A DNA stretch of 58,512 nucleotides, filler included, from Ionaspis alba (lineage: Eukaryota): NCBI GenBank assembly GCA_964255285.1. It is 7 parts of 7 records of this genome, joined end to end, with 100 filler letters (N's around TTAATTAATTAA, not from the genome) between each part and the next. Parts side by side here need not be neighbours in the genome. Positions count along the whole stretch, not along the records: positions 1 to 8,307 come from CAXUUL010000757.1; 6 more parts are not named here. One strand, given 5' to 3'. Positions 1 to 58,512 of this stretch are shown piece by piece; position 1 is the first letter of the stretch; every line of letters starts with the position of its first letter. The translations under genes and the position numbers were made by a program. The notes below the pieces were generated by a model. It saw only the letters and a program-made list of their open reading frames with translations, was not told where the DNA came from and did not search any database.

Positions 1-153
1 GTCAAGTCGACCTCCCCGCGCGCACCGGGCCTTACGGTCTTGAAAATGGGACTCTTCGGATCGGAGATGATGCCTCAGGCGGATATATGGGTTCAAAGTA
101 GGGTCCCCTGGGTACCGAGGTGTGACGGCGCGATGCAGTTCAAGGCTGGACAT
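1..153 (-). CDS. Possible 5' end of an unidentified gene divergent from CLF1
   Basis: ATG at 153 with an open frame (MSSLELHRAVTPRYPGDPTLNPYIRLRHH..) to the window edge, a possible GTAAGG donor, and pyrimidine-rich upstream sequence. No recognisable domain. Confidence 0.25.
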   Translation of the reverse strand, partial: MSSLELHRAVTPRYPGDPTLNPYIRLRHHLRSEESHFQDRKARCARGGRLD

Positions 154-796
154 GCGAGTGAGAAGGTGGAGTAGGGGATCGAGATTTAGGGACTGGGGAG
201 GGAGGTCGGGGAAGAGAGTCATGGCTTGGGATAGCGGCGCCTGAAGGCATAGTGGATTGTAGGTTTTGATGTGGCTGGCGACATCAGTGTGACGACAGTG
301 AGGGTCGTGGTCGGTGGTGCTCTGGACAGATGCAGGGAAAAGATTTGGTGGGAGTGCTGTTCGTGATGGTTTGCCATCAAGACGCAGCTACAGGGATCAT
401 GTTGTTCAAGCAAGAACGGGTAAGACAATGACGGTTGATACAACATCTTTCGATGTTCATGCAGTAATGTCCTGAACCTTCACGTGACTATGATAAACCT
501 ATGCGAAATGGAAGACCCCTAGGCCACGAGTTCTTGGCACAGGGTCTCAGCCTCATATTTTGCCAAGCTTTTATAGCGCATCATTCTAGAGCTCAACTTC
601 ACGACTTTGATGCAATTAGAACTTGTGCCGTGGGCTACGTGTAACACAACTCTCTTTGCACAGAGAGAGGGAGAGAGTTCTACCACTCAACAAGCTCTTT
701 CAAACCCGATACCAAACGCGCTCAGAACCCATCCCATCTCTTTGAAGCGGGCTAAATCTCGGAACTGCAACCAACTCACCGCAACCATCCTCAGCC

Positions 797-2830
797 ATGG
801 AGGTCTCGAGAGGCCCTCCCAGGGTCAAGAACAAGGCCCCCGCGCCTGTTCAAATCTCCGCAGAGCAACTCCTGCGCGAGGCTGTCGACCGCCAGGAGCC
901 CGGTCTCCAAGCACCGACACAACGATTCGCCGATCTCGAAGAACTCCATGAATTCCAAGGGCGCAAACGTAAGGAGTTCGAGGACTACATCCGGCGGAAT
1001 CGGGTTAATATGAATAATTGGATGCGGTATGCTCAGTGGGAATTAGAGCAAAAAGAATACCGTCGGGCAAGGTCGGTGTTCGAAAGGGCGCTCGATGTGG
1101 ACTCGACAGCTGTGGTGTTGTGGATACGGTATATCGAGGCAGAGATGAAAACGAGAAACATCAACCACGCACGAAACTTGCTAGATCGAGCAGTCACAAT
1201 CCTACCCCGGGTCGACAAGCTCTGGTACAAATACGTCTACATGGAAGAAATGCTCGGCAACATTCCCGGCACCCGACAAGTCTTCGAGCGGTGGATGTCC
1301 TGGGAGCCCGACGAAGCAGCCTGGAGCGCCTACATCAAGCTCGAAAAACGGTACAGCGAATTTAACCGCGCGCGCGCCATCTTCGAGCGCTTCACAATGG
1401 TGCACCCAGAGCCCCGCAACTGGATCAAATGGGCGCGCTTCGAAGAAGAAAATGGAACCAGCGACTCCGTGCGCACGGTCTTCGGCACCGCGATCGAAAC
1501 CCTCGGCGACGCCTTCATGGACGAACGCCTCTTCATCGCCTACGCCCGCTACGAAGCCAAGCTCAAAGAACTCGACCGTGCTCGCGCTATCTACAAATAC
1601 GCGCTTGACCGCCTTCCTCGATCTAAAGCCACGACCCTGCATAAAGCCTACACGACCTTCGAAAAGCAGTTCGGCGACCGCACGGGTATCGAAGACGTGA
1701 TCCTCTCCAAGCGCCGCGTCACCTACGACGCACTCGTCAAGGAATCCCCCAAGAACTACGACGCCTGGATCGATTGGGCCCGGCTGGAAGAAACTGGCGG
1801 GGATCCCGCCCGTGTCCGCGAGGTCTACGAGAAGGCCATCGCACAGCTGCCGCCGACGCACGAAAAACGCCATTGGCGCCGGTATATCTATCTCTGGATT
1901 TTCTACGCCCTGTACGAGGAGCTGGACACGCGGGACGTGGAGCGCGCGCGGCAGATCTACGCCGCAGCGCTGAAGCTGATCCCGCACAAGAAATTCACCT
2001 TCGCGAAGCTGTGGTTGCTGAAAGCGCAATTCGAGATCCGGCAACAGCAATTAGGTACTGCGCGCAAGACGCTGGGACAGGCGATTGGGCTTTGTCCCAA
2101 GGATAAGCTGTTCAAGGGCTATATTGCGCTGGAGCTGAAACTTTTCGAGTTCGCGAGGTGTCGCTTGTTGTATGAGAAGCATGTTGCGTGGAACCCCGCG
2201 AATAGTCAGGCGTGGATTGCGTTTGCGGAGTTGGAGAGGGGGCTCGATGATTTGGAAAGGGCGAGGGCGATTTTTGAAATTGCGGCTGAGCAGCCGGTGT
2301 TGGATATGCCGGAGTTGGTGTGGAAGGCGTATATTGATTTTGAGGAGGAGGAGGCGGAGTATGAGCGTACGAGGGGGTTGTATGAGAGGCTTTTGGAGAA
2401 GACGGATCATGTTAAGGTGTGGATTAGTTATGCGCATTTTGAGATCAATGTCCCGGATGAGGAGGCGCAGGAGGAGGAGGCGGGTGAGGATGAGGAGGCG
2501 CCAGTTAGTGAGGCCGCGAAAGGGAGGGCGAGGGAGGTCTTTAAGAGGGCCTATTCGAGTATGAAGGAAAAGGGTTTGAAGGAGGAGAGGGTGGCGTTGT
2601 TGAATGCGTGGAGGTCGTTTGAGGGTACGCATGGTGCTGAGGAGGACGTGGAGAGGGTGGAGAAACAGATGCCGAGGAAGGTTAAGAAGAGGAGGAAGTT
2701 GGATGATGATAGCTTTGAGGAGTATATGGATTATGTGTTCCCGGCGGATGATGAGAGCGCGGCCAAGATCTCGAGGTTGTTGGCTATGGCGGCCGAGTGG
2801 AAGAAGGGGCAGGTTGAAGGCGGTAGCTGA
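797..2830 (+). CDS. CLF1: Pre-mRNA splicing factor Clf1/Syf3 (crooked neck, HAT repeats)
   Basis: Intronless 677-aa ORF. N-terminus [21 protein letters not shown] and tandem HAT repeats ([20 protein letters not shown]) are typical of Crn/Clf1. Confidence 0.97.
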
Positions 2831-3226
2831 AGGGGATGAGATTGAGGAGTTGATGGGTATGGTGTTGATTATTAAGGGTAGGAAGTGCGATGTGAGGAAG
2901 CCTGCTTCACTAAAACCGGTGGCATTGGCATACCTCCCGAGAACTACTTGTCGTTATCACAATATGTGTCGAAGATGAACATCTACATAAACTACAGCGT
3001 CTTGGATCGTGTACAAAGTCACCAAAGTTAAATCATGGTCTTTGTAATATTGCAGGTTTTCAATCTTCAAATATCTTTTTCAGCTACTGGCTGTGTCTAC
3101 TCTTTACCGGCCTGGCATATGTTCAGGTTCCCGTAGTGAAAATGTCATAATCGTAACGCCATGCACGATGCAGCAACGCCAAGAAATCGGATACCATCCT
3201 CCATCCTCAGCGTATCAACAAAAGCT

Positions 3227-4301
3227 CTACGACTCCATCTCTCCAGGTAGTAAATTACTTCTTACAGCAAACATCTTGCCCGTAACCGCTGCCGTAAACC
3301 CATCCACCTGTCTAGCATATTGCTCCACCTGCCTCGAGTTCAACATAACCTCTAAGCGATTCGGCTCCTGCGGTAGCTTGAACAACTTCGTCCACTCATC
3401 CTCCGGCAGAGGCGGCTGTTTCGTCAACGCGCGCGACGCATTCTCCGCTTTCCGCTTCGTCTGCCACAAATTGATTTTATTCTGCTCGCGCGCCAGTTGC
3501 CGCTGGTAGTACTGGTAGTTGTTGAGCTCGGTGTGATGCGTCTCAATGCTATCCAAAAGGAGGTCACAGGTTTTTTCTAGGAAGGGGTCGATGGACAGGT
3601 CGAGGGAGTCAAAGTTTGGGTAAAGTGGGGCACCAGCGTTCGAGGGTAGATGGGTGGTTATGTCGGCGAGATCGTGAGGAAAGGGGAGCGTGCTGGCGGG
3701 TGGCTGGGACGGAAGTTGGTGCAGGAATGTAGTTAGGAGGTGGGAATTGTGGATTTGGAGAGGGAGCTCGACGAGGATGTCCTGGTGACGGAGATTGCTT
3801 TTTTGGAGGCTTTAAAGCTGGTTAGTCTGCCGTTCTGGATCTGAGTAGGAGTGAAATGGTTTACCTCTCGGTCGTGAATTTTCCTTCTTTGTATGCAGCC
3901 ATGAAAGCTGTAGATAACCTGAAAGCGCGCAGACTAAGACTTCCTTGCGAACTTCGACTAACATCATGCACTATTGCGACAGTCCTCTCATTCAAATCTT
4001 TCTGGTAGTAATATTGATTCTCGATCATGTTGAGATTGACGAAATTGCCCATGTTTGCGCTGGTGTACCATCCCACATTGCTCGCATCGATATTCACTTC
4101 TCGTAAGTTCCTTATCATTTCGTTCTGATATGCGGCGTTGACCTTTGCTCTCGGAGCGGCTGCAGCGAGGTTTGAGGCGGCATTATTGTCGTGGTGTCCA
4201 TCTGTGCTGGGTATATCTATCGTGGGAAACGGGAAAGAATTTGTCGCTTGAAGGGTCCCTTGCACATCCATCCCTACTAAAAATCCTGTTGCAGTCGTGG
4301 G
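3227..4301 (-). CDS. EIF3H: Translation initiation factor eIF3 subunit H (MPN domain); 5' end falls in the N gap 4302-4401
   Basis: MPN motifs [44 protein letters not shown]-terminal [16 protein letters not shown]. Intron about 3811-3864. Confidence 0.93.
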
Positions 4302-4652
4302 NNNNNNNNNNNNNNNNNNNNNNNNNNNNNNNNNNNNNNNNNNNNNNNNNNNNNNNNNNNNNNNNNNNNNNNNNNNNNNNNNNNNNNNNNNNNNNNNNNN
4401 NAAGTCTCCAACGTGGTGTTCGTGTTCGGCGTTGCTTTAGTTGGCTCCTAGGATCTCGAAAGTGCGTCAAATTTGGCTCCTGATCTAACACTTTTTAGGT
4501 TTAGTGCCTTTCAAAGCCCTTATCGATAACGAGGCTCAAAAAGTCTTGGCAGGTAGTAGGATCCCGAGCTGACTCGATACTTGCTGGCAGAATTGCACGC
4601 TCGATATGGACATATCTTACTAAGTACTCAGTACGAAGTGGTAGCCTTCTCA

Positions 4653-5589
4653 ATGTCTCTCCCCAACTCCAACTATCCCCATCGAAACCTTTCAATCCCA
4701 TACTCTTCTCTTACACCGCTAAATACCCTCGACGTCCATTTCCCTGCTCCATCTTCAGACAATGATACCTCCAAGCTCTGGATCATGTAGAGCACCCTCC
4801 TTGATTTTCAGAGCCTTAGTAACATAAATCACAAGCTACATTCATGGCGGCGCGTGGCGCGACCCCCTCAAAACCTCTACTTCCATTTCCGCTACACTCA
4901 AACATCTGGATCCGACGAAGCTTCCAATCGCTGGAATAGCCTCCCTGAATTACCGCCTTTCACCGTACCCATCGCATCCTACACATCCTAGTCATCCACA
5001 AGACAAGTCGCGGAATGCCAAACACCCCGACCACATCAAGGATATTGTAAGGGCTATCAGATGGCTGCAGAAAGAGTACAAGTTTGGGGAGCGGTATGTA
5101 CTCGTAGGACATAGTTGTGGGGCTACGTTAGCGATGCAGGTGGCTATGGGTGTGTGGAATACGCAGGGCTTCGACGAAGAGGAAAACGGGAAAAAGGAGT
5201 TTGAGATGCCGGCTGCGGCGGTGGGTGTAGCAGGGATATATGACATGAGACTTTTGCGGGATAACTTTCTCAACATACCTGTCTACGAAGAGTTTATCAA
5301 AGCAGCCTTCGGTGAAAGTGAAGAGGAGTGGGATCGAGCAAGTCCAACAACTGGAAGTTATGCAAAGAGTTGGCCAAAAGCGCAAGTGCTGATTCTGGCG
5401 CATAGTAAGGAAGACGAGCTGGTGGATTGGGCGCAGGTCGAGGCGATGGAGAAAAGTTTGAAGAAGCAAAAGAAGGATGAAAGGAGTGATGAGGTGCTTG
5501 AATTGAAAGGGAAGCATGATGAGATATGGGGGAAAGGGACTGAAATGGCGAGGGCGATTGAGACTGCGCTTAAGATGCTCGCGGCTTGA
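4653..5589 (+). CDS. Alpha/beta hydrolase, kynurenine formamidase (Bna7-like)
   Basis: ATG 4653, intron 4787-4835. Oxyanion motif YIHGGAWRDP, LNYRLSP, nucleophile elbow GHSCG, C-terminal HSKEDELV and GKHDEIW. Confidence 0.85.
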
Positions 5590-5733
5590 AAAATTGAAGC
5601 CACAGAGTGTGGTTTTGTCAGGTTCTCCTGAATAAATGGAACTGGTGCGGGACATTACAGCCATTCTCGCATTGCATGTAACATGATATACATGAAATCA
5701 AATCTATGTACCAAGACAGCTAGCCAGCACTTA

Positions 5734-8210
5734 TTACGGCAAACCTCGACCACTATTGATAGCGTCCGCGACCTGGCTCGTATTGGGACGATTCTCTATT
5801 ACGCTGTCAGCCAGAAGGCCAAACAATTTCTAATCAGATGCTTACCTGCATAGCGCTCATAGCTATCCATGTAAAGATCGTCAGTGCTAGTCGTCGCCTT
5901 CACTGCTCCATTGTCCTCCACAGCCTGAACCCACTTGGCCCATCTACTTCCTTCTTCAGGGTCTGGCCAGCCCCGATACGGCTTGAGCACCCTCCTGAAT
6001 CGTAGCAGCCATGGTGCAAGCTGAACATCAACAAAGGAGATTTTGGCTCCAAGGAAGAAAGGACCTGTGGCGTGAGCAGCATCGGCAAGTTTCGTGATCT
6101 CAGCTTTCAATTCAGAAGCATGTTTGACCTGAGCTGCAGCTTCCTGGGCTTGGAGGTATGCATAGAATGCTGGGACGATCTTGCGATTCACCTGGGGATG
6201 TATTTAGCAAGCCATCGCCTACTGCAACCATGGGTCGAACATACATGATCTGCCCAGAGACGACTGTGAGCTCGAGCTTTAGGATCGCCCTGTGGCAATA
6301 TGGGTTCTCCAAGGTTCAAGTCCTCCAGCTGTGCGTCAAATCAGTGTATGTTCTCGATGATAGGGCCGAACTACATACATATTCCATAAGAACAGTACTT
6401 TCATGGCATGCCCAGTCGCCATGTCGAAGCGCCGGTACTAGTCCTTGAGGGCTGACCTCTAATAGAGATTGTGGCTTCTTGTATGGATCGACCTCGATAT
6501 ACTGATAGTCAAGGTTTTTCAGTTCCAAGGCAATCCACACACGTTGAACGAAAGGGCTGTAATACGAGTGTCAGAACATCTATCCGAACCATGATGCATA
6601 GACAATCATTATGGGAGACATGAATCTGATGAAAGCGTACCAGAAGCAACTTCCGAAAATCTTCAAGTCGTTCTCCTTGGCATGTCTCTTCACGGTGGAC
6701 AAAGCTAGTCCGGTCGCCTTCTTATGGTAGGTCTTCTGTTCCGTTTTGTTTGCATCAGCATTTTCCTCCACTAGGCTGCCGAAGTACGGTATATAGCGAC
6801 GTAGATTCATGATGTTGCAAGCAAGGTATTGACACCAGAGCAGAACGGAAGGGTTAGAGAAGTGGGGTTATGTATGACGTTGTAGTAGGCGCGGGTTTAA
6901 CTCGCTTCCAGCTCGGGGTGCAACAAGTGGCACAAAAGCAGCACGTATGTACAAATCGCACTAAAGCACTCACCTCAATTTTCTTCTTCTCCTTCTCCTC
7001 CTTGGCCATATGCCGCTGAATACTGTTCTTCTTGACACGGTCGCTTTCCTCAAGTGTATGTTTGTGAGGTCCTGCGACACCGTCTCCTTTGCCATTCCCC
7101 CCATTTCCATTGACTCGCTGTATAGTGTAGTATCTTTCCCCGTTAGCTCCTGGCACATCAGAACCATTCGCGGTGGTTGGTGGAATAGCACCAAAGGGCT
7201 GGGGCTGCTGCAAAGATTGTCCGAAAGTTTCTCCAGAAGTGAAGAAATTGGTGGCCTGATCCTCGGCGGTGCCATTGAATTCCTGGCCCATCATCGTCCT
7301 TGCCCCTGGGAAGTACTCTGTGATCTTGATTTTCACATCGCATAGATCCCGTTCCCGAGCTTGCCGTTTCCGTTTCTTTTTATTTGGGTCATCTGATTTG
7401 GGCGTTCCAGGAGGTCGTCCTTTCAATCTGCAGTCCCAGTAATGAGAAACGAATGGCTTGCGTTTGTAGCGCTGTGTGGAACGATGAGAGTAGATATTGT
7501 CAACATGGGGAAAATAGGTGAGGAAGCTGAGTCTAAGGTCAGCGGAATCAGGCATCAGAATGCAATCGCTCTTACTCATCCTCTGACAAAGTTATGGTAT
7601 CATCGACATGAAAGAGGCGCTCTCTCCACGATTGTAGATCTGGAGGATCCGGTATCATTTTCAAGTCCGCAAAATGGCCATCTTTCTTGCCTTGTCCACT
7701 GGCAGAAGGCGTCATCTGCATGAGATCGTTCTCCTGCCCAATCCTTTCGAGGGCATCATGTTGTAAGTAGTTATGGTGCGATAATTGGGCTTGTGGTGTC
7801 AAGATGCCAAACTGCCCAACTGGCTGAACAGTATTGTTCTGCTGATGTCGCGGTGGACCAGCGTGAGTTCGAATCTCCTGGAATCGCGGCGGAGGATTCC
7901 TGTGAATGAAACCATTTCCGAGATGTAATTGTTGTTGTCCATGATTAGGATCTTCGAGTTGTTGATTGAAGTGCTGTGTGAACGCATCTCCAGAATCGAG
8001 TGCTTGCAAGCTGGGATCTAACTGTGACGCAAAGGTATTGGATTCTTGATGAGCGGGAGTATGAGCAAAACCCGCAAATTGATGTTGAAGGTGTCGCGAT
8101 GCCGAATCGAAAGGTTGTGTAGAATGAGCAGGTGCGACTTCCTCCATCATACCACCACCACTGCCCGGTAGCGGCAGCCCGATTATTTCGCCCGCTTGAC
8201 GTGGAACCAT
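5734..8210 (-). CDS. Predicted fusion: Q/H-rich N-terminus + WRKY/GCM1/FAR1-like zinc-finger domain + omega-like glutathione transferase
   Basis: Exons about 8210-7576, 7526-6974, 6735-6641, 6556-6379, 6328-6245, 6191-5846, 5796-5734, with compatible GT-AG phases. GST motifs GSCFCPFVQRVWIALE, GLVPAL, HESTVLMEY, SFVDVQLAPW. Upstream domain HYWDC..CDVKIKI..HKH. The GST call is firm; the fusion depends on one intron (6736-6973). Confidence 0.75.
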
Positions 8211-8307
8211 GAGGGGTGGGTTTTGTTAAAGCGACAAGAGATTGATCCTTTGCGTCTGCAGATTGGCGGCAGGAACCGACCAGACCACGCTAGTCCTCTT
8301 GTGCTCT

Positions 8308-8407
8308 NNNNNNNNNNNNNNNNNNNNNNNNNNNNNNNNNNNNNNNNNNNNTTAATTAATTAANNNNNNNNNNNNNNNNNNNNNNNNNNNNNNNNNNNNN
8401 NNNNNNN
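8308..8407. other. Artificial scaffold joiner (N44-TTAATTAATTAA-N44); also at 16702-16801, 25089-25188, 33465-33564, 41829-41928, 50193-50292
   Basis: Identical 100-nt spacers with stop codons in all six frames, recurring about every 8.4 kb. Several genes are cut at these points. Confidence 0.97.
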
Positions 8408-10230
8408 ATGGCGTGGGTATATATATTGCGTGAGTCGATCTCGAAGTAGATCATATTGAAGGCAAAGGCTTGAATGAGGCCGAGGACTGCTTTGCCATAA
8501 AATCTTTATGACATCAGGGCGTGCGCCATCAGGTTCTCTTCGGGTGACTTACGCATTGACACCGTCTGGAGCACGGTTCTGATACTACAGAGGAGATGAT
8601 GATTTAGCACATCATAACGTTGACGAATAGGTAAAGGGATTCGTACCAGTAACGCTACTACTGAATAGCCAAAAACGATAGTGACAAAAGCGTTCATGCG
8701 TTCAGCTATTTGAACTGTGAGTGCGAGACAGCAGGAATAATATACTAGCGAGGCGTACTCTTGTGCTCTATATTGACAGCTGAAATGATATTAGAATCAC
8801 AATTCATAGAGAGATGCGAAGGCTTCCATACCCGGATAATACTGGAAGTGCTTGCCCAGCCTAGCAAAAAGAGGATTCTTTCCTTCCCATTTCTGAACAG
8901 ACCTAGTGACCTGGACTAGTGAGCCAGAACCGAAAAGATCTGGAGATGTGTTAGTATCTTTTGTTTTCGCCTGTGTAATCTATTCGCCAAGACCCTCACC
9001 CCATACTATGGCAATCCAGATCAAGGCTAGTCGGTTCGGATCTTCAACATGAATGCTGCCAATATAGAGAGCACAGCTCATCAGAATGATGGCAACAGTC
9101 CCCAGCATCATGCCCCGAACAATCGAAAGTAGATATGAGATCCAGACGTAGTATACGGCCTGGAATAAGCGTTCGGCGACCTGTAATGCCTATTTAGCAT
9201 TGGTTAAAAGAGAAGAGGGCGGGTACCATACATAGAAGGCAATAAGAGAAGTATAGGTACTTTCAAAAGCGCTAGTGATATTTGTTGTGAATCCAATCAA
9301 GCACACCAAGAAGAACAACACGCTTATTCGCTGTAAGATGTCATCTAGTACGGATACTCAGCAGGAGGAGACTATGTCAGCCTAGGAGCTCTGATTACCA
9401 GTCTCGAACCAGCTGACTATCAAGGAGAGTTCGCCCCACAGCTTCCAGCTGAGGATGAAAGTAACGCAAAATTGCAGGAGCGCTGTCCCGGTGGGGTCCT
9501 CCCCTGCACGATCTCCGTTGACTGCGATGATACCAACATAGAGAAGGTCGACAAAGAGTTCAAAGGAAGCGACCTCTTCTGTTTCTGAAGCTCGCCAGAT
9601 GAGTCCCTTGTGGAAATACTGTCGAAGGACAGGCCTTTTCCAGAACTTCATCGCCTGGCCCTGACGGCGCTCGGCCTCCTTGTCCGGCGGCGGCACAGAG
9701 ATCATGGAATTGGAGGAGGAATCAGCTTCCTTGGTGCCTGGAGGAGGGCATCAGCAGTATACTTTGACATACATCCGCAGACCAGGGCATACGGATATGG
9801 GCGCTGAATCCATATCGACTGAAATTAGCGTCTAATGCAACTTCGAGGTGTGTCATGGAATTCAGCTCTTTCGAAAGATCGTCAAGAGTCCCGTGGATCT
9901 TTTCAAATTCTTGATAAACATCGGCATGCTGTTGCCGTAGAGCCCTGCGCTTCTCCTCATTATATGCATGAATCTCCCGGATAGCGTCCAACTTCGAACT
10001 TATTAGCTACCCTTCCAACCTGTGACTAGAGCTCGAGTACCAACGTGTTCCGGTGTTCCGTGAATCAGAAGGTCAAACTCCTCCTGGTGGTTCTGATGAG
10101 ACAACTGCTTCTTCAGTGTTTCGGCCTCTTCTGGAGACGACGCAACATGGACAGTCCTTCCATTTGGTCTGAGATATCGCCGCAAACTACGTATCGGATG
10201 GCGAGCGCCAGGAATATGTTCGTCGGCCAT
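8408..10230 (-). CDS. Low-temperature-requirement A (LtrA) family membrane protein, intron-rich, 3' end truncated at scaffold edge
   Basis: Motifs PVLRQYFHKGLIWR, SFELFVDLLYVGII, AVNIEHK-TERMNAFVTIVFGYSVV. About 8 short GT-AG introns rebuilt in frame, including a ~21-nt microexon near 8759-8779. Confidence 0.85.
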
Positions 10231-10433
10231 AACAAACAGATTCACGGATTTTTTTGTAGAAGACAAAGTATTTTACGGAATATGTATTTGATATCTAGAA
10301 GGTATCCAGAAGGACTTTGCCTCAGAATCTCAGACCTCTGGAAAAGGTACAGATTAATCCTGATCCGTAGAACTTTTCAGAGAATTTGAATCTAATAACG
10401 GATTTAACTTGTACGACCTCAGTAGTATTAAGG

Positions 10434-10580
10434 TCGCGAAGCAGCTAAATCTATCGCGAACTAGTTAGATTCGTCAACCCACTAAACCTCTCGCGAACTA
10501 GTGTCAGATTTTCGCGAAAACAAATCCCGCATCGCGAACCTCCTTAAATAGTTGAAAACAATTCATACTATTGCGAACCT
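10434..10580. repeat. Phased array of TCGCGAA motifs in the divergent LtrA/RdRP intergenic region
   Basis: Exact TCGCGAA at 10434, 10454, 10491, 10512, 10532. Degenerate copies at about 10471 (TCGTCAA) and 10571 (TTGCGAA). Confidence 0.8.
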
Positions 10581-11035
10581 CCTACTATTTTGACTATAAC
10601 CACGCAGTGACAAAACCCACCGTAGTCTGCCCAGATACCTGACGCAGCCCCTACACCCTACTACTTCAGGTTTATATTTCGCTTATCGACAAAATTTTAT
10701 CGTTTGATCTTCAGCTTTGTTACCAATCTTTTTTGATAGTTTTATGCGAGAAGGCAAGAAATTGCGAATAAACAAAAGTTGATAGATGCAATTAACTTAA
10801 ATAAAATCAAGATCCGTGTTCAGTCGATAAAATATTGTGCTTTTTTTGTTATCACATTGACCATTATAAAAGGCTTAACATCTTTCCTTGCACATTTTTG
10901 TAGGTTATTCGTTTACTGATTGACAGTCTTTTCGTCTGATCCAGTTCTGCTGCTCCACTTCCTGCTATCCTTCTAAATCTAGCACGCTACTCAAACGCCA
11001 GTTCTAACACCCTGTTCCAATTCTGACATTAATTC

Positions 11036-11195
11036 GGGCTCTCCTAGGGAGTTTGTCCCAGGAGAATTCTTCTGGGGTTGAGGAACAGCTAGGATGAGCT
11101 GCCGTATTTAAAGCTCCCGGGAGGATGGGCTCAGAAGATCCTTCGTAAGGGATAGAGCGGCGGGCGGCTGCATTTGCCCCGCACTGCCCCGCCTG
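11036..11195. other. GC-rich multi-hairpin element upstream of the RdRP ATG (candidate structured RNA)
   Basis: Six adjacent short inverted repeats visible by eye (listed in findings). No match to an RNA family I recognise. Confidence 0.4.
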
Positions 11196-11300
11196 GCTCG
11201 ACCTATTCACGGCTGCATTCCAAACAAAAGCCAAGGGAGAATACCAATCAAAAGTATCGTCCAAGTGAGCTAGGCAGGCAGAGTTAGGACGGTGACTATC

Positions 11301-14300
11301 ATGGATATCTTTGTGCGGAACATACCAGACCAGGCCAGTAACAAAAACCTGGAGATATTCTTTCGGAAGCAGTTCCGACCCTTCAGCATTGACGATTTCG
11401 CTTGCCAGAAGCTAAAAACGCGAGGATGTGCGATTCTGACGGTGCTAGATGCCCAGAAAGCCCAGCGCTTCCTCGACATCTACGCATCGGCCTCCGAGAA
11501 AGGTACAGTGCGCACAAGGGCACATGCACTGAAATACATGGACAGAGATCTGTTCTGCTCCCCGAGCAAACACAAGCCCGATGAGATGTTACTGCAGACC
11601 TTACGCAAAGAGGTAAAGGACAAAGGGAACCAGGCCCGCAGCAAGGCATCAGCAAGTGTTTCCGCTGAGAAGGTTGACCGTGAATTCGAGTATACCTGGG
11701 TTCGATGTGGTTTTTGGGACTACCAAACGTCCGACCTAGTCTTCGTCTCTCAGTTCGTGGACCGAAGAATGGGTTCCATCGCATTCGGGAAGAAGAATTT
11801 GGCGTTAATGGCTTATTCTGACAGTACTACCCCCGTGACGTACCGACTTGATGTTCCCTATTCAAGCGTCCAGTCCATTACAACCGGAAGCTTCCAAGAC
11901 CCTTCGCTTACCATTACTCTGTCTGAAGCTCCAAGAGTCTATCAGCAGTTTAAGGGAAATCCCAACTCCATTCAATCTTGGTTTGATGCTCTCGGATTAG
12001 ATCCGAAAGCGCAAGCCAAACCCAAACGGAGAAGAGTGGCAAGCCTTGGTGGACCTCATGAGCGTATCATAAGCAGTTGTTTTGTGTACCGAGCATTGAT
12101 TTCGGACCCTAGCAAGATCCGTTCCATTGGCCTACTACTTCGAAAAGGCTGGGAGATGCCGCCAAGTATCCCGTGGCCTACTTCTGTTGTTGCGCCTAGT
12201 TCATTGTATGCGACAGAAATGGATCTGCTCATTTCAACCCTGTGCAATCGATATAACTCGTTCACTTTCGGTCTCCAGTTTCAGGTGCAGAGACTTGCTC
12301 AGAATGGTTATCTGGCTCCAGCTCGTGTGCTTGAGCTACTACCCCATATTTTGCAGATTTTCCGTCATTCGGGCGGCTTCACAGCTGCTGAGGCTCTTCG
12401 AAAACTGTCTAGGCAGCTCCCATTTGCGGGCCCCAATGTCGACGGCGAAGTGTTTGCCACAGAACGTATAGGGAAGCTCGTCAGAGAAAACGAGAAGGCT
12501 AGCACACGAGAGCTGGCTCACAACTTCAGCGTTACGAAGCAACACCCACACATCGGTCTTGTTCACAAGGCATTGGTAACGCCTGCCGGCGTTTACCTCG
12601 AAGGACCGGAACCGGAGACGAAAAATCGAGTGTTACGGGCGTATTCCGAACATGCAGACCATTTCATCCGTGTCACCTTCTCGGGTGAAGACGGAGAGCG
12701 AATGGCCTTCGACCGTTTTGTGTCCCTCGAGGAGATTTTCCATTCGAGGTTCAAAAACGTACTTGACGGAGTCATTTCTATAGCAGGTCGTCGCTTCGAA
12801 TTCCTTGGCTTTTCGCATTCGTCATTACGGGACCAGACTTGCTGGTTCATGGCTCCTTTCGAGGACAACGGTGTGCTGCTGAATGCAACAGCCGTTATTG
12901 CCAACCTCGGTAATTTCTCTGCGATTCGATCTCCGGCGAAATGTGCTGCGAGAATCGGCCAGGCTTTTTCCAACACCGACGGAGCCGTGAGAATATCTCC
13001 AGCGATTGTCGACGAGATCCCGGACGTCGAGAGAAATCGGAGGGTCTTTTCCGATGGCGTAGGAACAATCTCGGCGGAGACTCTGGCCATGCTCTGGAAA
13101 GAGTATGCTCCTGCGAGAAAGTCGAAACCGACGTTATATCAGATCAGATTCGCAGGTATGTGACTACATCCGTAACTTCAAACCAGCCATGAAACCTTTT
13201 ATGATCGAGCATGACCCCTGTCTCGCATCCAAGGAAGCGGCCTAATTCTTTTCTCTGGAGCGACTGTGATGTAGGACTTGGTACTGACCTTCTGTTGCGT
13301 AGGAGCCAAGGGGATGATATCTCTCGACACGAGGCTTGAAGGCGAGGCCTTGTTGCTTCGCCCATCCATGATTAAGTTTACGGGCTCGAACGCGTCAGAT
13401 ATCGAAATCTGTGGATCGGCCTCTCGACCACTTCCGATGTATCTCAATCGCCAATACATCAAAATCATGGAAGACCTGGGAGTTGACCCTAGCGTATTTA
13501 TGGAACTGCAGAACGCTGCCGTGGAGCGGCTTCGTCGCTCCACACTTTCTGCGGTCAATGCCGCCAGCTTTTTGGAGCGTGAACTCGTTGGCAAAACAGC
13601 CCGAGTGCCTTGGCTCATTCGGAAGCTCTACTACATAGGATTTGAATTCCTGGAGGACCCTTTCCTTCGAGGAGTAGTCGAGCTGGCCGTACTGTCACAA
13701 CTTCGGGAGCTGAAGCACCGTTCTCGCATCTTCGTGGAGCAAGGTGTAACGCTATACGGCATCATGGACGAGATGGACACTCTTGCTGAGGGTGAAATCT
13801 ATTGCCGCACTGATAAAGAGGTTATCATCGGCAAAGTCACAATCACCCGGGCGCCGGCATTACATCCAGGAGACATACAAGTTGCCAACGCAGTTGATGT
13901 TCCCATTGAATCTCCACTCAATGCTCTGCACAACTGCATCGTGTTCAGTCAACAGGGCCAGCGAGATCTCCCAAGTCAATTGAGCGGTGGTGACCTTGAT
14001 GGAGACATCTACAGTGTGATTTATGATCCCCGTCTGCTACCTCCACGCGTTGTCGAACCCGCAGATTATCCGAGAGTCGCCCCAAAGGACATAGGCAGGC
14101 TGGTTACGAAGAAGGACATGACTGATTTCTTCATCGACTTCATGGAGAACGATCAGCTGGGGAGGATTGCTACTATTCATATGCAGCTGGCAGATCGCAG
14201 CGATGGAGGAACCCAGCACCCAGATTGTATCACCTTGGCTGAAATGCATTCGACTGCAGTGGATTTTTCCAAGACGGGAATCCCAGTGTGTAGCATTCTT

Positions 14301-15172
14301 GCTTCAATCGAACAATTGTTAACAACGTCTGCAGGTTAACATGAAAAAATGTCCAAAGTACAATCTATGCCGACCTGACTTTATGGCTCCTAGTCCCCGA
14401 GTGACCGTCGAGAAAGGCACCTGGGCCCTCGAAGAGAAGTCACCGCGCAGTTTTGCCGAAGAAGACGAAGAAGACCCTGTAAGCGCGCTCGACCCAGATG
14501 CGAAAAGCTACCGCTACTACGAAAGTGAAAAGGTTCTGGGCAAACTCTATCGAGCTATTGATGAAAAGAACTTCCTTGCTGAACTACAGAGACGAGCCCG
14601 AGAGCTAGAAGCCACCGATAGTTTCGACCAGACTCTAATCCACCGGCTATGGGCTTACGTTCGGAGCCAGACGCGCCTTATACAGTGGGACCATTATCGT
14701 GAATGGGCGTACGAGATCAAAGAGGCGTAAGTACTTCCTCGCCTTCCCCCCTACCTCGTACCTTTCCAAACCGTCCAGCCGAAGGGCAGGCTGACCACAT
14801 GCTAGCTACGAAACGCAACTTCTCAACACCATCTACCAATACAGCACTAACCCCGCGCATGTTATCAGCGAGCTCGAAGTCTTCGTCGGCACCCTACTCG
14901 GCAAGAACGGGGGTGTCCGAAACCATCGCCTTCGCGAGATGTCGAGAGATATGAAAGAGACTTTTGAGCGTGACGTCGCCTTCACTGTCGATTGCATAGT
15001 AAAGGGTTCGCAAGAGGAGGACGGAAAGGACGAGGCGCTAGAAAGGTCCATTGCATGCTTGGCTGTTGCGGTGGAGGAAGCGGGGAATACGCGGGAGAGA
15101 GCGAGGAGAAAGCTGGAGAGTTTTCGGTATATTGCCGTTGCAATTTGCTTGAGGGAAATGGAGAGGCTCTAA
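11301..15172 (+). CDS. Cellular RNA-dependent RNA polymerase of RNA silencing (RRP-3/SAD-1-like rather than QDE-1-like)
   Basis: Catalytic LSGGDLDGD; KCAARIGQAFS, FSDGVGTIS, QIRFAGAKGM, RAPALHPGD, AVDFSKTG; RRM-like N-terminus MDIFVRNIP. Introns 13156-13302, 14286-14334, 14727-14805. Confidence 0.95.
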
Positions 15173-15618
15173 AAGAGCTTGGGGTTGCAGTTTCCGCTCT
15201 GGGCGGCATTGGGAGCTGTTGGGTGAGACGAATGAGGCGGATGAACTCCCATGCATAAATGACGATTATTTCTAAGAACAAATCCGCAGAAACCAGGAGG
15301 AAGGTCCTGTAAGATCAGCATAGATGGTTCCACAAACTCAATGAATGAGCGTAGTTTCTCTCCATGTCTGGCGAAAAGTGGACGCTATATTTTTTAAAAC
15401 ATGTGCCACGTTGGTGGAACCCTCAAACCGTGTCAGGGAACTTATGAACGCACTAACCCCAAGGGGGAGATCAAAGCAGCTGGGATAGGGTAACCCTGCG
15501 ATGGATTTTCGCGAAGACTGCGGCTTTGAATGATCAGGGTGATAAGTCTGACAAGGACTTCATCATGTGTAATTCGAAGGACCGTGGAAATTGTTGATGT
15601 TGAGATCATTGGCGCTAT

Positions 15619-15784
15619 TGTTAGGGCATGGACTCAGGCCAAGATTGCCAAGGGGCTAAGCTACGCTAGTGCACGTGACTAGCGCATGTATATAGTACCC
15701 TTTTTAGCCTACAATCAAGCTACAGAGTTACACACTACAAGAGACCACCCCCCCCATGGATGGTTGCGTAGTTGTGACTCAACA
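15619..15784. mobile_element. Solo LTR (166 bp) with 5-bp target-site duplication GCTAT
   Basis: Starts TGTTAG, ends CTCAACA. GCTAT at 15614-15618 and 15785-15789. Internal TATATAG box. A second diverged copy lies nearby. Confidence 0.8.
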
Positions 15785-15928
15785 GCTATAGCCTGAAACC
15801 TGCTGTTTCGAAAAAGCAGAAGCAGTGAAACCAACATGGTATCTGGTAGGCCGGATGAGTGACTGGTAGGATTATGTCGAGATCGTTTCCATCTTGGCGG
15901 GCTAGATATAAAACATGAAGATCTAGAT

Positions 15929-16093
15929 TATTAGATCAAGACTCAGGCATAGGGTTGCCAAGGGGCAAAGGCTACGCTAGTGCACGTGACTAGCGTATCT
16001 ATATAGTACCGTTTTTAGTCTACAACCAATCTACAGAGTTACACACTATAGAGATTCCCCGCCCATGGATGGTTGCGTAGTCGTGACTCAACA
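15929..16093. mobile_element. Second, more decayed copy of the same LTR family
   Basis: Colinear with 15619-15784 (shared GCTAGTGCACGTGACTAGCG, CTACAGAGTTACACACTA, CCCATGGATGGTTGCGTAG). Starts TATTAG (TG>TA), ends CTCAACA. Its own flanks TAGAT/GCCAT do not match. Confidence 0.72.
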
Positions 16094-16701
16094 GCCATCG
16101 GTTGCTGTTTGCTGGATTGCTCCCAAAAGAGCTCGCCGATCAAAAAATGATTGAAGTTACTGGGAAGTTCTCGACCGCGGCTCCGAAAAAGCGCTTCTCG
16201 GACCCACTCCATCGCCCAGGGCTTGGATCGATGGATCGGTGGTATCAGCCCTGCTTTCACGACACCAGGGACCACGTCTGGCTTCCTTGTTTCACTTTCC
16301 ATGTCCTCCCTCTCCGATGCGTGGCTGCCGGCCTCCACCTCGTGCTCGTCCACGTGATAATTGTAGCCGTGCACGCGCAAGGCTTTGGAGAATTGAGATT
16401 TTTTGGACTGGATTACAGCCCGCAGCCTGCGGATCGTCGTAAGCGATTCGATGGAGAATTGGTGATCCGGTTGGGAGCAAAGTATTCTCCATCGTTGTGC
16501 CCGTTCACGGCGGCTTTACCCACCTCATAGAAGTCCAGGCTGAGCCGAGTCAAAGAGGACTTACACTCCTGCGGCGTCATTTGTCGGCTGCCCATCGCTT
16601 CCAGTGGACGTCGTGACTCTGTTATCGCTTCCTCGAGATCCTTCCATAATTTCGGGAGTTCCTGCTTGACGTGCTCGAAGAGCATCTGGCTCAGACGGTC
16701 C
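16094..16701 (-). pseudogene. Fungal dynamin-like/Mx-like GTPase fragment (middle region), frameshifted and cut by an LTR
   Basis: RLSQMLFEHVKQELPKL..KAAVNGH.DGEYF, frameshift about 16441-16480, then RRLRAVIQ..RSRGRELPSNFN..IGELFWEQS. Similarity stops at the LTR edge; 5' part lost at scaffold end. Confidence 0.75.
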
Positions 16702-16801
16702 NNNNNNNNNNNNNNNNNNNNNNNNNNNNNNNNNNNNNNNNNNNNTTAATTAATTAANNNNNNNNNNNNNNNNNNNNNNNNNNNNNNNNNNNNNNNNNNN
16801 N

Positions 16802-17665
16802 ATACCAACCAATCCTACTGATCCGAACCTACCCTCGGATGATGCAACCTGTAACCGACTGGCGATGCCGACAACTGCAGCTCAGGTGAATGCATCCATT
16901 TACAGCCAGTGTTTCAATAATCAAACTTGTGCGACTTGGTTTGCAGCCGTCACTTATTTGAACGCTACAAGACCTTGGTATGATCCACTCGTCTAGCTTG
17001 ACACCTCTGTCACTTTGTTAGTTACTTGCCAGGTATACTAACCAGTAGTAGTTTCGACGTCTACAACATCGGCCACAACTGCAGGACTCAGACCCACATC
17101 GAGGGCATCGTCGCGTACTTCAACGGTCCCGCTGTGCGCACTGCTATCCATGCTCCCAACAAGACCGTTGTGGCTTGCAACCAGACGATCCTTGAGACCC
17201 TAAGCCCGGAGGAGATCGAAGCACCAGCCCATGCTATCATCCCTAGCATTCTGGAGCAGGGTATTGCAGTCCACATCTACTCGGGTGACTACGATTTCCT
17301 GCTCAATCACATTGGGACGGAATTGGTTATCCAGAATATGACTTGGTAAGATTTTCCTACCTGCTAAGACATCACTCAAGACTTAGAGAGCTGATTTCAT
17401 TTTCGTAGGTGCTCAAAACAAGGCTTGCAGTCTCCACCCAACAACACCTTCTACGTAGACGGCAAACCTGCAGGTAACTGGGGCTCAGGTGTAAGTCCCC
17501 TTGTCCACTCAATTCCAGAAGACTCATACTGACAAGAAGACAAAGCGCAATCTCTCCTACCACCGCATCCACAGATCAGGCCATCAAGTTCCACACGATC
17601 GTCCCGCTGCAGCTTTTGCGTATGTGAGGGACTTTGTTGTTGGAAACGTGGGCTTTCATGCTTGA
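16802..17665 (+). CDS. Serine carboxypeptidase (S10 family), 3' portion
   Basis: FDVYNI, YFNGPAVRTAIHAP, catalytic Asp region IYSGDYDFLLN, catalytic His region SGHQVPHDRP. Several short introns; stop at 17663-17665. Confidence 0.8.
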
Positions 17666-19622
17666 GATCCATCGGGCTCTTATAGCGGATTTGGGCTATG
17701 GTGCCTATGCGTGGATGCTTCGTCTGCGGGGAGTGAATGGAAAAGTGAATACTAAAAGTTTATGGGGTTTTATTTTGCAGCAGAAGCTCGTTGATAAGGG
17801 CTTGGAATCTGGCTGTGGAAGGCTATAGACATTTCTTTTTTCTTGTCAAGGGATGAAGAATTTTCTGAGGGAGAGCTCAGGTATTGGACTTGCGATGTAT
17901 ACTAGCAACTCGACTCGTAGATCAGAAAAGCCTACGGTCCCCTACTCATGCCCTTCAAATTCATAGACAATCGTACATCCCGTTCGATTGAGTATCCCAG
18001 TCTCCACCTCATAACCATGCGAGGAACGCTTTCCCAACCCAAGAATAGGGCACCTCAATACTTGCAGCCTCTTCGAGCCACAACATCCTGCGCTTTAAGT
18101 ACGACATGCTCATAACGTGGCTATGGAATAGGGAGGGGGGCTTCGGCACTTAGAAGATGGTACGGGGAGTATTGGTATCACAGTTGCATTATTGAGGAAA
18201 ATTGGTGCTGCATTGCGTCGGTTATTGAGGTATGGATGTTCCTATTCTTGGTAGATGGGGGATTGCGTCCATTACTGAACGAGTAAGGCTTTGTAATGAC
18301 AGCGTGAAATATCCCTCCTCAATTACTTCCCTATCACAGGCAATGAGATAATCTCCCTCACGGCGCGAAAAAGCAGCCCCAGAAATAGCGACCCCTATCC
18401 GTGGCGGGCGTGTATTATTACATCATGACTCTCGCACAAGCCGCCGGCCCCCACCAGCTCAGGCAATTCAATGATTATCATCATTCAAAAAAGCTCCACA
18501 CTCGAGCTTCTTGTCCACCTTCTTTCGTCACTAGNNNNNNNNNNNNNNNNNNNNNNNNNNNNNNNNNNNNNNNNNNNNNNNNNNNNNNNNNNNNNNNNNN
18601 NNNNNNNNNNNNNNNNNNNNNNNNNNNNNNNNNNCCAGTGCTGGTTCCGCTTTAGGGTTTGGGTGGCTTGACCCGGCTACCTGACTTTGTGTTGCTGCAG
18701 AGGGCCCGATGGGGGATCGAGATCGGTCGGTGGGGGGAGGGTACTCCCCAATGGTCTTGATAGATGTGGGCAGTGGTGTTCTTGTTGTTCTTGTTGTCGT
18801 TGTTGTACTGTGGTGCTGCTTTTTTGTGTTTCTTGCTTGAATTACTCATGAGGTGAAGGGAAGGAGGAGGAAATGACCGTCTCAGCTGCGCGGGGAGTGA
18901 ATATAGTGCCCGATGTGGGGAAGAGATCTGAGGTGATCCGCAGCGGCTTCTTACCGACGACTTAGACCATTTGATGCCAGACAATTGGCTTTCGAAAGGA
19001 AAATGTATATTTGAATTTCGCCTGTTGGTGCAGCGAACTACTTCAACTTCCCGGAACGATTGGAAGTCCAGCTCTGAATAAACCTCCTAAGTGGCTCCGG
19101 GAACCATCTCCTCGATCTAAACCAAATATCCTCGAGCTACTATCTCCTAACCACCAACCGTGGTTGATCTGCAACGATCTGGAATCCCAGGCAGGAACCT
19201 TCCTCTCGGGGTTCCATTTACCGAATCCCGTCGTTCCTTCCACAACGGTCCTCCTATATCAAACAATCTTCTTCCGCGCCTTCCAAAACATCCAATCGTC
19301 AGTCTCTACCCTTGAACCTCACGTCTCAGCTTTGCCACTATCGCCGTCCAATAGCTAACCTCTTGCTTCGAATCCTAAGAGCTTCTCCTCTCTTCCCTTC
19401 TTCGCCTCTGCCATTCAACCGCATCATTGCGGGTGGACGTGCTTGCTGCGGCTTTACCTTTGGAGTTTGACGGGTAATTGGCGTCTGGGATACCAATCGA
19501 TAATCGCATGGTCTCAAGATCTATCTCGAGAGAGAGTCCGTGGAGTCTGGCGACCTGAGCAATCGACCTCTTCCGTGATTCGTACATCTTTCCCCCAGGT
19601 GATCTGAGGATCCGCGACAATC

Positions 19623-22284
19623 ATGGCGACTCCTACCGATTCTCCACCTGCCTACCCGCAGGATTTCGTCTTTCACTCCTATAGTGCTGGTTTCATCGTT
19701 CTTTCGTACTTCGTCAGCGTGGTCGGATGCTGGACAGCTCTCGAGCTGCTTCATCGGCGGACGGGAACTCGTGGTCTGTATAATTGGTGAGTTCTGCCAG
19801 TCAGGATAAATTTCTGCTCTGCTCCAGTCGTCTTAGTCAAAGTATATCAAGCTAACAAGCTGTCAGGTATCTTCTGCTCGGTGCTGCGACATCAATGGGA
19901 GCTGTAGCAATATGGTCAATGCACTTCATCGGAAATCGAGCCATCAACATGGCAAACGGTGAACCTGACATGCAGATTCTCTACTCTCCCGCTTTCACAG
20001 CTGGATCTTTTTTCCTCCCTATATGCGCAGTTGCAATCGCCTTCTTCCTTTTCACCATCACGGAAAACGTCAGCATTATCGGTACCTTAGCAGGTGGCTT
20101 CCTGTCCGGTATGGCCATCTGCGGAATGCACTATCTTGGCCAGGGAGGTATCTCAAATTATCATGCGGTGTATGATGTCAAGTACATTGTTGGTTCCGCG
20201 GCTGTCGCGGTGGTAGCTGCGACAACAGCACTCGGGGTTTTTTTCTATTTCAAGTCAGCCTGGACCAATACACTCTGGAAGAGAATGTCGTGCGCTCTCT
20301 TGTTGGCGGTGGCTGTTTCTGGAATGCATTGGGTCGCCACAGTGGGAACAAACTACCGACTAAAGGAGCTCGATAATGCGAATATCGACGGCCTTGGGAG
20401 ACGGACTACCGTCGTGGTTGTGCTGTGCTTGGTGAGAATTCTTCCACGTGTGAGCCCGCTTTCTTAGCTGATATCGTGCCAGGCTGTGGGTTGCTGTCTG
20501 ACCCTGGTCATGTTTGCAGTCATCGGTCAAAGATCTCGACAGAGATACAGAGATCGAGCTCAACAGGTTGTCCTAGCGTGTGCCACATGGGATGCTGATG
20601 GTAGACTTCTTGTTACTCCAGAAGGTGTATTGCCATGCCGGAAGATAACGAATTCCTATGTGGAAAGGGTAAGCATAGGGACTAACGTTTTCTCCGATGA
20701 ACTAGCTAATATCACTAGTCCCTCGACGATGTTTTCAGCATTGAACATCCGGTCTTCTGTTGGATATTCCGCGCATCTCGTCACTGGGAAGGCGTCGCAG
20801 ATCTAATTCCAGGTATGCGCAATCATCTTCGTGCCAGCAGCTATGTCAATGGAACTCGACGTGGATCGGCAGCCGGACCAGGCAAAGACACACCAGATGG
20901 TATCGAGGATTATTCTCAAGTCTTCAAAGAACTCTTTTGCGTTGCTGCCTCTGATCTCGCCTCCATGTTTCAGGAGCCTTTAGAAAATCTGGGAGTACTC
21001 TGGGACGAGATCATGAGTACCGGCACTGTCCGGAGCAGCACGAAGTCCAGGATCCTTCAGCAAAACAACGGTGATGTCGAGGCCAAGGACATTGAGGCTA
21101 ATCAGATGCCTTTCGGTCGTGGCCAGCTTCTTTTTGCTGTGCGTCAAGTCAACAAAATGGAGGCTGCCCAACTACAAGCCACCGGATTCCGGTTTGCCTC
21201 TGTACCTCACATCATCGATCACCTTGCGAGAAGTATGCAAGTAACCCAAGGAGAGCTACGACCTCGGTTGGATAAGATGCGTACATATCCCATGGAAGCA
21301 CGAATGCTCCGACCCGGTGTCCACGTTGCCTGTTTCGCACTCCGCCCTCTACCCCACGGCCGCGGCTTCGACATTCTAGCAAACAAAGCTGCAAGCAATC
21401 TCCTACCCACCGTTAAGTTACCGGTCGACCGACTAACCCGCTTCCACACGGACATGATCAGCCGCTTCGACAACTGGAAAATCAGCCAATGCCTCGAATT
21501 CTTCGCCCGGCCCTCCACAAAAGAATCCGCCACCCCCGACGAACAGCGCTTCTTCGAACAACTCTTCAACGGCATCTTCACCCTGACCGAAACCATCGAA
21601 AACCCCTTCATCATGGACGCGAAACTAACCGCCCGCCCCCTGCGCACCCAATGCAGCGCTCCAGACGCCATCGGCGGCCTCGGCCAAGCCGAAATCATCG
21701 CCTTCAGAATCATGATCGACGTGCACGAATCCCGCCTCCTCAACGGCCCCGTCGAATTCACCTCCTCCCGCTTCTTCCTCTGCCAACAACACGTCTACGC
21801 GCGCTCCCCCGACCACGCCATCTTCGCCCGTCGCGCCCACCAAGAATTCGCCCGCCTCGTCCAACCGAAAGAGCGCCTCGGCCCCTCCAGGACTTCCACC
21901 AACACCGCCCAGAAATCGCCCCGCAGTTTGCTGAACCGCATGCCCTCGTCCCCCGCGCTGGGGAAATGGGCCCTTGCGAAAACGAAGCGGTTTTCGAACC
22001 ATTCGATGGATCAGGGCGATAGTTCTTCTGAGAAGGATCTTGTGGATGAAGCGGTGCCGTTGCCGGCGTTGGTTAATGAGGGGAATCCGTTTGGCGGGAT
22101 TCATGTTTCGAATGAGGTCAGTGTGGATGTTATGGAGGCGAGGAGGGAGGATAAGAGTCCGGATGTGGAGATGGCGCATTTGGGGGTTTGGAACGAGGCG
22201 AGTGTGGCGCCTGTTGAGAGGGAGTCGTTTGTTGATGAGTTGATGGCTTTGACGATTAGTGAGAGGAGGTTTCAGAGGTCGTGA
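19623..22284 (+). CDS. MHYT-domain integral membrane sensor protein
   Basis: IVLSYFVSVVGCWTALELL, AIWSMHFIG, ICGMHYLG, VSGMHWVA repeats. Introns about 19787-19867, 20432-20483, 20669-20718. Long soluble C-terminus. Confidence 0.9.
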
Positions 22285-23520
22285 ACGGGGGGGAAACCTG
22301 TGTTGGATGGGTGCTTGGGGTGGTTGCTTGTTGTACAGTCCTTTTCCTTCGTTCTTTGCTTTGCTTCCCCTACATATACCCCTGTTATCATTCTCCAGCT
22401 TCTTCCTCTTCTTCTCTCTCTTTCCGTCATGTCCTGCTTTCATCTTTGCTGGCGGTTGACTGCATGTCCTGGCGTCTGGACGGTGGCATCTTTCGGGCTT
22501 TGTAATGTCACGGATACCGGTGGACGTGTGGGTAGTGAGGAGTAACGGGTTACGTCTGTGGATGTGTGCATTGATTAGCTGCCGATGNNNNNNNNNNNNN
22601 NNNNNNNNNNNNNNNNNNNNNNNNNNNNNNNNNNNNNNNNNNNNNNNNNNNNNNNNNNNNNNNNNNNNNNNNNNNNNNNNNNNNNNNAATCCAGGATGAG
22701 TATCAATGAAAGCGCTGGTTCGCCACGTGAAAAAATGAAGCAACGATATACAGTTGGAATTCGAGAAGGGTAGACTACTCTGTAGGTCTGATAATAAGTC
22801 GCGCGCAAAATGCCATGCAGCTTTGTTGAACGAAGAGGAACTGCTCCAAAAAGTTGAGCGAGGTGCTGCAACTCTGGTTGCTTTTTCTCCTTCGTATGTG
22901 GTGTGAGGCTTCAGTTCTCTTCATCAGTCATATGATAGGAGATCTGCACCTCCTGAGAAGCTCATTGAGTGCCATTCGCGGATTGTGCATGAAGACACCC
23001 ATTTTGATCTACTGCAGTGGTGTATTGCATTCAATGAAGCTACTGAGATTCCGGGTTTGAGCCATGCACCCCACGATCTCAATTGTCAAAGACCAATGGA
23101 ACAGCAGAAGTCACCACTCCTCGGAACAGGTCTTCCGCAATTCTTCGCGTAGTCAACGAATAAACGCAGGTTTCGTGAGAACTGCCAATGTTCATGTGTG
23201 TACAATTCAACAACCCCGTCACCATCCAATGTTCAGCCATCTGCTTTCGGTCTCTTGAAGGGTTACACGGGGACAGGACACATGGAGTTGCCCTCTCCGT
23301 CACTTAGAGTACCGAGCACGCCCGAGTGAATTGTCTGCAGCAGCCCCGCATGCTCCACCCCGGAGCAGCCCCCGAATGCTCTGAATCTGGAGATATAAAC
23401 CTTCAATAGTCCCAGTATTCGGTACCAAGTCCAAACTATCTGTCTTTACATACAAGCCGAGACGTTCTCCATTGCCATCAAAGCACAAAAACTATCACTC
23501 CTTGTTTAACCTCATTCAAA

Positions 23521-24573
23521 ATGTGTCGCTGGTTTGCATACATTTCGCCAGAGGAACCTTGTCTCCTCTCCGATGTCCTCATCGACCCTGCCAACGCGAT
23601 CTCGAAGCAATGCTCCGAGCATTATCTTCCTCAGCTTCTTCCCCACGGTGAAGAGCACGAACTTGACGATGCTCCGGACAAACTTCTCAGAATGCGCAAC
23701 AGTCTTCTTAACATGGACGGCCTTGGGATTGCCTGGTATTCCCCAGCAGCTTCGAACTATGTGAAGAGCGTAGATGGTCCAAGACCCGCTCTATACAAGT
23801 CCCAGTCCCCTCCCATCAACGACTTCAACTTCCGAAGTCTCTGCGGCAATACCGAAACTCAATGTCTTTTTGCCCACATCCGTGCAACCAGCGGCAGCGT
23901 CGTGACTCCGGTCAACAGCCACCCCTTCATCTTTGGCCGTCACGTCTTCATGCACAACGGCGCCATCTCTAGCTTTTCAGCCGTACGCCGCGATATGACC
24001 GATCTGATGAGCTATGACGCATATTGCAATGTCCTGGGAACCACTGATTCCGAGCACGCAGCCGCGCTCTACATAACGAATCTCACAGCCGGAGGCCCAA
24101 AGGACTCGTGGGATAAGGAATATCCTCTTGCAGATATGCTTAAAGCGATGAACAAGACGGTGGTGCAAATCATGAAGCTCCAGAAGAAACACTTGGGCGA
24201 CAAAGCCATGCCGAACAGTCTCAACTTCTGCACAACAGACGGCAAGAAAATGGTCGCCATTCGCTTCCGCAACCACGCAACTCAGCAGCCTCCGAGTCTG
24301 TACTGGAGCGAGTTCGCCGGGAGGACTCTGAATCAGAAGTTCCCAGGTAATCCGGACGCTGCTAACATCGTGAACAGCGAGGCTAGCAAGAACACGGAGG
24401 AAAGAATTGGCAAGCACACGATCGTGGCCAGCGAGCCTACCACTTATGATGATGCGGAATGGCACTTGATCAATCGGAACTGTGCTCTGACAGTGGATGA
24501 GAAGGGAGTTGAGACGGAGGTTCCGATCAAGTATGACCAGGGATTGAATGCAAATGATCCAAGCGCTTCCTGA
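23521..24573 (+). CDS. Class II (Ntn) glutamine amidotransferase, Dug3-like
   Basis: Nucleophile Cys2 (MCRW), NMDGLG, FAHIRA, NSHPF..FMHNG, GTTDSE, IVASEP. Confidence 0.9.
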   Translation: MCRWFAYISPEEPCLLSDVLIDPANAISKQCSEHYLPQLLPHGEEHELDDAPDKLLRMRNSLLNMDGLGIAWYSPAASNYVKSVDGPRPALYKSQSPPINDFNFRSLCGNTETQCLFAHIRATSGSVVTPVNSHPFIFGRHVFMHNGAISSFSAVRRDMTDLMSYDAYCNVLGTTDSEHAAALYITNLTAGGPKDSWDKEYPLADMLKAMNKTVVQIMKLQKKHLGDKAMPNSLNFCTTDGKKMVAIRFRNHATQQPPSLYWSEFAGRTLNQKFPGNPDAANIVNSEASKNTEERIGKHTIVASEPTTYDDAEWHLINRNCALTVDEKGVETEVPIKYDQGLNANDPSAS

Positions 24574-25188
24574 AGATCATAGCCTGAGGCTCGAGTTTTT
24601 CTTTTAGCAGCGGTTTCGCTGTTTGTTAAATTTGGGCGTGGCTGTAATCAATGATGAGTCGCTCTTTGCGTTGATGCTTTTGAGCTCATCAGAATCAAGT
24701 CTCTTCTTTTGCTAGCTAGTTGCAGTTCAAGTCAGTATAGTTGCTTTCCTGGGCTTTGAGAGCAATGCCAATGCTGGCCCACCCTCTCTCCTAATACTTC
24801 GTAATAGTAACGGCAAAGGATTAAAGTAACCCCCAAGAATGAGTTGTTCCATTAATCTAACCCCTACTCTACTGAAATGACTCGAGGGTCGACAAAGAAG
24901 GAGGTAGCTGGGACAGCATCAAAAAATCACTGTATAATGTGTAAATGTGGTCTATGTAAAACGAGGGGCAGCAGCTTGTATTAGAGCACGGTCACGGATT
25001 CCACTCACGGAAAGGGTGGATTCGCTGTGGTGTGTAACACTGCAGGTTCATCTCAGACCAAAAGTGGACTAAATACATACACTAGTCGNNNNNNNNNNNN
25101 NNNNNNNNNNNNNNNNNNNNNNNNNNNNNNNNTTAATTAATTAANNNNNNNNNNNNNNNNNNNNNNNNNNNNNNNNNNNNNNNNNNNN

Positions 25189-27665
25189 CGGCTGCGTGCT
25201 CAAAGCCAACATCTTGGGATCCGCTTCCCCTGCCCTTTGGCCGACCGGTTTCCAATGCTTCTCTGAAACTTTCCCATCACAAAAGCATGCTCGGTTACAT
25301 ACTGAATCCCAGCATCTCAAAATTCGATTTCCTTGCCCTTTGACGGATCAATTCCATTGCTCCCAAACCTTCACTCGGAAGCGTGGTGCACGGGCGCATT
25401 CTCGATGGAAGCACGAGGGCGTCGGCTATCCCTGTCCTTTGGCAGAACAGTTTCAATGTTCCCTAACATTCCGCAGAGAATCCGACTCTCGCAACCATAT
25501 TGACGTGCACCAAGGAATATCTTATCCTTGTCCTGCGGCAGAAAAGCATAACTGCTCTACAACATTCAAGTTGGAGTGCGAGGGTCAGAGGCATGTGCAC
25601 AGGCGCCCTCAAGCCATCTTTGGTTGCTGGCTTCCAGGGTGCATGGCGCGCTTTGAAACATGTGTCCACCTCCTTGCTCATGTAAATGAGCCTGAAAGCC
25701 ATATGGAGAAGTTTCTTCTTTGTCCAGTTTCTTAGACTCCGCTCCAAAAAAACAAGTCCCTCACAATTTTCGAAAACATCAGAAGAGAGGAGAGATGACG
25801 GGAGATAAGATCGTCCAGGAAATCAAGACAGAACAAGCAAGTCATTGCGATCTGTACGATGTTATCATTCAAGATGCCCACGTAGACATGAACTGGACCG
25901 AAAACTTGAATGATAAAGGTATAGGGGCGAGAGACTACTCGTTGAAAGAGATGGCCAATGTTCCCAGTCTCCAAGCCCGACGCATACCAGGGAATGGTAC
26001 GGACGATGGCTCCGAAGATGGCTCCGAAGATGACTCCGAAAACGGTTCCGAAGATGGTTCTGAAGACGGATTGGGCAATTGATGACCTGAAAGAGGGCCC
26101 AGACGACAACGTGAAAGACGGTTTGAGCAACGACTCGAGGAGCGGTTCGAAAGGAGACTCAAATACTAACTTTGGGTATGTGCTTACTGCTCCGATAGTT
26201 ACCTAGGTACGATTCGCTAAACTTTAATAAGGAGTTCAACTTACGCTGGTAACAATGGCAACAGACATCCTAATGACTCGGAAGCTGACTTCGTTCCTGA
26301 CGATATTCGCTCTCACTGGCAAGAAGCACGTCAGTTGACAAGAGAAAATTAGCATCTCTTTGGCTCCATTTTATTAGATGAGAAGATACGCAAGTCAATC
26401 CTCGAGATGAATGTCAAGTTCTGGTGTAAGAAATATGCTATCTACTCAGACTATTGGCTATTCTATTGAAGCTTGGAAATGTGGGAAGCAAAATCAACAT
26501 GCAAACATACGACTCGTTGGACTCAAGTACATCGGCTCAATGCCACTGGAAGGAAAGAGAGTAGCGACAGAGGAAAATCACTGTCCTTTTCAAACCATTT
26601 TGGATCTTGACAATTCATACCTATGCATGAGCACCTTGACCGAGAGCGATTCACACACCATCAAGCTCAGTAAATGATGCGTGTTTTGCTGGGCTCGTCA
26701 TCGGCTTACCATGGTGTTGGCAACTCGACAACTCTTTGCTAGTGCAGAGGATCAACAGAGCACCTGCGCCAAGAATGGTTGCTTTCAGGCAAGATGGCTC
26801 GGCACTCGGTACTAAAACCGTCATGCCGATGATGCGTTGAGCACAAATTGGCATTCGGTGCCACGATATGATCCGGCCCAAATCAGCTCTAAGTTCCGAG
26901 GTCGACAATCGCATTTCATGTCAGCAACTTCGAAACAGTGGATCAGTAGCCAAGACATTCAGCTTGCGATGTCTCGTGCCGCGGGAATCAAAGCAGGTCA
27001 GTGACAAGGCAATGACTTGGTTATCTTGGATATTGAGTTCAGTCGAAGTGGTCAGGTTAAGAAGGTTGCTCTTATCGAGTACGTATCTGGACGGGTCCTC
27101 TTAAACACATTGGTCAAGCCCCAAGCACCTCCGGAGCTCTCTCAATTGAAATTAGCTTGGAAAAGAGGTTTAATCGATCAGTTGTGGTCCAGGAAGCTCG
27201 ATTCTTCTAGGACAAAGACTGATCAAGAATTCGATGTCTGGGCTATCGCAGAGGTCCTTGAAGATTCTGGAATGAAAAAAGATTCCGTCATTTTGGTCTG
27301 GCATTCAACGTATTACGATTTGACCTTATTGGACAATTTCTTGGAATCTACTGGAGCTAACTCGGCGCTGCCATCGAGGGCAAACTGTGTTTGCCTGGTG
27401 CCTCACGTTCGCGCGAATGTGCCTCACAACGGGAAAACCTTCCCTGCGACTCTATCCACAAATATTTCCCATTCTATTTCCCCGCCATGAATTGGTTGGG
27501 CGTAATCATCGAGCGTTAGTGGATTGTCAGCAAACCCGACTCATCATGATGGCGTTTGGAGAGTTTGCCAAACCAATCGGCAGTCCTGGAAGGCTAGAAT
27601 TTTCTGATACTAAACCCACTCAGCAGACTCTGGAGAACTGGTTGGTTGACCAAACTCTGGTCTGA
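25189..27665 (+). pseudogene. Decayed gene: tandem C2H2 zinc fingers + acidic repeat + Cys-rich segment + DEDDh 3'-5' exonuclease
   Basis: Fingers (F/Y)PCP-x6-C-x3-F-x8-H-x3/4-H. ExoI ILDIEF, ExoII WHSTYYDL, ExoIII HRALVDC. In-frame stops (25733, about 26813, about 27002) and a frameshift near 27455. Confidence 0.7.
26002..26070 (+). repeat. 12-bp coding tandem repeat (GAAGATGGCTCC-like, encodes EDGS, about 5 units)
   Basis: gatggctccgaa-gatggctccgaa-gatgactccgaa-aacggttccgaa-gatggttctgaa. Confidence 0.85.
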
Positions 27666-28144
27666 CATCACCAGGAAACCCAGAATCGGGCCGATGGACT
27701 GACATCTGACTGAATGGGGACGCTTTCATGTGTAGAGCGTGCAACTCAATGGAGAGGTTTGCACAGCTTTTTACTCGTTCGAGTACATGTCGAAGACCAT
27801 CTTCGACCATGCACATGCCCTTCTCGTATACCTATTCTCTCGCCAAAACTGTTCATGGAAGCAGCTTGTCACGTGTGAGCTTCTTTTGAACGAGAAGCCC
27901 AAACTGATTTTGCATTTTGCTCCAATGTAGCAGCTGTGGCCTGATTTTCACGCGGAAACAGATGTGATTTTGAGAGCGCGATAGGCGTTTACAAATCGAT
28001 GAGAGCGTCGGGAGATGATATCGATGGAATGGAGAGAATACCTCAGCTAGGAAATGTCTAAGTACAGGTTCTAAATTTTAAATTTCATCAGAACAAAGCG
28101 TATTGTCATGCCATACTCAGATTGAAGATCAACTTACTCAAAGG

Positions 28145-29377
28145 CTAGATGTAGCCTTTTAGAATTGCACTCTCCGCGTTCAATATTGATGCTCCGGCAG
28201 CCCCCAGAACTGTGTTGTGGCTTAAGGCGACGAACTGGATGTCAAAAATACCACTTTCATCCTCCCTGATTCTCCCAACACTGCACGCGTATCCTCTTTC
28301 CGTCTCTATGTCTAAGCGAGGCTGCGGTCGGTCAGCCTCGTCTAAAACGACAATGGCGTGTTGTGGAGCCGAAGGACACCCTAAAAGTTGCACCTCTGAA
28401 ATGTACTCTTTCATCGCATCACGAACCTCGCTCACGGTCGGCGGAGGTCGGTTTACGAACCGTAACGACACACACACTGTATGGCCATTAAGCACCGGGA
28501 CACGGTTACAGGCAACGGACACGTGGAGGGGTTGATCGATAAATCCAGGCAGGTCCGTACTCAAGCTACCTAAAATCTTGCGAGCTTCAGCTGGAATCTT
28601 GGCTTCCTCTCCTGGGATGTATGGAATGATATTGTCAAGGATGTCCATGCCTGACGCGGTTAGCTATAATGTGTAGAACATACCAGGCCCTGGGCGCTTT
28701 ATGGGCAGAAGACTTGATCGCTTACTGCTGACGCCAGGATAGCCTGCTCCTGATACGGCCTGCATAGTCACCATGCTCACTTGGTCGATAGGTCCGAACT
28801 TTTGAATAAGTGCTGCGGCTGGGACGACGAGGCCGATGACCGCACAGTTTGAATTGCACACAAGAAGGCCTTTATCTATTTGGTAATGCCGACGCTGTGT
28901 TAGGATTGACTCAATATGTCCTGGGTTGATCACCGGAACAATCAGCGGAATCAGAGGTGCCAACCGGAAATTTTTGGCATTTGAAAAGACGGCAAAGTTT
29001 GCTTTAAGAAAAGCCATTTCAACATCGCCAGCCACATCAGAATTAAGGCCGGAGAATATTATATCGCAATCTGGATATTCGGTGGGTACGCAACGTCGGA
29101 TGATCAGATTTGCGACTTGTGCGGGTATTGGGGTCGACTGCTTCCAGTGCACGGCATCAGAGTATTTTTTATCGGCTGACTTTTCAGAAGCTCCTACAGC
29201 TACCAGTTCTAGCAGCGGATGTTGGGCGAGCAGGAGAATGAATCGCGTCCCCACGGCTCCAGTTGCTCCTAAAACACCTGGGAAATGTTAGTCATCCATG
29301 TCTTTCATAATGACCGGTGGAATGGGCTTCATACCGCATCGCTTTTTCGAAGACGTGTGATTGTCTTTGGAAGACAT
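28145..29377 (-). CDS. HOM2: Aspartate-semialdehyde dehydrogenase
   Basis: [21 protein letters not shown], catalytic [37 protein letters not shown]. Two introns. Confidence 0.96.
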
Positions 29378-29485
29378 TGTTGCTATGTCTCGGTGCGGTC
29401 CTCAATATCGACTCGGAGATTTTTCGTAGAGAGAATCTGGAACTTTTATGAGCCGACTTGGAGGTCGGAGTGTCGGAGACCAGAC

Positions 29486-29595
29486 CACGTGACCAAACCT
29501 AAGCTCCGCAATTGACGCGCTGTGATTGGCTCAACAAGGATCGGCGCCTCAGTCGCACAACTCAATATCTCCTAGAGTTAGCAATTCTATGAGTC
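29486..29595. promoter_or_regulatory. HOM2 upstream motifs: CACGTGAC (Cbf1/bHLH E-box), CCAAT, near-consensus Gcn4/CpcA site
   Basis: CACGTGAC 29486-29493, ATTGG about 29525, ATGAGTC 29589-29595. Short motifs; function inferred. Confidence 0.3.
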
Positions 29596-30624
29596 CGCAA
29601 TAGCGTATTTCATAGGGCTTGCAAATATCACCTATTGATAGGCTGCCGTATTGGATTTACAATTACTACCTGTCAATCGCATTATTATTGACAAGTTTGC
29701 GCACGGAGCACCAGGATAGCGCGCGGACAACAAGGCACGAGACAGCGCAAGGGGCTATATAATGAGGCTTTGAGACCTAGGTATAGATATAGAGACAAAA
29801 CCTTCAGTATCATCGATTGAGACCCGCTTTTCTCCACGGATGGTATTGGTACTGCTCAAGCTGCCTCCGGATTCGGTTGCTCCGAGCGAATGGTAAGTAC
29901 CATCGAACCCACCATTGTTGATGTGTGTGCAAATGCTGATGAGGCTCTTAGATGTGTAGCCGACTGCTGCTTTGAATCTGTCTGGACGAGGCCGGCTACG
30001 CATTGGTACTCATGCCTCGGGTTCCTGTACGGACATCATCGACCTCGAGACTTCAACTATAAAGTAACTAGGTTCGGCTACGATAAGTATTCATATTAAC
30101 CTCATTATTAGACTAAGGAGTCGCATTTCAGAATTTCTAGGCCGGAGAAAGTAATTCGTAGTCGCCGCTTTTGCATCGCGCTCTCTTCGAAGAGGCTTAT
30201 AAAGGACTTCAGATTGCCTTCAAGCTGACAGCTTCTAGCCGAGACTCAATCGCTAATACTCGAGCTGTCTCGCCGTTCTCCTTACTAGTTTGGCCCGAAT
30301 TGCTCTGCCAAGAACTGTGCTGCAGCTATGGCTCAGCTTGCTTGAGACCTTTAGAGGAGGAAACATCCTCTCACTCCGTAGATGGAGCATCGTAACTGGA
30401 GGAAGTTGAGCTTTCAAACAATTGCATTTGGACTCTGCCTTGGAAGTATCTTGCAGGAAATTCTTTTACCGCTGTCGGCGCAAAAATGGATCGCGCTCGG
30501 CGGATCCCTTGATTAGATCCGACTAGACTAGGGTGGCGCTAGTGCCTTATCGAAATAAATTTCTTGGTGGGCTGCTGTGATCCTGCTGTTTTGTCCACTT
30601 TCCGACCCTCAATCCTGTGAGCTT

Positions 30625-32611
30625 ATGATGGAGAATCTAAGCCTAGAGTCCAAGAAGCGCAAGAGGAAGCATCGAAGTCATATCGACACACCCTCTGCGT
30701 CTGAGACGGGTCCTACCGACAGCGCTACACACACTGAATCCACCAACCACGCTACCAATGGCTTGGAAGCCGATGAAGAGAAATCGCACAGGAAGGAAAA
30801 GCGCAGACGCTCAGAGGATGCGGCTGAAATTGAGCCTACCGTACAAGGACATACCGAGGCCGGCAGAGCTGGAACGGTAGAAAAGGCACACATTAGGACG
30901 GACGAAGATGAAGCCCAAGAGGTAGATGCCACGAATAGTGACCAGGCAAAGCTGGACAGCGCAGATCTACCATCAACTACTCCTCTCTCCTTACCATCGA
31001 CGGGTCCAGAAGCAAAAAAATTCTCCGAGCTCAACCTCTCCAGCAAAACTATGCAGGCGATCGAAGACATGAAATTCGAGACGATGACCGAAATACAACA
31101 GAGGGGCATACCACCACTGATGGCTGGCAGAGACGTCTTAGGTGCTGCAAAGACAGGATCTGGGAAGACCTTGGCATTCTTGATACCGGCTGTGGAGATG
31201 CTCAGCGCACTGAGGTTCAAGCCTCGAAATGGTAGGTAGAAAAAGCAGCTCATATACTACCATGCTGACAGGACATAGGTACCGGTGTGATCGTCGTATC
31301 TCCGACCAGGGAGCTGGCGCTTCAGATCTTTGGCGTTGCCCGGGAGCTCATGGCCCATCACTCGCAGACATACGGGATAGTGATTGGAGGAGCCAACAGA
31401 AGAGCAGAGGCAGAGAAATTGGTGAAAGGAGTCAACCTTGTCATTGCTACACCCGGTCGATTATTGGATCATCTACAGAATACTCAGGGCTTCATCTATA
31501 AGAATATCAAGGCACTGGTCATCGACGAGGCAGATCGGATTCTAGAGGTCGGGTTCGAGGATGAGATGAGGCAAATAATCAAGATTCTTCCCAAGGATGA
31601 ACGACAGACGATGCTCTTTTCCGCGACGCAGACCACGAAGGTCGAGGACCTAGCTCGGATATCCCTGAGACCAGGTCCGCTTTATATCAATGTAGACCAC
31701 CAGAAAGAGCACAGCACAGTGGAAGGTTTAGAGCAGGGTTATGTCATCTGCGACTCCGATAAACGATTCCTGTTACTGTTCTCTTTCTTGAAGCGCAATC
31801 TGAAGAAAAAGATCATTGTTTTCTTTTCGAGCTGCAATTGCGTCAAATATCATTCCGAACTCCTCAACTACATCGATCTTCCTGTTCTTGATCTGCACGG
31901 CAAGCAGAAGCAACAGAAACGGACAAACACATTCTTCGAGTTCTGTAACGCTAAACAAGGAACCTTAATATGTACAGATGTCGCTGCGCGTGGTCTAGAT
32001 GTCTGCTCTCCATCCTGAAACATTGGTCGTCCAATGCTCACGTTTATTAGATTCCAGCTGTTGATTGGATTGTACAGTTTGATCCACCAGATGATCCTCG
32101 CGACTACATTCATCGAGTTGGAAGGACAGCCCGAGGTTCAGGCGGCAAAGGCAGAAGCTTGATGTTCCTCCAGCCATCGGAGGTTGGGTTTCTGAAACAC
32201 CTTAAAGAGGCTCGGGTACCTGTGGTCGAGTTCGAGTTCCCCGGCAAGCGGATAGTCAATGTTCAATCCCAATTGGAGAAGTTGATAGGGCAGAATTACT
32301 ACCTGAATAAGGTCAGCCAAGATAAGATCTTCTGCAGGAGTTCGATTACTGATAGTCTGTATTAGTCTGCCAAAGAAGGCTACCGCTCTTACCTTCAGGC
32401 CTACGCCTCTCACAGCCTACGCTCCATCTTCGATGTCCACAAGCTCGATCTTGTGAAAGTTGCGAAGGGCTTTGGTTTCCAAACTCCACCTCGGGTAGAC
32501 CTTACTTTGGGTGCTAGCATGAGCCGGGATAAGAAGAAAGAAGGGAGACGAGCCTATGGTAGCCAGCCCAGGCAAGGGCAAAGGTTCCAAAGGAACAGAG
32601 CTAATTCGTGA
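30625..32611 (+). CDS. HAS1: DEAD-box RNA helicase Has1 (ribosome biogenesis)
   Basis: [62 protein letters not shown]. Introns about 31232-31279, 32000-32049, 32312-32365. Confidence 0.95.
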
Positions 32612-34182
32612 TGTATAAAATCTCATTATTCTTGCACATCGATAGCTGCCCGATGGCATAGCATGGTCTATGGACTTCCCTGGGCCATGTTTTCAATCAC
32701 ATGGTAATGCCAAAGATGTTTACCCTGCTATCCACAATGGTTTCGAACCTTGCATGAGTGCATCTCCAATAAAATCTCACACGACAAATACCCATAGACT
32801 TGTTGAGGTTATGAGGCTCTTTCACAAGATGGAAAAAGGGCGCCTAGGACTTCCTATTGGTCAAGCGCTTTCCGGCGAAACCTTCACAGCGCCGACAGCT
32901 TCCGCGAGTTAGATCCCAGAACCATCACTTCGCTCATCACGACGATGAGTTGTCAAGTCTCTGTGTGACAAATTTGTGTCATTGTACTGTAGTCTAAGAT
33001 CGAGATCATTTCTAGCTAAAACTCGAAGTCGGTGCAATCGGACAGGTCGTCTAGACAACCTTTTGATTAGCTGACGGGAACGAGCTTGCGGAAACGTGGT
33101 ACCGGTCTCAGACCGTTTGCAAGCACCCACTGTTTACGATCCTTAGATTTGTGGTGATGCTGCATATTCTGTGACAAGCTCCACCATCCCTCAGGATTCT
33201 AACTTGTCCTCCAGAAATGCTTTGATGAAAAGGGGGCTGGTGTTGCTAGAGAGAGGAGTCAGAGAAGCACAGTGGATGCGCGTAAAAGCAGCAGTTATCC
33301 AGGATCTGGGTAGTCTGTCGTGCGTGTGGAACATCCAACCAAGGCACAGTGACAAGTGCTTCGTCCCGTCTCACCCGCCACCCTCTTTTTCGACGCTGTT
33401 GTAAGCAGTCTAAGGCAGTTAGATTGGTTCTCCCGTTTGTTGTCACTCATAGGCCGAGGAATACNNNNNNNNNNNNNNNNNNNNNNNNNNNNNNNNNNNN
33501 NNNNNNNNTTAATTAATTAANNNNNNNNNNNNNNNNNNNNNNNNNNNNNNNNNNNNNNNNNNNNAGCATAAAGAAATCCAGGAAGTCAATCAGGAAGAAG
33601 CCAAAGCCTGCTCAGATTCTAGAGAAATTATACACCACCAGAACCGCAAGATCCTTGACGCGACATGCCTCAGCAACCCTGCAGCCGAGCATTTCAATCA
33701 AGAGGGAGAATTCAGAAAGTTCACCTAGCTCACGCGATGGACGAGCGGTGGATCAAACATAGATTCATTAGTGACACTGGTGAAGGAGGAATGATACTGG
33801 CTGTGCTTGATGCAGGCGGCAGATATGAGAGGCTTGGATGTAATAGGGGTTGAAAGCTTCACATCAAAGGCTCTTCAACTTACCTTGATTGGGTAGGTTT
33901 GGGCGCTAAGAGGAGCTTGCGTCCTTGCTCAGATTTTCCAGCGGTTTCACGAAAGCTGGTACTACAAACTGGGTTTGAGAGCGACATATCAGGTAATTTG
34001 AAGTCGGTAAGGATGGTCTCTGACAGCGTTCGTGTCTGGAATCCTTTGTGTAGAGGTTGGCGTGAGACGGATTGCCCCCACAAAGGACTTTTGGAAGACT
34101 ATGGATGTCAATGGTATAGCATCGGGATTCATGGCACAGATCTCTTCCATCGTTCGAAGCACAAATGAAATTTGTGAATTAG

Positions 34183-34831
34183 TTAAAATGCAAATACTGT
34201 ACGCTCTAGAGGCACCCTTTCTGTTTCCCATGCCAGCCAGTCTGACCTTGTAGTCCTTAAGCACACATTAGCCTTTGGATTTTGATGGTCTGTTGGCATC
34301 ACTTACGGGAGCAGACCCATTCCATTGACCTTCCAAACTCCCAAGGCCAGAGCCACCAAGTTCATAAACACATACACGGCCTTGACCATCCATATTTTGC
34401 TTTTTGTTCCCTCCGTCTCGAACCTTGTAAACACCTGATTTGTCTGCAGGAGTCCCTGTATAGGGTTCTTGAAAAGCATAAAGACCATCATAATGCTGAA
34501 TATTTGCAATGTGTTTCCGGACATGTACATCATTATCGCATTCATCGGCAGAGCTTTGGCTGGGGCCAGAGCAAGCTCCCATGATTTCTTGAGCTTCAGG
34601 GTGTCGGTCTCTTCGGTTGTGGGGGGTTTACGGGACTGTTGTTTAGAGGCTGCGGCACGCTTGAACATGTCAGTATAGACCCAGAGCCTTTCCAGATATT
34701 GGGCGCACCTTGGTGGAGACAACGGAGGAGTATCCTGGAGGATCTGGAATATTCGCGGTCTTGGGTTTGGCCGTCGGCCTTGTGTTCAAGTCAATGACCC
34801 ATTGCGGCGGAGGAGGGGGACTCGAGTCCAT
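34183..34831 (-). CDS. EMC4: ER membrane protein complex subunit 4 (DUF1077)
   Basis: IPDPPGY, KKSWELALAPAKALPMNAIMMYMSGNTLQIFSIMM, GLLPTTRSDWLAWE. Two introns. Confidence 0.93.
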
Positions 34832-35183
34832 GCTATTGACTGTATAGGTGATACCGTTGTCGTCGTAATAGGGAATCGTATTATTCAGTTGATCGGGGAT
34901 GAAAGTGACACTACTGTTGCCTGTCGGCAGCGGTCATCATTTCGTCAGCCCTATGGCTCCTCCTACCACTACCATTTGCTGTGGGGCGTCAACGCATTGC
35001 ATGGAACTTCCCAATCTCTACGAAGACCTGAAATACGCCATTTCCTTAGTACCAGCATGCTAAAGATTCAAGGACCAGTCATTGTGGGAGGCTGTTGACG
35101 AGGCAAATCAGACCATGTGATCACCCCTCTGATCCCGATCTCAGGCGTTCTAGGCGGAGTGTGTGCAGGAGGGGACTGTCACC

Positions 35184-37772
35184 ATGAGCTCTGGCGGAGA
35201 TGCAAAGCTCTTTGCGCGAGTACGTCCACATCCAATCCACTTCTCCAAGGCCTTGCGCCTATCCTAAAAAACACACACTCGCTCCTTTTGATGTCGTCGA
35301 GCTTCTGCGGAAATATACGGATGCCGCCAGTCGACGTCTTCCTGCGATGGACGATAGAACCATGTACCATAGCCGTTTTGATCTATGAAGAACGCTCTTC
35401 AGAGTTTACACAATGTTTCTGCCCTTCGCACCTGTTCTTTCTAGTTCTTCAACCCCAGGAAGCTCACAATGGTTCAAAAATTCACAGGGCAAAGTCGCCG
35501 AGCTGCGCGTCGAGCTCAACAGCGGAGGAAAGAAGGACAAGAACAATTCGGCGAAGAAGATTGCTCTGAAGAAGATTGTGGCAAATATGACTATGAGCAA
35601 CAATGATATGGTGGCATTGTTCCCGGATATCATCAACTGCATGCAGATTCCCAGCTTGGAGATCAAGAAAATGTCCGTTCCTCCATGTGTACCTACCTCT
35701 ATGTGCCCGAGACTGATGTCTATAGGTGTTTTCTGTTTTTGGTCAACTACGCACGGATGAAGCCTGATGTTGCGCTCAAAGCTTTGCCAATCCTTCAGAC
35801 GGTATTGCTATACCATTCTTCGTTGCAGATATGATGCCATAGTAATGTTATAGGTAGGATATGGAAGATTCCAATCCACTGGTCCGGGCTCTTGCCCTTC
35901 GAACAATGTCTTATATCCACGTACGAGAATTTGTCGAGGCTACGGTTCCTCCACTCAAACGATTAGTAAAGGATCCGGATCCATACGTGCGAAAGACTGC
36001 TGCATTCTGCGTTGCCAAGCTCTACGACCATGACCGACATTTAGTCGAAGCATCAGATCTTATAGACAGGTTGAACGCCATGCTTCGCGATGACAATCCG
36101 ACGGTTGTGGCCAGCGCACTGGCAGCCTTGATGGACATCTGGGAGCGAAGTGAGACCATCAAACTCACCATCGACTACGCTAGTGCATCAAAGATTGTGC
36201 AGATTCTTGCAGATTGCTCAGAGTAGGACTCTCCGAGCTCAATGATACATTTTTGCAATCCAGCTGATAATATTTCAGATGGGGCCAAACTTACATACTA
36301 GAGGCCCTCATGTCTTATGTTCCACAAGACACGTCGGAAGCATTGCTCTTGGCAGAACGAATATCTCCACGCCTCTCACACTCCAACTCTGCAGTGGTCC
36401 TGACCTGCATTCGAGTTGTCCTCTACCTTTTGAACTACATTGCCGATGACCAAGCCATCTCCTCGCTCTGCCGCAAGCTTTCTCCGCCTCTTGTCACTCT
36501 GCTCGCCAAAGGCCCAGAAGTACAATATCTCGCACTGCGAAATGCTCTTCTAATCCTTCAGAGAAGACCAGATGTTCTTCGAAACGATATTCGAGTATTT
36601 TTTTGCAAATACAACGATCCTATATACGTGAAAGTGACGAAGCTCGAACTTATTTTTATGCTAGCGACAGAACAAAATATCCGAGAGGTCTTGACAGAGC
36701 TGAAAGAGTATGTCGCTCTGCCGCAATGCTCTTGAAGTAGTACTAAATTCATTATAGATATGCCACGGAGATTGATGTCCATTTCGTACGAAAGTCAGTG
36801 AGAGCCATTGGAAAATTAGCTATCAAAATCGAGCCATCAGCCGAAGACTGCATTGCTTGCCTTTTGGAACTAGTTGCCACAAAAGTCTCATATATCGTGC
36901 AAGAAGCGACGGTAGTGATCCGCAATATATTCCGAAAATACCCCAATCGCTACGAATCCATTATCTCCACCCTCTGCGAGAATCTTGACTCGCTAGACGA
37001 ACCCGAGGCTAAAGCTGCCATGATCTGGGTTATCGGTCAATATGCCGACAGAATCGACAATTCCGACGTACTACTGGACGACTTCCTTTATTCCTTTGCT
37101 GACGAACCGGTAGAAGTACAGCTGGCTCTCCTGACTGCTACTGTTAAGCTCTTCATCCAACGACCGACGAAGGGCCAAGATCTTGTTCCCAAGGTCTTGA
37201 AGTGGGCGACAGAAGAAACTGACAATCCTGACCTGCGAGACCGAGGATATATGTACTGGCGGCTTCTGTCTTCTGATCCAGCAACCGCGAAGAAAATAGT
37301 GATGGGTGAGAAGCCTGCCATCACTGCCGAATCGGAGAAGCTGGATCCGGCGACCTTAGAAGAGATGTGTCTCAACGTCGGCACATTGGCGACAGTCTAC
37401 CTTAAACCAGTGCAGCAGGTTTTCCGCTCTGCTAGGACAAGAAGATTGATAGACAGTCCAGCACTACAGAAGCATAAGCTGCCCTACTACAAAGCCCCAT
37501 CGAAACCGAACGGTACTACACCGATAACTAATGGGAACGCCACTGAGAAAGGCAAAGGTAACCTGGCTGCAGCAGTAAATGCAGCAGATCTCTATTTCGC
37601 AAGCTTGGGAAGCCAACAAATAGCAGCCATGAACATCAAAGACGATGGGCTCGGAGATAGTCCGGTCGGAGGTACTGCCGGGAATAGGCAATATGTGGTC
37701 AGCCAGAGTCATCCGGACCAGGTGTATCAACCACAGGTTGGTAGTGGAAATGGCGATCTCCTCGAGTTGTAA
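35184..37772 (+). CDS. APL1: AP-2 adaptor complex beta subunit (no C-terminal appendage)
   Basis: Exon 1 [12 protein letters not shown], 268-nt intron 35220-35487, then [19 protein letters not shown]. Adaptin-N motifs [11 protein letters not shown] and [16 protein letters not shown]. Short tail as in filamentous fungal AP-2 beta. Confidence 0.9.
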
Positions 37773-38234
37773 TGGAGCTCGCGGAGCATCCGAATAGGCA
37801 TCATGTGACTGGGACAAAAAGGTTTACCCAATGTACATAATGACAGATGAAAAGAAGACCAAATGTTTATATCTATTTGCGCTTCACAAGTAAAACCAAC
37901 ACTTCGCGGCAAGTAATAAGCCTGAGATTCAAGCTCCGTGCAGGGGAGGATCATGTAGGGCTGTCGGATTCTCAGCCGATTACGCACTATCGGCGGCGCT
38001 AAATCTGCTAGCTTTGTTTACTTTCCTCGCTTCTCGAGCAAGCTCGTAAGCATCAAAACACTCCTATTGCAAAGCAGTATCCCGAGCTCCAGTACTTTCA
38101 TTTCTCGTCGTCGCAGTGCTTACAATCTACTATTCCTTGCTGTGTTGACCGGCAATCGCTATTCATGGCCCAGTGAGCCCACATTCCTCGCCAACGCAGA
38201 TCAATTGCATTTTTCCTCGTGCATCTAGCACAAG

Positions 38235-41200
38235 ATGGATCGGCCCTCGACTCCCTCGAATGCGCCTCCTGGATACTCTGGAGGTCCTCCTTCTTACGAT
38301 GATGCGCCCAATGAGAACACTCCGACAAACATGCCCAACAATGGGTCTACAATGCGCCTGTTGACCACATTGGACAACAATGAGCAGCGTCCGTATGTTT
38401 CCTTTCCTAATCTACTTTCGGAAGCATACAAGAGTCCGAAACGTAAAAAAGTCAAGAAACAAACAGATCAAAATAGCTCCATTTCGTTGGAAAGCAGGAA
38501 AGATGTGAATCAAGATCCATTGGAAATTGCCTCTTCACGTTGGTCCACTGTTGCACATGTTGGCAGCAAAGACGAATTTCCTAGACGTCGTCTTACAGCA
38601 CGCGTTACTTTCAAGAAACAAAGCTTACCATCTAGGAACTCTAGACCAATCTCTCCACAAAGATCCTATCATCCTTCAACCACATCCCTACCACGATCAA
38701 GATCGCCGTCGGTGCTCGACAATGCGCCGGTCATCCCACCTCCAGCAGAAGCACCTCCATATGTGCCATACTCTCCAGGAAGAACGTCTCCTACAAGGTC
38801 ATGGTCACCTTCGCGAACTTCTTCCGACTCATCCAGACGTCATCCTTCACACATACCATACGAGCCAGCAGATCTAAATGGTAGTCCTCGACCAGGCACC
38901 CCATCATCNNNNNNNNNNNNNNNNNNNNNNNNNNNNNNNNNNNNNNNNNNNNNNNNNNNNNNNNNNNNNNNNNNNNNNNNNNNNNNNNNNNNNNNNNNNN
39001 NNNNNNNNTACCATACGAGCCAGCAGATCTAAATGGTAGTCCTCGACCAGGCACCCCATCATCCAAATATGGAGGAAGTCCGAAAAGGCCATTGCCTCCA
39101 GCCCCTTTATTTTCTGGAGCTCAAGCAGCTGGCTCTTCCGCTGTAGATACCGCAGACGCTACCACAATCCCTATCGATGACGGGGACGACGTTTTCGCAC
39201 CTGCGAACCCAAATCCACGGGCAAGTCTCAGATCTTACGAGTCTTATCAATCAGAGTCTACCTTCACCGATGACCTGTATGCAAAGGACGAGCACTATGG
39301 TCCAGCACCAACAGGCGCACAAGGACGAAGAGGTGCAAGACATGCACAGATGGCAAAGAAGGAGGTTCGACTTATCAATGGAGAACTAATCTTAGAGTGT
39401 AAGATCCCCACAATCCTACACAGCTTCTTGCCTAGGCGGGATGATACCGAATTCACGCATATGCGGTACACCGCCGTGACCTGCGATCCGGACGACTTCG
39501 TTCTGAACGGCTACAAGCTCCGCCAGAATATTGGCAGCACTTCTAGAGAGACAGAGCTGTTCATTTGCGTAACCATGTACAACGAGAACGAAATCGATTT
39601 CACGAGAACCATGCACGGCGTGATGAGAAACATTTCACACTTTTGCTCACGCTCAAAGTCAAGGACCTGGGGAAAGGATGGCTGGCAAAAGATCGTCGTC
39701 TGCATAGTTTCAGACGGCCGACAGAAAATTCATCCTCGAACACTTGATGCGCTAGCGGCAATGGGCGTCTACCAAGATGGTATAGCCAAAAACTTGGTCA
39801 ACCAGAGAGAAGTCACAGCCCATGTCTATGAATACACGACTCAAGTCTCGCTTGATGCCGACCTCAAATTCAAGGGAGCGGAGAAGGGAATTGTCCCTTG
39901 TCAGATGATTTTCTGTCTCAAGGAGAAGAACCAGAAGAAACTCAACTCGCATCGGTGGTTCTTCAATGCTTTCGGCAAAGCTCTCAGCCCCAATGTGTGT
40001 ATCTTGCTTGACGTCGGAACGAAGCCAGGACCCACTTCCCTGTACCATCTGTGGAAGGCTTTCGATACCGATTCCAATGTCGCGGGAGCTTGTGGTGAAA
40101 TCAAAGCCGGCAAAGGTAAGGGCTGGCTGGGACTCCTCAACCCGTTGGTGGCATCACAGAACTTCGAGTACAAGATGTCCAATATCTTGGACAAACCTTT
40201 GGAATCGGTCTTTGGCTATATTACGGTCCTACCTGGTGCACTGAGTGCATACAGGTACTATGCCCTGCAAAACGACACTACTGGCCACGGACCATTGAGT
40301 CAATACTTCAAAGGGGAGACACTTCACGGCCAAGAGGCGGATGTGTTCACGGCGAACATGTACCTAGCTGAAGACAGGATCCTGTGTTGGGAATTGGTTG
40401 CCAAACGAGATGAGCGGTGGGTGCTGAAATACGTCAAGAGTGCTACAGGAGAGACAGATGTTCCAGGTAAATAGTGGTTCGGTACATGGCTGTGAGTATC
40501 GCTGCTGACTGGCATTTACCAGATGCTGTACCTGAATTTGTTTCCCAGAGACGAAGATGGCTCAATGGAGCTTTCTTTGCCGCTGTATACTCCCTCGTTC
40601 ATTTCAAACAGATATGGACGACAGATCACACGATTGCACGAAAAGTTTTGCTTCACATAGAATTTGTCTATCAGTTCGTCAGCTTGTTGTTCACATACTT
40701 CTCTCTCGTAAGTAACCCCAGCCGATGATTCGGGTCCCGTGGCTGATGCAGTACAGGCCAATTTCTACCTTACCTTCTACTTCATCGCCGGATCCCTAGC
40801 AGATGAGAAACTTGATCCGTTCGGTCATCGCATCGGACTTTACATATTTGTCATCCTCAGATACGCCACCACGCTCCTAATATGTACACAATTCATCTTG
40901 TCCATGGGCAATCGTCCCCAGGGGTAAGCTCTCGTTTGTGCTCCTTTCGTCTCATATCTAATGTATTCTACTCTAGAGCAAAAAGAATGTTCTTGTCCAG
41001 CATGGTAGTCTACTCCGTTGTCATGGGCTACACCACCTTCTGCGCCCTCTACATCGTCATCACCCAACTCAAATCTCCCCTGACTTCTTTCGCGCTTGGC
41101 AACAATATCTTCACCAACCTCATCGTCTCCACCGGCTCCACCGTCGGCCTCTACTTCCTCATGTCCTTTCTCTACCTCGACCCCTGGCACATGTTCACCT

Positions 41201-41828
41201 CCGCAGCGCAGTACTTTGCCCTTCTCCCCTCCTACATCTGCACTCTCCAGGTCTACGCCTTCTGCAACACCCACGACGTCACCTGGGGCACCAAAGGCGA
41301 CAACGTCATCCACACGGACTTGGGCGCTGCGATCAGCGGCAAGGGCAATACCGTCGAGCTGGAGATGCCCAGCGAGCAACTCGACATCGACTCAGGCTAC
41401 GACGAAGCTCTGCGCAACCTCCGCGACAGACTCGAAGTCGTCATGCCTGGGGTGAGCGAAGCACAGCAGCAAGAAGACTACTACCGCGCTGTGCGAACCT
41501 ACATGGTGGTTGCGTGGATGGTCGCCAATGCTATCTTAGCCATGGCCGTCAGCGAAGCATACAATAGCACCACCGTCAGCGACAACTTTTATCTCAAATT
41601 TATCCTGTGGAGCGTGGCTGGGGTTGCGTTTTTCAGAGCTCTAGGCAGCAGCGCGTTTGGAATCATCAATATTGTGCATATGATCGCGGAGGGGAGGATG
41701 AAGATGAGTTTGAGGAATGTCAAGGTGCCGGATTGGGTTAGTGATTCAGGGAGTAGGGTTAGTAGTAAGTTTAGTTGGATTAGTGGGAGTAGCTTTGGGA
41801 GTAGTTTAGGGACGAGTCGAAAATCGGG
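38235..41828 (+). CDS. Chitin synthase, class II-like; stop codon lies beyond the scaffold end
   Basis: [62 protein letters not shown]. Internal false gap at 38909-39008. Confidence 0.93.
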
Positions 41829-41928
41829 NNNNNNNNNNNNNNNNNNNNNNNNNNNNNNNNNNNNNNNNNNNNTTAATTAATTAANNNNNNNNNNNNNNNN
41901 NNNNNNNNNNNNNNNNNNNNNNNNNNNN

Positions 41929-42981
41929 CAAAAGCAAAGCGCAACTCAAAGAAAACCATCCAATCGCAACCCGCACTACCCAGCGGCCTCCTCGACGGTG
42001 CCGTCCCCCCCATCAACGTCCTCATAGTCGAAGACAACATCATCAACCTCAAGCTCCTCGAAGCCTTCATGAAGCGGCTTAAAGTCCGCTGGCACACCGC
42101 CATGAACGGGCGGGAAGCGGTCAATAAATGGCGGGGCGGAGGGTTCCATCTCGTGCTTATGGACATCCAATTACCCGTTATGAACGGGCTGGAAGCGACG
42201 AAGGAGATCCGGCGATTGGAGCACGTGAATGGGGTTGGTGTGTTGGCGGCTAGTGTGTCTGGCAGGAGCAGTGCAGCGGGACGGGGCAGCGAGTGTGGGG
42301 AGGAAGAGGAGGAGAAGAAGCGAGAGGTGGAGGGCGAGGATCGGTTGATGAATACGGCGCTTTTTAAGAGTCCCGTTATTATTGTCGCGTTGACGGCCAG
42401 CTCGTTGCAGAGTGATCGGCATGAGGCTTTGGCGGCGGGGTGTAATGATTTTTTGACAAAGGTATGTTCTATAATCATCGTCCTACCTTGATCCATTCAC
42501 CCAGGGACTCCCTCTTGTGGACCACATCGGTCAGCCACATGCTGATATCTTGGGTGGATAGCCGGTCAACTTCGTCTGGCTCGAACGCAAAGTCATGGAA
42601 TGGGGCTGCATGCAAGCCCTCATCGACTTCGACGGCTGGCGCAAATGGAAAGATTTCTCCCAGTCGAAAACCCCAGCACCCGCTTCGCAGCCCGTCGCTC
42701 CCCTTTTACTCAATACCGATTCCGGCTCCACCATCCACAGCGTCAATAGCGTTGATTCTCCCAAGACGAATGGCAATGGAAGGAGTTTTGGACGGGGCGA
42801 GGGTGTGGGTACCACCATCGCTGGGGGAAGAGGTGACGGTGGGACGAATGCCAGAGAGATTGGGAATGGAGGGATGGTGGGGAGGACGGGGAGGAAGGCG
42901 AAGAGGAGTTCGTTGGGGGCGGGGACGAAGGCGTTGAGTGGGGTGTTGGAGGATAGTGGGGAAGGGGTTGTTGTTTCTTGA
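41929..42981 (+). CDS. SSK1: Response regulator Ssk1 (HOG pathway), 3' portion
   Basis: PPINVLIVEDNIINLKLL, LVLMDIQLPVMNG, GCNDFLTKP, EWGCMQALIDFDGWRKWK. Intron 42462-42561. Confidence 0.93.
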
Positions 42982-43648
42982 GGTGAAGTAGATGGAGAGG
43001 TGTCCGCAGAGGAGGGGTGGCTACTTGAGTACGGAGAAAGGAGACGATCAAGGAAAGGGAGGATGATATGGATAGAGTGGTGGATATACCCGTGTGAGGA
43101 GGGGCTTTGTCGAGGCTGAATGCGATTGGTTTAGGGGGAGGGGGAGCAGGAATAGCATCCTTCTAGCCAAAAATGAAAATTGCAGCATTTTCAGGCCATG
43201 TGACCACGAGAAGTAACACGACGCGAACTCTTCATCGAACGCGTCCGGTGAGAACTGAAACTCTCCTACAATCTCATGAGAACAACGTAACGAGAGTCTA
43301 GAGTGGGAGAAACCGCTATGTCGAGAGACCGTCCTTACAGACTACAATAAATGTGGGGCAGAGCCGCGCTCCCGAGCTGCCCGCCTTTGTTCGATTTGCC
43401 GAGATAACGACGGGTCTTTCCTACTCTTGAACATGCGGAGACTCTCCAACACTGAAAGTGACAACCAGGTTGAGCTATCTTGGCCAAGTTTTGTTCTGTA
43501 GTGAGGTTGAATGGGCTTCGGCGAATAATTGGCTCTCAACGATTTAATGTTAGCCGCCCACAACAGTTTCGCAACCTCCGCAAAACCCATCGTCTTTACC
43601 GCCTGAACTATAGAAAGATGCCGAATCCCCATCCCCCTACCAATCAAT

Positions 43649-45592
43649 ATGGAAGTTCGCGATACAGAACAAGAGACAGGCTCAGCACATAGAGACCGCT
43701 ATTCAAGACCCGCCAAGCAGATCGGACCAGATCAGCCAAATCGTGAGAGCACTCTCTATCTTTTCGGGGTCCTCTTTTTGTTGACCGTATGTAGATAAAC
43801 GAGGTCGAGACCCTGAAAACGAGAAACCAATACGCAAGAGTCCAAGACTACAGGAGAATCGTTAGTACTTATATCCCCTTGTCATGACTCTTACTAACCA
43901 TCTGTAGCCAATATAGGACGCCGAAACGACGAAAACAAATTCCAACGTCAACCTCCACGCAAAAGTCCTCGACTACAGGAGATTCGGGACTCGAATCAAC
44001 AGCGAATCAAGCAGAAAGAGGAACGAGCGAGGTCGCAACCCAGGATAATCAGAACACAACGCTCCTTCGGGCAAAAACGAACTCGTGCTGAACAGAGGAT
44101 TCTAAAAAAACCCAAGAGTTAGTTAACCCACAGGCGAAGACATCCCTTCACCGTTGTTGCACCATGCTAATCCACAAGCTATACTTTAGGCCAAAACGTG
44201 ACTGCCCTGACAAGCGATACTCCTGTTTACGGAAGCCCTATTTCTACACGCAAAAGGCACCTGGATCAGGAAGACATCGTTGAAACGCAAGCCAAGCGAC
44301 AAAAACCACAAAGAAACCAAACTCAACGATCGCGAGTTCTTAATACGCCTCCCGCTACACTTACCTCAAAACACTTAAAGCACCTTGACCGTCAAATCCA
44401 ATCGCAACATCTACCATCCACGGAGTGGGAGTTCATGAACATGCCAAGATCTCGGACTACTGGGACGCAATCGCGACGGACCAAAGGTACCTCCACAAGC
44501 ACCAAAAGCGTCTCGGCCAGCGACCCTAGGTTTCCAGAAATTGCAATAAACAATGGGATCCTGGCGCCAATGGATTCCACTAATCCCAGCAACTTCGACG
44601 AAATTTTCGGGTACCTGAATCGGCCCCGTGAATCTGCCTCGCCGGAACTTGATGAGTACAAGCAATATTTGTTTGATACAGCAACAGCAGAGAATGAAGA
44701 CAGTGTGATGCAACCAGTCATTGGGCTTCTGAAGAAGTATAATGATGGGAGCTATCGTTCTGCCTACAATCAACAATTCATTGAGTATCCTGATAACGTT
44801 GGATTTAACAATGGCCTATCTGCACCAAAACCTGACCTAGTTCAAGGCATCAACCTCCAGGACTTCAAGCCGTATCCCGCCAGGGAAAAACTAGGTGGAT
44901 CTGCTGTTCCGACTCCAAGCAAGTATGCAATTACCCTCGCACACATGGCTGGAGAATTCAAGAAACCAGGCGGGAACTTGATCCAAGCACAAGAGCAGGC
45001 AGCTTACGATGCAGCGAGCCTCGTCTATGGTCGGAATAGAGCTCTCGCATCAATGGGTAAAGCAGATACACTAGCCACTGCTCACGTCGGCACCTTCATC
45101 TCAGATGGTACACACATAATCACGAGTGCGCACTTTGCGACAACGGGCGCTTCAGGGGAAACAGTTTATCAACAAAAGCCCACTACTGATACAAATATGA
45201 ACATAAACTTCGAAAGTTTTAAGACCGGCCGTCAACGATTACGAAACCTTCAAGACTTGACACGAAAAAACTCTCACTTGCTCAAGAAGGAACTATCGGA
45301 CCACTACAAGCTTTCACAAGCTCAAAGCAGTGAACAGCCAATCTCAGGGGTGAATGGGTATTCTGAACACGAGAATGGCTGTAGTAGCGTTGGCGGCTCG
45401 ATTGAGGTTGGCAGTGAGTCCTACGTGCTCGTCAATGAGCACACACAACCCCAATCTCTCCACGTCTTGGAAGAAGACGCCTTCTATATCGTCCCCCAGT
45501 CTTCTGCTATGCCAAAGAGGCTTCCCAAACAGCGTGTTACGAGATCTTCTGCAAGACTTTTAAAACGTGGGCTTCAGAAAGACGACGACTAG
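43649..45592 (+). CDS. Orphan protein: basic RKSPRL-repeat N-terminus + PD-(D/E)XK nuclease-like domain
   Basis: Four exons join in frame (introns 43743-43794, 43861-43907, 44118-44189). Core NNGLSAPKPDLVQG..AGEFKK..QAAYDAA..TFISDG. Confidence 0.65.
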
Positions 45593-47327
45593 AGCTGGGA
45601 CCCAAACTCCAATTTAAAGAATCCTTAGAAGTCAGAAATGTCTACGATATACCAGGACTCTGAACGAGTGCAGCGCTAAGGGTGTTGCTCCCTACTTTCT
45701 GACTCTTCATGGGCTGAAGGCTTATCGTCTAGGATGGACGTCGTGGTGGTAAGTGGCTTCTTGTTGGGTCCTATATTCAGCGTCTTCACTTCGGCTTGAT
45801 GGCCTCTTTGTTAAAGATGCGGCCCGATTTTGATACCTCGCTTTCTCATGGTGCCTGTTCCGGATCCCATCGCATTTATTCGAGTTCTAACGGTGCTTAT
45901 TGAAGTGCCTGTTTGCGGTCTTACAGCACTTATTTGGAATTATACGGTGGATTTTCCGGTGTAAATTCGGACGAGTATAGGAATCCTGGAGGCAAGACGT
46001 GTTTGAGAGGTCGATGGACCGAGGGCTTACCAGGGTGGAGGAAGATTGAGTGACAAAGGACGTTCTGAGGTGTTGGGGCTGTAGTTTCAGACATTTTTGA
46101 TTACAACACTTAACTACCTGGTCTGTATGGAAGGGAAAGCATACAGCAAATCTAATGATCGGGCTCATTTACGACTCGCGCCAGAAGTTTTAGGCCCTCA
46201 AGGCCAAAGTGGTTCTACAATTTGCATTGTATGTTCCGCGGTGAGGAGGGTAGCTCGTCAACGCAAAGTTGCTACCTCGCAGATATTCTGCGGTGAAAGG
46301 TGGCCTTCACAATAAAGCACTCAGGTACCTACCATCTGAGTTTGACCCGCCCATGTCCTTTCCACCAACTCTAAATTGAAGCGGCATATTGCGAACACTT
46401 TGCATGCTGCCTTCAAATCCTAGCCAATCGCACCTGGCTCTCTTCAGGATTTGGCTGGGGAGTTTCCAGAAGAACAGTGCATCACGGAACGCTAGGAATG
46501 TAAGAGGAAGGCAGATGGTGTCAAGTGCAGAGGTAGAATCAGCGAACATTAAGGCGAGAGGATGTATAGTGAGGTCAAGGGACATTGATATGGGGGACGG
46601 CGTCGATGCCAGAGCGAGTGGCGCTGGGAAAATATGGGCTCTAAGCTGGTCAAAAGTATGATGGCAGGATTCCGATATAGAACGATCGATTCGGCTAGAT
46701 GGTTTGGTCAATGCGTAGCCAAGCCCAATACATCTAAACGCACGATTTTCAAAGCAAAATCTCGGATCAAAGAAAAGATGTAATAGAAATATGTATCTTT
46801 CCTCGAATCGTCACTATATACTTGCGTCTACCGCCTCTCCTTGCCAAGCATCATATGCACAGGACACACCAACACCATATACACACGCACACTCCAAAGC
46901 ATGTAGGATGATCACATACACACTGAACGAACGAAAAAGTCCTCCTCTTGAACCATCTAGCCCAGTTCTCTTCACCAACCCTTTCCCACACAAGAAACAC
47001 GCAGCAGGAAACACTATCTCGAAACGAATGATGCAGGAGAAGAATCCGCCCAGCGCAGATGCAGAGGAAGCAGTCAATATGTCCAAGAACCCAGAAACCA
47101 AAAGGAGACTCGATATCGTAGTATGCACGGACCGATCAAAGCAGCGCAAGTCAAAGCCTTCGTTTATACAGCTCAAGAGGCGAAACAAGCAAGCAAGAGC
47201 CAGTCCCGCAGCAGCAGCAGCAGCGACAGTCTAAGAACTCATCTTCTTCTTGGTAGAGAACACACACTCACACTCAACCTCCTCTTCCCATCAACGTCAC
47301 CCCATCTCATGGCCAGCTCGCACCATC

Positions 47328-49475
47328 TCAATACCAGCCCTCCCCCATATCAAACCGATGCTGCGGCATCTTACTCTTAACGGGCGGCAAATGGTTATGT
47401 TTCCTAACGACCACCTTCCCCATCTTACAAGCCCGACTCTTACTCGCATCAATCGCCCTGGCCTCGCCCTCGCCCTCGCCCTCCTCATGCGAGCAACACT
47501 CAATAGTCCGAACCCACCTATCCCCCAACACCGCATCGATACCAATCCTCTTCTCGGGGTCGGGATGCAGCATCTTCAACATCAAAGTCTTGATAGCCGG
47601 TTTGGGGAAATTCTGAAACAATTTGCCGCAGCCTGTGGGGAGATCGGTGGGGTCCGTGATGGTGCCTTCGGGGTGGGTGGCTTGGAATTTTTTCCAGGCG
47701 GAGACGTATTGTGCGTAGGAGGGTTGGGAGAGGGTGGCTTCGGTCCAGGCTTGGCCGTGGAAGTGCATGGTTATGAAGACGATGGCGCAGGACCAGACGT
47801 CGAGGGGGCGGGGGTCGTAGTCGCCTGTGGGAGAGGGAGAGGAGTTAGTTGTTGGGGTAGGATGGTTGGTGGGGAGAGGGACGGGGTTTGGCTTACCACT
47901 TCTTTCGAGGACTTCGGGAGCGATGTAGGGGAGACTGCCGCAGATGCCGGGAGCGCAACGACGGGTTTCTTTCATGTTCTTGCCGCATTCACCGCCTGCG
48001 CCTCTGAGGCCGGGATGTTCGCCGCAGAAGACCTCTGAGACGCCGAAGTCGGTGATCTTGAGGTGGCCGTCGTCGGTCATGAGTAAGTTCTCGAGCTTGA
48101 TATCCCGGTGCGCGATGCCATGTGCGTGAAGATATCCAACGCCGCGGAGTAATTGCTTCCACAGACAAAGATTGTCATCCAAGGTCAGATACCGTTTCTC
48201 AACTAGAGAGTAGAGTTCTCCTTGTGGACAATACTCCATGACGACATTCCACCGGCCGGCATGAGTGCATAACCTGATACTCTCGACAATATTGGGATGG
48301 TGGAGACTCTTGGCGATGGTGTACTCCGACTTAACCTTCTTGTCGTACTCTTCCTCATCCTCCATCAGTCCTCGTTTCCTAAACTCTTTGACGGCATAGA
48401 TCTCATCGCCGTGACCTTTCCGAGTCATGAGTTTCACAGTGGATGTAGCCCCTTTTCCCAAGAATTTTCCTCTCTTCAAAGGCATCTTGCTAGCACTTGT
48501 GAACTCTTTCTCCAACTCGATGCTATCGACGATGAAGTCATCAGGAAGACTCAAGCTCATCCGGCGAGCTTTGAGTCCAGCTCCTGTTTCAGCAGGCCGT
48601 GAGAAGCCGTCATGGAGGGGCATGCCAGGAATCCCCTTCATATCGGGTTGCATCTGCAGGTGGTTGACACTAGTCGATCTCTTCCTGACATGAGGATTTT
48701 GAGGTTTCGGGGTTTGTATGAACTTGATTTTGTTTTTCAAGCTGAGACCCGTCGACGATCTATTTGACTTTGTCAACGGCTGTTGTGAAGGTTCCCATCC
48801 ATTTGCGTTCACGGTATTCACCGTACTGCTTGGCGAACCCGGTGAAGGTGGTGTATTCGATCGTGTGGTATTTGGGGAGTGATTTGCGGACATTGACATG
48901 GAGGGCTGGCGCCGAGTTGGCGGTGGACCGCTGACTTCGAAGCCATTCTTTGCCCCGTTGTTGAAGAAGTTGGGATTCATCTGGTCGGAATTGGTGTTTG
49001 ATCTTCGGAAGAACGATCTCAAAGATTTCGAGGCGGACCGTTTAGGTTCAGGTGTGCTGGCATTTGGTGTCGAGGAAGGAGGTGGTTTGATCGCGAGTGA
49101 TGGTTCGTTCCGCGAGTCAGCTGGAGGTGGTGTTGCGGTTGTAGTGACGACAATAGGCTTTCCAGTAGCAGTATTCGATCGTAATAGACTTGGAGCAGTA
49201 CCGTCGCCGCCATGGTGAGAGAAATTAGGAGGGTGAGAGTCACTTGTAGGAGTGATGGCTTCTGTCGCTTCGCTGCTAGTTTCGTCCTCGTCTTCCTCGA
49301 CGATCAGAGGGTCGATCTGTCGTGGTTCTGGAAGAGTCAAGGAATGTTCCAAGTGAGGGGCAACATGGTTTGACATGGTTTGCTGCATTTGCCGATTCGA
49401 GATGTTCAAGCCTTCAAGATGTTGTGGAAGTGTCTGGTGCTCCACCCTGACGGATTGGGTCATGGAAGTCGACAT
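47328..49475 (-). CDS. HAL/PTK2-family Ser/Thr protein kinase
   Basis: GKGATSTV, YAVKEF, KVKSEYTIAKSLHHPNIV, HRDIKLEN, DFG, GSLPYIAPE. 72-nt intron 47825-47896. Long S/P-rich N-terminus. Confidence 0.9.
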   Translation of the reverse strand: MSTSMTQSVRVEHQTLPQHLEGLNISNRQMQQTMSNHVAPHLEHSLTLPEPRQIDPLIVEEDEDETSSEATEAITPTSDSHPPNFSHHGGDGTAPSLLRSNTATGKPIVVTTTATPPPADSRNEPSLAIKPPPSSTPNASTPEPKRSASKSLRSFFRRSNTNSDQMNPNFFNNGAKNGFEVSGPPPTRRQPSMSMSANHSPNTTRSNTPPSPGSPSSTVNTVNANGWEPSQQPLTKSNRSSTGLSLKNKIKFIQTPKPQNPHVRKRSTSVNHLQMQPDMKGIPGMPLHDGFSRPAETGAGLKARRMSLSLPDDFIVDSIELEKEFTSASKMPLKRGKFLGKGATSTVKLMTRKGHGDEIYAVKEFRKRGLMEDEEEYDKKVKSEYTIAKSLHHPNIVESIRLCTHAGRWNVVMEYCPQGELYSLVEKRYLTLDDNLCLWKQLLRGVGYLHAHGIAHRDIKLENLLMTDDGHLKITDFGVSEVFCGEHPGLRGAGGECGKNMKETRRCAPGICGSLPYIAPEVLERSGKPNPVPLPTNHPTPTTNSSPSPTGDYDPRPLDVWSCAIVFITMHFHGQAWTEATLSQPSYAQYVSAWKKFQATHPEGTITDPTDLPTGCGKLFQNFPKPAIKTLMLKMLHPDPEKRIGIDAVLGDRWVRTIECCSHEEGEGEGEARAIDASKSRACKMGKVVVRKHNHLPPVKSKMPQHRFDMGEGWY

Positions 49476-50292
49476 TGAATTGCTGCGAAAGAGTCAATCT
49501 TGTCAATGTACTCAGATTCGACTCTTGTCAATCGAGCAGGCTCCCCAGAAGAATAATAATAGACGGGGCAAATGATTCGGGCGCTCATGCACCAAGTTGT
49601 AATGCCCAGCCAGTAAGCTCCGATGGTGGGGTGCAGATCAAGCGCCACCAGTGGTGAAGGGCGGCGTCTTGCGCAATCGCTCAATTATAGTTGGCTATGA
49701 TATAAAGGTGGACTTGAGAGGCATGCGGTGGAAGTGATGGTAGCGTTGGAGAGTTGGAGAGTTGGATATAGGAGGAAGAGTAGGAAGAAGTGTTGAGGAA
49801 GGAGAGTGGAGCAGTTTTGGGATAGGGAAGATCCAGGGTTGGTAAGAATAGAACTGCGTTTTGCTGGTCAGTCCGCACTCGCAGCAAAGCAAGCAGTTGG
49901 CCGGCCCTTGCGACTTTTCCGTGTAAGTGCGCGTGGGTGTGTGATGGTACCAGCGAGGAAAAAGGAAAAATGTGGGGGTGGAATTGGGTGAGCCAGGGAG
50001 GGCAGGACGACGAATGGTAGGCGCTGAGGGCGCGCAAAGATGCCGGCGTGGATTTCGAGTCTAGGTGGTAGCTCCGGTTATGCTGTGCCGAGTGCAGTTC
50101 CAAGGGAAACAGGCACGGAAGAGGGAGGATGATAGAGAGTTCCTCGCTCATTTAAAGAAAAAGGTCCGAAAGGCCGTGAATGCTATTATTCTNNNNNNNN
50201 NNNNNNNNNNNNNNNNNNNNNNNNNNNNNNNNNNNNTTAATTAATTAANNNNNNNNNNNNNNNNNNNNNNNNNNNNNNNNNNNNNNNNNNNN

Positions 50293-51687
50293 TTCCGCAC
50301 TATCCCAATCGCTATCCTCGATGACTATCTCCAGTCTGGGGACTGGTATCGTGGCTCTTGTGATGTCTTCGGTCCGTGGAGCGAGGGAGACCTCCGACTC
50401 CAGGCTGGTCACAGACATCATGTCATCGTCGTCAAATCCACCAAGACTTCTAGCTTCATCTGCAAAGGGTTCGTCCAATATATCGATCGCACGCAGCCCC
50501 TCATCATCGAGGTCATCTTCTTCATCGTCGTCCAGATCATCCTCTGCAACAGTCTGTGCTGGCAAAATCTTTTTGCCCTTGGTGGCTTTGCTCTTGCGCT
50601 CTTTCGGTTTCTTCATCAACTTTGCCACTTCCTTCTCTCCGCGCATTCTTAGGCTCAACTCCTTGACCAGCTCAACCCATTGAAGATCTGTTCGACACCT
50701 AGGGCACTTTCCCGTAGATGGTATCATAATCCCCTGATTGTCTCCCTTAAGAAAGTCCTTGGAAAGACATGATATATGGAAGGCCGCCCGACAGTCTGAG
50801 CTGGGGCACACCAAGGTCGTACCTCCAGGTGTCTGGATCCTCTTGTTACAAACTGCGCAGTTGACCAACTCGTTCTCAGCAAGTATGAAGAGACTCTTCT
50901 CAACATGGTCTTTCAGTGGCAGATAATTGACATGAAGATTTCCGATTCTACTAGTCGTCGACTCCTTTTCACCAGTATCATTCACGCTATCTGATAGTGC
51001 GCGATCCTTGTCGACATTGACCTGGGCTTCTGGATTCGCATCTACAACGACTTTGATACTCCTGCCAAGATTAATATCAGCTTTCCCGGCGTAGCTCTGC
51101 CAGGCCAGATACACGTCTTCGGAGAAGAAGCGTACTTCCAATGGCCACCTTGCGAAGCTTGGCACTCGGAGTAGGAGATGCAGATTCGACAATTTGTCCA
51201 TGAGTGACATTCTTGGACGAGCAGGGCGCCGCCGAGGACGGCCAGACTTTGAAACCCTCGTGATAGTCTCACGTATCGTGATGCGTTGATCATCTGCAAT
51301 TCGCCGTGTAAGGTGGGTATTTTGCCACGCCCATCTGTGTTATAAATTTTTAGTACAGTAGGATATCAAAGCAGGAGTTGAAGGCATAGCACATGGAGAC
51401 AACATGAACTGATTGAGCGGATAGTTATGACTATATATTGATAGAGTGAAGACGTACTCAAATTGTAAAGCAGCAATATTCGATGGGAAACCAGTAACTA
51501 TACATGCCATCTCCCAAGGCCGCAAACTGCTCCGTGATGTTCGCACTGCACCCCCTTTTGAGATGCCATTGTGCTGGGCGAGTCTTCGCTTGGGATTTGG
51601 CGTTGAGCCGACATAGAGTGAGGAATGTCGGATGGTGGAACGAAGCAAATAGCAGCAGTAAAAGGCTGGTATCGGCCTCAGATCCAT
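50293..51687 (-). CDS. SLX1: Structure-specific endonuclease Slx1 (GIY-YIG + C-terminal RING/PHD-like finger); last codons lost at scaffold edge
   Basis: [44 protein letters not shown]-terminal CAVC..C..C..H..C..CPRC. Intron about 51335-51456. Confidence 0.94.
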
Positions 51688-52535
51688 TTCATCTCGGGTC
51701 CACGGTCATGGATATCATCATCATTATATCTTTGCAGCTTGTAGAATCTCAACCAAGGGCTGTTGTTTACACAAAGTGGTCTCGGCCCGAATGGGCCACA
51801 GGAGCCCTGGAAAAACGATGTTGCGGCTACCGACGTTCACATTTTATGATTGGATGCTTATGCAAGAGCGGCCATGGAACATGACACTTCTACATCTTGA
51901 TCGAGCTGCCGAAGAGGTCTGACCCACCGAACTCCCCTAAAGTGACTTTACGAAACTTTTCGCCTTGGTTCAACCAAATGACTGAGAATCCTGGAAACTA
52001 GAGAACTGGGTGTGTAGATTTCTGTAGCGCAGAGAAGCCTTGACTCCGGCATATCATCTCCAACTTTGTCCAGGATCATAGACAACATATGCCGATCTGA
52101 TGATGGTGCTTGGCATGCCTCCATTCACGATATCGCTTGAACCCAAGTCTTACTAGCTCCAAAACGCCCATTGCCCTCTTTCTCTCCCCCTCGCATTCCC
52201 ACTCGGGACACTCACCCATCTTGGATGACCCAGATTATGGTGAAGTCCCAGCACACCACCTCTGTCTCCTTGGGTTGTGCCAATCCCTGTCCTTCGTTCA
52301 ATACACCCTCACTGTGACGGTCACTCTTTTCTCTCCGTTCCGACCTGGGGGATCCGACGGTATCATATACGCCCGGTGTTCACTATCAGATCTCAGCTCT
52401 CCCTCTGGAACTCACTCTGTCGACATCGCATCGAGAAAATAGGCCTTCACGACTTCAAACGCATCCATGCAAGCGCACTACGGCAAACAGGACCTTGATT
52501 GTGCATTGAAGATATTTCCATAGCCTCACCCCGAG

Positions 52536-55500
52536 ATGGTCGCAACTCCATCTACTGGAGGCACGGCCTCTGCCACCACGACCATGCGCCCAACCCCGTC
52601 TATAGCTCCCGGTCAGCCTAATCCAACAATTGCCCCGTTATCGACCGGTTCGAACATATATCCTGTATATGCTCCGCACATTCCTTACAGTCTGCGAAAA
52701 GCACCCATACTGGATATGTCAACGGTGGAACGACGCGGGCATTCACATGCAGCAAGAGAGTCACATAAGAGAGTCCGTCCACATGGCTTGCAGGAGGCAC
52801 CATCTTTTCGACCTACAATGGAAGAATTTCACGATCCCATGGCATACTGTAGGAAAATTGCCCCACAAGCAGCAAAATATGGTATCTGCAAGGTCATCCC
52901 TCCGGACGGGTGGGACCCAGCATTTGCGATTGATACAGAGGTAGGGAGCAGGTCCACGAATTTTATTGCAGATTGGCGGCTTTATATAGCTTATCCGCGA
53001 CTATGGACAGCTACTGTTTGTGAGCTATATGGTACACATTAGCTGATTGGCCACTAGAAATTCCACTTCCGTACTCGTCGTCAGGAGCTCAACTCGGTAG
53101 AAGGAAGTGAGTTACATGCCTTTCCGAGATGTAATCTTAGGCATGTCTGACCTGATACTCGGAACCTTTAGGCACTCGAGCAAACCTTAATTATCTCGAA
53201 TCGCTCACAAGATTCCATCAACAGCAAGGAGTGAACCTCAATCGCTTTCCTAGCGTAGACAAACGACCATTGAATTTGTTCAGGCTGAAAAGAGCCGTCG
53301 AAACTCGTGGCGGCTTCACTAACGTGTGCAAGCTGAAGAAGTGGGCGGAGATTGGGCGCGATCTCGGATATAGTGGCAAGATCATGTCCTCGCTTTCGAC
53401 ATCGCTCAAGAATTCGTACCAGAAATGGTTAAATCCCTATGAAGAGTATTTGAAGCTTGCGAAGCCAGGTGTACAGCAGCATCGTGAATACGAATATGGT
53501 GGACCTTTCACGCCTTCGCCCGCCAACTCGCCCCTGAAACTTCCTAAGCAGCAAACGCCATCCAACTTTCGAGGCGATTCTCCAGCAAATCGTGCTTCGG
53601 CGGCGCTGAATCTATCTCTGAATGAATCTCAGGCACCAGAAAAGCCATCACCTATGGCTGAACAGCCACGCCCTGCTCACTCGTCTGGGTTTACCGCAGT
53701 CAATTCTGGCGGATTCACACCGGTGAATCTGACACCATCTTCATTCCATGCAGTCAACACATCGGCCCCTGCCATCAAATGGGAGGCAGCAAATGGAAAT
53801 TCGACACCTCCGCATTCTGGCGACAGTTCGGCCAACACGTCGAAAAACACACCAGAATATCAAGGATCCACTCTCTCAGTACAGCCGCTGAGCAATGGGT
53901 ATAGTTCCAATCTTCTCAAACGTACTGCAAGCCATGATAGTATAAACGGTGGATATTCTGGTAACGATTCTACGGCGAATGGCGATTCGGAGAGCCACAA
54001 TGCGCGTCGCAGCAAGAGACAGAAAAAAGGTGTGCCAAATTCCTAAACCCTTTACCAGAGTATGGTTGTGAGCCTTCTCACACCTTTGCATCACTTGAAC
54101 AACAATCTCAACGTCTCTGGACTGTTTACTGATGTTATTGTGTATGAGCAGCTCCTACAGTGGTAGGCTCTCACATGAGTCTTTTGCGTCCTCTAGTCCC
54201 AAGAGTTCTCGGCGAGCGCCGGAAGGGTAAAGCAGGAGAGGTATGCTCAATAAGTTAAGCCCATGCGCCGCAGTCACTGACTTCTATGCAGCGTTGTGAA
54301 AGCTGCGGTCACAATGACGAACGGACTAACCTAATAACATGCGATAGTTGTGATAATGCCTATCACCAGAATTGCCTCGACCCTCCTATCAAGGTCACCA
54401 ACAACGACTGGCATTGTCCGAAATGTCTTGTGGGTACTGGAGAGTTTGGGTTCGAAGAGGGTGGCATCTACAGCCTTCGTCAGTTTCAGGAAAAGGCTCA
54501 CAACTTCAAAGAAAGTTACTTTGGGCCCAAAATGCCTTTCGATCCGGTACTGAACTGCAAACGAGCTGTCACGGAAGACGATGTAGAGCGCGAGTTCTGG
54601 CGACTAGTCGAGAGCATCACAGAGACTGTAGAAGTTGAATATGGAGCCGACATCCATTCAACGACTCATGGCAGTGGCTTTCCAACCATAGAGAAAAATC
54701 CATTAGATGATTACTCGACAGATCCCTGGAACCTCAACATCTTGCCCTTGCATCCAGAATCTCTATTCCGACATATCAAATCAGACATCTCTGGTATGAC
54801 TGTCCCGTGGCTGTATGTCGGAATGTGCTTCTCTACGTTCTGCTGGCATAATGAGGATCATTATACATATTCCGCGAACTACCAGCACTTTGGTGCCACA
54901 AAGACCTGGTATGGTATTCCTGGGGCGGACGCGGAACGGTTCGAGAAAGCCATTAAAGAAGCCGTTCCGGAACTTTTCGAGCAGCAGCCTGATCTTCTTT
55001 TCCAACTTGTGACACTTTTGACGCCGGATCAGCTTAAGAAAGCGGGAGTCAATGTGTACGCGCTTGACCAAAGAGCCGGACAATTTGTCATCACATTCCC
55101 TCAGGCATATCATGCAGGCTTCAACCATGGATTCAACTTCAATGAAGCTGTCAATTTTGCGCCGCATGACTGGGAGCCATTTGGGGAGGCCGGAGTTGAG
55201 CGACTGCAAGAATTCAGGAGACAGCCGTGCTTTTCTCATGATGAACTCCTCATGACAGCTGCTTCCAGAGACACCAGTATCAAGACATCCAAATGGCTTG
55301 CACCAGCATTAGAGAGGATGCGGGATCGTGAATTGCAACAACGACAAGAGTTCGTCAGACGCCATTTGGACTACAATGACCATTACTGCAAAGTCGTGGA
55401 TGAACCTGGGGCGAAGTCAGACGTTCGTTGTGCGATGGGCTTCGAAAAGGATGATAAAGACTTGCCAGAGGAAGAGTATCAATGCAGCTACTGCAAAGCT

Positions 55501-58159
55501 TACAGCTACCTCTCTCGGTATCAGTGCCATAAGTCTGGCAAGATCATGTGCATGCTACATGCAGGTACATACGAGTGCTGCGACGCTGGAGAGGAGCAAC
55601 GTCATACGAGTTCTGACCACACCTTGCGGTACCGCTTCACGGATGATAGTCTCAAATCCACGGTTCAGAAAGTGATTGATCGGGCGCACTTGCCGGAAGC
55701 GTGGCAGGAGAAGCTGGACAAGGCTTTAGAGGATGAACCAACACCATCTCTAAAAGTGATGAGATCTCTCGTTAGCGAAGGAGAGCGAATACCATATGAG
55801 CTTCCAGGCCTAGCAGACCTCAAAGCATATGTGGAGCGGTGTAACGAATGGGTTGATGAAGCCACGAACTACATTACGCGAAAGCAACAGAACCGGCGCA
55901 AAAACGAAAAGGTGTGGCGAAAGGGCAATTCCGCTAAAGCTGCTGAAATGGAGGAACGCGACAAAGAACTTCGCAAAATTGAGAATATTCACAAACTTCT
56001 CAAACAAGCGGACAAACTGTCTTTTGACTGTCCGGAGATTACCACTCTTCGCGAACGCTCAGAAGCTATTGCCGAATTCCAGACAAACGCTCGTAGTGCT
56101 CTAGCAAATCTGGGAATACGCTCAACACAGGAAATGGAGGAACTCGCTGAATTAGGTAAAGGTTTCAACGTGGATATACCTGAAGTGGAGAAACTTGAGA
56201 AAGTTGTCAGGCAGATGAAATGGAATGACCAGGCACATGATATGCGCACTCAACTTGCGAGTTTGAGTGACGTTGGCACACTTATCGAACAGGCCGCCGA
56301 ACTCGGTATTCCGGAGAACAATGAGCATTTGCTGCACTTTCAGGAGCAAAAGTCGAAGGGTGAGCTTTGGGAGGCGAAAGCCAAAGAGCTCATAGGCGCA
56401 GAGACTGTCCACTATCAGCAACTCGATGCTCTTTCTAGCCAAGCCTCAACACTACCTGTCTCACGCGAAACCCTCGCGGCCATCGATGCCATCCTCACAA
56501 AGCAACGAGAGGCTCATCGTCAAATCATCTCAATGTATGAGAGGTCAAAAGACGAAGACTTCAGGAAGCGACCCAAGTACAAAGCTGTCCGTGAAGTCCT
56601 AGATTCACTTTCGGAGCTCAACAGCAAGCCAGCGGGTACGATCGATTTAGAGAAAGAGATCAAGCGCCATGAAGATTGGATGCGCAAGGGCAAGAAGCTT
56701 TTCGGAAAAGCCAATGCTCCTCTCCATATCCTTCACTCCCACATGATACTTGTGAGGGACCACAATGAGTACTGCCTCGACACCGACGACAAACCTAGGA
56801 TGCCTGTCGAGCCTGCCTCTCGAGAACAAACACCTGAAGAGTCGTCACAGGAGGTCAAGTCGGCAAGAGATGTGTTTTGTATATGTCGTCAGCCTGAAGC
56901 TGGGATGATGATTGAGTGCGAGCTCTGTCACGAATGGTACAACACTTTCCACCCAACCTTCCATAATTCTCATACTGATAGTGTATAGGTATCATGGCAA
57001 ATGCCTCAAGATCGCCCGCGGTAAAATCAAGGAAGACGATAAATACACTTGTCCAATCTGCGATCATCGAGTCAAGATACCACGTGATGCAGCTCGTCCA
57101 AAACTCGAAGAATTACAGGACTGGCAACTCGAAATCCCTACGCTTCCATTTCAACCAGAAGAAGAAGATACTCTACAAGAGGTCGTTGATTATGCTCAAG
57201 AGTTCAGAGAATTCATCCGACCATACACCAATCCAGTAATGGCAACACCAGATGAGGTAACCACTCAACGCTTCTACCTCCGCAAGATCGAAGGAGCCGA
57301 CATCTTGCTTGCTTTCGAAACCAATTTCTTTCGCCAAGCACTCCACAAATGGGCACCTGTCGCGCCCGAACCACCAGAAATCCTAGAGCACTCTCTATCA
57401 ACCCGCAAACCGCGTCCCACCAAACAACAAAAAATGATGGCCGCACTCGGCATCGACAACCCCGACGACCTCCCCCAACAATTCCGCACAAAACAACACA
57501 CCTTCAACAAATCGCGCAAATCCAGCGACTCCCACTCCACCAAAGCGCCTCAACCCCTTCAACCCGCACCGCAATTCGCCAACCGCTCCGCCACTCCCGG
57601 CAGCGGGCCCAACTCCGCTTCCACCAGCTCCGCACCGGCCTCTCGCGGCCCACTAAGCCACCGCATCCCCGGTCCTATCACAACCGGCCATCCGGACCCC
57701 ATGTACGGGGCTTTCTACCAGAACAACTCGCCACAGCAAGCCCAGATCCACAACGACTATTCCAACCCCTCCCCCACCTTCGGCTGGCAGAATCGACTCC
57801 CCGCCCACTCACACTCCCCAGGCCTCATGCACTCCCCCGTCTTCCGCACCATGTCCCCCCTCTCAGGCTCTGGCTCCGCCCCGCCAATCGATCCCGGCCT
57901 CTTCAGCCCCACAAACAATGCGTTTGCGGCTTCGGCGCTGCGTATGGTTTCAGGACCGGAAAGCGCGGGCGGCTTGGGAAGCCCGATACGCGATGATTTT
58001 GGACATGGCCCGCAGGAGAGTGGGATCGACAATATTTTTGCGGAGTATACGACTGAGGATGCAGAGGGGAGGGGGGAGGCGGCTGAGGCGTTGGAGTTGG
58101 GTCTTGAGGGGAGAGATGAAGAGGCGGAGAGGTTGGGGGAGGAGTTTTTGAATCATTGA
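52536..58159 (+). CDS. KDM5/JARID1 (Lid2/KdmB-like) H3K4 demethylase: JmjN, ARID, PHD, JmjC, C5HC2, PLU-1, PHD
   Basis: JmjN APSFRPTMEEF..GICKVIPP; ARID KKWAEIGRDLGY; JmjC FCWHNEDH..YHAGFNHG; PHD fingers. Five introns. Confidence 0.96.
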
Positions 58160-58512
58160 TGCTGATGGTCGGGGTGGGGTGAGTGAGATGGAGGGTGATG
58201 AGGGTGATTCCTTTTGTGCTTGGCGCGGTCTGTTGCTCGGAACGAGAGAGTGGACATTACCACATGACGAGATAACGGCAAGACTTGATTGCTCGAGTAT
58301 GGGCAGCTTTTCCATTTTTTTTGCAGGGGAGGCTTCTTGCTCTATTTTACTTGTATCTGTTGCTGGCTTTACTTTTGCATGACAAAAGCCGCGGGCTATA
58401 ATGTATTTGAGAACATTCACGGAGACATGTTTGCTGGGGGGTGCAATAGAGGTTCTTTTGTACTATAGACGACCTGGCTTGGGGATTGTGGTTGTGCAGG
58501 TTGGGTGGAATA

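What the first reader, a model, noticed from the sequence alone, without database searches (positions are those of the whole stretch)
5734..8210. WRKY/GCM1/FAR1-like zinc-finger domain spliced to an omega-like Cys-GST: candidate glutathione/redox-sensing transcription factor
Seen: the ORF track splits this into unrelated pieces, but a phase-0 intron (GTGAGT donor at 6973, GCTGAT branch, CAG acceptor at 6736-6738) joins ..KEKKKIE to KTYHKKATG..GSCFCPFVQR in frame. The upstream exon has HYWDC-x29-CDVKIKI..YTIQRV..HKH with a basic KKKRKR stretch, preceded by a Q/H/P-rich low-complexity region. Known: a C..C..HxH beta-sheet zinc finger defines the WRKY-GCM1 superfamily (Aft1/Rcs1, FAR1, MULE transposase DNA-binding domains); a CPF active site marks omega/Cys-GSTs; yeast Aft1 is controlled in trans by glutathione-binding glutaredoxins Grx3/4. 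Inference: a domesticated transposase-type DNA-binding domain and a GSH-binding thiol sensor in one chain, which automated annotation would likely label only 'glutathione transferase'.
Basis: partly seen in the sequence, partly recalled or inferred. Interest (0 to 1): 0.8.

Follow-up and report, generated by a model that had tools for sequence, protein, structure and literature searches.

The report
Zinc-finger domain fused to glutathione transferase
This fungal gene joins a strongly conserved, probably zinc- and DNA-binding domain that no database names to a working-looking glutathione transferase, a combination kept across filamentous ascomycetes and so far labelled only 'glutathione transferase'.

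Summary
Window 8210-5734 (minus strand) is one seven-exon gene of 650 codons.

The fusion is real:
- A GST follows the N-domain on the same strand in 33 of 33 related loci that have enough downstream DNA.
- Donor and acceptor sit at the same codons in 24 of 25 loci.
- Five loci have no junction intron and read straight through. Two of them are whole-gene single ORFs.
- Intron-free contigs encode the spliced form.

The N-domain matches no Pfam family and no PDB sequence. It has invariant C..C..HxH in 173 of 173 sequences. It folds as a four-stranded sheet whose best structural matches are WRKY domains (Z 5.1), followed by AFT2, FLYWCH and GCM. These scores are weak but consistent. The GST keeps an invariant CPF active site.

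Most likely this is a nuclear DNA-binding protein with a built-in Cys-GST. Redox sensing and a transposase origin are untested. No RNA data exist for this organism, and I found no paper on the family.

The parts
5734..8210 (-). Whole coding region. Seven exons: 8210-7576, 7526-6974, 6735-6641, 6556-6379, 6328-6245, 6191-5846, 5795-5734. Total 1953 nt, 650 aa plus stop.
   Evidence: no internal stop, six GT..AG introns of 49, 238, 84, 50, 53 and 50 nt; 436 of 650 residues identical to P0005 (Trapelia coarctata, 618 aa).
7689..8210 (-). N-terminal low-complexity region rich in Q, H and P (about the first 174 residues). Poorly conserved; absent in the Morchella ortholog.
   Evidence: composition; no Pfam match; P0239 starts directly at the conserved domain; consensus mostly x here.
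6974..7688 (-). Conserved N-domain, interrupted by the 49-nt intron 7575-7527. Order of elements: helix, strand, helix, then a four-stranded sheet, then two helices. A candidate Cys2His2 zinc module of WRKY-GCM1 type.
   Evidence: invariant residues; AlphaFold2 models, pLDDT 72.0 and 76.9; WRKY at the top: Z 5.1, rmsd 2.4, 60 of 61 residues.
7430..7432 (-). Cys32 of exon 2 (in YWDC), at the end of predicted strand 2. Putative zinc ligand 1. Trp two residues upstream.
   Evidence: Cys in 173 of 173 sequences; strand at residues 25-32. W30 at 90% or more.
7340..7342 (-). Cys62 (in LCDVKIKI), just before predicted strand 3. Putative zinc ligand 2.
   Evidence: 173 of 173; strand at residues 64-71.
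7364..7381 (-). KKKRKR basic stretch inside the 29-residue insert between the two Cys. Looks like a nuclear localisation signal.
   Evidence: sequence. R52, R54 and R57 invariant; K49, K51 and K53 at 90% or more. The NLS reading is inference.
7058..7066 (-). His154-Lys-His156 (HKH). Putative zinc ligands 3 and 4, 15 residues after strand 4 and just before a helix.
   Evidence: both His in 173 of 173; strand at 132-139, helix at 158-164.
6736..6973 (-). Junction intron, phase 0, 238 nt. Donor GTGAGT, branch CTGAT, acceptor CAG. It joins the N-domain to the GST.
   Evidence: The same donor and acceptor positions occur in 24 of 25 related loci. The intron is absent in L025, L027, L028, L031 and L033.
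6808..6810 (-). In-frame ATG inside the junction intron, 25 codons before KTYH. A possible start for a GST-only product. The ancestral ATG position reads AAT (Asn, in ..ENADANKTEQ) here.
   Evidence: 21 of 25 related loci have an ATG 7-12 codons before KTYH; L007, L012 and L023 have none.
5734..6735 (-). Omega-like Cys-GST (exons 3-7). It has an N-terminal extension KTYHKKATG.., the active site CFCPFVQR (Cys codon split 6642-6641 / 6556), and the GST_N and GST_C domains.
   Evidence: GST_N_3 1.5e-18, GST_C_2 5e-10; best PDB match 6srb_A at 7e-24, including the N-terminal extension. C, P and F invariant in 79 of 79 full-length relatives.

Best explanation
This is one gene for a 650-residue, four-part protein.

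Parts, in order:
1. A disordered Q/H/P-rich head.
2. A conserved domain of about 220 residues. It is a four-stranded sheet held by Cys2-His2 (probably zinc), of the WRKY-GCM1 kind. It has a basic, NLS-like insert between the two Cys and a helical N-terminal extension.
3. A basic helical linker.
4. An intact omega-class GST with a catalytic Cys (CPF).

Shown here: the fusion, its conservation across Pezizomycotina classes, the invariant ligand set, the predicted sheet topology, and the intact GST motifs.

Inferred:
- The protein goes to the nucleus and binds a fixed DNA motif through strands 1-2 (YSHRSTQ.YKRK, ..YWDCR.KGR).
- It pairs up through the GST fold, as GSTs do.
- The GST Cys, by forming a mixed disulfide with glutathione or by binding a ligand, tunes DNA binding or activation. 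The head would serve as the activation region.

A second, GST-only product from an ATG inside the junction intron is likely in most species. It is doubtful here, because the ancestral ATG is not in frame in this window.
For: Fusion:
- GST follows directly downstream on the same strand in 33 of 33 loci with enough DNA. The other 4 of 37 end within 322 nt.
- A donor directly follows the K/R-rich tail in 24 of 25 loci plus the window. AG precedes K[TS]YH in all 26, with introns of 85-572 nt in all three relative frames.
- Continuous ORFs cross the junction in L025, L027, L028, L031 and L033. L027 (729 codons) and L031 (867 codons) are whole-gene single ORFs with GST Pfam domains.
- P0018 (615 aa) lies on a 2026-bp contig, yet maps to genomic L010 as six blocks spanning 2415 nt, so that contig lacks introns.
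- L012 has a stop 2 codons before KTYH, so its GST has no start of its own.
- By my count, 91 of the 120 listed relatives carry GST Pfam domains.
- Range: Morchella (Pezizomycetes), Trichothecium (Sordariomycetes), Trapelia (Lecanoromycetes), Aspergillus, Coccidioides, Sclerotinia.

Domain:
- C32, C62, H154 and H156 are invariant in 173 of 173 sequences.
- Strand positions match the WRKY-GCM1 rule for the two Cys (rule read in PMC1702500).
- W lies two residues before Cys 1.
- Top structural hit is AtWRKY1 6j4e_B: Z 5.1, rmsd 2.4, 60 of 61 residues. The nine best rows of the second-look alignment (pdb_via) are all WRKY, Z 4.0-5.1.
- With the full domain, WRKY33, WRKY1, AFT2, FLYWCH, WRKY4, GCM and one more WRKY are all in the top 50 of 48,161 chains.

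GST: CPF is invariant in 79 of 79.
Against: - Fold scores are low. Z is 3.0-5.1, where the tool warns that Z under 8 may reflect only a common arrangement. Propeller blades and viral proteins score alike. Foldseek E is at least 0.45.
- No sequence or profile match to WRKY, FAR1, AFT, FLYWCH, GCM or ALS2CR8.
- The HxH sits 15 residues beyond strand 4 here and much further in Morchella, unlike classical WRKY.
- I could not read model coordinates, so the four ligands were not shown to meet.
- Zinc binding, DNA binding, nuclear location, pairing and any redox control are untested.
- The conserved internal ATG (21 of 25 loci) shows that the GST may often act alone.
- L027 has Asp in place of the catalytic Cys, so catalysis is not needed in every lineage.
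- In the one paper that names an ortholog, it is listed among GSTs and is not differentially expressed (passage only).
Confidence: 0.5

Rival explanations
1. A targeted enzyme, not a regulator. The zinc domain and NLS-like insert only carry a thiol transferase / deglutathionylase (or dehydroascorbate reductase) to the nucleus, chromatin or a nucleic acid, where the GST does the work.
For: CPF and the other GST motifs are invariant or nearly so in 79 full-length relatives, so catalysis is under selection. The GST part is close to a solved stand-alone fungal enzyme (6srb_A, 7e-24). Databases and the one paper seen treat it as a GST.
Against: L027 keeps the whole architecture but has Asp at the catalytic Cys. 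The N-domain is at least as conserved as the GST: exon 2 is 45-83% identical to the 144 other sequences of alignment A1. That fits a module with a specific ligand of its own better than a mere address tag.
Confidence: 0.25
2. The Cys2His2 domain is not a nucleic-acid binder. It is a protein-binding module or a zinc-thiolate redox switch that controls, or is repaired by, the attached GST.
For: Fold matches are weak and shared with many four-stranded sheets such as propeller blades. There is no sequence link to any DNA-binding family. The HxH placement is atypical.
Against: WRKY, AFT2, FLYWCH and GCM, all DNA binders of one superfamily, fill 7 of the top 50 among 48,161 chains. Strand 1 and the stretch after Cys 1 are invariant and basic/polar, which is where PMC1702500 places the DNA contacts of this fold. 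The nearest named language-model clusters are CARF/ALS2CR8, at 0.83-0.88, a lead only.
Confidence: 0.17
3. Two separate neighbouring genes. The fused models would then be artefacts of gene predictors that join an upstream orphan gene to a stand-alone GST with its own ATG.
For: An ATG lies 7-12 codons before KTYH in 21 of 25 loci. Stand-alone fungal GSTs start a few residues before the same motif (6srb_A). By my count, 28 of 120 listed relatives are N-domain-only models. No RNA run exists for this organism.
Against: Five loci have no stop between the parts. Intron-free contigs encode the joined form. L007, L012 and L023 lack any internal ATG. The unspliced tails after the donor are unconserved and run 4-103 codons. 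One fused model bears the label TPA_exp.
Confidence: 0.03

Closest known systems
WRKY-GCM1 superfamily, insert-containing family (FAR1/MULE DNA-binding domains; yeast Aft1/Rcs1, Aft2, Candida Rbf1), as defined in PMC1702500 (passages read)
   Same: Four-stranded sheet. [quoted passage not shown] An HxH pair. An aromatic residue two positions before Cys 1. An insert between the two Cys. An N-terminal helical extension. AFT2 (4lmg) aligns over 83-92 residues at Z 3.4-3.6.
   Different: No detectable sequence similarity. The HxH is displaced from strand 4 and leads into a helix. No transposase partner was seen. It is fused to a GST, an architecture that paper does not mention (0 hits for 'glutathione' or 'GST' in its text).
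WRKY-GCM1 domain fused to isochorismatase in filamentous fungi (PMC1702500, passage read)
   Same: A fungal zinc-finger DNA-binding domain joined to an enzyme fold, which the authors propose could act as a small-molecule sensor.
   Different: A different enzyme (GST versus isochorismatase). The relation between the two zinc domains was not tested here.
Yeast Aft1/Aft2 controlled by glutaredoxins Grx3/4 (recalled, not from a call)
   Same: A WRKY-GCM1-type DNA binder whose activity depends on glutathione-binding thioredoxin-fold proteins.
   Different: There the control acts between separate proteins and through an Fe-S cluster. Here the thioredoxin-fold partner is a CPF GST in the same chain, and no Fe-S motif was seen.
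Stand-alone fungal omega-class GST, PDB 6srb_A
   Same: The N-terminal extension (..H..ATG.A..TV..H), the C-P-F/Y active site and the GST_N/GST_C folds. E 7e-24 against the family profile.
   Different: 261 residues with no N-terminal zinc domain.
Animal CARF / ALS2CR8 domain, PF15299
   Same: The nearest named clusters by protein-language-model features in two queries: 0.88 and 0.88; 0.86, 0.84 and 0.83.
   Different: No hmmscan match at E up to 10. All scores are under 0.9, which the tool calls a lead only. That CARF is a DNA-binding factor is recalled, not from a call.

Membership tests
WRKY-GCM1 superfamily | Four-stranded antiparallel sheet core | tested here: met
   AlphaFold2 models: strands 12-19, 25-32, 64-71, 132-139 and 46-53, 59-66, 99-105, 172-178. 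These are predicted, not solved, structures.
WRKY-GCM1 superfamily | [quoted passage not shown] | tested here: met
   C32 ends strand 25-32. C62 lies 2 residues before strand 64-71. Both are invariant in 173 of 173 sequences.
WRKY-GCM1 superfamily | Two His at the end of strand 4 that complete the zinc site | tested here: inconclusive
   H154-x-H156 is invariant but lies 15 residues after strand 4 and before a helix. WRKY alignments reach model residues 156-164.
WRKY-GCM1 superfamily | Conserved aromatic or hydrophobic residue two positions before the first Cys | tested here: met
   W30 at 90% or more of 145 sequences.
WRKY-GCM1 superfamily | Structural similarity to solved members | tested here: inconclusive
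   WRKY is the top hit (Z 5.1, rmsd 2.4, 60 of 61). The nine best second-look (pdb_via) rows are WRKY. WRKY, AFT2, FLYWCH and GCM are in the top 50 of 48,161. All Z values are under 8 and Foldseek E is at least 0.45.
WRKY-GCM1 superfamily | Sequence or profile similarity to the Pfam families WRKY, FAR1, AFT, FLYWCH or GCM | tested here: not met
   0 families for exon 2 at E up to 1. None of these among 53 members at E up to 10. No PDB sequence match at E up to 10.
WRKY-GCM1 superfamily | Binds zinc and DNA | not testable with these tools
   Needs metal analysis and DNA-binding assays.
Insert-containing WRKY-GCM1 family (FAR1/AFT type) | Insert between the two Cys, and an N-terminal helical extension | tested here: met
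   29 residues between C32 and C62. Helices 14-22 and 32-41 precede strand 1, with pLDDT about 95.
Omega-class (Cys) GST | GST_N and GST_C domains | tested here: met
   GST_N_3 1.5e-18 and GST_C_2 5e-10, both above the curated cut-offs.
Omega-class (Cys) GST | Catalytic Cys in a C-P-F motif at the start of helix 1, plus an N-terminal extension | tested here: met
   CFCPFVQR is formed across intron 3. C, P and F are invariant in 79 of 79. The extension aligns to 6srb_A and to human GSTO1 entries.
Omega-class (Cys) GST | Thiol transferase / dehydroascorbate reductase activity | not testable with these tools
   Needs an enzyme assay.
ALS2CR8 / CARF (PF15299) | Match to the Pfam model | tested here: not met
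   No hit at E up to 10. There is only a language-model resemblance of 0.83-0.88.

The most novel reading that the evidence does not exclude
A one-chain glutathione- or redox-gated transcription factor that dates back to the common ancestor of filamentous ascomycetes. An omega-class Cys-GST would directly switch a previously unnamed branch of WRKY-GCM1 zinc fingers, possibly kin to the animal CARF/ALS2CR8 DNA-binding domain. A second GST-only product from an intron-embedded start would act as competitor or partner.
Probability: 0.2. Interest if true: 0.8.

Novelty: new variant of a known kind. Interest (0 to 1): 0.6.

Why it matters
The gene was found, fused, in named species of Pezizomycetes, Sordariomycetes and Lecanoromycetes. 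It was also found in Aspergillus, Coccidioides, dermatophytes, Sclerotinia and many lichen fungi. Its N-domain is 45-83% identical across the 144 other sequences of alignment A1.

No Pfam model covers the domain. None of the nine literature searches found a description.

If it binds DNA, fungal transcription-factor catalogues that rely on known domains would miss a conserved regulator. That regulator would link glutathione chemistry to gene control within a single chain, where yeast is recalled to use separate proteins. Even if it is only a nucleus-targeted GST, it defines a new conserved domain and a clear case for correcting annotation.

Tried and rejected
- RNA evidence. No RNA holder was listed for this stretch. 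The two runs laid were DNA-like contigs. One holds the whole stretch and may be the source; the other holds pieces. No joints were seen. This says nothing about expression.
- Domain-domain docking. N-domain against GST of the Morchella ortholog gave 'no answer', score 0.00. It is not evidence either way.
- Own genome. No whole genome is held for the window, so copy number in this fungus is unknown.
- Earlier notes of this scan. Nothing to show.
- Sequence links. Pfam at E up to 10 on 53 members gave only scattered single hits. The most frequent was TADA2A-like, in 4 of 53 at 0.026, which I take as chance. The PDB profile search of the N-domain gave 0 hits.
- Distant relatives. The profile search listed only the best 120 of 1488, all of the same family, so the weak tail could not be seen.
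- ALS2CR8/CARF. Two literature searches found nothing. I could not build a profile-profile comparison because no member sequence was available from a tool.
- Zinc-site geometry. Model coordinates are not exposed, so the ligand distances could not be measured.
- Literature on named orthologs. TERG_07290 gave 0 papers. SS1G_06623 gave one table row among GSTs, not differentially expressed.
Full report
**What is there**

On the minus strand an ATG at 8210 opens a reading frame that runs through seven exons to TAA at 5736-5734. The exons are 8210-7576, 7526-6974, 6735-6641, 6556-6379, 6328-6245, 6191-5846 and 5795-5734. Joined in a script, they give 1953 nt with no internal stop. The six introns, of 49, 238, 84, 50, 53 and 50 nt, all begin GT and end AG.

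The 650-residue product is 67% identical along its length to an annotated 618-aa protein of the lichen fungus Trapelia coarctata, and 54% identical to a 612-aa Aspergillus flavus protein.

- Exon 2 ends ..KEKKKIE at 6974, followed by GTGAGT.
- A TGCTGAT branch lies at 6760-6754.
- CAG at 6738-6736 precedes KTYHKKATG.
- The CPF cysteine codon is itself split by the next intron.

**Is the fusion real?**

No RNA run is available for this organism. The two runs I laid were DNA contigs. The case therefore rests on comparison, and it is strong.

A search with exon 2 found 697 longer proteins at E up to 0.001. By my count from the table, 91 of the 120 listed carry GST Pfam domains, 28 have no Pfam domain, and one carries only other domains. 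The junction reads ..KK.Q|KTYHKKA.G in models from many classes.

I fetched 37 related loci from metagenome contigs.
- A GST lies directly downstream on the same strand in 33 of them. The other four end 78-322 nt after the domain.
- In 25 loci both junction motifs could be placed. In 24 of those, and in the window, a phase-0 donor directly follows the K/R-rich tail. The donors are GTGAGT, GTAAGT, GTATGT, GTAAGC, GTTAGT, GTACGC, GTAGGT and GTAAGA. L023 is the exception.
- AG directly precedes K[TS]YH in all 26.
- Intron length varies from 85 to 572 nt, and the two exons lie in all three relative frames. L016/L017 and L011/L015 give identical values and may be duplicates.
- Five loci have no junction intron and read straight through. 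L025, L028 and L033 run on to the next intron. L027 (729 codons) and L031 (867 codons) are whole-gene single ORFs with GST_N and GST_C matches.

P0018, a 615-aa fused protein, sits on a 2026-bp contig. It maps onto genomic locus L010 as six blocks spanning 2415 nt. That contig therefore lacks the introns and behaves like a spliced transcript. P0030 (616 aa on 2096 bp) is a similar case. One fused dermatophyte model bears the label TPA_exp.

I put the two-gene reading at about 3%.

**A second product?**

In the GST frame, 21 of 25 loci have an ATG 7-12 codons before KTYH (M-S/A/T-D..). L035 has one 22 codons upstream. L007, L012 and L023 have none, and L012 has a stop two codons upstream.

A solved stand-alone fungal GST (6srb_A) begins eight residues before the same motif. 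The GST was therefore probably once a gene of its own. In most species it may still be made alone from a start inside the junction intron.

In this window the corresponding codon reads AAT (..ENADANKTEQ). The nearest in-frame ATG is 25 codons upstream, at 6810-6808. Species without the internal start still keep a conserved GST, which argues that the fused form is functional.

**The N-domain**

Exon 1 and exon 2 match no Pfam family at E up to 1. 53 family members scanned at E up to 10 gave nothing relevant. A profile of the domain finds no PDB sequence.

An exhaustive phmmer search found 346 cluster representatives at E up to 0.001 and 320 at E up to 1e-10.

In 173 aligned sequences, C32, C62, H154 and H156 are invariant. 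So is H14, and H28 is at 98%. About 18 residues are invariant and a further 45 nearly so in 145 sequences. These include W30, two residues before the first Cys, the run YSHRSTQ.YK, and CR.KGR.

AlphaFold2 gave two models:
- Exon 2 with 145 aligned sequences gave pLDDT 72. It has four strands (12-19, 25-32, 64-71, 132-139) and two C-terminal helices.
- The complete domain, taken from the intron-free L027 ORF, gave pLDDT 76.9, with about 95 over the first 70 residues. It adds a helix-strand-helix extension before strand 1.

**Fold comparison**

WRKY4, FLYWCH, a further WRKY, AFT2 (83 residues aligned) and WRKY33 are also listed. In the second-look alignment of Foldseek's own matches (pdb_via), the nine best rows are all WRKY domains, Z 4.0-5.1, each aligned over nearly its full length.

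The second model gives:

| Match | Z | Residues aligned |
|---|---|---|
| WRKY33 | 4.2 | 75 of 79 |
| WRKY1 | 4.1 | 60 of 61 |
| AFT2 | 3.4 | 92 of 120 |
| FLYWCH | 3.4 | 74 of 87 |
| WRKY4 | 3.3 | 65 of 71 |
| GCM | 3.1 | 85 of 157 |
| another WRKY | 3.0 | 56 of 57 |

All seven are within the top 50.

These scores are low. The tool warns that Z under 8 may reflect only a common arrangement. Propeller blades and small viral proteins score alike. Foldseek E-values are 0.45 or worse.

Three things make the match more than chance. One superfamily recurs across both models. Each small target is covered almost completely. And the ligand positions fit the rule read in PMC1702500: Cys at the end of strand 2, Cys at the start of strand 3, an aromatic residue two positions before the first Cys, an insert between the two Cys, and an N-terminal helical extension.

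The departure is the HxH. It lies 15 residues after strand 4 here, and after a much longer loop in Morchella, and it leads into a helix. I could not read coordinates, so the zinc site itself is unverified. I put WRKY-GCM1-type fold at about 0.7.

**The GST**

GST_N_3 (1.5e-18) and GST_C_2 (5e-10) both pass their cut-offs. The family profile matches a stand-alone fungal GST structure at 7e-24, and human GSTO1 and plant Cys-GSTs more weakly. C, P and F of CFCPF are invariant in 79 full-length relatives, along with other conserved GST-domain residues.

Two variants stand out. L027 has Asp at the catalytic position. A Phaeomoniella protein reads CPFC and carries a glutaredoxin Pfam hit.

**How it most likely works**

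Shown: one chain with a variable Q/H/P-rich head, a highly conserved Cys2His2 sheet domain with a KKKRKR insert, a basic helix, and an intact Cys-GST. The combination is kept from Morchella to lichens, moulds and dermatophytes.

Inferred:
- The insert is a nuclear signal.
- Strands 1-2 read a fixed DNA motif, which is where this fold contacts DNA according to PMC1702500.
- The GST pairs two chains.
- The CPF thiol, by glutathionylation or ligand binding, tunes the DNA-binding or activating function.

Rivals are a nucleus-targeted enzyme (0.25), a non-DNA zinc module or redox switch (0.17), and two separate genes (0.03). A docking test of the two domains gave no answer.

**Known or new?**

PMC1702500 describes WRKY-GCM1 domains fused to isochorismatase in filamentous fungi as possible sensors. 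It has no occurrence of 'glutathione' or 'GST' (passages read).

Nine literature searches found no description of this family. The one paper naming an ortholog lists it among GSTs, not differentially expressed (passage only). These searches cover open-access papers only.

The nearest named language-model clusters are animal CARF/ALS2CR8 (0.83-0.88). That is a lead I could not test.

I rate this a new variant of a known kind: an unnamed branch of a known zinc-finger fold in a new, ancient fusion with a Cys-GST.

Noticed in passing
window 8308-8407: Two runs of 44 N flank TTAATTAATTAA (8352-8363), a linker that stops all six frames. It begins 98 nt upstream of the ATG, so the promoter of this gene is cut off and what lies beyond may not be contiguous. 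The Logan contig of run X1 extends 127 nt past 8290.
   Followed up: partly
L027:2416-4581: An intron-free whole-gene version (722 aa from its first Met). The GST active site reads ..GDCEDAYSQR, with Asp in place of the catalytic Cys, and the GST part is much more diverged (32% identity).
   Followed up: partly
P0053 (Phaeomoniella chlamydospora, 517 aa): This family member has CPFC instead of CFCPF, a glutaredoxin Pfam hit (PF00462) and a different, Q-rich linker. It may be a variant active site or a faulty gene model.
   Followed up: no
P0239 (Morchella importuna, 463 aa): The earliest-branching member seen lacks the Q/H/P-rich head altogether. It has a short loop between strands 3 and 4, but a G/M-rich loop of about 65 residues before the HxH. 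The low-complexity parts are therefore lineage-specific additions.
   Followed up: partly
Aspergillus and Penicillium relatives (P0043, P0050, P0058, P0061, P0065, P0067, P0073, P0077, P0081, P0088): The annotated linkers between ..KKK and KTYH are short, variable in length, stay in frame and end in a conserved Met (..TRTM[SP]..). This suggests read-through without an intron in these genera. I did not see their DNA.
   Followed up: no
window 746-2827 (+), 4828-5586 (+), 11274-13160 (+): The neighbours are ordinary genes: a HAT-repeat splicing factor (PRP39/Syf1-type repeats), a BD-FAE-type alpha/beta hydrolase that converges on the 3' end of this gene, and an RNA-dependent RNA polymerase with the fungal PH-like domain. 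No transposase was seen among them.
   Followed up: partly
P0038 (1028 aa) and P0075 (1096 aa): Two relatives carry extra Pfam domains (acetate kinase; hexapeptide repeats). These are most likely gene models merged with a neighbour.
   Followed up: no
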